Shown: positions 1 to 64,000 of the stretch, piece by piece
Numbering within the stretch: the first letter of the stretch is position 1
How the letters are laid out: every line of letters starts with the position of its first letter
Origin: Macrostomum hystrix
Taxonomy: Eukaryota > Animalia > Platyhelminthes
Reading direction: 5' to 3'
Assembly: GCA_950097015.1 (NCBI GenBank)
Contig: CATNEN010000007.1
Location: 10,540,001 to 10,604,000, forward strand
Length of the DNA stretch: 64,000 nt
Notes under the pieces: model-generated
The model's input: only the letters and a program-made list of their open reading frames with translations
Database searches by the model: none
What the model was told of the DNA's origin: nothing
Program-made: the position numbers and the translations under genes

Positions 1-928
1 CAGCGCTCTTGATCAGGAGACAGGTAGAGGCTGCGATTATTAAATTTTGTAAAAGGACATCCGCAAATGAAAGAAGAGTATAAATAGTAGAAATGTGGGC
101 AAAGAACAGGCGCAAAAAATGTTTATCCAGTTATAATCCAATCACTACTCCCGACTCGCAACTGGTCTATAGGTCGGTGGTTCGAATCAGCGAAAAAAAA
201 TTCACGCGGGTTTTTTGTACAAAGGAAAATGCTTGATAGATTAAAGAGATTTGTCAAAATCCTGCTAATGGAAATCTCATCCCACAACACGATGGCGATA
301 TCCCTATTGGATCAGTGTTCTTGCTGCCAGCGTTGCCGCCAACGCCGCTCCCTGACGACGAGCAGAGGCACCAGCACCGGGCTGGCCAGCAGCAGCAGCG
401 GCGAGACGGCGAGGCCGACAATGGCAGCACCACCGACGCCAGCGGCAAGGAGGCCGCGCCGGAGAGCTCGGCGAAGTCGCGGACGGCCGGGCAGGAAGTT
501 GGCGCTGCAGCCGTAGACGCTGAGCCGGGACTCGTGGCCGCCGAGGAGCCGCTTGGGCAGCAGGCCGAGGAGGCGGCCCCGCTGCCAGAGCCGCTTGCCG
601 CACAGGTAGCAGAACTCGATGTGGCAGACCATGCAGGTCATGTGGCGGCAGCCGCCGTCCCGCTCAATCAGGGCCCGACACTGAGGGCAGTTGCGCGCCC
701 GCCGCGTCTCGGCGGCGCCGACAGCCGCGGCGTCTTCGTCCGGCCGCATCTCGCGGCTCCAGGCGGTCAGCAGGCTGCCGTCGGCGTCGGCCAGGTCCAT
801 GCACGCGTGGCCAGGGTGCGGCCCGTGGCAAGCGAAGCACCACGCGACTCCGCAGGACTCGCATTCGACTTCGTTGCTTTCAGCGTCGGCCGCGGCGCGG
901 CCGCGAGGTAGATCTCGGCGGCACACGA
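1..928 (-). pseudogene. Truncated duplicate of the 3' half of the RNF217-like RBR E3 ligase gene (partial IBR, RING2, TM, downstream flank)
   Basis: 1-928 is near-identical to 15699-16629 (offset ~15.7 kb, few substitutions, one 3-bp deletion GPRHPG>GPHPG). Homology stops at ~928, so RING1 and half of the IBR are missing. The frame stays open into the 48-bp repeat (ORF 312..1475). The duplication probably extends left of the window. Confidence 0.8.
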
Positions 929-950
929 TGTGTGGCATGTGTGGCAACCC

Positions 951-1478
951 TGCATGATGGGTATCAGGACCCGGTAGCTGATGGATGCGTGACAACCATG
1001 CATGATGGGTATCAGGACCCGGTAGCTGATGGATGCGTGACAACCATGCATGATGGTTATCAGGACCCGGTAGCTGATGGATGCGTGACAACCATGCATG
1101 ATGGGTAGCAGGACCCGGTAGCTGATGGATGCGTGACAACCATGCATGATGGGTAGCAGGACCCGGTAGCCGATGGATGCGTGACAACCATGCATGATGG
1201 GTATCAGGACCCGGTAGCTGATGGATGCGTGACAACCATGCATGATGGGTAGCAGGACCCGGTAGCTGATGGATGCGTGACAACCATGCATGATGGGTAT
1301 CAGGACCCGGTAGCTGATGGATGCGTGACAACCATGCATGATGGGTATCAGGACCCGGTAGCTGATGGATGCGTGACAACCATGCATGATGGGTAGCAGG
1401 ACCCGGTAGCTGATGGATGCGTGGCAACCATGCATGATGGGTAGCAGGACCCGGTAGCTGATGGATGCGTGACAACCC
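951..1478. repeat. 48-bp minisatellite, ~11 copies
   Basis: Unit TGCATGATGGGTA(T/G)CAGGACCCGGTAGCTGATGGATGCGTGACAACCA. Confidence 0.97.
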
Positions 1479-1830
1479 ATCTCGATGGGGATCAGTTGCG
1501 AGGATTCTGTTTGGGATCTTGCCATGAGAGATAGTTCAATAAACCATAAAAGAACCAAACAATTTGACATAGTCACCTGAACCGCTGAAGAGTACAGCTG
1601 CTAACACTGTAAGATGAGAATTTGTTGTAGAAATAGGTTGAAACGTGCGCCTCACAGGACAATATTACGAGCTCGTATGCGCATTGTTTAATGGTTTTCA
1701 AATAGCTCGTATATTTATCATAAAAAATAGGGCATCAAACTGTGAAATACTTAAGGTGTAGTGTACTCAATGTACGAGCCTAAAATAGCGTAAAATACTG
1801 TCGAATGACAAGAGTGTTTCTCAAGATATG

Positions 1831-1986
1831 TGTAAGATTGTTGGCAACATGTTTGCACACGCTATCTACGTTTGCATGCTGTACAATGATGTACATTCAT
1901 TAATCGTTAAAATATAAGCGAGTGAGTTGACGCCTTAAGTGGCGAGAATTTGGTCTACGCTACAATCTCGTTTTCGGCGGCTTACA
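1831..1986 (+). repeat. 5' LTR (156 bp)
   Basis: TGTAAGATTG...GGCGGCTTACA; differs from the 3' LTR by one substitution and a 4-bp indel. Confidence 0.95.
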
Positions 1987-1987
1987 C

Positions 1988-2002
1988 TGGTGACAGCGGT
2001 GG
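1988..2002 (+). promoter_or_regulatory. Primer-binding site, probably tRNA-Leu
   Basis: TGGTGACAGCGGTGG, 1 nt after the LTR; resembles the complement of the eukaryotic tRNA-Leu 3' end (TGGTGGCAGCGGTGG) with one mismatch. Confidence 0.7.
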
Positions 2003-2076
2003 CTGTGAAAAACAGTGAGAGCAGTGCTAGTGCAGAGAGCCCTGCAGTGGCAGTAGCGCAAGCCAGTTTTGTCAAC

Positions 2077-2847
2077 ATGTTTCTGCGACCGCCCCAATAC
2101 CAGTATGGGCAAGATTTTGAGCTCTGGCTGGCGCGTTTCAACAACTTTGCATCGTCCTTTCCGGAGGATCAGCGCAAAAATGCTCTACTGTCATTCCTCG
2201 ACGACAAAGCGTACCAAGCGGCCAGCAATCTGGCAGCTGCCCATTCCTACAGCGATTTTGAAAAGGCTTTGCTCAGTCGTTTCCGGCCATCTGCATCCTC
2301 TGCTGAGCTGCAAGCCCAGTTCTTCAGCCTCACTCAGAAGGACGGGCAGTCGGTTGCAGAGTACTCCGATGCCCTGGTCATCGCGGTGAAGCGCGCTTTT
2401 CCAAGTCTAGAGGAGCCTGCGACTGATGAGCGCAGGATGACGGAAGTGACAGCGAAGGACGAGCTGCTCAAAGGTCGATTTCTTTCTGGATTGAGAAACC
2501 CAGCTGTGCGGATGCAGACGCAGATGCAGCCGAAAGCGACGTTCACTGAGACGGTGGAAACAGCGAAGTTCGTCGAATCAGTGCAGTCACAAGGAGGCGC
2601 CGCCACTGCACTGGCTGCTGAGGCTCCCGAGGCCTTTGCTGTTGGAAATCAGCGGTCTCTGCAGGAGCTGTCGAACAAGCTCAGCCGTCTGGAGTCGAAA
2701 GAACAAAATCGTCGTGGAAGCGGCGACAGACGTGGAGTCGTGACGTGTTGGAGGTGCGGTAAGCCGGGCCACGTTCAAAGATTCTGCTCTCAGAAGTCGG
2801 GAAACTTCAATGGAGCGGCGACCGCCGGGGTGCCGTTCCGCAAGTGA
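2077..2847 (+). CDS. gag: Gypsy Gag with C-terminal CCHC zinc knuckle
   Basis: ATG at 2077; capsid-like LTQKDGQSVAEY and RFLSGLRN motifs; CWRCGKPGHVQRFC knuckle. Confidence 0.9.
   Translation: MFLRPPQYQYGQDFELWLARFNNFASSFPEDQRKNALLSFLDDKAYQAASNLAAAHSYSDFEKALLSRFRPSASSAELQAQFFSLTQKDGQSVAEYSDALVIAVKRAFPSLEEPATDERRMTEVTAKDELLKGRFLSGLRNPAVRMQTQMQPKATFTETVETAKFVESVQSQGGAATALAAEAPEAFAVGNQRSLQELSNKLSRLESKEQNRRGSGDRRGVVTCWRCGKPGHVQRFCSQKSGNFNGAATAGVPFRK
2799..2840 (+). promoter_or_regulatory. Programmed -1 ribosomal frameshift signal (gag to pol)
   Basis: Slippery heptamer G GGA AAC at 2799-2805, followed by a GGAGCGGC...GCCGTTCC stem; the protease ORF is in the -1 frame relative to gag. Confidence 0.75.
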
Positions 2848-3601
2848 GAATCCCGGCGCAGCCAGTCCTGGAGGTGTCCTGCTCAGCCACCGGCGCCAAC
2901 ATGTTGGTGCAGTGCCGCATTCTGCCGATGGGTGTCCCTGCCAGCTGTTTGGTTGACACTGGGTGTTCACAGTCGCTGATGTCGAGTTCCCTGTTTCGTA
3001 AGCTGAATGAGAAACTCCTGCCGTTGGCGACGCCGTGCATCTGAAGCTGGCAGACGGCAACTATTTGGCAGCCTGTGGTTGGCAGGAAGTGCAGCTGAGT
3101 TTCGGTGTTGCGACTGTTCGGCAGGAGGTGTTGATCGTCAACAATCTGGCGAAGGATTTTTTGTTGGGTGCAGATTTCGTGAGAAGTTGTGGCTGCATCA
3201 TCGACTGCAATCGTCAAACGCTCAGTGTGTGCGGTCAGCTAGTAAAAATGGAATCTTCAGCACAAGGGAGTGGTGCATTCGCCGTTGAAGTGGCGGACCG
3301 TACAACTGTACCCGCTGGTCATGAAATCGTGTTTCCTACGAGACTGGCGACTGGATCAGCGACTGCTGTTAATGGTGAGTGCGGAATCTTTGAGCCCGAC
3401 AATTCAAAGGAAATCTCAAATGTCCTGTGTGGAGCGCGCAGCCTATCCGTAATGCGAGGCGGACTCATCGCTGTGCACTATGTCAACATGGATACTAAGC
3501 CTCATACTTTTTACCCCGGAACCAAACTGGGGAGTTTCGAGCCGATGGAGACGGAGTCGCTAATGCAAGTTGAGTCAGTGAAAGACCAAGAAATTGAGCA
3601 T
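2805..3601 (+). pseudogene. pol: Gypsy pol, N-terminal part: aspartic protease plus linker, frameshift near 3035-3044
   Basis: CLVDTGCSQSL active site (ORF 2844..3044) continues in another frame as LADG...FLLGADF (ORF 3035..3604); cut by the LINE insertion at 3601. Confidence 0.88.
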
Positions 3602-3693
3602 TGACTTACTTGACTTAGCTGCAGGGGGCATCTTCCGGATGCAGCGGGGAGGCGTTGCCGCCCATTCCGCTAGCCCCTGGCGACCACGGGCAA

Positions 3694-6600
3694 CTAAAGC
3701 TGCGGTGTCGCGCAGGGGGATCCGGTGGTGCCGGCGTCCGCAGCGCGGTCCTCCTCCGGAGAGTCCAGGAGGTGGAGGGTTGCTCGCCCGGTGGCCCTCA
3801 GGTATCGGACGAGCTGGCAGATGTTCTCAGGCCTGAAAACGTCGGGGAGATCCGGGTTTGGGCCGAGATAGGTAAGCCTGTCCTGAGTGAAGGCGGGGCA
3901 GTCGCAAATAAAATGCTCTGCATCCTCAACATCGGAGAGGCAGAAGGGGCATTCCTCACTGCGGATTTTGCCTTGCAGGAAGCGGTGCCTGGCGAAACAG
4001 CCATGGCCAGAGAGGGCCATGGTAACTGCCCTGATGTCCTTGCGGTTCAGTCCAAGCAAGGCTTTGCGAAGGGCAGTGGAGGGACAAGGGACAGCAGCGC
4101 GAGACTGCCGACAATCGGCGGTATTGATCCATCTGTCCTTGTGCTTTGAGGTCACCCACTGGTTAATCCGAGTGTTGACGACGGCGGTAGGGGTGGAGAC
4201 CGCAGGCACGGGGCCAAAGAGCGAACCCGTCGAACCGGCCTTGGCGAGGCTGTCGGCCAATTCGTTACCAGGGTGGCCAGAGTGCCCTGGAATCCACCTT
4301 AGGGACACCTTGTTGTGGGTCCCTAAGCGGTTGAGTTGCGCGACGCAGTCGAGGACTGTGCGCGAGTAGGTGTGCGTGCGTCCAAGGGCATGGATCGCCG
4401 CCTGGCTGTCCGAGTGGAGGAAGATTTCTGCTCCGTGGACGTTTTTGTTGATCAGCTCCAGGGCGCAGGAGCTGATGGCGAGAACTTTGTTCTGGAAAAC
4501 GGTAGAGTTAATGCCGGTGTGCTGGGAGAAGGTCGCCACAGTTCTCCCTCCGGACATAATGCAGTAGCCGAAACCAGAGACCGAGTTGATTTGCGATCCG
4601 TCGGTGAAGCAGTGAATTTCACGGGGTTGGCCGTGGTCACATACTTCCTGGCGAGGCGGAATGCTGGTTTTGAATTTTTGCGGTGGGCACAGCGTCGACG
4701 GGATTCCGTCTGAGAGAATTTTGAGACTTCCTGCTGTGTCCAGGTCCCGTAGGCTGAGGTCGCCATGGGGCTGGAGGTTCCGCTTGCTGAAGGCAAGTTG
4801 CTTCCGGATGGAGATGCCCGCGTCCAGAAGACGGCGAGCCGTCTTCATCGCTTCCCCCTTGATAAAAAGATCTAAAGGGGGAAGGTCCAGGAAGGCATTC
4901 ATGCCAGCGAAGGGAGTGGAGGGTGCCGCACTCATGATGGCTCGACAAGCACGGCCCTGCACCTTGTTTAGGGCCTCCAGGACCCCTTTGGTCTCCAGGG
5001 CACTATTCCAGATGAAGCCGGCAAAAGAGATGGCCGGTCTAACAATGGTAGTATAAATCCACCAGAGACGGCGGGGGGTGAGGCCCCAGGTGGCGCCGAA
5101 GGCTCTGCGGATCTGCGCGAGCATCGCAAGAGCTTTGCGGGTTTTGAATTTGACGTGAGGTGTCCAGCTCAACCTGTGGTCGAGGATGACACCTAAGCAT
5201 CTGGTTTTCTTTTCCATGGCGATGGGTTTGTCATAGAGAAGGAGAGGCTCAATCCTCCAGTTTCGTTTGCTGGTGAACATAATGGCGACGGTCTTGGACT
5301 CAGAGAGTTTGAGGCCGCAGCTATGAGCCCAGCGCTCGGCACGGTGGATGAAAGCTTGCTAGAGGTCTCTAAGGACCGGGGGAGACGGTCCGGCCACGGT
5401 GGCGGTGACGTCGTCAGCATAGCCGATCTTCTGGACCGGGTCCGGGTCAGGGCTGCAGAGCAGCTCGTCCATGACAAGGTTCCAAAGGATCGGACTGAGA
5501 ACGCCACCCTGCGGGCCTCCCTTCTGGACATTCACAGAACGGGAGTGGCCAAGCAGGTGCGAGGTGGCAGTTCGGTGAGAGATCATATACATGATCCAGC
5601 GGGTGAGGTTCTCGTGCGTAGCCCGGCGTTCCAGGGCTCGCCTAAAGGCTCCGAAAAGCACATTGTCGAAGGCACCATCAATGTCGAGGAAAAGCGAGAG
5701 AGCAAAACCGGTGCCAAGCACGGCGCACAGCTTGTCGACAATGGCATGCAGAGCACTTTCGATGGAACGTCCGGATCGAAAAGCGTGCTGGTTGGCGGAG
5801 AGCGGGGAGTTCCTCAGCTCAACGGGAAGGAGGCGCCAAAGAACAAGCCTTTCAAGCAGCTTAAGAAAGAAGGATGTTAAGCTGATGGGGCGGAAGGCCT
5901 TGGCGGAGTGGTAGTCTCCCTTCCCAGGTTTGGGGATGAAGACGATAGTGGCTTCCTGCCAAGACCTGGGTACGTACCCGAGGGTGATACAGGCCTTGAA
6001 CAGGTTGCAAAGGAGGCCGAGGAACCTGTCATTTTTCACCGCTTCATGTAGGAAGGCGGGGTAAATGTTGTCAGGTCCAGGCGACTTAAAAGGCGAGAAG
6101 GAGTTTGCAGCGCGAGCTGTCCGTTCTCTAGTGATAATAGTTGTCGCAAGGATGTGTCCACCCGGAGTGTGGTCCGGCGGGTCCTGAAGCGGCTCAGTCC
6201 GGGGGAAAGCGCTGGCGAGCATGGCGAGGTCCAGCGATTCGCCAGGATTCTCAGCAAGCCGGCCGTCCGGTCTTTTGATCACTGAGAGCTTCGACATTTT
6301 GTCAAGAGTGAGCGCTTTTACCACGCGAGAAGTTGGGCGGGCGCCCTCCAGCTCGGAGCAGTATTGGCGCCACTTTTCGGACTTCGCTTTCCTGGTGTCA
6401 CGCTTAAAGTCACGAATCGCATTCTGGTAGGCGGTCAGGTCAGCTTGGTCCTTGCTTTTCCGCGCAATCCGCTGGAGGGATTTGGCCTTGCGCCGGAGGG
6501 TTCCAAGCGCTGGGTTCCACCAGGGAGCAGATTTTTTGCCTTTGTAGGCTTTAAGGGGGCAAGAGGTTTCATGAGCTGTCAAGATGGTCATGCTGAGTAA

Positions 6601-7593
6601 ATCAGCCAGATCGTCCACTTCTTGACAGGTGGCAGGAACAACGGATTCTAACTGGTTGGTCTGGCGCTTCACGGATTCCGCAAAGGCCATCCAGTCAGTA
6701 TTCCGGGCGTTCCTTTTCCACAGAATACCAGGCTTGGAGTAGGAGCTTTGCAACCGGAAACGAATGAAGCGATGGTCAGACAGAGATTCCTCTTCGTCCC
6801 ACACCTGCCAGTTTCTGATCAGAGGGATCAGGCCCTGAGAGGCAAGGGTGGCGTCAAGGACCTCCGTCCATCGCCCATTGTCAAAGGTGGGTGTGCCACC
6901 CGAGTTGCAGAACTCAATATTGGTGGTGCAGATGTAGGCAAGGAGATCCTCGCCTCTGCAGTTTGAAGTAACACTGCCCCAGTGGGTGTGGTGGGCATTT
7001 ATGTCGCCTGCCACCAGCAGCTCAAAGTCGCGGTCTGAGCAGTAGTCCACGAGGGAAGTGAGACTGGGCGGAACCGCGGGACCGTCACCAGGAATGTAGA
7101 TAGAGGCGATGATGACGGTGCGGTTCGGGAGAATGTGGTTGGTTTGGATGACACAGAGGTCTTTGTCAGAGAGGTCTGGTCTATACCAAGCTTTGAGATC
7201 GGTAGTCGCGAACACAGCAGCCCTGGGGTTTTGGGGCATGAAATAACAGTCAAAACCTGCAGGAATGTTCGGAATCTTACCTTTCTTCGTCCAGGGCTCT
7301 TGGAGGAGGATGATGCCCGGTTTTTCGAAGTCCACCACACGCGCCAGGTTGGTCGAGGCCGCGATGCAGTGGTGCAGGTTCAGCTGCAGGAAGCTCACCT
7401 CAGGAGGGGCGGTCCGTGCGGCTATCTGCTGGCCTACGGCGAGTTGTTCAGGAGCGATTCCTCGTCCTCGCCGGTGTTTTGCCCGAGCTCCATCGGTTCC
7501 TCCTGAATCGGATCCAGAGCTGAGGCCGGGCTGCCGCAACAGCGGCATCCGTATCCTCAGCCCGGTTTTCCGCCGGGGGTTCCGATGAAACAT
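3694..7593 (-). pseudogene. LINE ORF2: APE endonuclease, reverse transcriptase, RNase H, CCHC knuckle; one in-frame TAG at 5359-5361
   Basis: LQLNLHH, LQEPW, GDINAHH, SDH (APE); KSPGPD, FRPISL, QGGVLSP, YADD (RT); FTDGS, SDSQAA, WIPGH, GNELAD (RNase H); [14 protein letters not shown]. ORFs 5359..7623 and 3694..5280 are the same frame separated by a single stop. The RNase H Glu position reads VFQNKVLAI, which looks mutated. Confidence 0.92.
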
Positions 7594-8926
7594 TGGGCCG
7601 GGTGGTGCTGCGGTGGCGTCCACTGTTGGGGTCCGACAGCTGTCCGGCGCGCTGAGTCAGGCCAGTACGGATGGTGTTGCGGGCGGGTTTCCGGCCCTTA
7701 CCACGTCCGCCTGTCGTTGCGGCTCGCGCGGCTTTGCCCCTGATAGGGTCCGCATCCTCGGAGTGGTCGTGACGACCAGGAGTCTGTGTTCCAGGGCGCA
7801 GGGGCCCGGCAGAGCTCTGGTTCGTCCGTTTCCGCTTTTCCGGGGGCGGCGGGCGAGTGGCGTCGGACTCGAAGCTGAAGATCTGCATTCGAGTGAGGCC
7901 TGCACTGATGTAGGACATTTCTGGGCAGCGGAGCATCCAGCTGTCCGACAATCCTAGGATGGCCGTGAAACCGTCTCCACCAGGTCTGGTGATGGTTTCA
8001 TGAACCACGACACCGTTTGCTGGCAGATCCGGGTGGATTGCCAACAGCAGGCGACGCAGTTCTCCGGCGTTGGTGATGGCGCTGCGAGCTGGGATCCAAA
8101 CACGATGACGGTGTGTCTGGGGGCGCTCGTCCTCCCTGTAGATACACAGGTTGCCCATTTCCGTGCCCCAGTCGAAGGATTTCAGCATCTCGAGGAGTTG
8201 CTGTCCGGACTGGTTGTCGGCAGGCTGGACAATGAGGGCTTGGTCCTGGATGTCGGTCTTCAGGACGTGCAGCACAGTGCCGCTCAGTGCCAGTTTGACC
8301 AGATGGGAGTCCAATCTGCGCCCGATCTGGTCGAGTTGCGCTGTTGAGAGGGGCGTCTCCTGGCCTCGGACAACCAAGGCCGGCTGCCTCTTTGCCATAG
8401 CAGCGTAAGTGCGCTTTGGCTTTGTGGTTTGGCCGGCGCCTCCCGCAGCGGGCCCCCCAGCAGTCGTCGGAGTTTCCGGATGACTGTGAGAGGTTCCGCC
8501 GCGAGAGGAACCGGACTCCCCAGAGGCCTGGGCGGCTCTTTTCCGCGCTTCCGGGTTTCTCGGACGGCGCGAGGAGTCCGCCTCCTTGTTGGGTGCCGGT
8601 TCCTCCGCGATGTTCGCAGAGTTGCCGGCCCCCTCCTCGGAGGCGGTGGTTGGCGCGGATTTCGCAGCCAACCGTACTTCCTGTTTTCGCCGCCGGAATT
8701 CCTGGAGGCGGGCGAAGCTGCGGGCGTGCGTGGAAGGGGAGCGTTTGCTCTTTGATCCAGCCGCTCTGGTGTTTTCCTGAGTGGCGGAGGAGCAGGATGG
8801 ATTTTGGGCGCCGGTGGAACCGGTGTCGCCCTGGCGCTGGTCCTGAGGATCTGCGTCGCCGGCCGGGGTCAGCGTTTCAGCAGGGTCCTGGGACGTGCTG
8901 GAGCTGTAGTTGGACTCCAAAGGTCG
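7448..8926 (-). CDS. LINE ORF1 (basic disordered N-terminus plus a DUF4780-like domain); lacks its own upstream ATG
   Basis: Open frame of ~490 codons; KRTYAAMAK, RVWIP and HPDLP motifs resemble ORF1 proteins of LOA/R1-group elements (from recall, not searched). First in-frame ATG is at 8398. Overlaps the start of ORF2. Confidence 0.8.
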   Translation of the reverse strand, partial: RPLESNYSSSTSQDPAETLTPAGDADPQDQRQGDTGSTGAQNPSCSSATQENTRAAGSKSKRSPSTHARSFARLQEFRRRKQEVRLAAKSAPTTASEEGAGNSANIAEEPAPNKEADSSRRPRNPEARKRAAQASGESGSSRGGTSHSHPETPTTAGGPAAGGAGQTTKPKRTYAAMAKRQPALVVRGQETPLSTAQLDQIGRRLDSHLVKLALSGTVLHVLKTDIQDQALIVQPADNQSGQQLLEMLKSFDWGTEMGNLCIYREDERPQTHRHRVWIPARSAITNAGELRRLLLAIHPDLPANGVVVHETITRPGGDGFTAILGLSDSWMLRCPEMSYISAGLTRMQIFSFESDATRPPPPEKRKRTNQSSAGPLRPGTQTPGRHDHSEDADPIRGKAARAATTGGRGKGRKPARNTIRTGLTQRAGQLSDPNSGRHRSTTRPNVSSEPPAENRAEDTDAAVAAARPQLWIRFRRNRWSSGKTPARTRNRS

Positions 8927-8962
8927 CTGGAAAGAATGAAAGAAAAAATAAAAATAAAAACT
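8927..8962 (-). promoter_or_regulatory. Strong 3' splice acceptor directly in front of LINE ORF1
   Basis: Minus strand AGTTTTTATTTTTATTTTTTCTTTCATTCTTTCCAG|CGACCTTTGGAG: a long polypyrimidine tract plus CAG, in an otherwise GC-rich element. Confidence 0.75.
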
Positions 8963-9052
8963 GCTAATGGCCGGATAGACTCCCCGGACCTTTCAGCCCC
9001 TCAGCGCGGTGAGACCTTAGGCATAAGAGGACACCTAAAGCAGTGCCAGGCC

Positions 9053-9320
9053 CGCAGACTGGCTGCGTACCCTGTTAAGGTCAAAGGGTGACACCTTTCC
9101 CTCAGAGCCGTAGCCAGAGGTACCTGATCACGCACAGGTGCACGAAAGCTGCGGACTGGCCACATACCCTGTTAAGGTCAAAGGGTGACACCCTTCCCTC
9201 AGAGCCGTAGCCAGAGGTACCTGATCACGCACAGGTGCACGAGCGCTGCGGACTGGCCGCATACCCTGTTAAGGTCAAAGGGTGACACCTTTCCCTCCAG
9301 CCGGGGCTAGAGGTACCCAG
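9053..9320 (-). repeat. 97-bp tandem monomers (~2.7 copies) in the LINE 5' region
   Basis: ACTGGC..TACCCTGTTAAGGTCAAAGGGTGACACC recurs at 9058, 9155 and 9252. Confidence 0.9.
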
Positions 9321-9599
9321 TTTGGCCGGAGGCCCTGGATGGGTCATCCAGCGCTGTTGCCCATTCTGTCCGGCTGCCCTAGGGTCAGCCTTGAACACTC
9401 GCGGGACATGTACCCATGGGTCAGCTGACGGGACAGCGTGGAGGGATTCCTGCACCCGAAGGCACAGGGCTCCTTCCTGCCAGGCCTGCTCAAAAAGCGA
9501 CTGCAGGTGTGAGGCATCGCAGACCTTAGCCCGTGGGCCTGGTCTGACTCATACCTCACAAGCGCTGTGTCCCGCCGGTGCGAGCAAGAAATTGAGCAT

Positions 9600-10280
9600 G
9601 GACCCGATGTTGTAGCGCAAGTGCATATCGATGAGAACAATCTGACAGCCAATCAAGCCCGGAGTGTCAAGGACATGCTGCATCAGTACCGGGATGTGTT
9701 CTCAAAGAGTCCGAACGACCTGGGCTGCACTACACTGCTGGACCACAAAATCGACACGGGGTCGGCGCAGCCCATCAGAGTACCTCCTCGGCGGTTATCG
9801 CCTCCGAACCAGCGAGCGGTGTCAGAGATGGTCGAGCAGATGGTGCGAGACGACATCGTAGAGCCGTCGAGTTCTCCATGGTCGAGCCCAGTCATCCTGG
9901 TGAAGAAGAAGGACGGTAGTTTGCGTTTCGTGAACGATTTCAGACTGCTCAACTCTGTGACCGTGAAGGACAGTCATCCACTGCCTCACACCAGCGATCT
10001 GATCGACGCCTTGGAGGGATCCACGATGTTTTCGACGCTAGATTTCACCAGCGGCTACTCTCAGGTGATGTTGGACTCGCAGAGTCGTGAAAAAACTGCA
10101 TTTCCTGCGCCACAGGGATTGTTCCAGTACAAGAGGCTGCCTCAAGGAGTCTGCAACGGGCCTGCCACATTCTCGAGACTGATGGAACTCGTGCTGAAGG
10201 GTCTTCGATGGGAAGTATGTCTATCATTTCTCGATGACGTAGTCATATTTTCGAAAGGATTCGAGGAGCATCTTCGTTGA
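9600..10280 (+). pseudogene. pol: Gypsy pol reverse transcriptase, truncated after the catalytic motif
   Basis: PWSSPVILVKKKDGSLRF, FSTLDFTSGYSQV, KTAF, LPQGVCNGPATF, FLDDVVIF, then an abrupt break. Confidence 0.92.
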
Positions 10281-10827
10281 CGTATGCAGACGCATGCAGA
10301 CGTCGCACGAGAGGGCGAGGCAAAGCCTGGAGACAGCGCAGCTGCACCAGAAGGTGGAGTACGACAAGCGGTGCCACGGCGAAGCTTTCAGCGAGGTCTG
10401 GCTACACAATCCAGCACTCAAGCAAGGTGAGTGCCGCAAATTTCACCGCTGGTGGACTGGGCCATGGCGTATTAAAAAGAAAATTTCCTTCAATCGCCTG
10501 AAGTCCTGCAAGGCGGCCTGTCCAGTCGGCGCCCCAGTCGGCGCCCCGGTCGGCGCTCCAGTCGGCGCCCCAGTTGGCGCTCCAGTCGGCGCCCCAGTCG
10601 GCGCCCCAGTTGGCGCCCCAGTCGGCGCCCCAGTCGGCGCCCCAGTCGGCGCCCCAGTCGGCGCTCCAGTCGGCGCTCCAGTCGGCGCCCCAGTCGGCGC
10701 TCCAGTCGGCGCTCCAGTCGGCGCCCCAGCCGGCGCCCCAGCCGGCGCTCCTATCGTTGTCGAATTGCGTCGCATTGAAAGGACCCGTGCTCCTCCAGAG
10801 TTTTTCGGTGAAGTTTATACCCATTGA
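10281..10827 (+). pseudogene. C-terminal remnant of Gypsy integrase (GPY/F region); RNase H and integrase core deleted
   Basis: ARQSL..AQLHQKVEYDK...VWLHNP...KFHRWWTGPWRI and FNRLK directly follow the RT. Confidence 0.75.
10522..10751. repeat. 12-bp minisatellite (~19 copies), in frame as PVGA repeats
   Basis: Unit CCAGTCGGCGC(C/T). Confidence 0.97.
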
Positions 10828-11053
10828 AAAAGATGTTTGATTTGAAATGTTTGAAATAATGTTTGAAAACTGTCAGATCAGTTTAAATTGAATTTTTTGT
10901 GCTTTTTTTATATACATTTTTTATTCCATTGAGTTACTGTTGCAACAATAATTTAAATATTTTATTTTTCAAAATAACTCGTTTTTTATATTAAATAATA
11001 AGCTCGAATATTGTAAAAGTGAGTGGAACACTTTTTTCGCGAAAGGAGAGCAT

Positions 11054-11205
11054 TGTAAGATTGTTGGCAACATGTTTGCACACGCTATGTACGTTTGCAT
11101 GCTGTACAATGATGTACATTAATCGTTAAAATATAAGCGAGTGAGTTGACGCCTTAAGTGGCGAGAATTTGGTCTACGCTACAATCTCGTTTTCGGCGGC
11201 TTACA
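11054..11205 (+). repeat. 3' LTR (152 bp)
   Basis: Copy of 1831-1986, preceded by the polypurine tract at 11041-11050. Confidence 0.95.
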
Positions 11206-11616
11206 TATGCAATTATCAACCTTACGCGCTGACCAGCGAAATTTTATAATTAAAAAAACGGACAGTCAACGTCAACCCTGGCTGCACGTTTGTAGTCTGA
11301 GCAGTCATAGCTCTGAAATATCCGTCAGAGCACAGGATCAAGGGCTCCGAAAATGTGCATCTCGAATGTGCACCGAAAATTGATTCAGGGCAAGTCAAAC
11401 AGGATGTGCTTATAGAAACTTCCAGCGAGAGCCACATGTTCCTGAAAGGAAACATAGGTAATAAGATTTTGTACCTTTTTATTTTTTAGCTTAGACAAAA
11501 CAGTCAATTTTTCAAAAGCAGGGGGAATTGAAGAGGTGCTGGGAAGGGGGAGGGGACTATCAAGGACGGCGTAAGGAATGCCAAGGACGATAGGAGAGGG
11601 GACTGCCAACTGTCAG

Positions 11617-12592
11617 AGGGGACACTTCCTGTGTGGTATGAGTCAGTCCAGGCCCACGGGCTAAGGTCTGCGATGCCTCACACCTGCAGTCGTTTTTTGA
11701 GCAGGCTTGGTAGGAAGGAGACCTGTGCCTTCGGGTGCAGAAATCCCTCCACGCTGTCCCGTCAGCTGACCCATGGGTACACATCCCGCGAGTGTTCAAG
11801 GCTGACCCTAGGGCAGCCGGACAGAATGGGCAACAGCGCTGGATGACCCATCCAGGGCCTCCGGCCAAACTGGGTACCTCTAGCCCTGGCTGGAAGGAAA
11901 GGTGTCACCCTTCGACCTTAACAGGGTATGCGGCCAGTCCGCAGCGTTCGTGCACCTGTGCGTGATCAGGTACCTCTGGCTATCCCAGAGGTATCCCGCG
12001 ATCCCAAAGCTGAGCGGGGGCAGCCAAAAAAAGTTACAACCCGGGGTGGGATGCCAGAGCCACCGGGAGGAACCGTAGGAGGCCAGACTACTCCCTGGTC
12101 AAGCGTCCATCAGCACGGTCAACACTGGGACATTGGAGGGCGCTATTGGGCCAGCGCCGAGGCTTGCGGACTGGCCGCATACCCTGTTAAGGTCAAAGGG
12201 TGACACCTTTCCCTCAGAGCCGTAGCCAGAGGTACCTGATCACGCACAGGTGCACGAACGCTGCGGACTGGCCGCATACCCTGTTAAGGTCAAAGGGTGA
12301 CACCTTTCCCTCCAGCCGGGGCTAGCGGTACCCAGTTAGGCCGGAGGCCCTGGATGGGTCATCCAGCGCTGTTGCCCATTCTGTCCGGCTGCCCTAGGGT
12401 CAGCCTTGAACACTCGCGGGACGTGTACCCATGGGTCAGCTGACGGGACAGCGTGGAGAGGATTCCTGCACCCGGAGGCACAGGGCTCCTTCCTGCCAGG
12501 CCTGCTCAAAAAACGACTGCAGGTGTGAGGCATCGCAGACCTTAGCCCGTGGGCCTGGTCTGACTCATACCACACAGGCATTGTGTCCCGCC
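11617..12592. repeat. Foldback made of two inverted solo copies of the LINE 5' module
   Basis: 11617-11982 (+) and ~12165-12592 (-) both match 9150-9576; a ~185-bp unrelated spacer separates them; no ORFs, 3' tail or TSD visible. Confidence 0.9.
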
Positions 12593-12611
12593 GCTTGCGC
12601 AGCCATCCTTA

Positions 12612-13100
12612 GTAGACGAGCAGGGAGTAGAGGAGCAGTGGGTAGAGGAGCAGGGGGTAGTGTAGCAGGGGTAGAGGAGCATTGGTAGATGATCAGGGGT
12701 AGAGGAGCAGGGGTAGAGGAGCAGTGGGTAGTGGAGCAGGGGTAGAGGAGCAGGGGTAGAGGAGCAGGGGTAGAGGAGCAGTGGGTAGAGGAGCAGGGGT
12801 AGAGGAGCAGGGGTAGAGGAGCAGGGGTAGAGGAGCAGGGGTAGAGGAGCAGTGGGTAGAGGAGCAGGGGTAGAGGAGCAGTGGGTAGTGGAGCAGGGGT
12901 AGAGGAGCAGGGGTAGAGGAGCAGGGGTAGAGGAGCAGTGGGTAGAGGAGCAGGGGTATAGGAGCAGGGGTAGTGGAGCAGGGGTAGAGGAGCAGTGGGT
13001 AGAGGAGCAGTGGGTAGAGGAGCAGGGGTAGAGGAGCAGGGGTAGAGGAGCAGGGGTAGAGGAGCAGGGGAAGAGGAGCAGGGGTAGAGTAGCAGGGCCA
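12612..13100. repeat. 14/15-bp purine-rich minisatellite
   Basis: Units GTAGAGGAGCAGGG and GTAGAGGAGCAGTGG. Confidence 0.95.
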
Positions 13101-13424
13101 GTAGAGGAAAAGCGGTAGAGCAGCAGGGCTAGTAGAGGCCAGGCCAGCTTGCCAAGGCCAGCGGCTCTACATGCTAGGCAAATAAAAAATGGAAGACCAG
13201 CACTTTCGCCAGCTGCTCTGCCACAAGTTCTAACATTTTGAGAGACAAGTAATGCAGCAGAGATCTTACTGCTTTTGATCAATTCAGATTAAGTTTATTT
13301 CTCCTCATGGATCTCAAAGGTAACAAATCAGGGGAGAGTTGAGGGCAAAAATGTCAGTACTGAACCCAAGGGACTCGCGCATTCGCATGGACCACCTCCG
13401 ACCTCGGATGCATTGCTTCGGTTT

Positions 13425-14089
13425 CTATCGCAACAAGCCGGCCACAAAGACGCGCAGCAACTCGCGATCGTCGTCGCACAGGCGGCCGTCGTGGGCGGCT
13501 TTCTGCAATGCGCCAGTCGGTGTTGGATTCAGGTACTGGCCTGTCACGTGACAACTGCAGATTACCCGGCGCCCGGACCACGCAGAACTCATACCCAATC
13601 TCAGCTCCCAAGAAGTCAATTTTCAGGCTCTTTAATCTAGCACGCAACTTTCTAAGACCTACTGAGACGCCAAAACATGCTTTTGAGAGAGCTGGGCTAC
13701 CTACTGGGTAAAGTTGCCCTTTAGTGTTCGTCAAGAGAGGCTGCAGAGCTAATTGCTTTGCAGTCTAGGCCAAGTCAGCTTACCGCAACGGCTCCGAGCA
13801 CCTGAGCGACCGCCGGGTCGATCACGCAGGTGTCCGGCTCCGAGGAATGCTTCTTCAGGCGGAAGAAGTGGTAGCCCTTCTTCAGCCGGAAGATCTGGTG
13901 GCCCGGATGGCCTTCCGAGGCAACTTCCACTAAAACATTGTTGGTGGGCGGGTTATCTTAAAAATCCCATCTCATCACATCGCAGAAGCCGAAGTGGTAG
14001 CGCTACTCACTCTGAGCTCCGACGGTTGCCGAGTCCAGGCAGACGAGGCAGACAGCGGCAAACAGCAGAGCCTGCAGAATTCCGTTCAT
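13425..14089 (-). CDS. Neuropeptide prohormone yielding ...GHQIFRL and GYHFFRL peptides (similar to planarian SPP-18/19 type)
   Basis: Exon 14089-14011 is a signal peptide (MNGILQALLFAAVCLVCLDSATVGAQ). Exon 13929-13784 encodes MEVASEGHPGHQIFRL-KK-GYHFFRL-KK-HSSEPDTCVIDP... Probable last exon 13535-13425 (YLNPTP...RLCDDDRELLRVFVAGLLR*). GT-AG sites and phases fit; the last acceptor is uncertain. Confidence 0.8.
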
Positions 14090-16009
14090 TGTCTCTGTCG
14101 GGAGCTTCTTTGGTTTGGAGTGCTTTCTGAAATTGAACCGCAGACTTTCTCACATTCAGAAAAGCTGATTTTGTTAATAATAGATCCAGGTGGCAAGCCG
14201 GGTCCCCTGGGATTATCGTTTTCTGAGCAGACAGTGAAAGGCGCCAATGAGCTAATTCAAAGCTGCGAGCTTGACAGATTAACGGGATTAGCTCCATAAA
14301 GAATCGGATTAGCGCTAATCCGCTTGTTGAAGTGTTTATGACGTAAAAAGATGATGGGATTAGCACCGGGCCAGAAAATCCGGAATCCGGATCGGTGATA
14401 CCAGCGCCTCAGGCCCCGCAGCCAGGTGGCGCCACTGCCCAGCGGTGTGCAATGCTTCTATGGTACCTGAGTCTTGTTCCACACCTGTTCTGGCAGTTTT
14501 TCTTAATTGGCCATTAAAATTGTCGGCTATGCATTGTCTGAGCCAACAGGTTGGGCAGTTTCCGTGATGTCGCACCGCTCCAGTCCTGCTCTGATGGAGC
14601 TGTTAAGCAGAAAACTCACCTGGTGGATTTGTTGCTGTCGGACTGGGCCGAGGCACTGACAATGGCTTCTGGCTGAGCTGGTTTCACAGGGCTGAGCGAT
14701 CCTGGATGTGTGCGAGGGGAGCCTCCCAGAAAGCGGCAGACCTCCGGCTTTATGCAGCAGCTGCCGCAGGCCGCCATTGGCTGGGCGGCCGTCCCAGCCC
14801 CCCCCCTCCGCCAGGGAACCGGCAGTAGGTGACTTCCCGCCTCCTCAACCCGATCCTCCGTCGTCTTTGAATGGCAAGTTACGATGCCTCCAGCAGCTTC
14901 AGAGTCTGGCCCACTAGCAATTCCCTTTCTCTGCTCCCTTCTTATTATCGGAATCTTATTCCGCCTCCGCCGCTGGGTGCTATTTGCGTTCCTTGCTGGT
15001 TGTCATGGCAACCACATGTGTATTTCTCTCGTTAGCATGGAAGAATTAACATCGGAAAACAAATCTTCTGAGAAGAATATTTCTCAGAAGCATTGGGTCT
15101 GATTTTCTGGGCATGCGGAGGGAAAACTGCTTCTGAAAACCCCCGGACTTGCCGCGCGGAGTCACGGAGGCGATCCGGGTGTCATCCGGACAATGCCGAG
15201 GGCCGTCGATGATTGACTCCGGGGAAGTCCAGCTGAAGCTCCAGTCGCAGCTCCTCTAGGACCACTCTGACTCTCAACGCTTCCTGACCGGACTTTCCTG
15301 AGAGCGCTGCTTACAAAACTCGGCGCCGTGGCGACGGCTGCGGCAGCTGGGAGGCATTGTTTGGGCCATAATTAGAAAACAATCAACCATTTAAAATAAT
15401 CGCATTGTCCGGCGTCAGTGCGCCCTTTTTCTAGAAATCGATAGTGACAGCAGGCCGCTAATTTTCGCTCAGGTGTCAATCCACCGCACAGCTGAGCACT
15501 TCATCAGCACCTGGACCCGGCTCTATTCTCACCTTCAATCACGTCTCTCTAAAGTTATATTTTTCTATTTTCAGTCACATTTTTTCAACTGCCAATCAGT
15601 CAAATCAAGCGAATCTAGCAGCGATTTCGTCTAGGGAATTTTTCCGGGTTTTTCACAAGTGCCACAACGCTAATTAGGTTTCTGCAATTGGAGTAACCCA
15701 GCGCTCTTGATCAGGAGACAGGTAGAGGCTGCGATTATTAAATTTTGTAAAAGGACATCCGCAAATGAAAGAAGAGTATAAATAGTAGAAATGTGGGCAA
15801 AGAACAGGCGCAAAAAATGTTTATCCAGTTATAATCCAATCACTACTCCCGACTCGCAACTGGTCTATAGGTCGGTGGTTCGAATCAGCGAAAAAAAATT
15901 CACGCGGGTTTCTTGTACAAAGGAAAATGCTTGATAGATTAAAGAGATTTGTCAAAATCCTGCTAATGGAAATCTCATCCCACAACACGATGGCGATATC
16001 CCTATTGGA

Positions 16010-18307
16010 TCAGTGTTCTTGCTGCCAGCGTTGCCGCCAACGCCGCTCCCTGACGACGAGCAGAGGCACCAGCACCGGGCTGGCCAGCAGCAGCAGCGGC
16101 GAGAAGGCGAGGCCGACAATGGCAGCACCACCGACGCCAGCAGCAAGGAGGCCGCGCCGGAGAGCTCGGCGAAGTCGCGGCCGACCGGGCAGGAAGTTGG
16201 CGCTGCAGCCGTAGACACTTAGCCGGGACTCGTGGCCGCCGAGGAGCCGCTTGGGCAGCATTCCGAGGAGGCGGCCCCGCTGCCAGAGCCGCTTGCCGCA
16301 CAGGTAGCAGAACTCGGTGTGGCAGACCATGCAGGTCATGTGGCGGCAGCCGCCGTCCCGCTCAATCAGGGCCCGACACTGAGGGCAGTTGCGCGCCCGC
16401 CGCGTCTCGGCGGCGCCGACAGCCGCGGCGTCTTCGTCCGGCCGCATCTCGCGGCTCCAGGCGGTCAGCAGGCTGCGGTCGGTGTCGGCCAGGTCCATGC
16501 ACGCGCGGCCAGGGTGGCGCGGCCCGTGGCAAGCGAAGCACCACGCGACTCCGCAGGACTCGCATTCGACTTCGTTGCTTTCAGCGTCGGCCGCGGCGCG
16601 GCCACGAGGTAGATCTCGGCGGCACACGAGGCCGCAGGTAGGGCAGGTCTTGACGCCGGGGTCGCGGTCAGCGTCGGCCTGCAGCTGCTCGTAGCGACGC
16701 AGCAGGTCCGGCTGCCCGTGCAGGCAGAGCTCGCGGACCTCGTCTCTTGGCAGCTGGGCCGGACAGTTCGGACAGCCGATTCGCGACCGGCCGGCGGCCA
16801 GGGCGAAGCGAGCGCTAGCGGCCAGGCAGGCGGCGCAGACCGGCAGGTGGCAGCAGCGGCGCCAGCGCACCAGAAGGCCGTCGCAGGCGCAGACACCGCA
16901 CTCGCCGATGCTGACAGCGTCAGGCAGGTCTCTGAAGGCGGAGGCGAACCGGTCGAGGTAATAGTCCAGGCAGACGGTTGCCCGAATGTCGCAAACCCGG
17001 CGTCGCTCGGTGGCGCTGAACAGAAGCCAGAACTCGAAGGGCAATGTGGAGGCCGAAGATGCTTCAAGTAGCGCCAGCATCTTCCGGCGCAGCTGGGCAT
17101 CGACACCCTCAGCCAGGAGGAGGCCCGGCAGATAGCTGCCCAGTGCCCGGTCAAATTCGGCCTTGCTGAAGCGGGACAAGCAGCTGCGGCCACCGGAGTC
17201 GAAGGCCAGCAGCAGCTCATCCTGCTCGCGTGGCTGGTCAGCGGCTTCCTCGTCATCCTCCTCCTTCTCCTCCTCCTCCTCCCATTTCTCATCTGCCCAG
17301 TCTGTCTTCTCTGCTCCTGCAGTGGCTGTTGAGTCTGTCTTCTCTGCTCCTGCAGTGGCTGTTGAGTCTGTCTTCTCTGCTCCTGCAGTGGCTGTTGAGT
17401 CTGTCTTCTCCTCTCCTGCAGTGGCTGTTGAGTCTGTCTTCTCCTCTCCTGCAGTGGCTGTTGAGTCTGTCTTCTCTGCTCCTGCAGTGGCTGTTGAGTC
17501 TGTCTTCTCTGCTCCTGCAGTGGCTGTTGAGTCTGTCTTCTCCTCTCCTGCAGTGGCTGTTGAGTCTGTCTTCTCCTCTCCTGCAGTGGCTGTTGAGTCT
17601 GTCTTCTCTGCTCCTGCAGTGGCTGTTGAGTCTGTCTTCTCCTCTCCTGCAGTGGCTGTTGAGTCTGTCTTCTCTGCTCCTGCAGTGGCTGTTGAGTCTG
17701 TCTTCTCCTCTCCTGCAGTGGCTGTTGAGTCTGTCTTCTCCTCTCCTGCAGTGGCTGTTGAGTCTGTCTTCTCTGCTCCTGCAGTGGCTGTTGAGTCTGT
17801 CTTCTCCTCTCCTGCAGTGGCTGTTGAGTCTGTCTTCTCTGCTCCTGCAGTGGCTGTTGAGTCTGTCTTCTCTGCTCCTGCAGTGGCTGTTGAGTCTGTC
17901 TTCTCCTCTCCTGCAGTGGCTGTTGAGTCTGTCTTCTCCTCTCCTGCAGTGGCTGTTGAGTCTGTCTTCTCTGCTCCTGCAGTGGCTGTTGAGTCTGTCT
18001 TCTCCTCTCCTGCAGTGGCTGTTGAGTCTGTCTTCTCTGCTCCTGCAGTGGCTGTTGAGTCTGTCTTCTCTGCTCCTGCAGTGGCTGTTGAGTCTGTCTT
18101 CTCCTCTCCTGCAGTGGCTGTTGAGTCTGTCTTCTCTGCTCCTGCAGTGGCTGTTGAGTCTGTCTTCTCTGCTCCTGCAGTGGCTGTTGAGTCTGTCTTC
18201 TCCTCTCCTGCAGTGGCTGTTGAGTCTGTGCTCACCTCAACAGTTTCAGCTCCAGTCTCCAGAGTCACTATATCGCTCATCTGTTCCAGCGGTCCAAACT
18301 TTGTCAT
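16010..18307 (-). CDS. RNF217: RBR-type E3 ubiquitin ligase, RNF217-like, intronless CDS with N-terminal 11-aa repeats
   Basis: RING1 CGVC...CCHLPVCAAC...CPNC; IBR CPTC...CESC...CFACHGPRH...C; RING2 CPQC..GGCRHMTC..CHTEFCYLC; the RNF217-type tail GHESRLSVYGC..FLPGRPRLRR followed by a transmembrane segment. ATG at 18307. Confidence 0.9.
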   Translation of the reverse strand: MTKFGPLEQMSDIVTLETGAETVEVSTDSTATAGEEKTDSTATAGAEKTDSTATAGAEKTDSTATAGEEKTDSTATAGAEKTDSTATAGAEKTDSTATAGEEKTDSTATAGAEKTDSTATAGEEKTDSTATAGEEKTDSTATAGAEKTDSTATAGAEKTDSTATAGEEKTDSTATAGAEKTDSTATAGEEKTDSTATAGEEKTDSTATAGAEKTDSTATAGEEKTDSTATAGAEKTDSTATAGEEKTDSTATAGEEKTDSTATAGAEKTDSTATAGAEKTDSTATAGEEKTDSTATAGEEKTDSTATAGAEKTDSTATAGAEKTDSTATAGAEKTDWADEKWEEEEEKEEDDEEAADQPREQDELLLAFDSGGRSCLSRFSKAEFDRALGSYLPGLLLAEGVDAQLRRKMLALLEASSASTLPFEFWLLFSATERRRVCDIRATVCLDYYLDRFASAFRDLPDAVSIGECGVCACDGLLVRWRRCCHLPVCAACLAASARFALAAGRSRIGCPNCPAQLPRDEVRELCLHGQPDLLRRYEQLQADADRDPGVKTCPTCGLVCRRDLPRGRAAADAESNEVECESCGVAWCFACHGPRHPGRACMDLADTDRSLLTAWSREMRPDEDAAAVGAAETRRARNCPQCRALIERDGGCRHMTCMVCHTEFCYLCGKRLWQRGRLLGMLPKRLLGGHESRLSVYGCSANFLPGRPRLRRALRRGLLAAGVGGAAIVGLAFSPLLLLASPVLVPLLVVRERRWRQRWQQEH
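17300..18229. repeat. 33-bp coding minisatellite (~28 copies; TDSTATAG(A/E)EK)
   Basis: Unit GTCTGTCTTCTC(TG/CT)CTCCTGCAGTGGCTGTTGA. Confidence 0.97.
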
Positions 18308-19422
18308 CACAGAACTTTCTGCTGATTCTGCTAGCTGTGTTGCGGGTCAGATGAATTTCTGTGAGCCTTAAAACTGCATGCTTTACTGCGCAGACCAACG
18401 CCCTGCCAAGTTTCAGTATCCAAAAATGACGTCGAGAACTGGAGAGTTCTAATTTTAGAGCACACTCACAGGAGTGAGCACTGTTGTACATTATTTACTG
18501 TACACCCAGCTCTGCAAAGGGGTCTGAAAACCCGTCTCAACTGAGTAGGGCTGCCATAGATACACTAGGAATGTACTCGTACACTCGCTGTCTACCAAAT
18601 TGTACATTTAGACTATAACAAGTGAGTAGGCAGCGACAGAGTGGCTTGCTCTCCTGCCAGGTGTGCATTCATTCCTTATCTGACTTGAATCCGAGTTTCA
18701 TATTCCGAAAAAATAACAAATTGAAAGGTGGTGAATCACAATCACAGCAGGATGTTGAGTCACAAACCACAATTGATTGGCAATTTGAGGGTAGTTTTGC
18801 GTAGTTTGACAATTCGAGTTAAATATTTCTGGCTGGCCTGAAGCAGTTGCCCTCAAAGACATTGCAAAATACTCTGAAAGATTATACCTTTCTTACCCCG
18901 CCTCTCAATAATTGGCAGCAATCAGCAGCAACAGCAGCAGCGGCAGGTGTTGCAGCACCCACGATGGCTCACTGAGTACTAACTAACTGGGGTGCGCCTC
19001 AGGTAAGCAGCAACACCTTGGAAAAGCAGAAGATAATGCAATAAATTGGACGAGAGGTAAAATTGGTTTTAAAGCAAAAAATGCACTTTATTTTAGAAAA
19101 TGACTAGCACACTAAGTCCCCTTGGGGGCACTGTACTGTTCAGACAAAAATGTTGTGTAATGCAGAAGGACAAAACACACCTGAAAGTGAACAAAAACAA
19201 AAGCTCATTTCGTCAGTATTAACTTCCCTGATTACGAATATACGTGATTGCGATTCAACAAGAATTTTTATTCTCATTAAATACAAAAACAGTCAGTCTG
19301 AGCTCGAATACTTTCTGAGACATCCGGTCTGTACACCAAGAGCCCCATTGGGGCAAAATTACACAAGTAACTTACGTTTGATACAACTCAGCTTAATGCT
19401 ACTAAGGTACATGTGAATACTA

Positions 19423-19864
19423 TCCCCTCAGCAGCAGAGAACCAATGTCCCCTCAGCAGCAGAGAACCAATGTCCCCTCAGCAGCAGAGAACCAATGTCC
19501 CCTCAGCAGCAGAGAACCAATGTCCCCTCAGCAGCAGAGAACCAATGTCCCCTCAGCAGCAGAGAACTAAATCCCCCCCCAGCAGCAGAGAACTAATTCC
19601 CCCCCAGCAGCAGAGAACTAATTCCCCCAGCAGCAGAGAACTAATTCCCCCAGCAGCAAAGAACTAATTCCCCCAGCAGCAAAGAACTAATTCCCCCAGC
19701 AGCAGAGAACTAATTCCCCCCAGCAGCAGAGAACTAATTCCCCCAGCAGCAGAGAACTAATTCCCCCCCAGCAGCAGAGAACTAATTCCCCCAGCAGCAG
19801 AGAACTAATTCCCCCAGCAGCAAAGAACTAATTCCCCCCCAGCAGCAGAGAACTAAATCCCCCT
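19423..19864. repeat. ~23-26-bp minisatellite
   Basis: CCCC(T/C)CAGCAGCAGAGAAC(C/T)AAT(G/T)T with a variable C run. Confidence 0.95.
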
Positions 19865-20084
19865 TACCATTTTAACCAATAAACGAAATAAAAAAATTTT
19901 AGATTCGTTTATTGGTAAAAAAAACTCTTGGACACATTTAGAAAAATGATTTGAATTTAATTTTAGTATAGGGACTAGCAACAAAGACCCCCTTGGGGGA
20001 AAATCACGCTTTAAAGAAAAAAAAAGAAAACTTGAAAACTGAAATGAATCAGCATAAAAACTATTCTGATCTTTTTCTGATATC

Positions 20085-21235
20085 TCCTCGATAATTCATG
20101 CTTCACCCTTGATAATTCATACTCGTACATTCCCTTCGTTAATTCATGCTACACCCTTGATAATTCATACTCGTACATTCCCTTCGTTAATTCATGCTTC
20201 ACCCTTGATAATTCATACTCGTACATTCCCTTCGTTAATTTATGCTTCACCCTTGATAATTCATACTCGTACATTCCCTTCGTTAATTCATGCTTCACCC
20301 TTGATAATTCATACTCGTACATTCCCTCGATAATTCATGCTTCACCCTTGATAATTCATACTCGTACATTCCCTCGATAATTCATGCTTCACCCTTGATA
20401 ATTCATACTCGTACATTCCCTTCGTTAATTCATGCTTCACCCTTGATAATTCATACTCGTACATTCCCTTCGCTATTTCATGCTACACCCTTGATAATTC
20501 ATACTCGTACATTCCCTTCGTTAATTCATGCTTCACCCTTGATAATTCATACTCGTACATTCCCTTCGTTAATTCATGCTTCACCCTTGATAATTCATAC
20601 TCGTACATTCCCTTCGTTAATTCATGCTTCACCCTTGATAATTCATACTCGTACATTCCCTTCGTTAATTTATGCTACACCCTTGATAATTCATACTCGT
20701 ACATTCCCTTCGTTAATTCATGCTTCACCCTTGATAATTCATACTCGTACATTCCCTTCGTTAATTCATGCTTCACCCTTGATAATTCATACTCGTACAT
20801 TCCCTTCGTTAATTCATGCTTCACCCTTGATAATTCATACTCGTACATTCCCTTCGTTAATTTATGCTACACCCTTGATAATTCATACTCGTACATTCCC
20901 TTCGTTAATTCATGCTTCACCCTTGATAATTCATACTCGTACATTCCCTTCGTTAATTCATGCTTCACCCTTGATAATTCATACTCGTACATTCCCTTCG
21001 TTAATTCATGCTACACCCTTGATAATTCATACTCGTACATTCCCTTCGTTAATTCATGCTTCACCCTTGATAATTCATACTCGTACATTCCCTTCGTTAA
21101 TTCATGCTACACCCTTGATAATTCATACTCGTACATTCCCTTCGTTAATTCATGCTTCACCCTTGATAATTCATACTCGTACATTCCCTTCGTTAATTCA
21201 TGCTTCACCCTCGTTAAAACGTGCTACCCCTTGAT
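20085..21235. repeat. 48-bp minisatellite built from 21+27-bp related halves (~23 copies)
   Basis: AATTCATGCTTCACCCTTGAT + AATTCATACTCGTACATTCCCTTCGTT. Confidence 0.96.
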
Positions 21236-21295
21236 AATGCATGCCTTCCCTCTATAATTTTTGCTTACCCCTCAATTCATGCTATCCCTTTTCAT

Positions 21296-21810
21296 GTTTC
21301 ATGTTTTCCTTCAAATTATCATGCTTTGCAAATATAGAAAAATAATGATGGCTGCTTAGTTTTGAATCTAATGACGATTGCAGCAATGCTCAAAACACTT
21401 TTCTTAAGTTTGAAAATGCTAAAAGCTACTCGTGCTCGAACAGTTTTCATTGAGTTTTGAATCGAATAGCGCTTGAAAAAAATGAAAAAATAATATTAAT
21501 CACGCTTTTAGCTATGCTCAACATATTTTTCTAGTTCTGAATCTGATAGCGCATGCAGCTATGCTCAAAAATGTTTCCTTCGTTTCGGTATCGAATAAGG
21601 TTAAAAGCTCGAACAGTCTTCATTGAGATTTAAATCGAATAACGCTTAAAGCAAAGCTTGAAAAATGTTAAAACTTAAAATTAATCACGCGCTGTTAGAT
21701 GTGCTCCACATATTTTTCTAGTTCTGAATCTGATAAAACTTGCAACTATGCAAAAAAATCTTTCCTTTGTTTTAGCATCGTATAACACTTGCTCCTGCAC
21801 TCGAAAAACT
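21296..21810 (+). repeat. AT-rich dispersed repeat, copy 1 (internally duplicated)
   Basis: Aligns by eye with 38316-38665 (GTTTCATGTTTTCCTTC...TTTGAATCTAATGACGATTGCAGCAATGCTCAAA...GTGCTCGAACAGTTTTCATTGAG). Confidence 0.8.
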
Positions 21811-21849
21811 TATTTTATTATTAGAATTCTAATTTTCTGATCCTAGATA

Positions 21850-24800
21850 TATAGATATCTGAGCTTAGATATCTATCAATGCTGAGCCTGGATATCTATC
21901 AATGCTGAGCCTACATGTCTATAAAAATGTTGAGCCTAGATATTTATCGATTTTGAGCCTAGGAATCTATCGACTCTGAGCCTAGATAATTATCATTGCT
22001 GAGCCTAGGTAACTATCAATACTGAGCCTAGGTAACTTTCAATGCTGAGCCTAGGTAACTATCAATACTGAGCCTAGGCAACTATCAATGCTGAGCCTAG
22101 GTAACTATCAATGCTGACCCTAGGTAACTATCAATGCTGACCCTAGGTAACTATCAATACTGACCCTAGGTAACTATCAATGCTGACCCTAGGTAACTAT
22201 CAATACTGAGCCTAGGTAACTATCAATGCTGACCCTAGGTAACTATCAATGCTGACCCTAGGTAACTATCAATGCTGACCCTAGGTAACTATCAATACTG
22301 AGCCTATGTAACTATCAATACTGAGCCTGGATAACTATCAATGCTAAGCCTAGGTAACTATCAATGCTGACCCTAGGTAACTATCAATGCTGAGCCTAGG
22401 TAACTATCAATGCTGAGCCTAGGTAACTATCAATACTGAGCCTAGGTAACTATCAATGCTGACCCTAGGTAACTATCAATGCTGAGCCTAGGTAACTATC
22501 AATGCTGAGCCTAGGTAACTATCAATACTGAGCCTGGAAAACTATCAATGCTGACCCTAGGTAACTATCAATGCTGAGCCTAGGTAACTATCAATGCTGA
22601 GCCTAGGTAACTATCAATACTGAGCCTGGATAACTATCAATGCTGACCCTAGGTAACTATCAATGCTGAGCCTAGGTAACTATCAATGCTGACCCTAGGT
22701 AACTATCAATGCTGAGCCTAGGTAACTATCAATACTGAGCCTGGAAAACTATCAATGCTGACCCTAGGTAACTATCAATGCTGAGCCTAGGTAACTATCA
22801 ATGCTGACCCTAGGTAACTATCAATGCTGAGCCTAGGTAACTATCAATGCTGAGCCTAGGTAACTATCAATACTGAGCCTGGAAAACTATCAATGCTGAC
22901 CCTAGGTAACTATCAATGCTGAGCCTAGGTAACTATCAATGCTGAGCCTAGGTAACTATCAATGCTGAGCCTAGGTAACTATCAATGCTGACCCTAGGTA
23001 ACTATCAATGCTGAGCCTAGGTAACTATCAATACTGAGCCTAGGTAACTATCAATGCTGAGCCTAGGTAACTATCAATGCTGAGCCTAGGTAACTATCAA
23101 TACTGAGCCTAGGTAACTATCAATGCTGACCCTCGGTAACTATCAACACTGAGCCTAGGTAACTATCAATGCTGAGCCTAGGTAACTATCAATGCTGAGC
23201 CCAGGTAACTATCAATGCTGACCCTAGGTAACTATCAATGCTGACCCTAGGTAACTAACAAAGCTGACCCTATGTAACTATCAATGCTGACCCTAGGTAA
23301 CTATCAATGCTGACCCTAGGTAACTATCAATGCTGACCCTAGGTAACTATCAATGCTGAGCCTAGGTAACTATCAATGCTGACCCTAGGTAACTATCAAT
23401 GCTGACCCTAGGTAACTATCAATGCTGAGCCTAGGTAACTATCAATACTGAGCCTAGGTAACTATCAATGCTGAGCCTAGGTAACTATCAATGCTGACCC
23501 TAGGTAACTATCAATGCTGAGCCTAGGTAACTATCAATGCTGAGCCTAGGTAACTATCAATACTGAGCCTGGATAACTATCAATGCTGAGCCTAGGTAAC
23601 TATCAATGCTGAGCCTAGGTAACTATCAATGCTGACCCTAGGTAACTATCAATGCTGAGCCTCGGTAACTATCAATGCTGAGCCTAGGTAACTATCAATA
23701 CTGAGCCTGGATAACTATCAATGCTGACCCTAGGTAACTATCAATGCTGAGCCTAGGTAACTATCAATGCTGACCCTAGGTAACTATCAATGCTGACCAT
23801 AGGTAACTATCAATGCTGACCCTAGGTAACTATCAATGCTGACCCTAGGTAACTATCAATGCTGAGCCTAGGTAACTATCAATACTGAGCCTGGATAACT
23901 ATCAATGCTGACCCTAGGTAACTATCAATGCTGAGCCTAGGTAACTATCAATGCTGACCCTAGGTAACTATCAATGCTGAGCCTAGGTAACTATCAATAC
24001 TGAGCCCAGGTAACTATCAATGCTGAGCCTAGGTAACTATCAATGCTGAGCCTAGGTAACTATCAATGCTGACCCTCGGTAACTATCAATACTGAGCCTA
24101 GGTAACTATCAATGCTGAGCCTAGGTAACTATCAATGCTGAGCCCAGGTAACTATCAATGCTGACCCTAGGTAACTATCAATGCTGACCCTAGGTAACTA
24201 TCAATGCTGACCCTATGTAACTATCAATGCTGACCCTAGGTAACTATCAATGCTGACCCTAGGTAACTATCAATGCTGACCCTAGGTAACTATCAATGCT
24301 GACCCTAGGTAACTATCAATGCTGACCCTAGGTAACTATCAATACTGAGCCTAGGTAACTATCAATGCTGAGCCTAGGTAACTATCAATGCTGACCCTAG
24401 GTAACTATCAATGCTGAGCCTAGGTAACTATCAATGCTGAGCCTAGGTAACTATCAATACTGAGCCTGGATAACTATCAATGCTGAGCCTAGGTAACTAT
24501 CAATACTGAGCCTAGGTAACTATCAATGCTGACCCTAGGTAACTATCAATGCTGAGCCTGGATAACTATCAATGCTGAGCCTAGGTAACTATCAATGCTG
24601 AGCCTGGATAACTATCAATGCTGACCCTAGGTAACTATCAATGCTGACCCTAGGTAACTATCAATGCTGACCCTAGGTAACTATCAATGCTGAGCCTAGG
24701 TAACTATCAATACTGAGCCTAGGTAACTATCAATGCTGACCCTAGGTAACTATCAATGCTGAGCCTAGGCAACTATCAATGCTGAGCCTAGGTAACTATC

Positions 24801-27800
24801 AATGCTGACCCTAGGTAACTATCAATGCTGAGCCTAGGTAACTATCAATGCTGAGCCTAGGTAACTATCAATGCTGAGCCTAGGTCACTATCAATGCTGA
24901 CCCTAGGTAACTATCAATACTGAGCCTGGATAACTATCAATGCTGAGCCTAGGTAACTATCAATGCTGACCCTAGGTAACTATCAATGCTGACCCTAGGT
25001 AACTATCAATGCTGACCCTAGGTAACTATCAATGCTGACCCTAGGTAACTATCAATGCTGACCCTAGGTAACTATCAATGCTGACCCTAGGTAACTATCA
25101 ATACTGAGCCTAGGTAACTATCAATACTGAGCCTGGATAACTATCAATGCTGACCCTAGGTAACTATCAATGCTGAGCCTAGGTAACTATCAATGCTGAG
25201 CCTAGGTAACTATCAATACTGAGCCTGGATAACTATCAATGCTGACCCTAGGTAACTATCAATGCTGAGCCTAGGTAACTATCAATGCTGAGCCTAGGTA
25301 ACTATCAATGCTGAGCCTAGGTAACTATCAATGCTGACCCTAGGTAACTATCAATGCTGAGCCTAGGTAACTATCAATGCTGAGCCTAGGTAACTATCAA
25401 TGCTGAGCCTAGGTCACTATCAATGCTGACCCTAGGTAACTATCAATACTGAGCCTGGATAACTATCAATGCTGAGCCTAGGTAACTATCAATGCTGACC
25501 CTAGGTAACTATCAATGCTGACCCTAGGTAACTATCAATGCTGACCCTAGGTAACTATCAATGCTGACCCTAGGTAACTATCAATGCTGACCCTAGGTAA
25601 CTATCAATGCTGAGCCTAGGTAACTATCAATGCTGAGCCTAGGTAACTATCAATGCTGAGCCTAGGTAACTATCAATGCTGACCCTAGGTAACTATCAAT
25701 GCTGAGCCTAGGTAACTATCAATGCTGAGCCTAGGTAACTAGTAATACTGAGCCTGGATAACTATCAATGCTGACCCTAGGTAACTATCAATGCTGACCC
25801 TAGTATCAATGCTGAGCCTAGGTAACTATCAATGCTGAGCCTAGGTAACTATCAATGCTGACCCTAGGTAACTATCAATGCTGAGCCTAGGTAACTATCA
25901 ATGCTGAGCCTAGGTAACTATCAATGCTGAGCCTAGGTAACTATCAATGCTGAGCCTAGGTAACTATCAATGTTGAGCCTAGGTAACTATCAATGCTGAG
26001 CCTAGGTAACTATCAATGCTGACCCTAGGTAACTATCAATACTGAGCCTAGGTAACTATCAATACTGAGCCTAGGTAACTATCAATGCTGACCCTAGGTA
26101 ACTATCAATGCTGAGCCTAGGTAACTATCAATGCTGAGCCTAGGTAACTATCAATGCTGACCCTAGGTAACTAACAATGATGACCTTAGGTAACTATCAA
26201 TGCTGACCCTAGGTAACTATCAATGCTGACCCTAGGTAACTATCAATGCTGACCCTAGGTAACTATCAATACTGAGCCTAGGTAACTATCAATGCTGACC
26301 CTAGGAAACTATCAATGCTGACCCTAGGTAACTATCAATGCTGACCCTAGGTAACTATCAATACTGAGCCTGGATAACTATCAATGCTGAGCCTAGGTAA
26401 CTATCAATGCTGAGCCTAGGTAACTATCAATGCTGACCCTAGGTAACTATCAATACTGAGCCTAGGTAACTATCAATACTGAGCCTGGATAACTATCAAT
26501 GCTGAGCCTAGGTAACTATCAATGCTGACCCAAGGAAACTATCAATGCTGACCCTAGGTAACTATCAATGCTGACCCTAGGTAACTATCAATACTGAGCC
26601 TAGGTAACTATCAATACTGAGCCTGGATAACTATCAATGCTGAGCCTAGGTAACTATCAATGCTGAGCCAAGGAAACTATCAATGCTGAGCCTAGGTAAC
26701 TATCAATGCTGACCCAAGGAAACTATCAATGCTGACCCTAGGTAACTATCAATGCTGACCCTCGGTAACTATCAATGCTGAGCCTAGGTAACTATCAATG
26801 CTGACCCTAGGTAACTATCAATGCTGACCCTAGGTAACTATCAATGCTGACCCTAGCTAACTATCAATACTGAGCCTAGGTAACTATCAATACTGAGCCT
26901 AGGTAACTATCAATGCTGAGCCTCGGTAACTATCAATGCTGAGCCTAGGTAACTATCAATGCTGACCCTAGGTAACTATCAATGCTGAGCCTAGGTAACT
27001 ATCAATGCTGACCCTAGGTAACTATCAATGCTGACCCTAGCTAACTATCAATGCTGAGCCTAGGTAACTATCAATGCTGAGCCTAGGTAACTATCAATGC
27101 TGAGCCTAGGTAACTATCAATGCTGACCCTAGGTAACTATCAATGCTGACCCTAGGTAACTATCAATACTGAGCCTAGGTAACTATCAATGCTGAGCCTA
27201 GGTAACTATCAATGCTGAGCCTAGGTAACTATCAATGCTGACCCTAGGTAACTATTAATACTGAGCCTAGGTAACTATCAATGCTGAGCCTAGGTAACTA
27301 TCAATGCTGAGCCTAGGTAACTATCAATGCTGACCCTAGGTAACTAACAATGCTGACCCTAGGTAACTATCAATGCTGACCCTAGGTAACTATCAATGCT
27401 GACCCTAGGTAACTATCAATGCTGACCCTAGGTAACTATCAATGCTGACCCTAGGTAACTATCAATACTGAGCCTAGGTAACTATCAATGCTGACCCTAG
27501 GTAACTATCAATGCTGACCCTAGGTAACTATCAATGCTGACCCTAGGTAACTATCAATGCTGACCCTAGGTAACTATCAATGCTGAGCCTAGGTAACTAT
27601 CAATGCTGACCCTAGGTAACTATCAATGCTGAGCCTAGGTAACTATCAATACTGAGCCTAGGTAACTATCAATGCTGAGCCTAGGTAACTATCAATGCTG
27701 AGCCTAGGTAACTATCAATGCTGACCCTCGGTAACTATCAATACTGAGCCTAGGTAACTATCAATGCTGAGCCTAGGTAACTATCAATGCTGAGCCTAGG

Positions 27801-30800
27801 TAACTATCAATGCTGAGCCTAGGTAACTATCAATGCTGAGCCTAGGTAACTATCAATGCTGAGCCTAGGTAACTATCAATGCTGAGCCTAGGTAACTATC
27901 AATGCTGACCCTAGGTAACTATCAATACTGAGCCTAGGTAACTATCAATGCTGAGCCTAGGTAACTATCAATGCTGAGCCTAGGTAACTATCAATGCTGA
28001 GCCTAGGTAACTATCAATGCTGAGCCTAGGTAACTATCAATGCTGAGCCTAGGTAACTATCAATGCTGAGTCTAGGTAACTATCAATGCTGACCCTAGGT
28101 AACTATCAATGCTGAGCCTAGGTAACTATCAATGCTGAGCCTAGGTAACTATCAATGCTGACCCTAGGTAACTATCAATGCTGACCCTAGGTAACTATCA
28201 ATGCTGACCCTAGGTAACTATCAATGCTGACCCTAGGTAACTATCAATGCTGACCCTAAGTAACTATCAATGCTGAGCCTAGGTAACTATCAATGCTGAC
28301 CCTAGGCAACTATCAATACTGAGCCTGGATAACTATCAATGCTGACCCTAGGTAACTATCAATACTGAGCCTAGGTAACAATCAATGCTGAGCCTAGGTA
28401 ACTATCAATGCTGACCCTAGGTAACTATCAATGCTGAGCCTAGGTAACTATCAATGCTGACCCTAGGTAACTATCAATGCTGACCCTAGGTAACTATCAA
28501 TGCTGAGCCTAGGTAACTATCAATGCTGAGCCTAGGTAACTATCAATGCTGACCCTAGGTAACTATCAATGCTGACCCTAGGTAACTATCAATGCTGACC
28601 CTAGGTAACTATCAATGCTGACCCTAGGTAACTATCAATACTGAGCCTAGGTAACTATCAATACTGAGCCTGGATAACTATCAATACTGAGCCTAGGTAA
28701 CTATCAATGCTGACCCTAGGTAACTATCAATGCTGACCCTTGGTAACTATCAATACTGAGCCTAGGTAACTATCAATGCTGAGCCTAGGTAACTATCAAT
28801 GCTGAGCCTAGGTAACTATCAATGCTGACCCTAGGTAACTATCAATGCTGACCCTAGGTAACTATCAATGCTGACCCTAGGTAACTATCAATACTGAGCC
28901 TAGGTAACTATCAATGCTGACCCTAGGTAACTATCAATGCTGAGCCTAGGTAACTATCAATGCTGAGCCTAGGTAACTATCAATGCTGACCCTAGGTAAC
29001 TATCAATGCTGACCCTCGGTAACTATCAATGCTGAGCCTAGGTAACTATCAATGCTGAGCCTAGGTAACTATCAATGCTGAGCCTAGGTAACTATCAATA
29101 CTGAGCCAAGGTAACTATCAATGCTGACCCTAGGTAACTATCAATACTGAGCCTGGATAACTATCAATGCTGACCCTAGGTAACTATCAATGCTGACCCT
29201 AGGTAACTATCAATACTGAGCCTAGGTAACTATCAATGCTGAGCCTAGGTAACTATCAATGCTGAGCCTAGGTAACTATCAATGCTGACCCTAGGTAACT
29301 ATCAATGCTGACCCTAGGTAACTATCAATGCTGACCCTAGGTAACTATCAATACTGAGCCTAGGTAACTATCAATGCTGACCCTAGGTAACTATCAATGC
29401 TGAGCCTCGGTAACTATCAATGCTGAGCCTAGGTAACTATCAATGCTGACCCTAGGTAACTATCAATGCTGAGCCTAGGTAACTATCAATGCTGAGCCTA
29501 GGTAACTATCAATGCTGAGCCTAGGTAACTATCAATGCTGACCCCAGGTAACTATCAATACTGAGCCTAGGTAACTATCAATGCTGAGCCTAGGTAACTA
29601 TCAATACTGAGCCTGGATAACTATTAATGCTGAGCCTAGGTAACTATCAATGCTGACCCTAGGTAACTATCAATGCTGAGCCTAGGTAACTATCAATGCT
29701 GAGCCTAGGTAACTATCAATGCTGACCCTAGGTAACTATCAATGCTGACCCTATGTAACTATCAATGCTGAGCCTAGGTAACTATCAATACTGACCCTAG
29801 GTAACTATCAATGCTGAGCCTCGGTAACTATCAATGCTGAGCCTAGGTAACTATCAATGCTGAGCCTAGGTAACTATCAATGCTGACCCTAGGTAACTAT
29901 CAATGCTGACCCTAGGTAACTATCAATGCTGACCCTAGGTAACTATCAATACTGAGCCTAGGTAACTATCAATACTGAGCCTGGATAACTATCAATGCTG
30001 ACCCTATGTAACTATCAATGCTGAGCCTAGGTAACTATCAATACTGAGCCTAGGTAACTATCAATGCTGAGCCTAGGTAACTATCAATGCTGACCCTAGG
30101 TAACTATCAATACTGAGCCTAGGTAACTATCAATGCTGACCCTAGGTAACTATCAATGCTGAGCCTAGGTAACTATCAATGCTGAGCCTAGGTAACTATC
30201 AATACTGAGCCTGGATAACTATCAATGCTGAGCCTAGGTAACTATCAATACTGAGCCTAGGTAACTATCAATGCTGACCCTAGGTAACTATCAATACTGA
30301 GCCTAGGTAACTATCAATACTGAGCCTAGGTAACTATCAATGCTGACCCTAGGTAACTATCAATGCTGACCCTAGGTAACTATCAATGCTGACCCTAGGT
30401 AACTATCAATACTGAGCCTATGTAACTATCAATGCTGAGCCTAGGTAACTATCAATGCTGACCCTAGGTAACTATCAATGCTGAGCCTAGGTAACTATCA
30501 ATACTGAGCCTAGGTAACTATCAATGCTGAGCCTAGGTAACTATCAATGCTGAGCCTAGGTAACTATCAATGCTGACCCTCGGTAACTATCAATACTGAG
30601 CCTAGGTAACTATCAATGCTGAGCCTAGGTAACTATCAATGCTGAGCCTAGGTAACTATCAATGCTGACCCTTGGTAACTATCAATGCTGACCCTAGGTA
30701 ACTATCAATGCTGACCCTAGGTAACTATCAATGCTGACCCTAGGTAACTATCAATGCTGACCCTAGGTAACTATCAATGCTGACCCTAGGTAACTATCAA

Positions 30801-33800
30801 TGCTGACCCTCGGTAACTATCAATGCTGAGCCTAGGTAACTATCAATGCTGAGCCTAGGTAACTATCAATGCTGAGCCTAGGTAACTATCAATACTGAGC
30901 CAAGGTAACTATCAATGCTGACCCTAGGTAACTATCAATACTGAGCCTGGATAACTATCAATGCTGACCCTAGGTAACTATCAATGCTGACCCTAGGTAA
31001 CTATCAATACTGAGCCTAGGTAACTATCAATGCTGAGCCTAGGTAACTATCAATGCTGAGCCTAGGTAACTATCAATGCTGACCCTAGGTAACTATCAAT
31101 GCTGACCCTAGGTAACTATCAATGCTGACCCTAGGTAACTATCAATACTGAGCCTAGGTAACTATCAATGCTGACCCTAGGTAACTATCAATGCTGAGCC
31201 TCGGTAACTATCAATGCTGAGCCTAGGTAACTATCAATGCTGACCCTAGGTAACTATCAATGCTGAGCCTAGGTAACTATCAATGCTGAGCCTAGGTAAC
31301 TATCAATGCTGAGCCTAGGTAACTATCAATGCTGACCCTAGGTAACTATCAATACTGAGCCTAGGTAACTATTAATGCTGAGCCTAGGTAACTATCAATA
31401 CTGAGCCTGGATAACTATTAATGCTGAGCCTAGGTAACTATCAATGCTGACCCTAGGTAACTATCAATGCTGAGCCTAGGTAACTATCAATGCTGAGCCT
31501 AGGTAACTATCAATGCTGACCCTAGGTAACTATCAATGCTGACCCTATGTAACTATCAATGCTGAGCCTAGGTAACTATCAATGCTGACCCTAGGTAACT
31601 ATCAATGCTGAGCCTCGGTAACTATCAATGCTGAGCCTAGGTAACTATCAATGCTGAGCCTAGGTAACTATCAATGCTGACCCTAGGTAACTATCAATGC
31701 TGACCCTAGGTAACTATCAATGCTGACCCTAGGTAACTATCAATACTGACCCTAGGTAACTATCAATACTGAGCCTGGATAACTATCAATGCTGACCCTA
31801 GGTAACTATCAATGCTGACCCTAGGTAACTATCAATACTGACCCTAGGTAACTATCAATGCTGAGCCTAGGTAACTATCAATGCTGAGCCTAGGTAACTA
31901 TCAATGCTGAGCCTAGGTAACTATCAATGCTGAGCCTAGGTAACTATCAATGCTGACCCTAGGTAACTATCAATGCTGACCCTAGGTAACTATGAATACT
32001 GAGCCTGGATAACTATCAATACTGAGCCTAGGTAACTATCAATACTGAGCCTAGGTAACTATCAATGCTGAGCCTAGGTAACTATCAATGCTGACCCTAG
32101 GTAACTATCAATGCTGACCCTAGGTAACTATCAATGCTGAGCCTAGGTAACTATCAATGCTGAGCCTAGGTAACTATCAATGCTGACCCTAGGTAACTAT
32201 CAATGCTGACCCTAGGTAACTATGAATACTGAGCCTGGATAACTATCAGTGCTGACCCTAGGTAACTATCAATGCTGACCCTAGGTAACTATCAATGCTG
32301 ACCCTAGGTAACTATCAATGCTGACCCTAGGTAACTATCAATGCTGACCCTAGGTAACTATCAATACTGAGCCTAGATAACTATCAATACTGAGCCTGGA
32401 TAACTATCAATGCTGACCCTAGGTAACTATCAATGCTGAGTCTAGGTAACTATCAATGCTGAGCCTAGGTAACTATCAATACTGAGCCTAGGTAACTATC
32501 AATGCTGACCCTAGGTAACTATCAATGCTGAGCCTAGGTAACTATCAATACTGACCCTAGGTAACTATCAATGCTGAGCCTAGGTAACTATGAATACTGA
32601 GCCTGGATAACTATCAATGCTGACCCTAGGTAACTATCAATGCTGACCCTAGGTAACTATCAATGCTGACCCTAGGTAACTATCAATGCTGACCCTAGGT
32701 AACTATCAATGCTGACCCTAGGTAACTATCAATGCTGACCCTAGGTAACTATCAATGCTGACCCTAGGTAACTATCAATGCTGAGCCTGGATAACTATCA
32801 ATGCTGACCCTAGGTAACTATCAATACTGAGCCTAGGTAACTATCAATACTGAGCCTAGGTAACTATCAATGCTGAGCCTAGGTAACTATCAATGCTGAG
32901 CCTGGATAACTATCAATACTGAGCCTAGGTAACTATCAATACTGAGCCTAGGTAACTATCAATACTGAGCCTAGGTAACTATCAATGCTGAGCCTAGGTA
33001 ACTATCAATGCTGAGCCTAGGTAACTATCAATGCTGAGCCTAGGTAACTATCAATGCTGACCCTAGGTAACTATCAATGCTGACCCTAGGTAACTATCAA
33101 TACTGAGCCTGGATAACTATCAATGCTGACCCTAGGTAACTATCAATGCTGACCCTAGGTAACTATCAATGCTGACCCTAGGTAACTATCAATACTGAGC
33201 CTGGATAACTATCAATGCTGACCCTAGGTAACTATCAATACTGAGCCTAGGTAACTATCAATACTGAGCCTAGGTAACTATCAATGCTGAGCCTAGGTAA
33301 CTATCAATGCTGAGCCTGGATAACTATCAATGCTGACCCTAGGTAACTATCAATGCTGACCCTAGGTAACTATCAATGCTGAGCCCAGGTAACTATCAAT
33401 ACTGAGCCTAGGTAACTATCAATACTGAGCCTAGGTAACTATCAATACTGAGCCTAGGTAACTATCAATGCTGAGCCTAGGTAACTATCAATGCTGAGCC
33501 TGGATAACTATCAATGCTGACCCTAGGTAACTATCAATGCTGACCCTAGGTAACTATCAATGCTGAGCCTAGGTAACTATCAATGCTGAGCCTAGGTAAC
33601 TATCAATACTGAGCCTAGGTAACTATCAATACTGAGCCTAGGTAACTATCAATACTGAGCCTAGGTAACTATCAATACTGAGCCTGGATAACTATCAATG
33701 CTGACCCTAGGTAACTATCAATGCTGACCCTAGGTAACTATCAATGCTGAGCCTGGATAACTATCAATGCTGACCCTAGGTAACTATCAATACTGAGCCT

Positions 33801-36800
33801 AGGTAACTATCAATACTGAGCCTAGGTAACTATCAATGCTGAGCCTAGGTAACTATCAATGCTGAGCCTAGGTAACTATCAATGCTGAGCCTAGGTAACT
33901 ATCAATGCTGACCCTAGGTAACTATCAATACTGAGCCTAGGTAACTAGTAATACTGAGCCTGGATAACTATCAATGCTGACCCTAGGTAACTATCAATGC
34001 TGAGCCTAGGTAACTATCAATGCTGAGCCTAGGTAACTATCAATGCTGACCCTAGGTAACTATCAATGCTGAGCCTAGGTAACTATCAATGCTGACCCTA
34101 GGTAACTATCAATGCTGAGCCTAGGTAACTAGTAATACTGAGCCTGGATAACTATCAATGCTGACCCTAGGTAACTATCAATGCTGAGCCTAGGTAACTA
34201 TCAATGCTGAGCCTAGGTAACTATCAATGCTGACCCTAGGTAACTATCAATGCTGACCCTAGGTAACTATCAATGCTGAGCCTAGGTAACTATCAATGCT
34301 GAGCCTAGGTAACTATCAATGCTGACCCTAGGTAACTATCAATGCTGAGCCTAGGTAACTATCAATGCTGACCCTAGGTAACTATCAATGCTGAGCCTAG
34401 GTAACTAGTAATACTGAGCCTGGATAACTATCAATGCTGACCCTAGGTAACTATCAATGCTGAGCCTAGGTAACTATCAATGCTGACCCTAGGTAACTAT
34501 CAATACTGAGCCTAGGTAACTATCAATGCTGAGCCTAGGTAACTATCAATACTGAGCCTGGATAACTATTAATGCTGAGCCTAGGTAACTATCAATGCTG
34601 AGCCTAGGTAACTATCAATGCTGACCCTAGGTAACTATCAATGCTGAGCCTGGATAACTATCAATGCTGACCCTAGGTAACTATCAATACTGAGCCTAGG
34701 TAACTATCAATACTGAGCCTAGGTAACTATCAATGCTGAGCCTAGGTAACTATCAATGCTGAGCCTAGGTAACTATCAATGCTGAGCCTAGGTAACTATC
34801 AATGCTGACCCTAGGTAACTATCAATACTGAGCCTAGGTAACTAGTAATACTGAGCCTGGATAACTATCAATGCTGACCCTAGGTAACTATCAATGCTGA
34901 GCCTAGGTAACTATCAATGCTGAGCCTAGGTAACTATCAATGCTGACCCTAGGTAACTATCAATGCTGAGCCTAGGTAACTATCAATGCTGACCCTAGGT
35001 AACTATCAATGCTGAGCCTAGGTAACTAGTAATACTGAGCCTGGATAACTATCAATGCTGACCCTAGGTAACTATCAATGCTGAGCCTAGGTAACTATCA
35101 ATGCTGAGCCTAGGTAACTATCAATGCTGACCCTAGGTAACTATCAATACTGAGCCTAGGTAACTATCAATGCTGAGCCTAGGTAACTATCAATGCTGAC
35201 CCTAGGTAACTATCAATGCTGACCCTAGGTAACTATCAATACTGAGCCTAGGTAACTATCAATGCTGAGCCTAGGTAACTATCAATACTGAGCCTGGATA
35301 ACTATTAATGCTGAGCCTAGGTAACTATCAATGCTGAGCCTAGGTAACTATCAATGCTGACCCTAGGTAACTATCAATGCTGACCCTAGGTAACTATCAA
35401 TGCTGACCCTAGGTAACTATCAATACTGAGCCTAGGTAACTATCAATGCTGAGCCTAGGTAACTATCAATACTGAGCCTGGATAACTATCAATGCTGACC
35501 CTAGGTAACTATCAATGCTGACCCTAGGTAACTATCAATGCTGACCCTAGGTAACTATCAATACTGAGCCTGGATAACTATCAATGCTGACCCTAGGTAA
35601 CTATCAATGCTGAGCCTGGATAACTATCAATGCTGACCCTAGGTAACTATCAATACTGAGCCTAGGTAACTATCAATACTGAGCCTAGGTAACTATCAAT
35701 GCTGAGCCTAGGTAACTATCAATGCTGAGCCTAGGTAACTATCAATGCTGAGCCTAGGTAACTATCAATGCTGACCCTAGGTAACTATCAATACTGAGCC
35801 TAGGTAACTATCAATGCTGAGCCTGGATAACTATCAATACTGAGCCTAGGTAACTATCAATACTGAGCCTAGGTAACTATCAATACTGAGCCTAGGTAAC
35901 TATCAATGCTGAGCCTAGGTAACTATCAATGCTGAGCCTGGATAACTATCAATGCTGAGCCTAGGTAACTATCAATGCTGAGCCTAGGTAACTATCAATG
36001 CTGAGCCAAGGTAACTATCAATGCTGACCCTAGGTAACTATCAATGCTGAGCCTAGGTAACTATCAATGCTGAGCCTAGGTAACTATCAATACTGAGCCT
36101 AGGTAACTATCAATACTGAGCCTAGGTAACTAGTAATACTGAGCCTGGATAACTATCAATGCTGACCCTAGGTAACTATCAATGCTGAGCCTAGGTAACT
36201 ATCAATACTGAGCCTAGGTAACTATCAATACTGAGCCTAGGTAACTATCAATGCTGAGCCTAGGTAACTATCAATGCTGAGCCTAGGTAACTATCAATGC
36301 TGAGCCTAGGTAACTATCAATACTGAGCCTAGGTAACTATCAATACTGAGCCTAGGTAACTATCAATGCTGAGCCTAGGTAACTATCAATGCTGAGCCTA
36401 GGTAACTATCAATGCTGAGCCTAGGTAACTATCAATGCTGACCCTAGGTAACTATCAATGCTGAGCCTGGATAACTATCAATGCTGACCCTAGGTAACTA
36501 TCAATACTGAGCCTAGGTAACTATCAATGCTGACCCTAGGTAACTATCAATGCTGACCCTAGGTAACTATCAATACTGAGCCTAGGTAACTATCAATGCT
36601 GACCCTAGGTAACTATCAATGCTGAGCCTAGGTAACTATCAATGCTGAGCCTAGGTAACTATCAATACTGAGCCTGGATAACTATCAATGCTGAGCCTAG
36701 GTAACTATCAATGCTGAGCCTAGGTAACTATCAATGCTGAGCCAAGGTAACTATCAATGCTGACCCTAGGTAACTATCAATGCTGAGCCTAGGTAACTAT

Positions 36801-37162
36801 CAATGCTGAGCCAAGGTAACTATCAATGCTGACCCTAGGTAACTATCAATGCTGAGCCTAGATGTCTATAAAAATGTTAAGCCTAGATATGCATCGATTC
36901 TGACCCTTGGAATCTATCAATTCTGAGGTTGGATAACTATGAAAGCTGAGCTTGGATAACTATCAATTCTGAGCTTGGATATCTATCAATTCTGGGCCTA
37001 GATATCTATCAATGCTGAGACTGGATAACTATCAAAGCTGAGCCTAGGTATCTATAAAAATGTTGAGCCTAGATATGTATTGATTTTGAGCCTAGGAATC
37101 TATCAATTCTGAGCATAGACATCTATCCCATCTGAGCCTAGATTTCTATCGATTCTGAGCTT
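21850..37162. repeat. ~15.3-kb 23-bp satellite array (~660 units)
   Basis: Unit CTGA(G/C)CCT(AGGT/GGAT)AACTATCAAT(G/A); homogeneous core with degenerate edges. Confidence 0.99.
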
Positions 37163-37568
37163 TGATTTGTATTTATGCTATCTGGCTGTGTGATTGTTGT
37201 GCCTGGAAAACGGTTCAAATTCCTGGAATTCGCTTCGCTTCGCTTCGCTTTGCTCTGCTAGGAAAAATTAGTTACTTGCTGCCAAAAAAGGCCGATCACT
37301 TGGATCATTTTAGTTCTCAGCTGAAGCCTTTTGGAGTATGCTGTGAATTGGCTATATTGGTTGAAAAAAATGTTAAATGAAAAAAAAATATCTCTGTGCC
37401 GAACAGATAACAGAAGCCAGCTCAGCCTGTGCACATTGGGCAGTAATTATCTCGCCATTGGGGTTGACACAGCTATGCACATTTGGGTGAGAAATTTCTT
37501 ATCAGTACGCTCGCCTACTAAAACTGGCTCTGATGCAATCATTAAAATTGGCACTGGAGCCTCACTGT

Positions 37569-37864
37569 TTTTTTTTATTACACCTGCCCCAATTGGGTCA
37601 GGTGTGCAGCCGACAGCACAGCCGCAGCTAATGCGCGGCGCATCTGAAGGCTGCGTACAGCTGTTCAGTCCATGGACTGGGGGACGCCACACCCACCTTC
37701 AATTATCCCAGCTGATGCTGGTACCCATTTAACAGCTGGGTGAACTGAAGCAATGCAGAGTTAAGTGTCTTGCTAAAGGACACAAATTGCTTAGTGGAGT
37801 CGGGAATCGAACCCCCGACCTTCAAGTCGTGAGTCCGACGCCCTAACCACTAGGCTACAACCTC
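37569..37864 (-). mobile_element. tRNA-derived SINE with a CORE/Meta-like central domain
   Basis: Minus strand: A box TAGCCTAGTGG, B box GGTTCGATTCC, then TGTGTCCTTTAGCAAGACACTTAAC (CORE-like) and CACCCAGCTGTTAAATGGGTACC, ending in an A tail. Direct repeat CCTCACTGT at 37560-37568 and 37861-37869 is the likely TSD. Confidence 0.88.
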
Positions 37865-37947
37865 ACTGTGCACAAGCTGAAAACAAGAATGCATTAGAAA
37901 GGCCTATTTAAAACAGTTTTTCGAATATTTAATCCCCTTGCAAATTA

Positions 37948-38298
37948 AATATCTCATGCTGCTCACCATTGATATCTCATGCTGCTCACCATTGATATCT
38001 CATGCTGCTCACCATTGATATCTCATGCTGCTCACCATTGATATCTCATGCTGCTCACCATTGGTATCTCATGCTGCTCACCATTGATATCTCATGCTGC
38101 TCACCATTGGTATCTCATGCTGCTCACCATTGGTATCTCATGCTGCTCACCATTGGTATCTCATGCTGCTCACCATTGATATCTCATGCTGCTCACCATT
38201 GGTATCTCATGCTGCTCACCATTGGTATCTCATGCTGCTCACCATTGGTATCTCATTCTGCTCACCATTGATATCTCATTCTGCTCACCATTGGTATC
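37948..38298. repeat. 23-bp minisatellite (~15 copies)
   Basis: Unit (A/G)TATCTCATGCTGCTCACCATTG. Confidence 0.96.
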
Positions 38299-38315
38299 TA
38301 GCGCTATATTTTTAA

Positions 38316-38665
38316 GTTTCATGTTTTCCTTCGAATTATCATGCTTTTAATGCATTTGTGCATTATTTTGAAAAAATAATGATGGCTTCCCTGCTTCGCT
38401 TTGAATCTAATGACGATTGCAGCAATGCTCAAAGCACTTTTCTTAAGTAAAAAAATGCTAAAAGCCACGTGTGCTCGAACAGTTTTCATTGAGTTTTGAA
38501 TCTAATAACGCGTGAAAAATTGTTGAAAGAAAAAATTAAATACGCTTTTAGCTATGCTCAACATATTTCTTTCATTCTGAATCTGATAAAACGTGCAGCA
38601 ATGCTGAAAATCCTTCCTTTGTCTTATTATCGAACAACACTTGCTGCTACACCCGAAAAAATCGT
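38316..38665 (+). repeat. AT-rich dispersed repeat, copy 2
   Basis: Homologous to 21296-21810. Confidence 0.8.
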
Positions 38666-39291
38666 ATATCTTTTCTCACAGCGAGAAGAGTAATAAAAAA
38701 GCAAACAAATATTTGCTTTAACAATAGCTAAGCGCTTACTAGCTATTTATACTCGAACCCAAAAACACCCTATAAAAAGACTAATGAACAGGAACCTACG
38801 TTTTTTACTCCTGATGATAGAAGACTAGGAAAAAAGAAGCAGTAACAAAACTGATGCTGAAATTCGACCGGCATTCTACAAAAGCATGAAAGTACTTTAC
38901 TTCGGAGCTAGATGAAAAGAAAGCGGCACAATGATCGAAGTCGAGACAAGGTTTGACAACAGACAGGCTGCAGTTTTATGGATAGAAAGGAGGAGGAGAG
39001 GTCTCGCTAGCGTTGAGCATCATAAAAGCCCAACATTGAAATCTGCTATGTGCGTTTTACGTATTCCAACCAAATCACTCAATCAGCCAAGAGACAAATT
39101 TATAAACGCACGTACGGGTGCTAACAGCAGTGACGCAATCCCATTCAATTGAGAGAATCGGCCCTGTGTGCTACGAGTACTAACGCACGCGCGGGCAGTG
39201 TTGGGCCCGATTCAAGCAATGAAAAAATAAACTTTTAAAAAGTATTGCAGAAAATGACAGCTTTTTCGAATATTTAATGCCTTTAGAGTGA

Positions 39292-39550
39292 AGCGGAGAG
39301 AAGGCTTGGGGGCTTGTCGTGCATTTTACGTCCCTGAGGGCCAACATCCAAGGCGCAGTGAAAGTGTACACTGACTGACGATGAGAAAGTCAGGGCAGAT
39401 GTACACACCTGTGTGATGGTGTGCATGTGTACGGTATCTGTGTGCGTGTGTGCTCAGTAGTCAGCGAAATGGGCAGAATTGCCTCCTCGCTGGCTGCGGG
39501 TCTAGTGTCACCAAAGGAGGTGCCATTGCCCGCAGCTCTTCTGCAATAAT
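39292..39550 (+). mobile_element. 5'-truncated copy of SINE family B
   Basis: Reverse-complement match to 52545-52800; ends in CTGCAATAAT. Confidence 0.8.
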
Positions 39551-39580
39551 GAACATAATTATAAGCCCAACTAACTAGGG

Positions 39581-40790
39581 TCTGACAGGTAAGTAGCTTT
39601 CAAACTTGAGGATCTGACAGGTAGGTAGCTTCCGAACTTGAGGATCTGAGAGGTAGGCAGCTTCCGAACTTGAGGATCTGAGAGGTAGGCAGCTTTCGAA
39701 CTTGAGGATCTGAGAGGTAGGCAGCTTTCGAACTTGAAGATCTGACAGGTTGGCAGCTTCCGAACTTGAGGATCTGACAGGTTGGCAGCTTCCGAACTTG
39801 AGGATCTGACAGGTAGGCAGCTTCCGAACTTGAGGATCTGACAGGTAGGCAGCTTCCGAACTTGAGGATCTGACAGGTAGGCAGCTTCCGAACTTGAGGA
39901 TCTGACAGGTAGGCAGCTTCCTAACTTGAGGATCTGACAGGTAGGCAGCTTCCGAACTTGAGGATCTGACAGGTAGGCAGCTTCCGAACTTGAGGATCTG
40001 ACAGGTTGGTAGCTTCCGAACTTGAGGATCTGACAGGTTGGTAGCTTCCGAACTTGAGGATCTGACAGGTAGGCAGCTTCCGAACTTGAGGATCTGACAG
40101 GTAGGCAGCTTCCGAACTTGAGGATCTGACAGGTAGGCAGCTTCCGAACTTGAGGATCTGACAGGTAGGCAGCTTCCGAACTTGAGGATCTGACAGGTTG
40201 GTAGCTTCCGAACTTGAGGATCTGACAGGTTGGTAGCTTCCGAACTTGAGGATCTGACAGGTTGGTAGCTTCCGAACTTGAGGATCTGACAGGTAGGCAG
40301 CTTCCGAACTTGAGGATCTGACAGGTAGGCAGCTTCCGAACTTGAGGATCTGACAGGTAGGCAGCTTCCGAACTTGAGGATCTGACAGGTAGGCAGCTTC
40401 CGAACTTGAGGATCTGACAGGTTGGTAGCTTCCGAACTTGAGGATCTGACAGGTTGGTAGCTTCCGAACTTGAGGATCTGACAGGTTGGTAGCTTCCGAA
40501 CTTGAGGATCTGACAGGTTGGTAGCTTCCGAACTTGAGGATCTGACAGGTTGGTAGCTTCCGAACTTGAGGATCTGACAGGTAGGCAGCTTCCGAACTTG
40601 AGGATCTGACAGGTTGGTAGCTTCCGAACTTGAGGATCTGACAGGTTGGTAGCTTCCGAACTTGAGGATCTGACAGGTAGGCAGCTTCCGAACTTGAGGA
40701 TCTGACAGGTTGGTAGCTTCCGAACTTGAGGATCTGACAGGTAGGCAGCTTCCGAACTTGAGGATCTGACAGGTAGGCAGATTTGGAACT
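39581..40790. repeat. 32-bp minisatellite (~38 copies)
   Basis: Unit GAGGATCTGACAGGT(A/T)GG(C/T)AGCTTCCGAACTT. Confidence 0.97.
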
Positions 40791-41649
40791 TAAGGATTTG
40801 GCATTGTGCAAGTTTAAGATTCTGTTTTCGGAGTTAAAAGAAAATTAGAAATTAATCAAGTTGCTAGTCAGCCACTAAAGCACAATGTAATGTGTTAGTA
40901 ACAAAAGCTGCGGTTGGCAGGTGTCTCACAAATCCACGAGTTAAATTTATGATGCACATTTATTTAACAATGCGGGCAAATGAAGGTCGCACCAAAAAGC
41001 ACAAGTTTGAGTCAGAGCAAGTTTGAGTTTGGCTGTCCCGAAAGTAGACTAAGCAGATAGGAAATTCTAGCTTGAATAACGAGACAGAAAGCTTCCGGAT
41101 TGTGTAACATATTTGCAAAACAAAATGATTGTTGCATTAGAAAGCTCAATATTTCAGTTGAAGCTTTTACGTCAACCTGTTTTACCTAGTGAGCTGAGCT
41201 AAAATAGAATTTAAGGAAGACGAAAATTCCAGTGTATTTTCGGGACAGCCAGTCAGCCCATACTGTCAGTTTACACAACTGCGCACAAGGGGAGCCAAAT
41301 TTCAGAGCGATAACACAGAAAACAGAGAAACACAGACAAAGCTTGGGCAGTTCGCAACGCGGCCTGACGCGCTGCTTGCGGGTGAGTTCACCGACGGCTT
41401 CTTATTGATGCAAAAATCTAAAATTAGAAAATAACAGGCTTGGTTCGCGGCAAGGATCAGCAGGTCAGCATGCGGACTTTCAGTTTACTCATTAGAGTCA
41501 GGTGACAGATTTCAGAGTTTCCATCAAGCGGAATCCCCACAATATGATTTCTAGAGTGGGAGATCTAAAAAATAGAATTTTCCCTGTGGAAAATCCGCAG
41601 CTTTATGATTTTCCTAGTTGAGAAACCATGATTTGAGGTCTTCCACCAA

Positions 41650-42000
41650 TGTAAATCCCTGGCTTAAGGATTTTCACAATGGTGAATCCCTGGCTTAAGG
41701 ATTTTCACAATGGTGAATCCCTGGCTTAAGGATTTTCACAATGGTGAATCCCTGGTTTCAGGATTTTCACAATGGTGAATCCCTGGCTTAAGGATTTTCA
41801 CAATGGTGAATCCCTGGCTTAAGGATTTTCACAATGGTGAGACCCTGGTTTAATGATTTCCTCAATGGTGAATCCCTGGCTTAAGGATTTTCACAATGGT
41901 GAATCCCTGGCTTAAGGATTTTCACAATGGTGAATCCCTGGCTTAAGGATTTCCACAATGGGAATCCCCGGTTTAAGGATTTCTTCAGTGGTGAATCCAC
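41650..42000. repeat. 31-bp minisatellite (~11 copies)
   Basis: Unit GGTGAATCCCTGGCTTAAGGATTTTCACAAT. Confidence 0.95.
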
Positions 42001-42203
42001 CCAGTTGAGGATTTCCAATGTGGGGTGTCCGCCGCGTTTGGAAATTCCACATTCGGGATATCTGTCAATCAGGGCTCAACACGGACGAGAACCTTGAGGG
42101 ATTTCCACGGATAGTAATCCTTAAGATTAGTGATCTCTGACTCGAGCTAACAAAATGTCTAATAGACTGAGTCCGACGGCGATGATGCTCTCAACAATCC
42201 AGC

Positions 42204-45200
42204 TCAGCCGGTGGCGGGCAGGCAGGTGTAGCTGGCCAGACGCTCCCGGTGCGCCCGATCCTGCACCCCGATGCGCAGCAGGTCCGCGTCTGTCAGGCCC
42301 TGCGCCTGCGAAACCGTGGCGATCCCGGCGGCGTGGAACAGCTGCGTGTACTGGCCCAGCTGCAGGCAGGCCAGCCACTCCGCCAGCGTTGCCGGCCGCG
42401 ACAGCGTCTCGTACTCGATTGGCAGCGAGGCTGGCGCTGCAGAGCTCCGCTCCAAGCTGGCGCTGGCGTTGGCGGCGGCGCCCACGCTCAGCTGACGTCG
42501 TGGAACCTGCGGGCTGCTGCCGGCGCTGCCGCTGCCACCGCTGCTGCCGCCGCTGCGCTGCGAGTGGCTGCTCAGGGTGCGGCCGCGGCGCTTCGGCGGA
42601 AGAGGCGGCGGCGCTGGACCCGGCGCGGAGCCCGCATCGCCAGGAGCCGAGGAGCGGATGGCGGAGGGCTTGACAACCTGGCTGCTAGTTATCTTCTTTG
42701 GGTAAAGGTAGAGGTCACCCCCGCTGCGGCTCGGATGCGATCCTGCGCCGGCGGCGGTGGCACCTCCAGCGGATGCGGCGGACAGCGGAGTGTCGCGGGT
42801 GACGGTCGACGCGCTGTCCGTCGATGAGGTTGAGGACGAAGACGACAGGGAGCGGTCGTCGCTGCCAGCCGAAGCGGAGGCCGCCCCGGCAACAGGCGGA
42901 TCCTCGTCACCCTCATCGTCGTCTTCAGCGATTGCGCCACCACCGCCAATGAGTCCACCTTGTTCGCTTGGTCGCAGCGTGTCAGTATCCATGGCAACAA
43001 GCTCGTAGGTGCGCGTTTTTGAGCGCCGCCTGGCCAGGGAGCTGCGCCATTGGTCGGTGCTGCCGGTGATGTTGCAGTGGGACAGCAGGCAGCCGCGCTC
43101 CTCGCCATACAGCGTCAGATGGACGTCAACGGCCTGCGGCATGTCGGAGATGAGCGGCCGCAGCGACACAATGCAGGCGCCGCAGGTTTCGTCAGTGTCC
43201 ATGTTGCGCACCCGAACCAGCAGGTGGGCGTCCTCCAGGTACTCCGGATCCTCCGTGCTGAGCTCCAGCGGCGGCAGAACATTCTGCCACACCGGGCAGA
43301 TGTAGGAGTCCGGGGCGCCCTTCCAGCAGCCGGTGCGCTCGAGGTCCTCGCTGGGCAGGAAGTGGGTGTTGGGCGCAGAGTCGAATCGGCCGCCGATGCA
43401 GGGCCCGTAGAAGTTCAGCTGGTAGCTGTGCCGGGCTGAGGCGCCGCGCAGCTTGGCGGTCACGAACTCGAATCGCAGCCCGTTGCTGCTGTGCAGGCCG
43501 GCCGCGGCCACCGGGTTCTTTGGCGCGTACTCGCACACCACCCCGATGTGGAAGGATGCGAACACCGGCTTGTGGTCGGAGACGTCCTGGTCCATCTGGC
43601 AGCCGTAGGAGGTGCACTGAATGTACAGGTGCGGCCGGCTGCAGATGAGGACGCGGTCGGACCAGGAGGGCAGGTGGACGCGCTGGTTGGCCGGGCCGCG
43701 GGGCACGCAGGCGGCCCACTGGTCCCGCTTGTGCTTCTCATAGCGGTAGGTGGGCGGGAACAGAATCTCCTCCTCGGCTGCGGGGCAGGGTGGGCGGGGT
43801 AAGAATCTCTGTGCTCACCTGCCTGCAGCTCAAACTTTTCTCACAGCTTCGGAGAGAAGGGAGATAGATGCAAGCAGTGAGAGAAGGGAGGGAGATGTAG
43901 GCAGTGAGAGATGGGAAGGAGATGCAGGCAGTGAGAGAAGGGAGGGAGATGTAGGCAGTGAGAGATGGGAAGGAGATGCAGGCAGTGAGAGGAGGGAGGG
44001 AGATGCAGGCAGTGAGAGGAGGGAGGGAGATGCAGGCAGTGAGAGGAGGGAGGGAGATGCAGGCAGTGAGAGATAGGTAGGAGATGTAGGCAGTGAGAGA
44101 TAGGTAGGAGATGTAGGCAGTGAGAGATAGGTAGGAGATGTAGGCAGTGAGAGATAGGTAGGAGATGTAGGCAGTGAGAAATAGGTAGGAGATGTAGGCA
44201 GTGAGAGATAGGTAGGAGATGTAGGCAGTGAGAGAGATAGTAGCAGTGGTAGCAGTAGGTAGGAGATGTAGGCAGTGAGAGAGATAGTAGCAGTGGTAGC
44301 AGTAGGTAGGAGATGTAGGCAGTGAGAGAGATAGTAGCAGTGGTAGCAGTAGGTAGGAGATGCAGGCAGTGAGAGAGATAGTAGCAGTGGTAGCAGTAGG
44401 TAGGAGATGCAGGCAGTGAGAGATAGGTAGGAGATGTAGGCAGTGAGAGCCTAGCCAAAGGTTTCTCTTGCTATCCCTCGCACTGCAGTCGCCGCTGGTT
44501 CTCACCGAACTGCTGGAAGGCCTCCCTGGACTTCCTGGCCGTGCTCAGCTGGTCTCGGCTGAGCAGGGCTCCGAAGCTGCGCAGGCGAAGCTTCTGCTCT
44601 ATGCTGCCCAGGTCGCCCTCCAGTCGGCAGCTGAAGTCGCCCATCCAGATCACGTGATCGAACTCGTGCGTCACATCGCAGTCGGGCAGGGCCCGGTCGC
44701 CCAGGTTGAGACCCTTCAGCATCTCCCTGAGCAGCGGGTCGCGCCTGCCAGGATCAGGGGATCGGGGAAGGAGGCTTAGGGGCTGCAGTTGAACCTGCCT
44801 GAAGCCTACGAGATTGCCATCTCCAAGAGAGAGCCCCGAATGCCAGCCAACATGCCGGATCTGAACCAAAATCACAACAAGCAGCAGCAGCAGCAGCAGA
44901 AGCAGCCTAAAAACTGAGTTTTCTGCCTGCCCAGAATTATCGAGCAGTGCTCACAGTTTGCGACCTATCAATAGCTCAATTAATTACAGCGCGGCCGGGC
45001 CCCACCTGCAATCGCTATCAGCACAATGAGCCAGCCGTCACTGATGTTTGCCGATCGCTTGTTCCACAACCCCAGCTGGAGTGGATGGCAAACTTGAGGA
45101 CCAGATCGAGAGCTGGGAGTCTATAGAAATCCCAAATCCCCATTTAAGACTTGACGCACCGCAAAGCAGCAAAAGGTCACTTGTGACCAGTTTAACCTGT

Positions 45201-48200
45201 GCCAGGTTTTAATATACAAGGAGTACAAATGACAAACGAAATGGCCAGTCAGCAGTAGAGAATGAAGTGTGCGCTTTTGAAAGCATGTTCGCGGAGGCAC
45301 CTTAAGGGACAAGATAGGGTATTGCTAGGCAGTCGATGGAATTCGCTTACCACTCTTTCCCCCTACCCAGACCTGGCATTCCTTCCTGTCCAAATCCGTG
45401 GGGTCATTGGGAGTTGAACAGCTCGAATTGACGGCAATTCGGATGAAGAGAATCGGGGGCTTGGCCAATTCAAGTGGGCTGGTGGCCATAAATTCTGTGT
45501 CATTCCTTCTACCCATTGTGTAGCGAGACTTGGAATAACATGTCGATTCCGCGACTGCTACTGCCAGTAGAGGCTCGCGCATGCGCTGGAGATTGGCAAC
45601 AAGCGGGACAGGGGAGAGAGGAAGGCGATGCAGTGCGGAGTGCGGTCGCAGCTGCAGCCGCTAGCCCTGGTCGTGTTGGAGCCAAGGAGCCCAAGACTGG
45701 CAGCAGCCGGCAGAGGTCAGGATGGGAGGCAGCTAGCCAATGCTGAGGCTCAGCGCATCTTCCCAGAATGGGTGGAATGGGGAGATTTCGCGCAGTTTAT
45801 CGACCCACCGTTCGGCCTGGCCCGCTGCAGACGAGCGCGGGGGAGGGAGCCGAACTCTCCGTCAGGCTGGGGAGGCTGGGAAATGCCGGATTTGCAAGCA
45901 CAAACACATAATAAGCGGACCCGGCAGGTAATCCTTGGCGCCGACGCTCCAAGCCAGCAAGCCAGACAGACTTCCCAGCCACCCACCCCACAGCTTCCCA
46001 TTCAGCAGCGATGCCGGTAGGACAGTCAGAGACGTTACTGATGGAGCAGCAGCAGCAGCAGCCGTTCTACCCGCAGCAGAACGGATTCGCTGATATGGAC
46101 GCTGCAACGGCCGCGGCGGCTGCGGCCGCAGCTGCTGCGGCGGCTGTTGAACCTGCTGGCGAGGCGCCCCGCTTCGTGAAGCAGCCAGAGCCGGCGCTGC
46201 GGGTGGACGAGGGTGACTACGCGCACATGGAGTGCCGCGTCTCACCGGCCGAAGACGGCTCCATCCAGGCGGAGTGGTTCAAGGATGGCCGGCCGCTCAC
46301 AGCCGGTGCGGGGGGCGGGAGGGTCCAGGCGCTGGTCTACTGTACTTTTTGCTCTCTTCTCATCCGTAAAATAAAATCTTTGATTTTCAGGCTCGCGCTT
46401 TTACAGCAGCTACGACCGCGGCTGCGTGCTGCTGGACATTCTGTACACCCACCCGGAGGACAGCGGCCAGTACGTATGCGTGGCCCGCAACCGCTGGGGC
46501 GCCGACCAGACTCAGCCGCTGCAGCTCACGTGAGTAGCCCGCCAGGATTAAGCGAACCTCAGTAGGCCTGTCAGCACCTGAATTCCCTGAATCTCCCAGT
46601 CCCTCTTGAACATCCAGGGTCGTGCCGGAGGACGCCCCGCCTGTCGAGCAGATCAACCATGCCGCAGTAGCGGAGCTGGACCAGCAGCTGCAGGCGGCCA
46701 ACCGGCAGCCGAAGCACGGAGGCAGCGACGCCGGAGCCCCACAGGCTCCACCGCAGTTTGTCCGCGCACCGGCCAGCATATCCGTGCAGGAGGGCCAGTC
46801 GGCCCACTTCGAGACCAGCCTGACGCCGAGCTCGGATTCCACCATGCAGGCGGAGTGGCTGAAAGACGGCGTCCCGGTGGTCCTGGGCTCCCGGGTGCAA
46901 GCTCTGTTCGAGCGGGGCTATGCGGCCCTGGAAATCCTGTACTGCCGGCCGGATGACAGCGGTCGCTACACCTGCGTGGCCACAAACCGGCTGGGGCGGG
47001 CCGAGTCAACCGCCGCCGAGCTCAGGTAACTCGACACTCAACGACACACTGCATAGCAACTGTTTCTATGCACACCAAGTCATAACGAACCAACTGCTCA
47101 CGCCTGCAACAAATATTTCAGCTGCGCCGGGTCCGCCGGAGTGGTCACGACTTCCACCCTGTCCGAGGCCTCCGTGTTGAACATCCGCCGTCTTGAGGAA
47201 TTCGGAGAGGAGTTCAGACCGTAAGTTCGGGTAGAAAACTCAATTCACTCTACTATTAGTAGAAAGCCTGTAGAAAATGTCACATTGCGCTTCTAGGATG
47301 AGCGAGCAGCCGCAGGCGCAGGAGGCGCCAAAGTTTCTGTCTGCGGTGAACCCGCCCCAGCTGGAGGTAAAGGAGAATTCGCCGGCCACCTTCGAGGTTC
47401 AGGTGGCCCCTGGCAGCGGCAACCGACTGGAGCTGGCCTGGTTCAAGGACGGCCAGCAGTTGCAGACGGGCTCCCGCATCAACAGCCGGCTGGAGATGGG
47501 CGTGGCCACCTTGGACATCTACTACACCTACGCCGAGGACTCCGGCTCCTACTGCGCGGTGGTGTCCAGCGAGTTCGGCCAGGACCAATCGGCTCCGGTC
47601 CAGCTGACCTGCCTGCCAGAAAATGGCGTTGTGACGGCCTCCCAGCTGCCTGGCGACGCCGAGCAGAGCATTCGCAACCTGATGATGCTGGAGGAGGAGT
47701 TGGGCCGGGCTCGTGAATCGGGCGCGCCGGCCGCCGCCGAAGCGACCGGGGCGCCGCAGGTGGTTCGCCCGCTGGCCCCTCTGCCTGAGGTGAAGGAGAA
47801 TGACCAGGTGTACATGGACATTCAGGTGGAGCCTGCAGCCGACGGCAACATCCGCGTGGACTGGTTCCGCAACGGCCAGCCGCTAAACTTCGGCTCCCGG
47901 ATGCGCATGGAATATGAGAAAGGCGTGGCCTCGCTGCAGCTGCTCTACTGCTACCCGGAGGACAGCGGCGAGTACTGGGCCATCGTCAGCAACAAGGCCG
48001 GCTCCGTGGAGAGCAACCGCGTCGGTCTGATCTGCCAGGCCAGCGACGCCGTGGTGACGCAGTCTCAGCTGCCTGGCGACTCGCAGGGCTACAAGCGTCT
48101 GGAGGAGATGGAGCGCGAGTGGCGCGAGTGAGCAGTCACGGTTGCGGGGGAGGGTCCAAGGCTGGAGCTGCTCAACCTACTCGTCATCTGTCTGGTAAAT

Positions 48201-51200
48201 TACAGCAGGGTAGCAGAGGACTTTCATCTCATTTTCCCGAACCTTCCAGGGCGCCGGTGACGGGAGTCGACTTCCAGTACATCCAGCTGGAGGAGCCGCA
48301 GTCGATTCCGCAGTTTGACGTGGCGCCAGAGGCCAACACCGTCTGCGAGGGCTTCCCGGCCAGGTTCCTCGTGAGGCTGAGCGGCAACCCCAGGCCACGC
48401 GTGGCCTGGTACATCAATGACCTGATGATCGCCCAGGTGAGTCATTTCATATTAGTCCATCTCAGACAATGAAGCTAAAACTATTCCTCCAACCTACAAT
48501 ATTGCAGACGTCCAACTACAAGATCTACAACGACGGCGCCATCAGCTACCTGGAGATCCTGCGCTGCAAGGAGCCCGGCGAGACCCGCGTCAAAGTTGTG
48601 GCCAGAAACCAGCTGGGCGAGACGGCGGCCGAGGCCACCCTCACCGTGGTGCCGGCTGAGGACTTCAGGCCGGAACTGAAGCACGTGCAGCTGGGTGAGC
48701 TGATGAGCCTCTGTAAGCCATTGCTCGTTTAGTCAATAATAGAGGAAAGCAAGTCAAACTCCAATTATCTGTCTGCCTGTCGTGAACGATTCCAGGACCA
48801 ATCGGTAAATGCTCCAGACGCATTCAGTGCAGCTCGGTAACAGAATGCTGATTCGCTGATGAAATCACCCGAACCAATCACAATGTTTTATATGTACAGT
48901 TGGATATGCTAATCCAGGGACATTCCATCTGTGCATTGATTCCATCCTAGACTATCCAAATACTCGAATAAAACAGTCCGATCCAACACCAAACCTTGAA
49001 CTAACAAGCTAGAACTAATTAGTGTTTGCACTGGTGTTCCCATTGTGCGGAGCTGTAGAAACCCGCCTCCAATAAAACCCTTGCCAGAGAGCAATTTCAA
49101 ACGGCTGCTGGATCTGCGCAAGGTGCAGCGATCCGACGAGCTGGAGACCAAGATCGCCAAGCCGAAGGCCTCGATTATTGAGCTGCGCAAGGTGGAGCGA
49201 GGTGAGTCCGTGCTCATCTTCACCAGCTCTTAGTCCATCAAACCTGCTCAAAAAGCTAAGGTATTTTACCAATAATTCTCCAGACTCGGAGATCAAGTCG
49301 CGGATGTTCAAGGACCCCGAGGTGGAGCAGGCAGAGGCGATGTACATGAACACGCAGGCCGGCCTAAAGGGCGGTCACTACGCCGGCCTGATGGAGGTGC
49401 AGGAGGTGCATGAGATGCAGCTGCAGCAGCACAAGGAGCAGCTGAAGGCCGAGGCTCGGGCGGCTGAGGCGGCTCATGTGAAGCAGCAGTTCGTCCTCGG
49501 TCAGCAGCAGCAGCAACTCGCTCCAGGTCAGCCACAGCAGCTGCAGCCGCCGCAGGAGCAGCAGCCCCGTTAGTTCTTGACAAGCATCATGGCGGGGACA
49601 CACAGTATTCTGTTTCCAAGAAGCAAAAATCAACCAAGCAAACAGGCCGACCTGAGAGCACGAAGCCTGAATTAAAAACAACTCAATGAACACAACGCAT
49701 GCCCTTGATTATTCACAGCAATAGCTTTCAAATGCAACAGTACTCAACCGCACTCTAAGTAGTTCCCAGCCTCATCTATTAGTGATGCCATTTGGTAACC
49801 AATGGCAACAGACCCGTCCCGCACTCACTTGGCCTGTCGGCTGGGCCAGCCTGGCAGGTGGCAGTTGGCGAACGCGAAGGAGGTCGCGTTGAAGCGGAAG
49901 GCGACGGCCAGCACGCCACGGGCACCTGCGGAGCGCGCACAATGGGAGGAGGGAGGTCGGGATCGTTCATTTCATCGTTCAGTTTAGGTTGCCATAGGCC
50001 AGCTCTACCGCTTGCTCTTCAAATGTTACTTAGTTACTCCAGCTGATAAGCGCTAGACCATATTATGATTATTTGCTATTCTCATAACAAAATGTCCGCG
50101 AACTTTTACAATAGTTTTTTGCTTGGCCGTGCTTTTGTTGCCTGATGCTTCAGTTGCTTTTGTGCTGTTTTTTCAATACGGTGAGGGCCTCGAGCAACTC
50201 AAAACCTACTCAAAGCGCTTTGCGTCCGAACATTTCTTGCTCTGCTATTTCGCTGCTTTGGCCTAGAAAATAATTGAAAATATAATAACAACAAATTATT
50301 AATCTTCAACATCACATTGTTTCACTTCAGAAGCCTTTTGAGCACACACGTACACAGATACCGTACACAGGCACACATAGGTGTGTACATCTGCCAGGCA
50401 GAGTGCACTTCACTGTGCTTTGGAAGTTGGCCCTCAGGGACGTAAATTGCACGACAAGCCCCCAAGCCTTCTCTCCGCGGCTGCGCCCCAAATGAATTTG
50501 GCCTCGCTGCGGAATCGAGCTCAGGGACCTTGGCGCGAAAGGCAAACTCGCGTTAGACCGATCTAGAAAGTACAGAACTTAAACTTGACCCCAGAAAGCT
50601 AAACTCATGTAAGCAAAAAGCTATAAGCCAAAAAAGCAGAAATATAAATTTGATACGCAGCAAATGGCTCTACTAAGAGTAGGTTAATTCCTGTAAATGT
50701 TAAAAGCCACTGAGCAGCACTGACCCAAGTTGTTGGTGAAGCCGGTGCGCAGGGTGCAGCTGCGCAGTCCGGTGACCTTCCGCTTGTACTCCGGCCGGAT
50801 CAGCAGCAGCAGGCGAAGGCCCCAGAAGCTGCTGTGGTGCAGCGTCTGGTACTCGATGCCGAATGCTAGCTCGAGCTCCTTCTTGACGTGCTCCTCCCAC
50901 TTGCGCTCCGTGTCGGACGATTCCTGCGTGGCCACAGCGTACAGGTCATGCGGTATCGACGACAGAGCCGGGTCACGTGACTTGCCGCTGCCGATGGACT
51001 TCAGCCACGGAAGCAGCGACCAGCGCGGCCACTCCCCGGCTGACGGGGTGAGAGAAAGAGTAGCGATTGCGTGGCCTCCGGGTGTCCCCTCCGGGTGTCC
51101 CCTCCGGGTGTCCCCTCCGGGTGTCCCCTCCGGGTGTCCCCTCCAGGTGTCCCCTCCGGGTGTCCCCTCCGGGTGTCCCCTCCGGGTGTCCCCTCCGGGT

Positions 51201-54200
51201 GTCCCCTCCGGGTGTCCCCTCCGGGTGTCCCCTCCGGGTGTCCCCTCCGGGTGTCCCCTCCGGGTGTCCCCTCCGGGTGTCCCCTCCAGGTGTCCCCTCC
51301 GGGTGTCCCCAATTTTTCCTCAGAATCTAGGCGCATAAAAATTAGATCCAGGTGTGACAATTTTGAACACCCAACGCGATCATCTAGCACAGTAGCGTGA
51401 ATTCTGTGACTGCGACACCCAAAATCTGAAGTTTTACGCCTGTGGTCGCAGGGGGGATCAGGAAATGGTGCTAGGAGACGCTGGGAGCCGGGCGCAGGCC
51501 AGCTGCGCATTAATTGGCTGCAGCCCGGCCCCGCCCAGAGGTCGCACAATTCTTAGTGCCTTCTAAAGGGGGGGAGAATTTTTTAATTTGCTGAAATTCT
51601 CCACTTCCAACCCCTGGAGGTCAGCCCCCCTGGCTGATGTTTTTCAGTTCTTGTCTGAATGGCGCAAGCGAATGTTAGCTGCGAATCCCGGGAATAACAC
51701 GAACAATGAGCGCCCCGAGCGCAACTGGATTTGGGGATATTTTCCGCTTCACTGGCCTCCTGTTCCAGCCTAAATTGTCCCGCATCTTTTGTAGCTCCTT
51801 AAATATGCTTTTACCCCAGTTTCATTGTTTATTGCATCCGAATTCTTGAAAGCCTCACAGTCCACATGGGTTCGAGCTCAAGGCCTTGCAATTCTAGTAA
51901 CTCTGAAAAAGACCATTTAGTTCCCCTAAGTCGTGAATCCCAATATTGAAGTCCCAAATCCCGACCCTAGTCCTCAGTCCCAACCAAGCATTCCCGAGTC
52001 CTAAACTTAAAATTCCGATCCCAGGTCCCGTGTCCTAAGTCCCTAGTCCCGAGTCTCAAGTCCCAGTTTAAATTTCCAGTCACATGTATTTAATCCCGAC
52101 CTAGTCCTGACCTGAGTCAGGTATGGACTCAACCAAGTCCAGAATCTAAAATCACCACACCACCAAATCTCAATTCCTAAGTCCCACGGCACAAATCCCG
52201 AATCCCAAGAAGTCCCGAGTCCAAAGTTCCTAGCCTGAATCTCAACTACCGAGTCCCACATCCTAAATCGGCAGTCCAAAGTATGAATCCCAGGATCCCG
52301 ATAGCGCCAGCCAGCAGCTCACCCATATTCCAAGTGCCGGCAAACACGGACAGCGTGTCGGGATCCAGATCCCGGCTGTGGGCCCGCCGCATGTGGGTGA
52401 CCAGCTGGCAGAACAGCTCCCGCTCGCGGAAGTCCCTGAACAGGAAGGCGTCCTTGCGCCGGTGCTCGCACTTGAGCTGCAGCAGGCACTTGTTGGTTGT
52501 GGACTTCACCACTCTGAGAACTGCAGTGCGTCAATAATAATAATAATTGCAGGAGGGCTGCAGGCAATGGCACATAATTTGGGGACACTAGACCCGAAGC
52601 CAGCAAGGAGGCAATTCTGCCCATTTCGCTGACTCCTGAGCACACACGCACAGATACTGTACACAGGCACACACGTAAACAGGTGTGTACATCTGCCCTG
52701 ACTTTCTCATCGTCAGCCAAAGCAAACTTTCACTGTGCCTTTGACGTTGGCCCTCTAAGGCGTAAATTGCACGACAAGCCCCCTAAGCCTTCTCTCCGCG
52801 GCTGCGCCCCAAATGAATGTGGCCTCGCTGCGGAATCGAGCTCAGGGACCTTGGCGCGAGAGATAAACGCGTTAGACAGCCACTCACCCGCCTCTGCAGT
52901 GCGTCAACAGAGGTGATGCACTTTTAGAAATTCTCAGTTCCGTGTACCATGACGTCAGGATGAAAACTTTTTCAGGTACGATGAGGTGACAGAATGTGTT
53001 GTACACCTTACCTAATCGTGACTATGATTGCGAAAACTCGACATTGCAAGCTAGAGTTGCACAGTAAACACAAGAAAATCAATGAATTCTGCTCTTGGAG
53101 TTTCGCTACGCACCGAGCCTCAACGATTTGCTAGTTAAGCCCTTGAGCGGGAGTTAAACCCACAGTCTATTAACTTGAATCAATGCTTCATTTCCACCTA
53201 AACGCTTCACACTCGACTGCGCAGAATGAGCGGCGAGTTTCTGCGACTGCGACGGAGGCTGGAGGAACTCCGGCTGCCACCCCCATGGAGCCTCCTCGGC
53301 GGCTTGGGATCTGAGCTAGCGGATTGGGAAAATCAATAATTCAGCCATGGCGCAGGGGGTCAACGGGGGCCTCGGGAGACACCGAGCTGCAGGGCAGGAG
53401 CGGATGAGAATTTCTTTGCCAGATCTTTATTTACAACCGTTTGAGGAGCATTGCGGCAGCAGCCCCTGTCATTTCCCCTTCCCGGGTCGCTAATTACGGC
53501 TGGCGTGGCTTCCGCGGCAGCAAAAAGAAGGCCAGCAGGGGAGAGAATCCCCCTCAGCTGGACAATGAGAAGCATTTGCATTATTCACAGCAATGGCCAG
53601 AATCGCCCGCACCGACTCCGCTGCCCTGCATTCAGCTCAACAGAAAGTTTTGAAGGTTGCCGCTGTCTGCTTTTGAGGAGGAATGAAGACAGGTGAAGGA
53701 CTTGACATATGAACCTCCTGTTAGCACTTTTGTGAACTGACGCAAAAAACTAAAGCAAACTATCTGCCTGTCATGTGATATTGCAAGTTTTTTTGCTTTT
53801 TTTTATTTGCTGTCGTTTGCTGTTAAACAAATCTAAAAAAACTGCTGTTGCTTGTTATGCAATCTGCATCAGAATAAAGTTTTGTTCCTGGTAACAATAC
53901 TTTACAATACTTTTAAATTCCCATACCCCTATCTAGAGCTTGACGCCACTGGCTGATCGGAATTTAATTTACTAAATACTCACCGTACGCCCTAGCCCTA
54001 ACCAGAGCTGATGCTATTGGCTGGTTGGAATTTCCACCCCCAGGACAGCCACCTCCCTCCATACCCCTATCCAGAGCCAGACACCTCTGGCTGGTTTGAA
54101 TTTGAACTTGAAGTCACCAATCTCACTCCCTATCTCTTTCCAGAGCCGGTCATTTTTGGCTGGTTGGAAATTCAACCCCAAGAAACCCACCTCACTCCCA

Positions 54201-55761
54201 AACCCTATCCACAGCCAGACGCCACTGGCTGGTTGGAATTCCAACACCAAGACGCCCACCTCACTCCCAAACCCTATCCACAGCCAGAAGATTTTGGCTG
54301 TTTGTTGGCCTTCATACTCTTACTACTTATAGTTGCTCAAGCAGGTGCAGGCACTCACTTTTATCGTGTGGGATGAAGGTGGTCTGCTCCAGGCTGATCT
54401 GGTTCGGCTTGATAAGGTGCAGCCGGCCCTGGCCCGGGTCCACCATGAGGAACAGGTCCTTCTGCGACAGCTTGCCAGATGCTGTCTTGACCTGCAGCGT
54501 TGGTGGTTCGGTGGTCATTGGTAGTAATTGCTACTTTTTATACGTATAACACATCAGAAATGTGTTATTCGTTACTTTCTAACAGAAATTCAAAGCTAAT
54601 TCAGTTTTCTGCTCGTTTGCGAAAACTCAGTAGAAAGAAAGCAAAAAGTGCTGCTTCCCCAGCACTGAATGCTTCATGTGAGACCGCCTCAATCAGCACA
54701 GAAATAGCTCGCTGCAACTCGTCAAGTCCAGCGAGTTTTCACCCAATGTCCACCTCAACCCTAGGCGTCTATTTTGAGCTCAGTGCTCAAAACAAATTTG
54801 TCTTCTGTCGCAGAGAGCAGCCGAAAATTATATTTTCAAAGTTACTTTTTTCCTATATAGCAAAATTGACTTCGAAATTGACTTTAGGGGGCGGTCATGC
54901 TGGGGCCAGTGGGGGCCAGTGGGGGTCCAGGGAGGTTGAGTTTGTCCAGCTAGTGAATTGCTTTTTTGAGCACAGGGCATCGCCTTCCGTCTGGTGAAGC
55001 TGCCGAAGTTTCTTCTGTTATCCCCCGCACTTTTGGCAGTCACATTTCCCCCATCTCCACCGCTTCATTCAATCATTGTTTTATGAATATCGGAGAAGAA
55101 TGGGGAGCCTTGATCTTGAGCACTCGCGTAGTGAGCCGGTCCGATGAGTCCCTGAGTCTATATATATTTCAGTGCTCAATGCTCAAGTGACCACTGCTAG
55201 GCCCCTCAAACACACAGAGAACTCATCGCGCCGGTGTTTGCAGAGAAAAAACCAATCGCCCTCAGATGCAGAAATTGAGCATAAAAATGGAATGGGGAAT
55301 TGTTGTGGAGACTGAGCACTGCTCACTGTCAGACAGTGCTGTGTCCCCCAGACAGTCGATTTCTCCCCATCTGCCCAAATGCCGGAGGTCAAACTGGATC
55401 CCAAAATCCCACTAAATATAATGGGACAGAGTTACTGGGGCCCGCAGGATGGCATTGAAGCGCGCCACTTCCTGACTGACAGGTGAAAGCCGTCATCGCA
55501 CGCGCTGGTTGGTGGTGCAAATGCAGTGGGGCTTCAATTTACTCTGCTCACTGCTCACTGCTCACTGCTCACTGCTCACTGCTCACTGCTCAGAGAGGCA
55601 CACAGAGGCTGCACACTTTTCTCATGGAGGCTTGGTGAGAGTCGGAGTGAATGAAAATCATCAAGTCAAGAGGCTGCAAGTTGGGAGCATTTTAAGGGGC
55701 CGCCCAGAGCTTGGTGAGTGGCGGGAGTGGCGGGAAAGCTTAGGGAATGCGGGATAAGGAA

Positions 55762-55805
<44 letters not shown>

Positions 55806-57843
55806 GCCCGATGCCCTTTCGCCGCATTCGCAATGCGAACAGCGCCTAGACTGGGAGCAGCGCCGCCCACTTGAATCCCAGCCCCAGCCCTAATTGGTTC
55901 AGCAGCCAGTCTTATTCTTTTTGTTCTTCAGCGCCGGATACAGAAACACAAGGAACAGAAAAGCCAAGCAGAGGCGCCGCGTATCAAATTAGTGCTTTCG
56001 GAACCGCGGCGCCAGCGCCTTCGCCTTCAGGGCCAGCCAAGCTTGGAGCGGAGGCTTGGGCGAAGGGGGTCGATGCACTTGACAGGCTCGCCGCGACGAG
56101 GGCGAACCGGAGGGCGAAAATCATACCCTAACCTTGGCAGCGATTGTCTCGGTTGTCATGGAAACACCCCATTTCTTTGTTTATTTCAGTTTGATTAGAC
56201 AAAGCTAGGCGAAGATGTTGCAGTCTATTTGCTGCTTGAAGGACTAGAAAAAGCACCTGTTTTTGTCCGAATTCCCTGAAAAATACCTGAAACACCACGA
56301 AACTGAAAAACACGTGTGCGCAGCCGCCGCCTACAGAAGCTGCAGAGAACCGACCCGGGCTCAGCTGCAGGACAGCGCGACATAAGTGCCGGGGGAGATC
56401 CGGGGACGTTTAGCATCTGCTTTGTTTAAATTGGCTAATTAAATCCGGAAAATTCAGTCCACGAGCCTTCCAAATATTGGAATCCTCATTCACCGTGAAT
56501 CAAATCCTCATTCACCGTGAATCGAATTCTCATTCACCGTGAATCGAATTCTCATTCACCGTGAATCAAATCCTCATTCACCGTGAATCGAATTCTCATT
56601 CACCGTGAATCAAATCCTCATTCACCGTGAATCAAATCTTCATTCACCGTGAATCGAATCCTCATTCACCGTGAATCGAATCCTCATTCACCGTGAATCA
56701 AATCCTCATTCACCGTGAATCGAATTCTCATTCACCGTGAATCAAATCCTCATTCACCGTGAATCGAATCCTCATTCACCGTGAATCAAATCCTCATTCA
56801 CCGTGAATCGAATTCTCATTCACAGTGAATCATTCAGTGTGAATCAAATCTTCATTCGATTGTCAATCTGCTTGTCAGTTATGCACTAATGGAATCTTAC
56901 ACGTGAGTTCATTTTGAGCTATATTCAATGATTCCAAATCACATCAAGTACTCAAATAATCAGATTTTGAACAGGCTCGGTCAGGTGAAAGCCAAATCCC
57001 ATTGAAATGCAGGCTAAACTCTGCAGTGCGAGAAGGCTTTGGCCTGTCGGATTCTGAGGCTGCTCTGGCTGCTTCGGGGCCACTCGAGCGTGAGCCCCAG
57101 AGCCGGGGGCGGCTGCGGGGTCTGGCTCGGTGGGCGGAGTCTGTCTGGCCTGAGAGAGCCAGGAAAATGTGAGCTCACTGCCATAGAAAGACTTTACCGC
57201 CTGGGACAGATTTAGCTCGAGCTTCACCCACCCCCTCCGCCGCTGCAGTGCGACCCAGGCCAAAAAGATATTGTTTAAGAGAAAGAGAGAGAGACAGTTT
57301 AAAGAGGCCTCGAAAGAGCTCTGAATTACGTGACCCGCGAGAAGAACATTACATGCCCGACCATTGTAAACTGACAGTCGCCTTTTGACCTGAGCACAGC
57401 TAGACATAGCCTTTGAGATAAACCTGTCCTTGAGCAAATGCTGCCGTTTAATGGGAGTTTCCGTTTTGAAGAAAAGCCGGAAGGTCGCGGCTCACGATTG
57501 AGAACAGGGCGAAAAAGCCAGGGAGAGGACGAGAAATTGTGCGAGAGGGCTGGCCCAGCTAATGCAATTAGCACCTCATTTTCTCGGCTAGTTAGAGTAT
57601 AATGTATGCGCAATAGGTGTGATTCTCGGCGCTTTAGGCCCCGGGCAAGCTCAAGCCAGGCCCCCTGACTATGAGTCACCCCACCGCGGCATGTTGAGCG
57701 CCGGAAAATGGCTGCGCAGGTCAGGGGGCCCTGTATATGTGTGTGCGTGTGTGTGTGTGCTTGTGTGTGTGTGCTTGTGTGTGTGTGCTTGTGTGTGTGT
57801 GAGGGGATTAACTCAAGCGGAACAAAATGAAGTGGTTCGCACC

Positions 57844-57906
<63 letters not shown>

Positions 57907-60900
57907 CGATAGCGCAGCATAATCCTGGGACTAACGCGCCAAGGAACAAGCGGGCTCTGATTATTGGCCTGTTTTTGCTTCATCCTGACTAAAACAACAG
58001 CTACTCAGCCAAGCCTCAGGTGTTACAGATGAGGCGCCGAGTGGTTTCTCTGCGCTCACAGCTCAGATTCTTAGAAATGTGAGTCAACCAAAGCAGGAGT
58101 GCAGCAGCAAAAACATCTGACGAGGGATCTCACAGCAGAAACGGGAAAAAAGATTCTTAGCAAAATGCATAAAGCTCTCACACAGACCAGGGAAGATTCA
58201 AACTGGGAGTCGGAGATAGCGGGTTAACGCTTTTTTCAACACAATTACTCCTCAAAGACGGCTAGAGTTCGAACCTGAATAGTCTAGGGCCGGCTCAAAG
58301 CAGGCCTGGCGGGGATCGGCGGGGGGTTGGCGAGCGGCTAATGAGTTGGGCGAAGCAGAGCGGGGGGTTCAGACACCGCCAAGGAGCCTCCGCCTGGTCG
58401 GCACCAACTTATGCGAGTTTGCTCGATGTCTCTCTCTCCCTTTCTGTCGCATTAGTTCTCAATTTTCACACGCCAAAAGAGAGAATGCGGTAAACAAGGC
58501 CACACACACACACACACACACTGGATGCAGAGACACTGGAATCGAATCTGCTGAGTAATCGCTGTGCTGGACCGTCGAGTGACTCAGCCAGGGCTATGCC
58601 GCAATGCCTGGGGCCCGGCGGATCTTGGGGCCTCATTAGCATAAATAGGTTCCACAATGCGCACGCGATACCGCAAGAAGACGTCAGGCAAGCCCGGGGC
58701 TGGGAGACTTGTCTTGCTGTCAGCTTCGGAGAGACACAAAACAGAAACTGAGACATTCCTGACAGCACTGAGACATTCCTGACCGCACGGTGACATTCCT
58801 GACAGCACTGTGACACCCCTGACTGCACTGAGACATTCCTGACAGCACTGAGACATTCCTGACAGTACTGTGACATTCCTGACAGTACTGTGACACTCCT
58901 GACTCCACTGAGACATTCCTGACAGCACTGTGACATTCCTGACAGCACTGAGACATTCCTGACAGTACTGTGACATTCCTGACCCCACTGAGACATTCCT
59001 GACAGCACTGAGACATTCCTGACAGCACTGTGACATTCCTGACTCCACTGAGACATTCCTGACTCCACTGAGACATTCCTGACTGCCCTGTGACATTCCT
59101 GACTGCCCTGTGGCATTCCTGACTGCCCTGTGACATTCCTGACTGCCCTGTGACTTTCCTTACAGAAGTGTGACATTAGGACACGGGCTTCACTGTCACA
59201 TTAGGACACGGGCTTCACTGCCACATTAGGACACGGGCTTCACTGTCACATTAGGACACGGGCTTCACTGTCACATTAGGATACGGGCTTCACTGTCACA
59301 TTAGGACACGGGCTTCACTGTCACATTAGGGCACTGATTTAATGTAGGGATGTGCCCTAATGTAGTTAGTGCAACTAACTGTAGGGTGTCGAATGACCTC
59401 CTTCATGAAGATTGGGTGACCTTGAGCCATGCTGAGGACACAAGCCCCCACCCGCTGCTCCTGGATCGTTGGACCCCACCTGGAGACCCACCGCAGCTCA
59501 GTTGGCCGCCCAGTCAAGCTAATGAATCGGTGATGGGCTGTGTGTGGGCAGATGGGCTTCCGAGGCCACTGCAGTCATCCAGGGTAAGGGTGGAAGCCGT
59601 TAATGGTGAGGGAGTGTGAGGCGGGAGGAAAATGACGGGACTGCGGTCGGTAACAAAGGCTCCCAAAAATACTGTCAGAGCTCAGGTGAGTAAAAACTAA
59701 TCAAATGGGAGAGAGGCGCGGCTGGGGGGTTTGGTCCGGCGGCAGTCGGGCGCAGCTTAAAAGTGCACAGGCACTTGATCTGCTCAGGCCCGCGGTGCTC
59801 AGCTAGTTAATGGGAAGCGTGGGCCCGAGTGGGGATCAGCGGAGTGGGGATTCCGCCGATCCCTCGTATAGCTGGGAGCACCAGGCAATCCCGGGTTTTT
59901 CTGGCTCTCCTGCCTCCCCTGTGAGGTGGGCGGTCGAAATCCAAGAATAGAGACCAAGGGCACAGCAGAGGAGAAAGCAAGAAATCAAGAGGGCAATGCC
60001 TGCCCTAAAGGAAAAGTTCCTAGTGACGGAAGAGCTTTCCCTGTGACTGTTTTTTGTCTTGATCGACTCGAGTGCAGCCGAACACGCAGGGGTTGACAGC
60101 GGCGAGTTCATCGCACTCCTAAATCATCATGGATTAAATGGCTAACCCAGTGCTGCGGTACCGGCAGAAACCCAAAAACGCACCTCAAACAGCGGCTTGG
60201 TGATGTTCGAGTGCGGCGTCCGGCCCCGGCCGCCTCCGCCTCCGCCACCGCCGCCGCCTTCAAAAGTCAACTGGAAGGCCTGGGGGCAGTAGCCGCTGCT
60301 TCCATTGGCTGCCGCAGCAGCGCCGCTGTCTTCAGCGGCCGCTTCTCCGCTGGCGCCGACGCCGCCGCTCGCCGGGTCTTCCGGCGTGGCCAGCAGGAAG
60401 GAGCGCAGAGCCTCGCAGACTTTGTCCTCCACGCGCTCGTACTGCGACTTCAGGCTGGAGACTCTCTCCAGTAGCTCGAAGATGTCGGCGCCGTCGAGCT
60501 GAGGAGGTTAGGGGGAGGTGGACAGCTTGCGGTTCGAGGTTCGGTTCTCTAATTTGTGGGAAACTTAATTCTTCACTGTCAAGTTAATTAGCGCTAATAA
60601 TACACCAGCATATAATTGTCCAAACAAAAGCAGACCCATATTTAAAAAGCACTAAGTTAATAGCGGGATCTGCAAACGCAGTTCTCAGTGTCATCCATCA
60701 CCCGCTGTCTGGACAAGCCTGGGTGAGTCAAACAAGCAGGCCGTGCTCCTCAACCTGGACTGACTCACGGACTGCTCACCCTGTCTCTCTGTCTCACTCG
60801 ATCTTCGGATCTGCTGCATTTTAAGTGCATCGAGATTGCGCTAATCCAGCTTCAAGATCTGCCCAAGATCAGCCGGCTGCCAGAAAATGCTCAGAAATTG

Positions 60901-62120
60901 AAGTCTCAATCGCGCAGTGACTCACCGACCGCTTATTCAGCTGGGAAGCCTTTGTGCCACAGAACAGCTCCGTGATGAGCTCCAGGAGCAGCTCGAAGTA
61001 GCGAACTTCTCTGAAAGGAATTAGCGGGGCCAGGGGGAGCAATCAACGGGGTTCCCTGACAGTTTCCGGTTCTGTGAAGGTCAGTGAGCCGGGAAGACGG
61101 CAGTGGGTTAAAAAGTTTGGCCCGAGTGAGACTTTGCGATCCTGGCCACATACACACACACGGTGTGCACGCACAAAGTAGCCTCACTAGATTCCAAATT
61201 CCTATGCGATCATCTCTCTGAAGTTCACCATCAGTCAAGTAACGGATCATAGGCTTGCCTCCCCTTTGAATGTCCTTATGGCCTCAAATAATGTGAGACC
61301 AGAGTGGAAACAGCAGGGAAGGGAAGGTCGTCCTCACCTGATGATCGCCCCGGTTGAGTCGCGCAGCATGTCCCGGAAGAACAGCAGGCCCTCCTTGCCG
61401 TTCTCCTTGCAGCGCACGGCGTCGTGCAGCAGGCGACAGTCCACAAAGCGGCGAAGCTGCGACACCAGATTGCCGTCAAGGCTGAAAAGTGAATGAAAAT
61501 TTCGAATTTTAAATCTCAATCTCCTACTAAACTGGCGATCCTCGCACTGGCTGCCCGGCTTACATCGATAAATCGAGTCTCTGCAGCTGCAGCTTGAAGT
61601 GATTCGTCAGCGGGTCGTCATTGTAAACAGACTGCTCAAGCTCGTACCAGTCGCCACCTGCGGATGAGTTGGCCGGCGAAAATTGAACTCAAACAAAAAA
61701 GTTTTTTGAAGGCACGTCGTCCTTTACCTCACAATTTAGAGCGAGCTGCACGTGTCATTCACAAGAAAAGTGAGTTTCATTGTGGTAGCGTAGCTCACCT
61801 TTGCTACAGGGTACGGCAAATTTCAGCGCCGTGATGAGCCCATTGTGACCGCCGCGGGCCAGGTAGTCCTCAATGAGGGCATCCAGCTGCGGATATTTTC
61901 TTTCTTCAACGCCCTTTTCGGCCTGGATGAACAGCAGGCCGTCCCGGTCCTTGATGATGCGGTACTGGTGCACCTTGCCGTCGAACAGGATGCAGAGCGA
62001 GTAGGAGCTGGGCATCGAGGCCGAGTTGCGCACCAGGAAGGAGCCATCATTGCCGGCCTTTTTAAGCACCTCCTCAGTTTCGGCACGCGAAATGGCACCA
62101 TGAAAGTACCAGGAAGACAT
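42204..62120 (-). CDS. INPPL1: SH2-containing inositol polyphosphate 5-phosphatase, SHIP2-like (SH2, 5-phosphatase, C2, Pro-rich, SAM), ~1171 aa, 11 coding exons
   Basis: Exons 62120-61799 (SH2: WYFHGAISR..GSFLVRNS), 61657-61564, 61481-61338, 61010-60926, 60498-60184, 54491-54359, 52520-52323 (FAGTWNM), 51039-50725 (HDLYAVATQE), 49925-49829 (TSFAFANCHL), 44744-44506 (IWMGDFSCRL), 43777-42204 (FPPTYR, PSWSDRVL, SDHKPV, C2, SAM). All introns are GT-AG with compatible phases; total 3516 nt. Confidence 0.9.
43850..44448. repeat. Purine-rich 27-bp/longer-variant minisatellite in a SHIP intron
   Basis: GGAGATGTAGGCAGTGAGAGATAGGTA and variants. Confidence 0.93.
46041..49573 (+). CDS. Five I-set Ig domain kettin/titin-like protein (~839 aa, 9 coding exons), nested antisense in SHIP intron 9
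   Basis: Exons 46041-46305, 46391-46529, 46618-47025, 47122-47220, 47297-48127, 48250-48436, 48508-48694, 49088-49201, 49284-49573 (2520 nt, phases consistent). Repeated APxF...WFKDG.PL..GSR...L.I.Y..PEDSGxY.C motifs with kettin-like linkers; Q-rich termini. Confidence 0.88.
50338..50566 (-). mobile_element. Partial copy of SINE family B
   Basis: Matches 52637-52877 with an internal deletion. Confidence 0.8.
51076..51310. repeat. 13-bp GC-rich minisatellite (~18 copies)
   Basis: Unit CCCTCCGGGTGTC, ~35 nt upstream of a SHIP acceptor. Confidence 0.97.
52535..52893 (-). mobile_element. Full-length SINE family B insertion with 14-bp TSD
   Basis: TSD CTGCAGTGCGTCAA at 52521-52534 and 52894-52907; degenerate tRNA-like head (GCTCGATTCC B box); (ATT)n tail; two more copies in the window. 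Confidence 0.88.
53920..54302. repeat. Degenerate ~63-bp tandem repeat (~6 copies)
   Basis: Recurring CACCTCACTCCCAAACCCTATCCACAGCCAGA...TGGCTGGTTGGAATT. Confidence 0.8.
55544..55591. repeat. (CTGCTCA)n heptamer repeat
   Basis: About 7 tandem copies. Confidence 0.9.
55766..55804. repeat. (CA)n microsatellite
   Basis: Seen directly. Confidence 0.95.
56480..56858. repeat. 22-bp palindromic minisatellite (~16 copies)
   Basis: Unit AAT(C/T)CTCATTCACCGTGAATC(A/G), containing the ATTCAC-C-GTGAAT dyad. Confidence 0.96.
57845..57905. repeat. (CTG)~20 microsatellite
   Basis: Seen directly. Confidence 0.97.
58748..59330. repeat. Adjacent 20-bp (58748-59160) and 25-bp (59171-59330) minisatellites
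   Basis: CTG(A/T)GACATTCCTGACAGCA and CACATTAGGACACGGGCTTCACTGT. Confidence 0.94.
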
Positions 62121-63651
62121 TGTCAAGTGCTGGGCTGGGCTCCCAGAAAACTCACTGAAGGGAAAATAAAACACATTGGTCATGAATGCCAAAATATTTT
62201 TACAGATTTGAATTGTTAGAAATAAAGATAAAGCGACCGAAATGAAGCGTCTCATAAAGTATGTGTTATATTATTTCATTTGTTTTAATAAAACTCAAAT
62301 TTTAATGAAACATAGTATTTCTGATAAATGTTAAACAGTCATTTTAATAATGCAAGCATAATTTTTTCTATGTTTTAACGTCTAGAACTACCTTAATTTT
62401 CTGAATAAAAAGCACATTTGCGCGCGTTAAAATATTGTGCTATCTATTTCCTAACGAAGCAGACAATAAGAAAAGAAAGGAAAAAGTAAATAATGCGCAA
62501 TGTTTCATGTTGATAGTAGGAAACATTATAAAAAATATTATTCTACGTAACAAATAAATTACAATGTAGACTTTTAACTCGACTCATTTGAAAATGGTTC
62601 ACCTTTGCTTACCCTTGTTTTAAATATCGTAGCAGTATGTAACTTTCACTAACTAAGACGATTAACACAAAAACGCGTTAAGCAACGTGTTCCGAGCAGC
62701 CAAACGCGAAGAAAAGATGGAAAACCAAATAAGTTAAATTGTATTAAGGTACTCAATTAAAGCACCAGCAAAAAATTGTTGCCTATGAAAAATAGAAAAC
62801 ACAAAAATATTATATAACTAGTTTTTATATATATATTATATTATTTGTTGTGGTTTATTTGCGTATTTTTTTACTTTTTCTTATACCACACTGTAATTGA
62901 TTAAAACCCGTCGTCCTGTGTTATGCGAATTGAGCTGAAAATTCTCAATTTTATCATACTTTCGAGAAATATATATTTTGTTTCACAAAGACATTTTCTG
63001 TATAATCTTGTATAAAAAAATCATTTTTTTGTTTACAGCTTGTGAACGCATTCGTATGAGTTAGCTTCTTAGCCACACGAAAAAATATAGCCATGGAGCG
63101 ATATTCATGCAATTTAGTATATTTTTTATATATTTAGTAGTAGTATATTTGTATAAATGGTAAAAATGCTTTACTGATCCGTGCAAAGGGCGTTCTAGAA
63201 ATTTTCTAGAACTTTGTAGTCTATTTTTGGTAGCTTGCAGTATTATTAATTAGCTGTTGATCAGGCATTTAAATAGCAGACAATCTACCACAAAAGCAAG
63301 ATTACAATAATATCAATATGAAAATGTTTTGAACGCGCATCAAAGAATTGACTAAAAGCTGTGTATATATGCGTACACTAAAACACTAATAGTAATGGCA
63401 AAGGTTAAAAGAGACTTCTGTGCACACTAATTAAGCTAAGAGCGGTGGGACTGCGCGTGGCTATGGCTGACTGACGAAGGCAAACAAGCCAGAAACCGGT
63501 CTCGGTCTGCCAGCACGAGGTTCGTTCACCACTTTTAGTGTGTTACAATTTCTTCCCCAACCAGATCCAACTTGAGACACTTTATAGATTTAAGGAAATT
63601 AAGTATAGTCATAGTAGTAGTACAGTAGTAGGAGTTCAAGAGAATCATCAG

Positions 63652-64000
63652 GTACCTGCCGCTGGCTGCACGCACAAACTCGGTGTTCCTAATGCGCAAC
63701 GCAATTCTCTCAGCCTGTGCAGAGGCAACCTGCTGGACCTACTGGGAGCGCGTTGTGCGGCCTTGCACGCTCTGCCATCGGGACGGACTCCAGCAGCACC
63801 TCGCTTTTCACCCGCCGCAGCCCGATATATGGGAGACACACCTAAAGAAGCTACGTAAGGTTATTTACAATTAGTTATCGGATGGAGGTGCAGATTTTCA
63901 ATATGATTTTCTTGTTGGGTCATTATTTTATATGCTGTCAAGTATTCCAAATTTTTCAGGCGCAACTCGCAGCAGACAGTCAATGACGTTTGACCGAGAA
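63652..64000 (+). CDS. Possible first exons of an unidentified gene running off the window
   Basis: GC-richer open frame (...MRNAILSACAEATCWTYWERVVRPC...HLKKL), donor C|GTAAGG at ~63854, acceptor TTTTTCAG at 63959, and the frame continues (RATRSRQSMTFDRE). No recognised domain. Confidence 0.4.

What the first reader, a model, noticed from the sequence alone, without database searches (positions are those of the whole stretch)
8398..9584. LINE ORF1 has no start codon but sits exactly in frame for the AUG donated by flatworm spliced-leader trans-splicing
Seen: ORF1 is closed upstream by TGA (8995-8993), and I find no ATG in any frame between 8926 and 8399. A strong acceptor (T-tract...TTTCCAG) ends at 8927, and the next bases read CGA CCT TTG GAG TCC in the ORF1 frame. 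The conserved-looking KRTYA motif lies upstream of the first Met, suggesting the upstream codons are translated. Known: flatworm SL exons end in AUG, which can serve as the initiator. Inference: SL-AUG|CGA CCT TTG gives M-R-P-L-E-S..., so the element may rely on host trans-splicing for its cap and start codon, with the ~660-nt 5' region acting as an outron. This copy retains that region up to the TSD, so unspliced RNA was the retrotransposition template. Splicing would then divide transcripts into mRNA and genome. Caveats: the in-frame position has a 1-in-3 chance probability, the host identity is inferred, and cis-splicing (e.g. donor GAG|GTATGA near 9555) or initiation at 8398 are alternatives.
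Basis: partly seen in the sequence, partly recalled or inferred. Interest (0 to 1): 0.92.

Follow-up and report, generated by a model that had tools for sequence, protein, structure and literature searches.

The report
Decayed LINE copy with mutated start codon
This flatworm jumping gene does have its own start codon: 33 of 34 copies in the genome carry ATG where this worn-out copy has a one-letter change, so it does not need a start codon donated by trans-splicing, although a conserved splice-acceptor-like signal just upstream remains untested.

Summary
There is no ATG in any frame from 9024 to 8398. TGA closes the frame at 8995-8993. A strong pyrimidine tract plus CAG ends at 8927, in phase with ORF1.

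In the same genome (Macrostomum hystrix), 33 of 34 copies read CGACCT-ATG-GAGTCC where the window reads TTG (8920-8918). That Met is kept in homologues from M. lignano and from an unidentified source. Most sampled copies have an intact 495-codon ORF1 starting at it.

The window copy is decayed:
- a start-codon change;
- a 1-nt deletion near the end of ORF1;
- a premature TAG in ORF2.

Some points stay open. The host spliced leader (SL) does end in ATG. The acceptor-like site is the strongest on its strand in 64 kb. A comparable signal lies 2-15 nt before the ORF1 ATG in three other LINE families (34-42% ORF1 identity). The leader carries 7-14 upstream ATGs. SL trans-splicing that removes the leader is therefore plausible (about 0.35-0.4).

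No SL-headed or spliced genomic copy was found. Other first readers of this scan noted similar acceptors before LINE ORF1 elsewhere in this genome.

The parts
9585..9599 (-). Upstream copy of the 15-bp target-site duplication ATGCTCAATTTCTTG
   Evidence: Exact match to 3601-3587; read
3602..9584 (-). 5'-complete but decayed LINE copy (about 5,983 nt): leader, ORF1, ORF2 (APE-RT-RNase H), 3' end ...AAGTCAAGTAAGTCA
   Evidence: Pfam Exo_endo_phos_2, RVT_1 and RNase_H; TSD; at least 34 related copies in the genome
9318..9584 (-). Head of the 5' leader. All full-length copies start CTCGCACCGGCGGG. Weak donor-like GTGAG/GTATGA at element nt 26-36
   Evidence: identical 5' termini next to different flanks; GT[AG]AG is lost in the major subfamily
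9057..9317 (-). 2.7 tandem 97-bp monomers of the leader. Copy number varies between copies (leader 561-1148 nt)
   Evidence: Tandem Repeats Finder. The module is shared with three other LINE families
8927..8960 (-). Pyrimidine tract (8960-8930) plus CAG (8929-8927): 3' splice-site-like signal, matching the published Macrostomum trans-splice acceptor motif [T/C]TNCAG
   Evidence: motif from PMC8629364. Present in 33 of the 34 copies (one reads AAG)
8918..8920 (-). Position of the family's ORF1 start codon. This copy reads TTG; 33 other copies read ATG
   Evidence: The Met is aligned with P0001 and M. lignano P0003
7448..8920 (-). ORF1 of this copy (490 codons as read). A 1-nt deletion in the C-run at 7530-7528 shifts the last ~30 codons relative to the 495-codon ORF1 of other copies
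   Evidence: No Pfam family; weak DUF4780 lead
8396..8398 (-). First ATG of this copy in the ORF1 frame (codon 175 of the family ORF1). Not conserved as Met in homologues
   Evidence: alignment (Ile in P0001, Lys in P0004)
3694..7593 (-). ORF2 (APE, RT, RNase H, C-terminal Cys/His motif), interrupted by an in-frame TAG at 5361-5359 where M. lignano P0002 has Leu
1939..3601 (+). Gag (Retrotrans_gag, zinc knuckle) and the following ORF of the LTR-type retroelement into which the LINE inserted
   Evidence: ORFs
9567..10280 (+). RT part of the same host LTR-type retroelement, continuing after the LINE insertion
   Evidence: Pfam RVT_1

Best explanation
Window 9584-3602 (minus strand) is a dead, 5'-complete copy of a young multi-copy LINE (APE-RT-RNase H) of Macrostomum hystrix. 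It is inserted with a 15-bp TSD into an LTR-type retroelement.

The family's ORF1 starts at its own ATG, at the position of window 8920-8918, 6 nt after a pyrimidine tract plus CAG. This copy carries a private one-base difference there (TTG). It also has a 1-nt deletion near the ORF1 end and a premature TAG in ORF2. The 'missing start codon' is therefore decay of one copy, not a design feature, and no donated AUG is needed. This much is shown.

The following is inferred only. The conserved acceptor-like signal in front of ORF1 probably serves to give ribosomes access to ORF1 despite a 0.56-1.15-kb leader with 7-14 upstream ATGs. The likeliest route is SL trans-splicing of part of the transcripts (about 0.35-0.4). 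The unspliced RNA that starts at element nt 1 is the retrotransposition template.
For: - Start codon in the family: 29 of 29 further copies in the first alignment and 33 of 34 copies genome-wide read CGACCTATGGAGTC. Only the window copy reads TTG.
- Intact copies: 19 of 30 sampled copies have an uninterrupted ORF1 starting M-E-S, 18 of them with 495 codons.
- Conservation of the Met: P0001 (46% identity over 451 aligned residues) reads QRPMSS, and M. lignano models read [Q/K]RLMEYS.
- Other lesions in this copy.
- Host identity: assembly size, contig number, N50 and longest contig equal those published for M. hystrix.
- Host SL: the 3' end ...TTGCATG occurs exactly at 31 sites, including ~11.7-kb arrays and a gene with SL|GTAAG.
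- Acceptor-like site: strongest on its strand. Comparable sites lie 15, 2 and 6 nt before the ORF1 ATG in three families with 34-42% ORF1 identity.
- Leader: 7-14 uATGs, and no GT[AG]AG donor motif in the major subfamily.
Against: Nothing contradicts the point about the start codon.

Against the inferred use of the acceptor:
- There is no RNA evidence.
- None of the 34 copies that reach the ORF1 start begins with SL or lacks the leader. If the translated RNA were also the preferred template (cis-preference), SL-headed copies would be expected. SL-headed retrocopies of other RNAs do exist in this genome.
- All upstream ORFs end before the ORF1 ATG, so reinitiation on unspliced RNA is possible.
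- In family B the site is out of phase with an SL AUG.
Confidence: 0.93

Rival explanations
1. One reading: the family has no initiator of its own and takes its AUG (and cap) from the spliced leader, giving M-R-P-L-E-S...
For: The SL of this host ends in ATG. The acceptor is in phase with no stop in between. SL AUGs can initiate translation in flatworms (Cheng et al. 2006, cited in PMC5832876 and PMC12582326).
Against: 33 of 34 copies have their own in-frame ATG two codons downstream of the acceptor. The Met is conserved in relatives. The TTG copy is otherwise broken.
Confidence: 0.02
2. The acceptor is real and is used for SL trans-splicing. This strips the uATG-rich leader (outron) and gives the mRNA a short SL leader. 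The SL AUG then lies in frame two codons before the element's own AUG and may add M-R-P. Unspliced RNA is the template for new copies.
For: - The site matches the [T/C]TNCAG motif of Macrostomum trans-splice acceptors with an 18-20/20 pyrimidine tract.
- 20-30% of Macrostomum genes are trans-spliced.
- An unpaired acceptor is said to suffice for trans-splicing (Conrad et al. 1993, as cited in PMC8629364).
- The major subfamily has no GT[AG]AG in its leader, and it gained a further uATG at nt 20.
- The signal is kept in four LINE families.
- Two M. lignano gene models differ upstream exactly from the codon after the site, and what precedes it is not a pyrimidine-tract translation.
- SL-bearing retrotransposon RNAs or loci are reported in other flatworms.
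Against: No RNA data are available. There are 0 SL-headed copies among the 34 copies, and none among 26 sampled dispersed SL copies. Family B would get an overlapping 13-codon uORF from the SL AUG. The phase count across the four M. hystrix families (3 of 4 in phase) is not significant.
Confidence: 0.37
3. The pyrimidine tract is not a splice signal. It is instead a translation or transcription element on the unspliced RNA: an IRES-like Yn-Xm-AUG / PTB-type tract, a site for reinitiation after short uORFs, or a TCT-type initiator for a downstream start site.
For: Every copy that reaches ORF1 keeps the leader, as expected if the leader-bearing RNA is both translated and copied. All uORFs end before the ORF1 ATG. 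One copy begins 35 nt upstream of the CAG (L048). IRES activity upstream of ORF1 is reported for mouse L1 (own knowledge, not checked here).
Against: The terminal CAG is kept in 33 of the 34 copies (one reads AAG) and in all four families, which none of these alternative models requires. 13 uATGs are a heavy burden for scanning or reinitiation.
Confidence: 0.25
4. A cis-spliced 5'-UTR intron: a donor near element nt 30 (G|GTATGA, conserved; GTGAG in older subfamilies) is joined to the acceptor at 8927, removing the monomers.
For: GGTATGAGTCAG is conserved in all copies. In older subfamilies all uATGs lie between this donor and the acceptor.
Against: GTATGA departs from the Macrostomum donor motif GT[G/A]AG. 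The major subfamily has lost GTGAG and gained an out-of-frame ATG at nt 20, inside the would-be first exon. No intron-less copy was seen among the copies aligned.
Confidence: 0.08

Closest known systems
Flatworm mRNAs that use the 3'-terminal AUG of the spliced leader as initiator (Cheng, Cohen, Ndegwa & Davis 2006, J Biol Chem; cited in PMC5832876 and PMC12582326)
   Same: The host SL ends in AUG. The acceptor-like site is in phase with the ORF, with no stop in between.
   Different: The element has its own conserved AUG two codons downstream, so it does not depend on the SL AUG. No SL junction has been shown.
C. elegans Cer1 (Ty3/gypsy): an SL1 trans-spliced, spliced 2.4-kb mRNA versus an unspliced 8-kb genomic RNA (PMC3315495)
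   Same: A retroelement whose RNA carries host splice and trans-splice signals that must be skipped to make the copying template.
   Different: Cer1 is an LTR element and its junctions were sequenced. Here the element is a LINE and use of the site is only inferred.
SL-bearing retrotransposon transcripts or loci in parasitic flatworms (S. mansoni, PMC5832876; 597 LTR/LINE-associated partial-SL loci, PMC12582326)
   Same: The idea that flatworm retrotransposon RNAs receive the SL.
   Different: Those reports rest on SL fossils or reads inside elements. For this family no SL fossil was found.
Mouse L1 with a tandem-monomer 5' UTR; trypanosomatid Pr77 shared by L1Tc/ingi/NARTc (PMC1874656, PMC8190864)
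   Same: A leader built of tandem monomers with variable copy number. One 5' module is shared by different retroposon families.
   Different: Promoter activity is untested here. The sharing is between LINE families whose ORF1 proteins are only 34-42% identical, whereas the module is 87-96% identical.
RNase-H-bearing LINE clades (I / LOA / R1-type, 'I superfamily')
   Same: Domain order APE-RT-RNase H, a C-terminal Cys/His motif, a short-repeat 3' end, TSDs and 5'-truncated copies.
   Different: The clade was not resolved by phylogeny. ORF1 has no zinc knuckles and no Pfam family, only a weak DUF4780 lead.

Membership tests
mRNA initiated at the SL-donated AUG | The host spliced leader ends in AUG | tested here: met
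   The 21-nt SL 3' end taken from PMC8629364 occurs exactly 31 times, including ~11.7-kb arrays and a gene with SL|GTAAG. The M. hystrix SL is reported as conserved, with a final ATG.
mRNA initiated at the SL-donated AUG | The ORF has no initiator AUG of its own at its 5' end | tested here: not met
   33 of 34 copies have ATG at window 8920-8918. The Met is conserved in P0001, P0002 and P0003.
mRNA initiated at the SL-donated AUG | The acceptor is in phase with the ORF and no stop lies between | tested here: met
   CAG|CGA CCT ATG: 6 nt. The chance of this phase is 1 in 3.
mRNA initiated at the SL-donated AUG | The SL is joined to the exon in RNA | not testable with these tools
SL trans-spliced transcript (outron plus acceptor) | A 3' splice site of the species' type ([T/C]TNCAG after a pyrimidine tract) near the 5' end of the coding exon | tested here: met
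   TTCCAG with 18-20 of 20 pyrimidines upstream. It is the strongest such site on its strand in 64 kb. Motif.
SL trans-spliced transcript (outron plus acceptor) | No matching donor upstream in cis | tested here: inconclusive
   The major subfamily has no GT[AG]AG in about 1,050 nt. Older copies have one at nt 26, and a conserved weaker GTATGA is present in all copies.
SL trans-spliced transcript (outron plus acceptor) | Genomic fossils: SL-headed retrocopies joined at the acceptor | tested here: not met
   The junction pattern searches found none. The single 3-mismatch hit has no SL and no LINE next to it. 26 sampled SL copies are followed by other sequences. Absence of fossils does not exclude splicing.
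LINE (non-LTR retrotransposon) with RNase H | APE, RT and RNase H domains in one ORF2 | tested here: met
   Pfam Exo_endo_phos_2 1.2e-17, RVT_1 8e-25, RNase_H 8.2e-12.
LINE (non-LTR retrotransposon) with RNase H | Target-site duplication, a defined 5' terminus, 5'-truncated copies, many dispersed copies | tested here: met
   A 15-bp TSD. Identical 5' termini next to unrelated flanks. Truncated copies and 85 genomic matches.
Monomer-type LINE 5' UTR (as in mouse L1) | Tandem monomers with variable copy number upstream of a non-repeated tether and ORF1 | tested here: met
   97-bp unit, 2.7 copies here. Leader length is 561-1148 nt among copies.
Monomer-type LINE 5' UTR (as in mouse L1) | The monomers have promoter activity | not testable with these tools
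   Needs reporter assays or mapping of 5' ends.

The most novel reading that the evidence does not exclude
A clade of LINEs in Macrostomum keeps a host-type trans-splice acceptor a few bases before ORF1. Part of the element's RNA would be SL trans-spliced into a short-leader, TMG-capped mRNA for ORF1/ORF2, with the SL AUG in frame in this family. The unspliced, monomer-bearing RNA would be the only retrotransposition template. That would separate 'mRNA' from 'genome' in a LINE and would imply trans-complementation instead of strict cis-preference.
Probability: 0.35. Interest if true: 0.65.

Novelty: new member of a known kind. Interest (0 to 1): 0.3.

Why it matters
As submitted, the finding would have been the first retrotransposon that depends on its host for a start codon. 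That is not the case, and showing it removes a false lead.

Two things remain of value.

1. Several co-resident LINE families of M. hystrix keep a strong 3' splice-site-like signal directly before ORF1, behind a long leader rich in upstream ATGs. The organism trans-splices 20-30% of its genes. Public RNA-seq and Iso-Seq data could decide quickly whether LINE mRNAs are trans-spliced. That would bear on how LINEs separate translation from copying.

2. The same monomeric 5' module is shared at about 87-96% identity by LINE families whose ORF1 proteins are only 34-42% identical. This points to recent exchange of promoter modules between families.

Tried and rejected
- SL|ORF1 fossils: a junction 21-mer with up to 3 mismatches gave only family copies with the normal tract, plus one chance hit (L047) with neither SL nor LINE homology. 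A gapped SL-tail ... ATGGAGTCC pattern gave nothing.
- What follows dispersed SL copies (26 of about 121 sampled): one true SL RNA gene, and otherwise other repeats or retrocopies. None is this LINE clade.
- Cis-intron idea (donor near nt 30): weakened by the major subfamily, which has lost the GTGAG and gained an ATG at nt 20.
- ATG desert downstream of the start codon as a sign of leaky scanning to Met175: rejected. Met175 is not conserved in homologues and the desert is only mildly unusual (P about 0.015, T-poor sequence).
- Phase conservation as a test: 6, 15 and 6 nt are in phase and 2 nt is out of phase, in four M. hystrix families (P about 0.11). This is not informative.
- Pfam on ORF1: no family. 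The protein atlas and a homologue give only a weak DUF4780 lead.
- The protein database holds no M. hystrix copy of this ORF1, so SL-derived N-termini could not be looked for.
- The alignment tools print a consensus line by themselves.
Full report
**What is at the coordinates**

Read on the minus strand, window 9584-3602 is a 5'-complete LINE copy. It is flanked by an exact 15-bp target-site duplication, ATGCTCAATTTCTTG, at 9599-9585 and 3601-3587.
- ORF2 carries endonuclease, reverse transcriptase and RNase H domains.
- ORF1 has no Pfam family. It has a weak DUF4780 lead.
- The copy sits inside an LTR-type retroelement on the plus strand. Gag and a zinc knuckle lie at 1939-2847, and the RT resumes at 9567-10280.

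- In the ORF1 frame there are stops at 9037, 9019 and 8995.
- There is no ATG in any frame between 9024 and 8398.
- The first in-frame ATG is at 8398.
- A pyrimidine-rich tract (8960-8930) ends in CAG (8929-8927) and is followed in frame by CGA CCT TTG GAG TCC.
- The ATG-free stretch alone is only mildly unusual. 1.5% of mononucleotide shuffles have none, and the stretch has 11.5% T.
- The acceptor-like site is clearly non-random. It is the only [T/C]TNCAG with at least 18 of 20 upstream pyrimidines on that strand of the whole window.

**The decisive comparison**

The genome holds many copies of this family at 89-98% identity. In an alignment of 30 copies, all 29 others read CGACCTATGGAGTC where the window reads CGACCTTTGGAGTC. 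A genome-wide pattern search found 34 copies that contain this 32-mer with up to 3 mismatches. Of these, 33 have ATG, and the only TTG is the window copy. Among the 30 sampled copies, 19 have an uninterrupted ORF1 that starts M-E-S at this ATG, and 18 of those have 495 codons.

The Met is also kept outside the family:
- A 525-aa homologue of unknown source (P0001; 46% identity over 451 aligned residues) reads ...QRPMSS...
- Two M. lignano models (P0002, P0003) read ...[K/Q]RLMEYS...
- Homology runs from this Met through the whole N-terminal part.

The family therefore has its own conserved start codon, two codons after the CAG.

**The window copy is decayed**

- The start-codon base differs at 8920.
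- One base is missing from a C-run at 7530-7528. This shifts the last ~30 codons of ORF1.
- ORF2 has an in-frame TAG at 5361-5359, where M. lignano P0002 has Leu.

**Host and spliced leader**

G000 has 220,453,370 bases in 42 contigs. The window's own contig is 13,505,968 bases and the longest contig is 35,345,953 bases. These are the total length, contig number, N50 and longest-contig figures published for Macrostomum hystrix (PMC10468722).

The 3' 21 nt of the M. lignano SL (PMC8629364) occur exactly 31 times. These include arrays with about 11.7-kb spacing and one gene with SL|GTAAG. The authors of the assembly also state that the SL is conserved and probably includes the final ATG.

**What remains of the idea**

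The acceptor-like signal looks maintained:
- It is present in 33 of the 34 copies; one copy reads AAG.
- It matches the published Macrostomum trans-splice acceptor motif.
- Three other LINE families of the same genome, with ORF1 proteins only 34-42% identical to this one, each have a pyrimidine tract plus YTNCAG just before the ORF1 ATG. The distances are 15 nt (17-18 of 20 pyrimidines), 2 nt (15 of 20) and 6 nt (13 of 20).
- For comparison, the chance of a site with at least 15 of 20 pyrimidines falling in a given 20-nt span is about 0.9%.

The leader also argues against simple scanning:
- All full-length copies start at the same base.
- Leaders are 561-1148 nt long because the number of 97-bp monomers varies.
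- They hold 7-14 upstream ATGs.
- The most numerous subfamily has the longest leader, has gained another ATG at nt 20, and has no GT[AG]AG donor motif.

In an animal that trans-splices 20-30% of its genes, an unpaired strong acceptor is a reasonable candidate for SL addition. In this family the SL AUG would then lie in frame, giving M-R-P-M-E-S.

**Evidence against, or neutral**

- No genomic copy starts with the SL at this junction, and none lacks the leader. All 34 copies that reach the ORF1 start continue into the leader. SL-headed retrocopies of other RNAs do exist in this genome. None of 26 sampled SL copies is followed by this LINE clade. With strict cis-preference this argues that the leader-bearing RNA is the translated one. 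Without cis-preference it says little.
- All upstream ORFs end before the ORF1 ATG, so reinitiation or an IRES-like role of the tract is possible.
- In family B an SL AUG would open a 13-codon upstream ORF that overlaps the start.
- The phase count (3 of 4 M. hystrix families in phase) is not significant.
- Two M. lignano gene models diverge upstream exactly at the codon after the site, and what precedes it does not look like a translated pyrimidine tract. This hints that the site is used as an acceptor there. These are gene models whose evidence I could not inspect.

**What could not be done**

No RNA evidence was therefore obtained.

The consensus lines printed by the alignment tools were not used.

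**Comparison with the literature**

- Use of the flatworm SL AUG as an initiator is established (Cheng et al. 2006, cited).
- SL-bearing retrotransposon transcripts or SL fossils in LTR and LINE elements are reported for parasitic flatworms (PMC5832876, PMC12582326).
- C. elegans Cer1 makes an SL1 trans-spliced subgenomic mRNA beside an unspliced genomic RNA (PMC3315495).

A trans-spliced LINE mRNA would be a new case of a known theme, not a new kind. Other first readers of this scan noted similar acceptors before LINE ORF1 elsewhere in this genome (s1-842852, s1-300549). Those notes have not been followed up.

**Verdict**

- The sequence observation is confirmed.
- The headline interpretation (no start codon, SL-donated AUG) is refuted: it is a private lesion of a dead copy.
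- Use of the conserved acceptor-like site is an open question, testable with public M. hystrix RNA data. I put SL trans-splicing at about 0.35-0.4.
- Interest is 0.3.

Noticed in passing
window 9584-9050 (minus strand); L053-L060: The 5' module of this LINE consists of the head CTCGCACCGG... plus the 97-bp monomers. At least three other LINE families of the same genome share it at about 87-96% nucleotide identity, although their ORF1 proteins are only 34-42% identical to this one. In two families the homology stops right after the last monomer (about 9050-9022). In the third it runs to about 8934. This looks like recent exchange of a promoter module between co-resident LINE families.
   Followed up: partly
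L056 (G000:C38:11465000-11466000) and relatives: In family B the repeat unit is 96 nt, and the reading frame stays open from an ATG in the first monomer through the monomers and tether into ORF1 (open frame up to 732 aa). This may be chance in GC-rich sequence, or an N-terminally extended ORF1.
   Followed up: no
L042-L046, L061-L080 (dispersed SL copies): About 121 SL-like 21-mers (up to 2 mismatches) are scattered in the genome. Many head recurrent non-coding repeat families; for example, SL followed by (G/A)CTTCAACTCGCTTCGCTTC... occurs in several loci. These look like retrocopies of trans-spliced RNAs or SL-derived retroposons. L041 is a bona fide SL RNA gene outside the ~11.7-kb arrays.
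   Followed up: partly
window 10294-10840: A long (GAPV)n-type tandem repeat, about 20 units of 12 nt, is open in several frames on both strands just downstream of the interrupted LTR-element pol.
   Followed up: no
P0002, P0003 (M. lignano UniRef models): Both models fuse unrelated upstream sequence to this LINE ORF1 exactly at the codon after the acceptor-like site. One upstream part is a BTG/anti-proliferative domain. The other is the antisense of a LINE 3' end. They are chimeric transcripts or annotation artefacts.
   Followed up: no
L052 (G000:C39:14936500-14939000); G000:C38:3697044-3698045: Two copies carry large internal deletions, equivalent to window 8731-6750 and 8895-8615. Neither deletion ends at the acceptor-like site, so they are not spliced retrocopies of the kind looked for.
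   Followed up: partly
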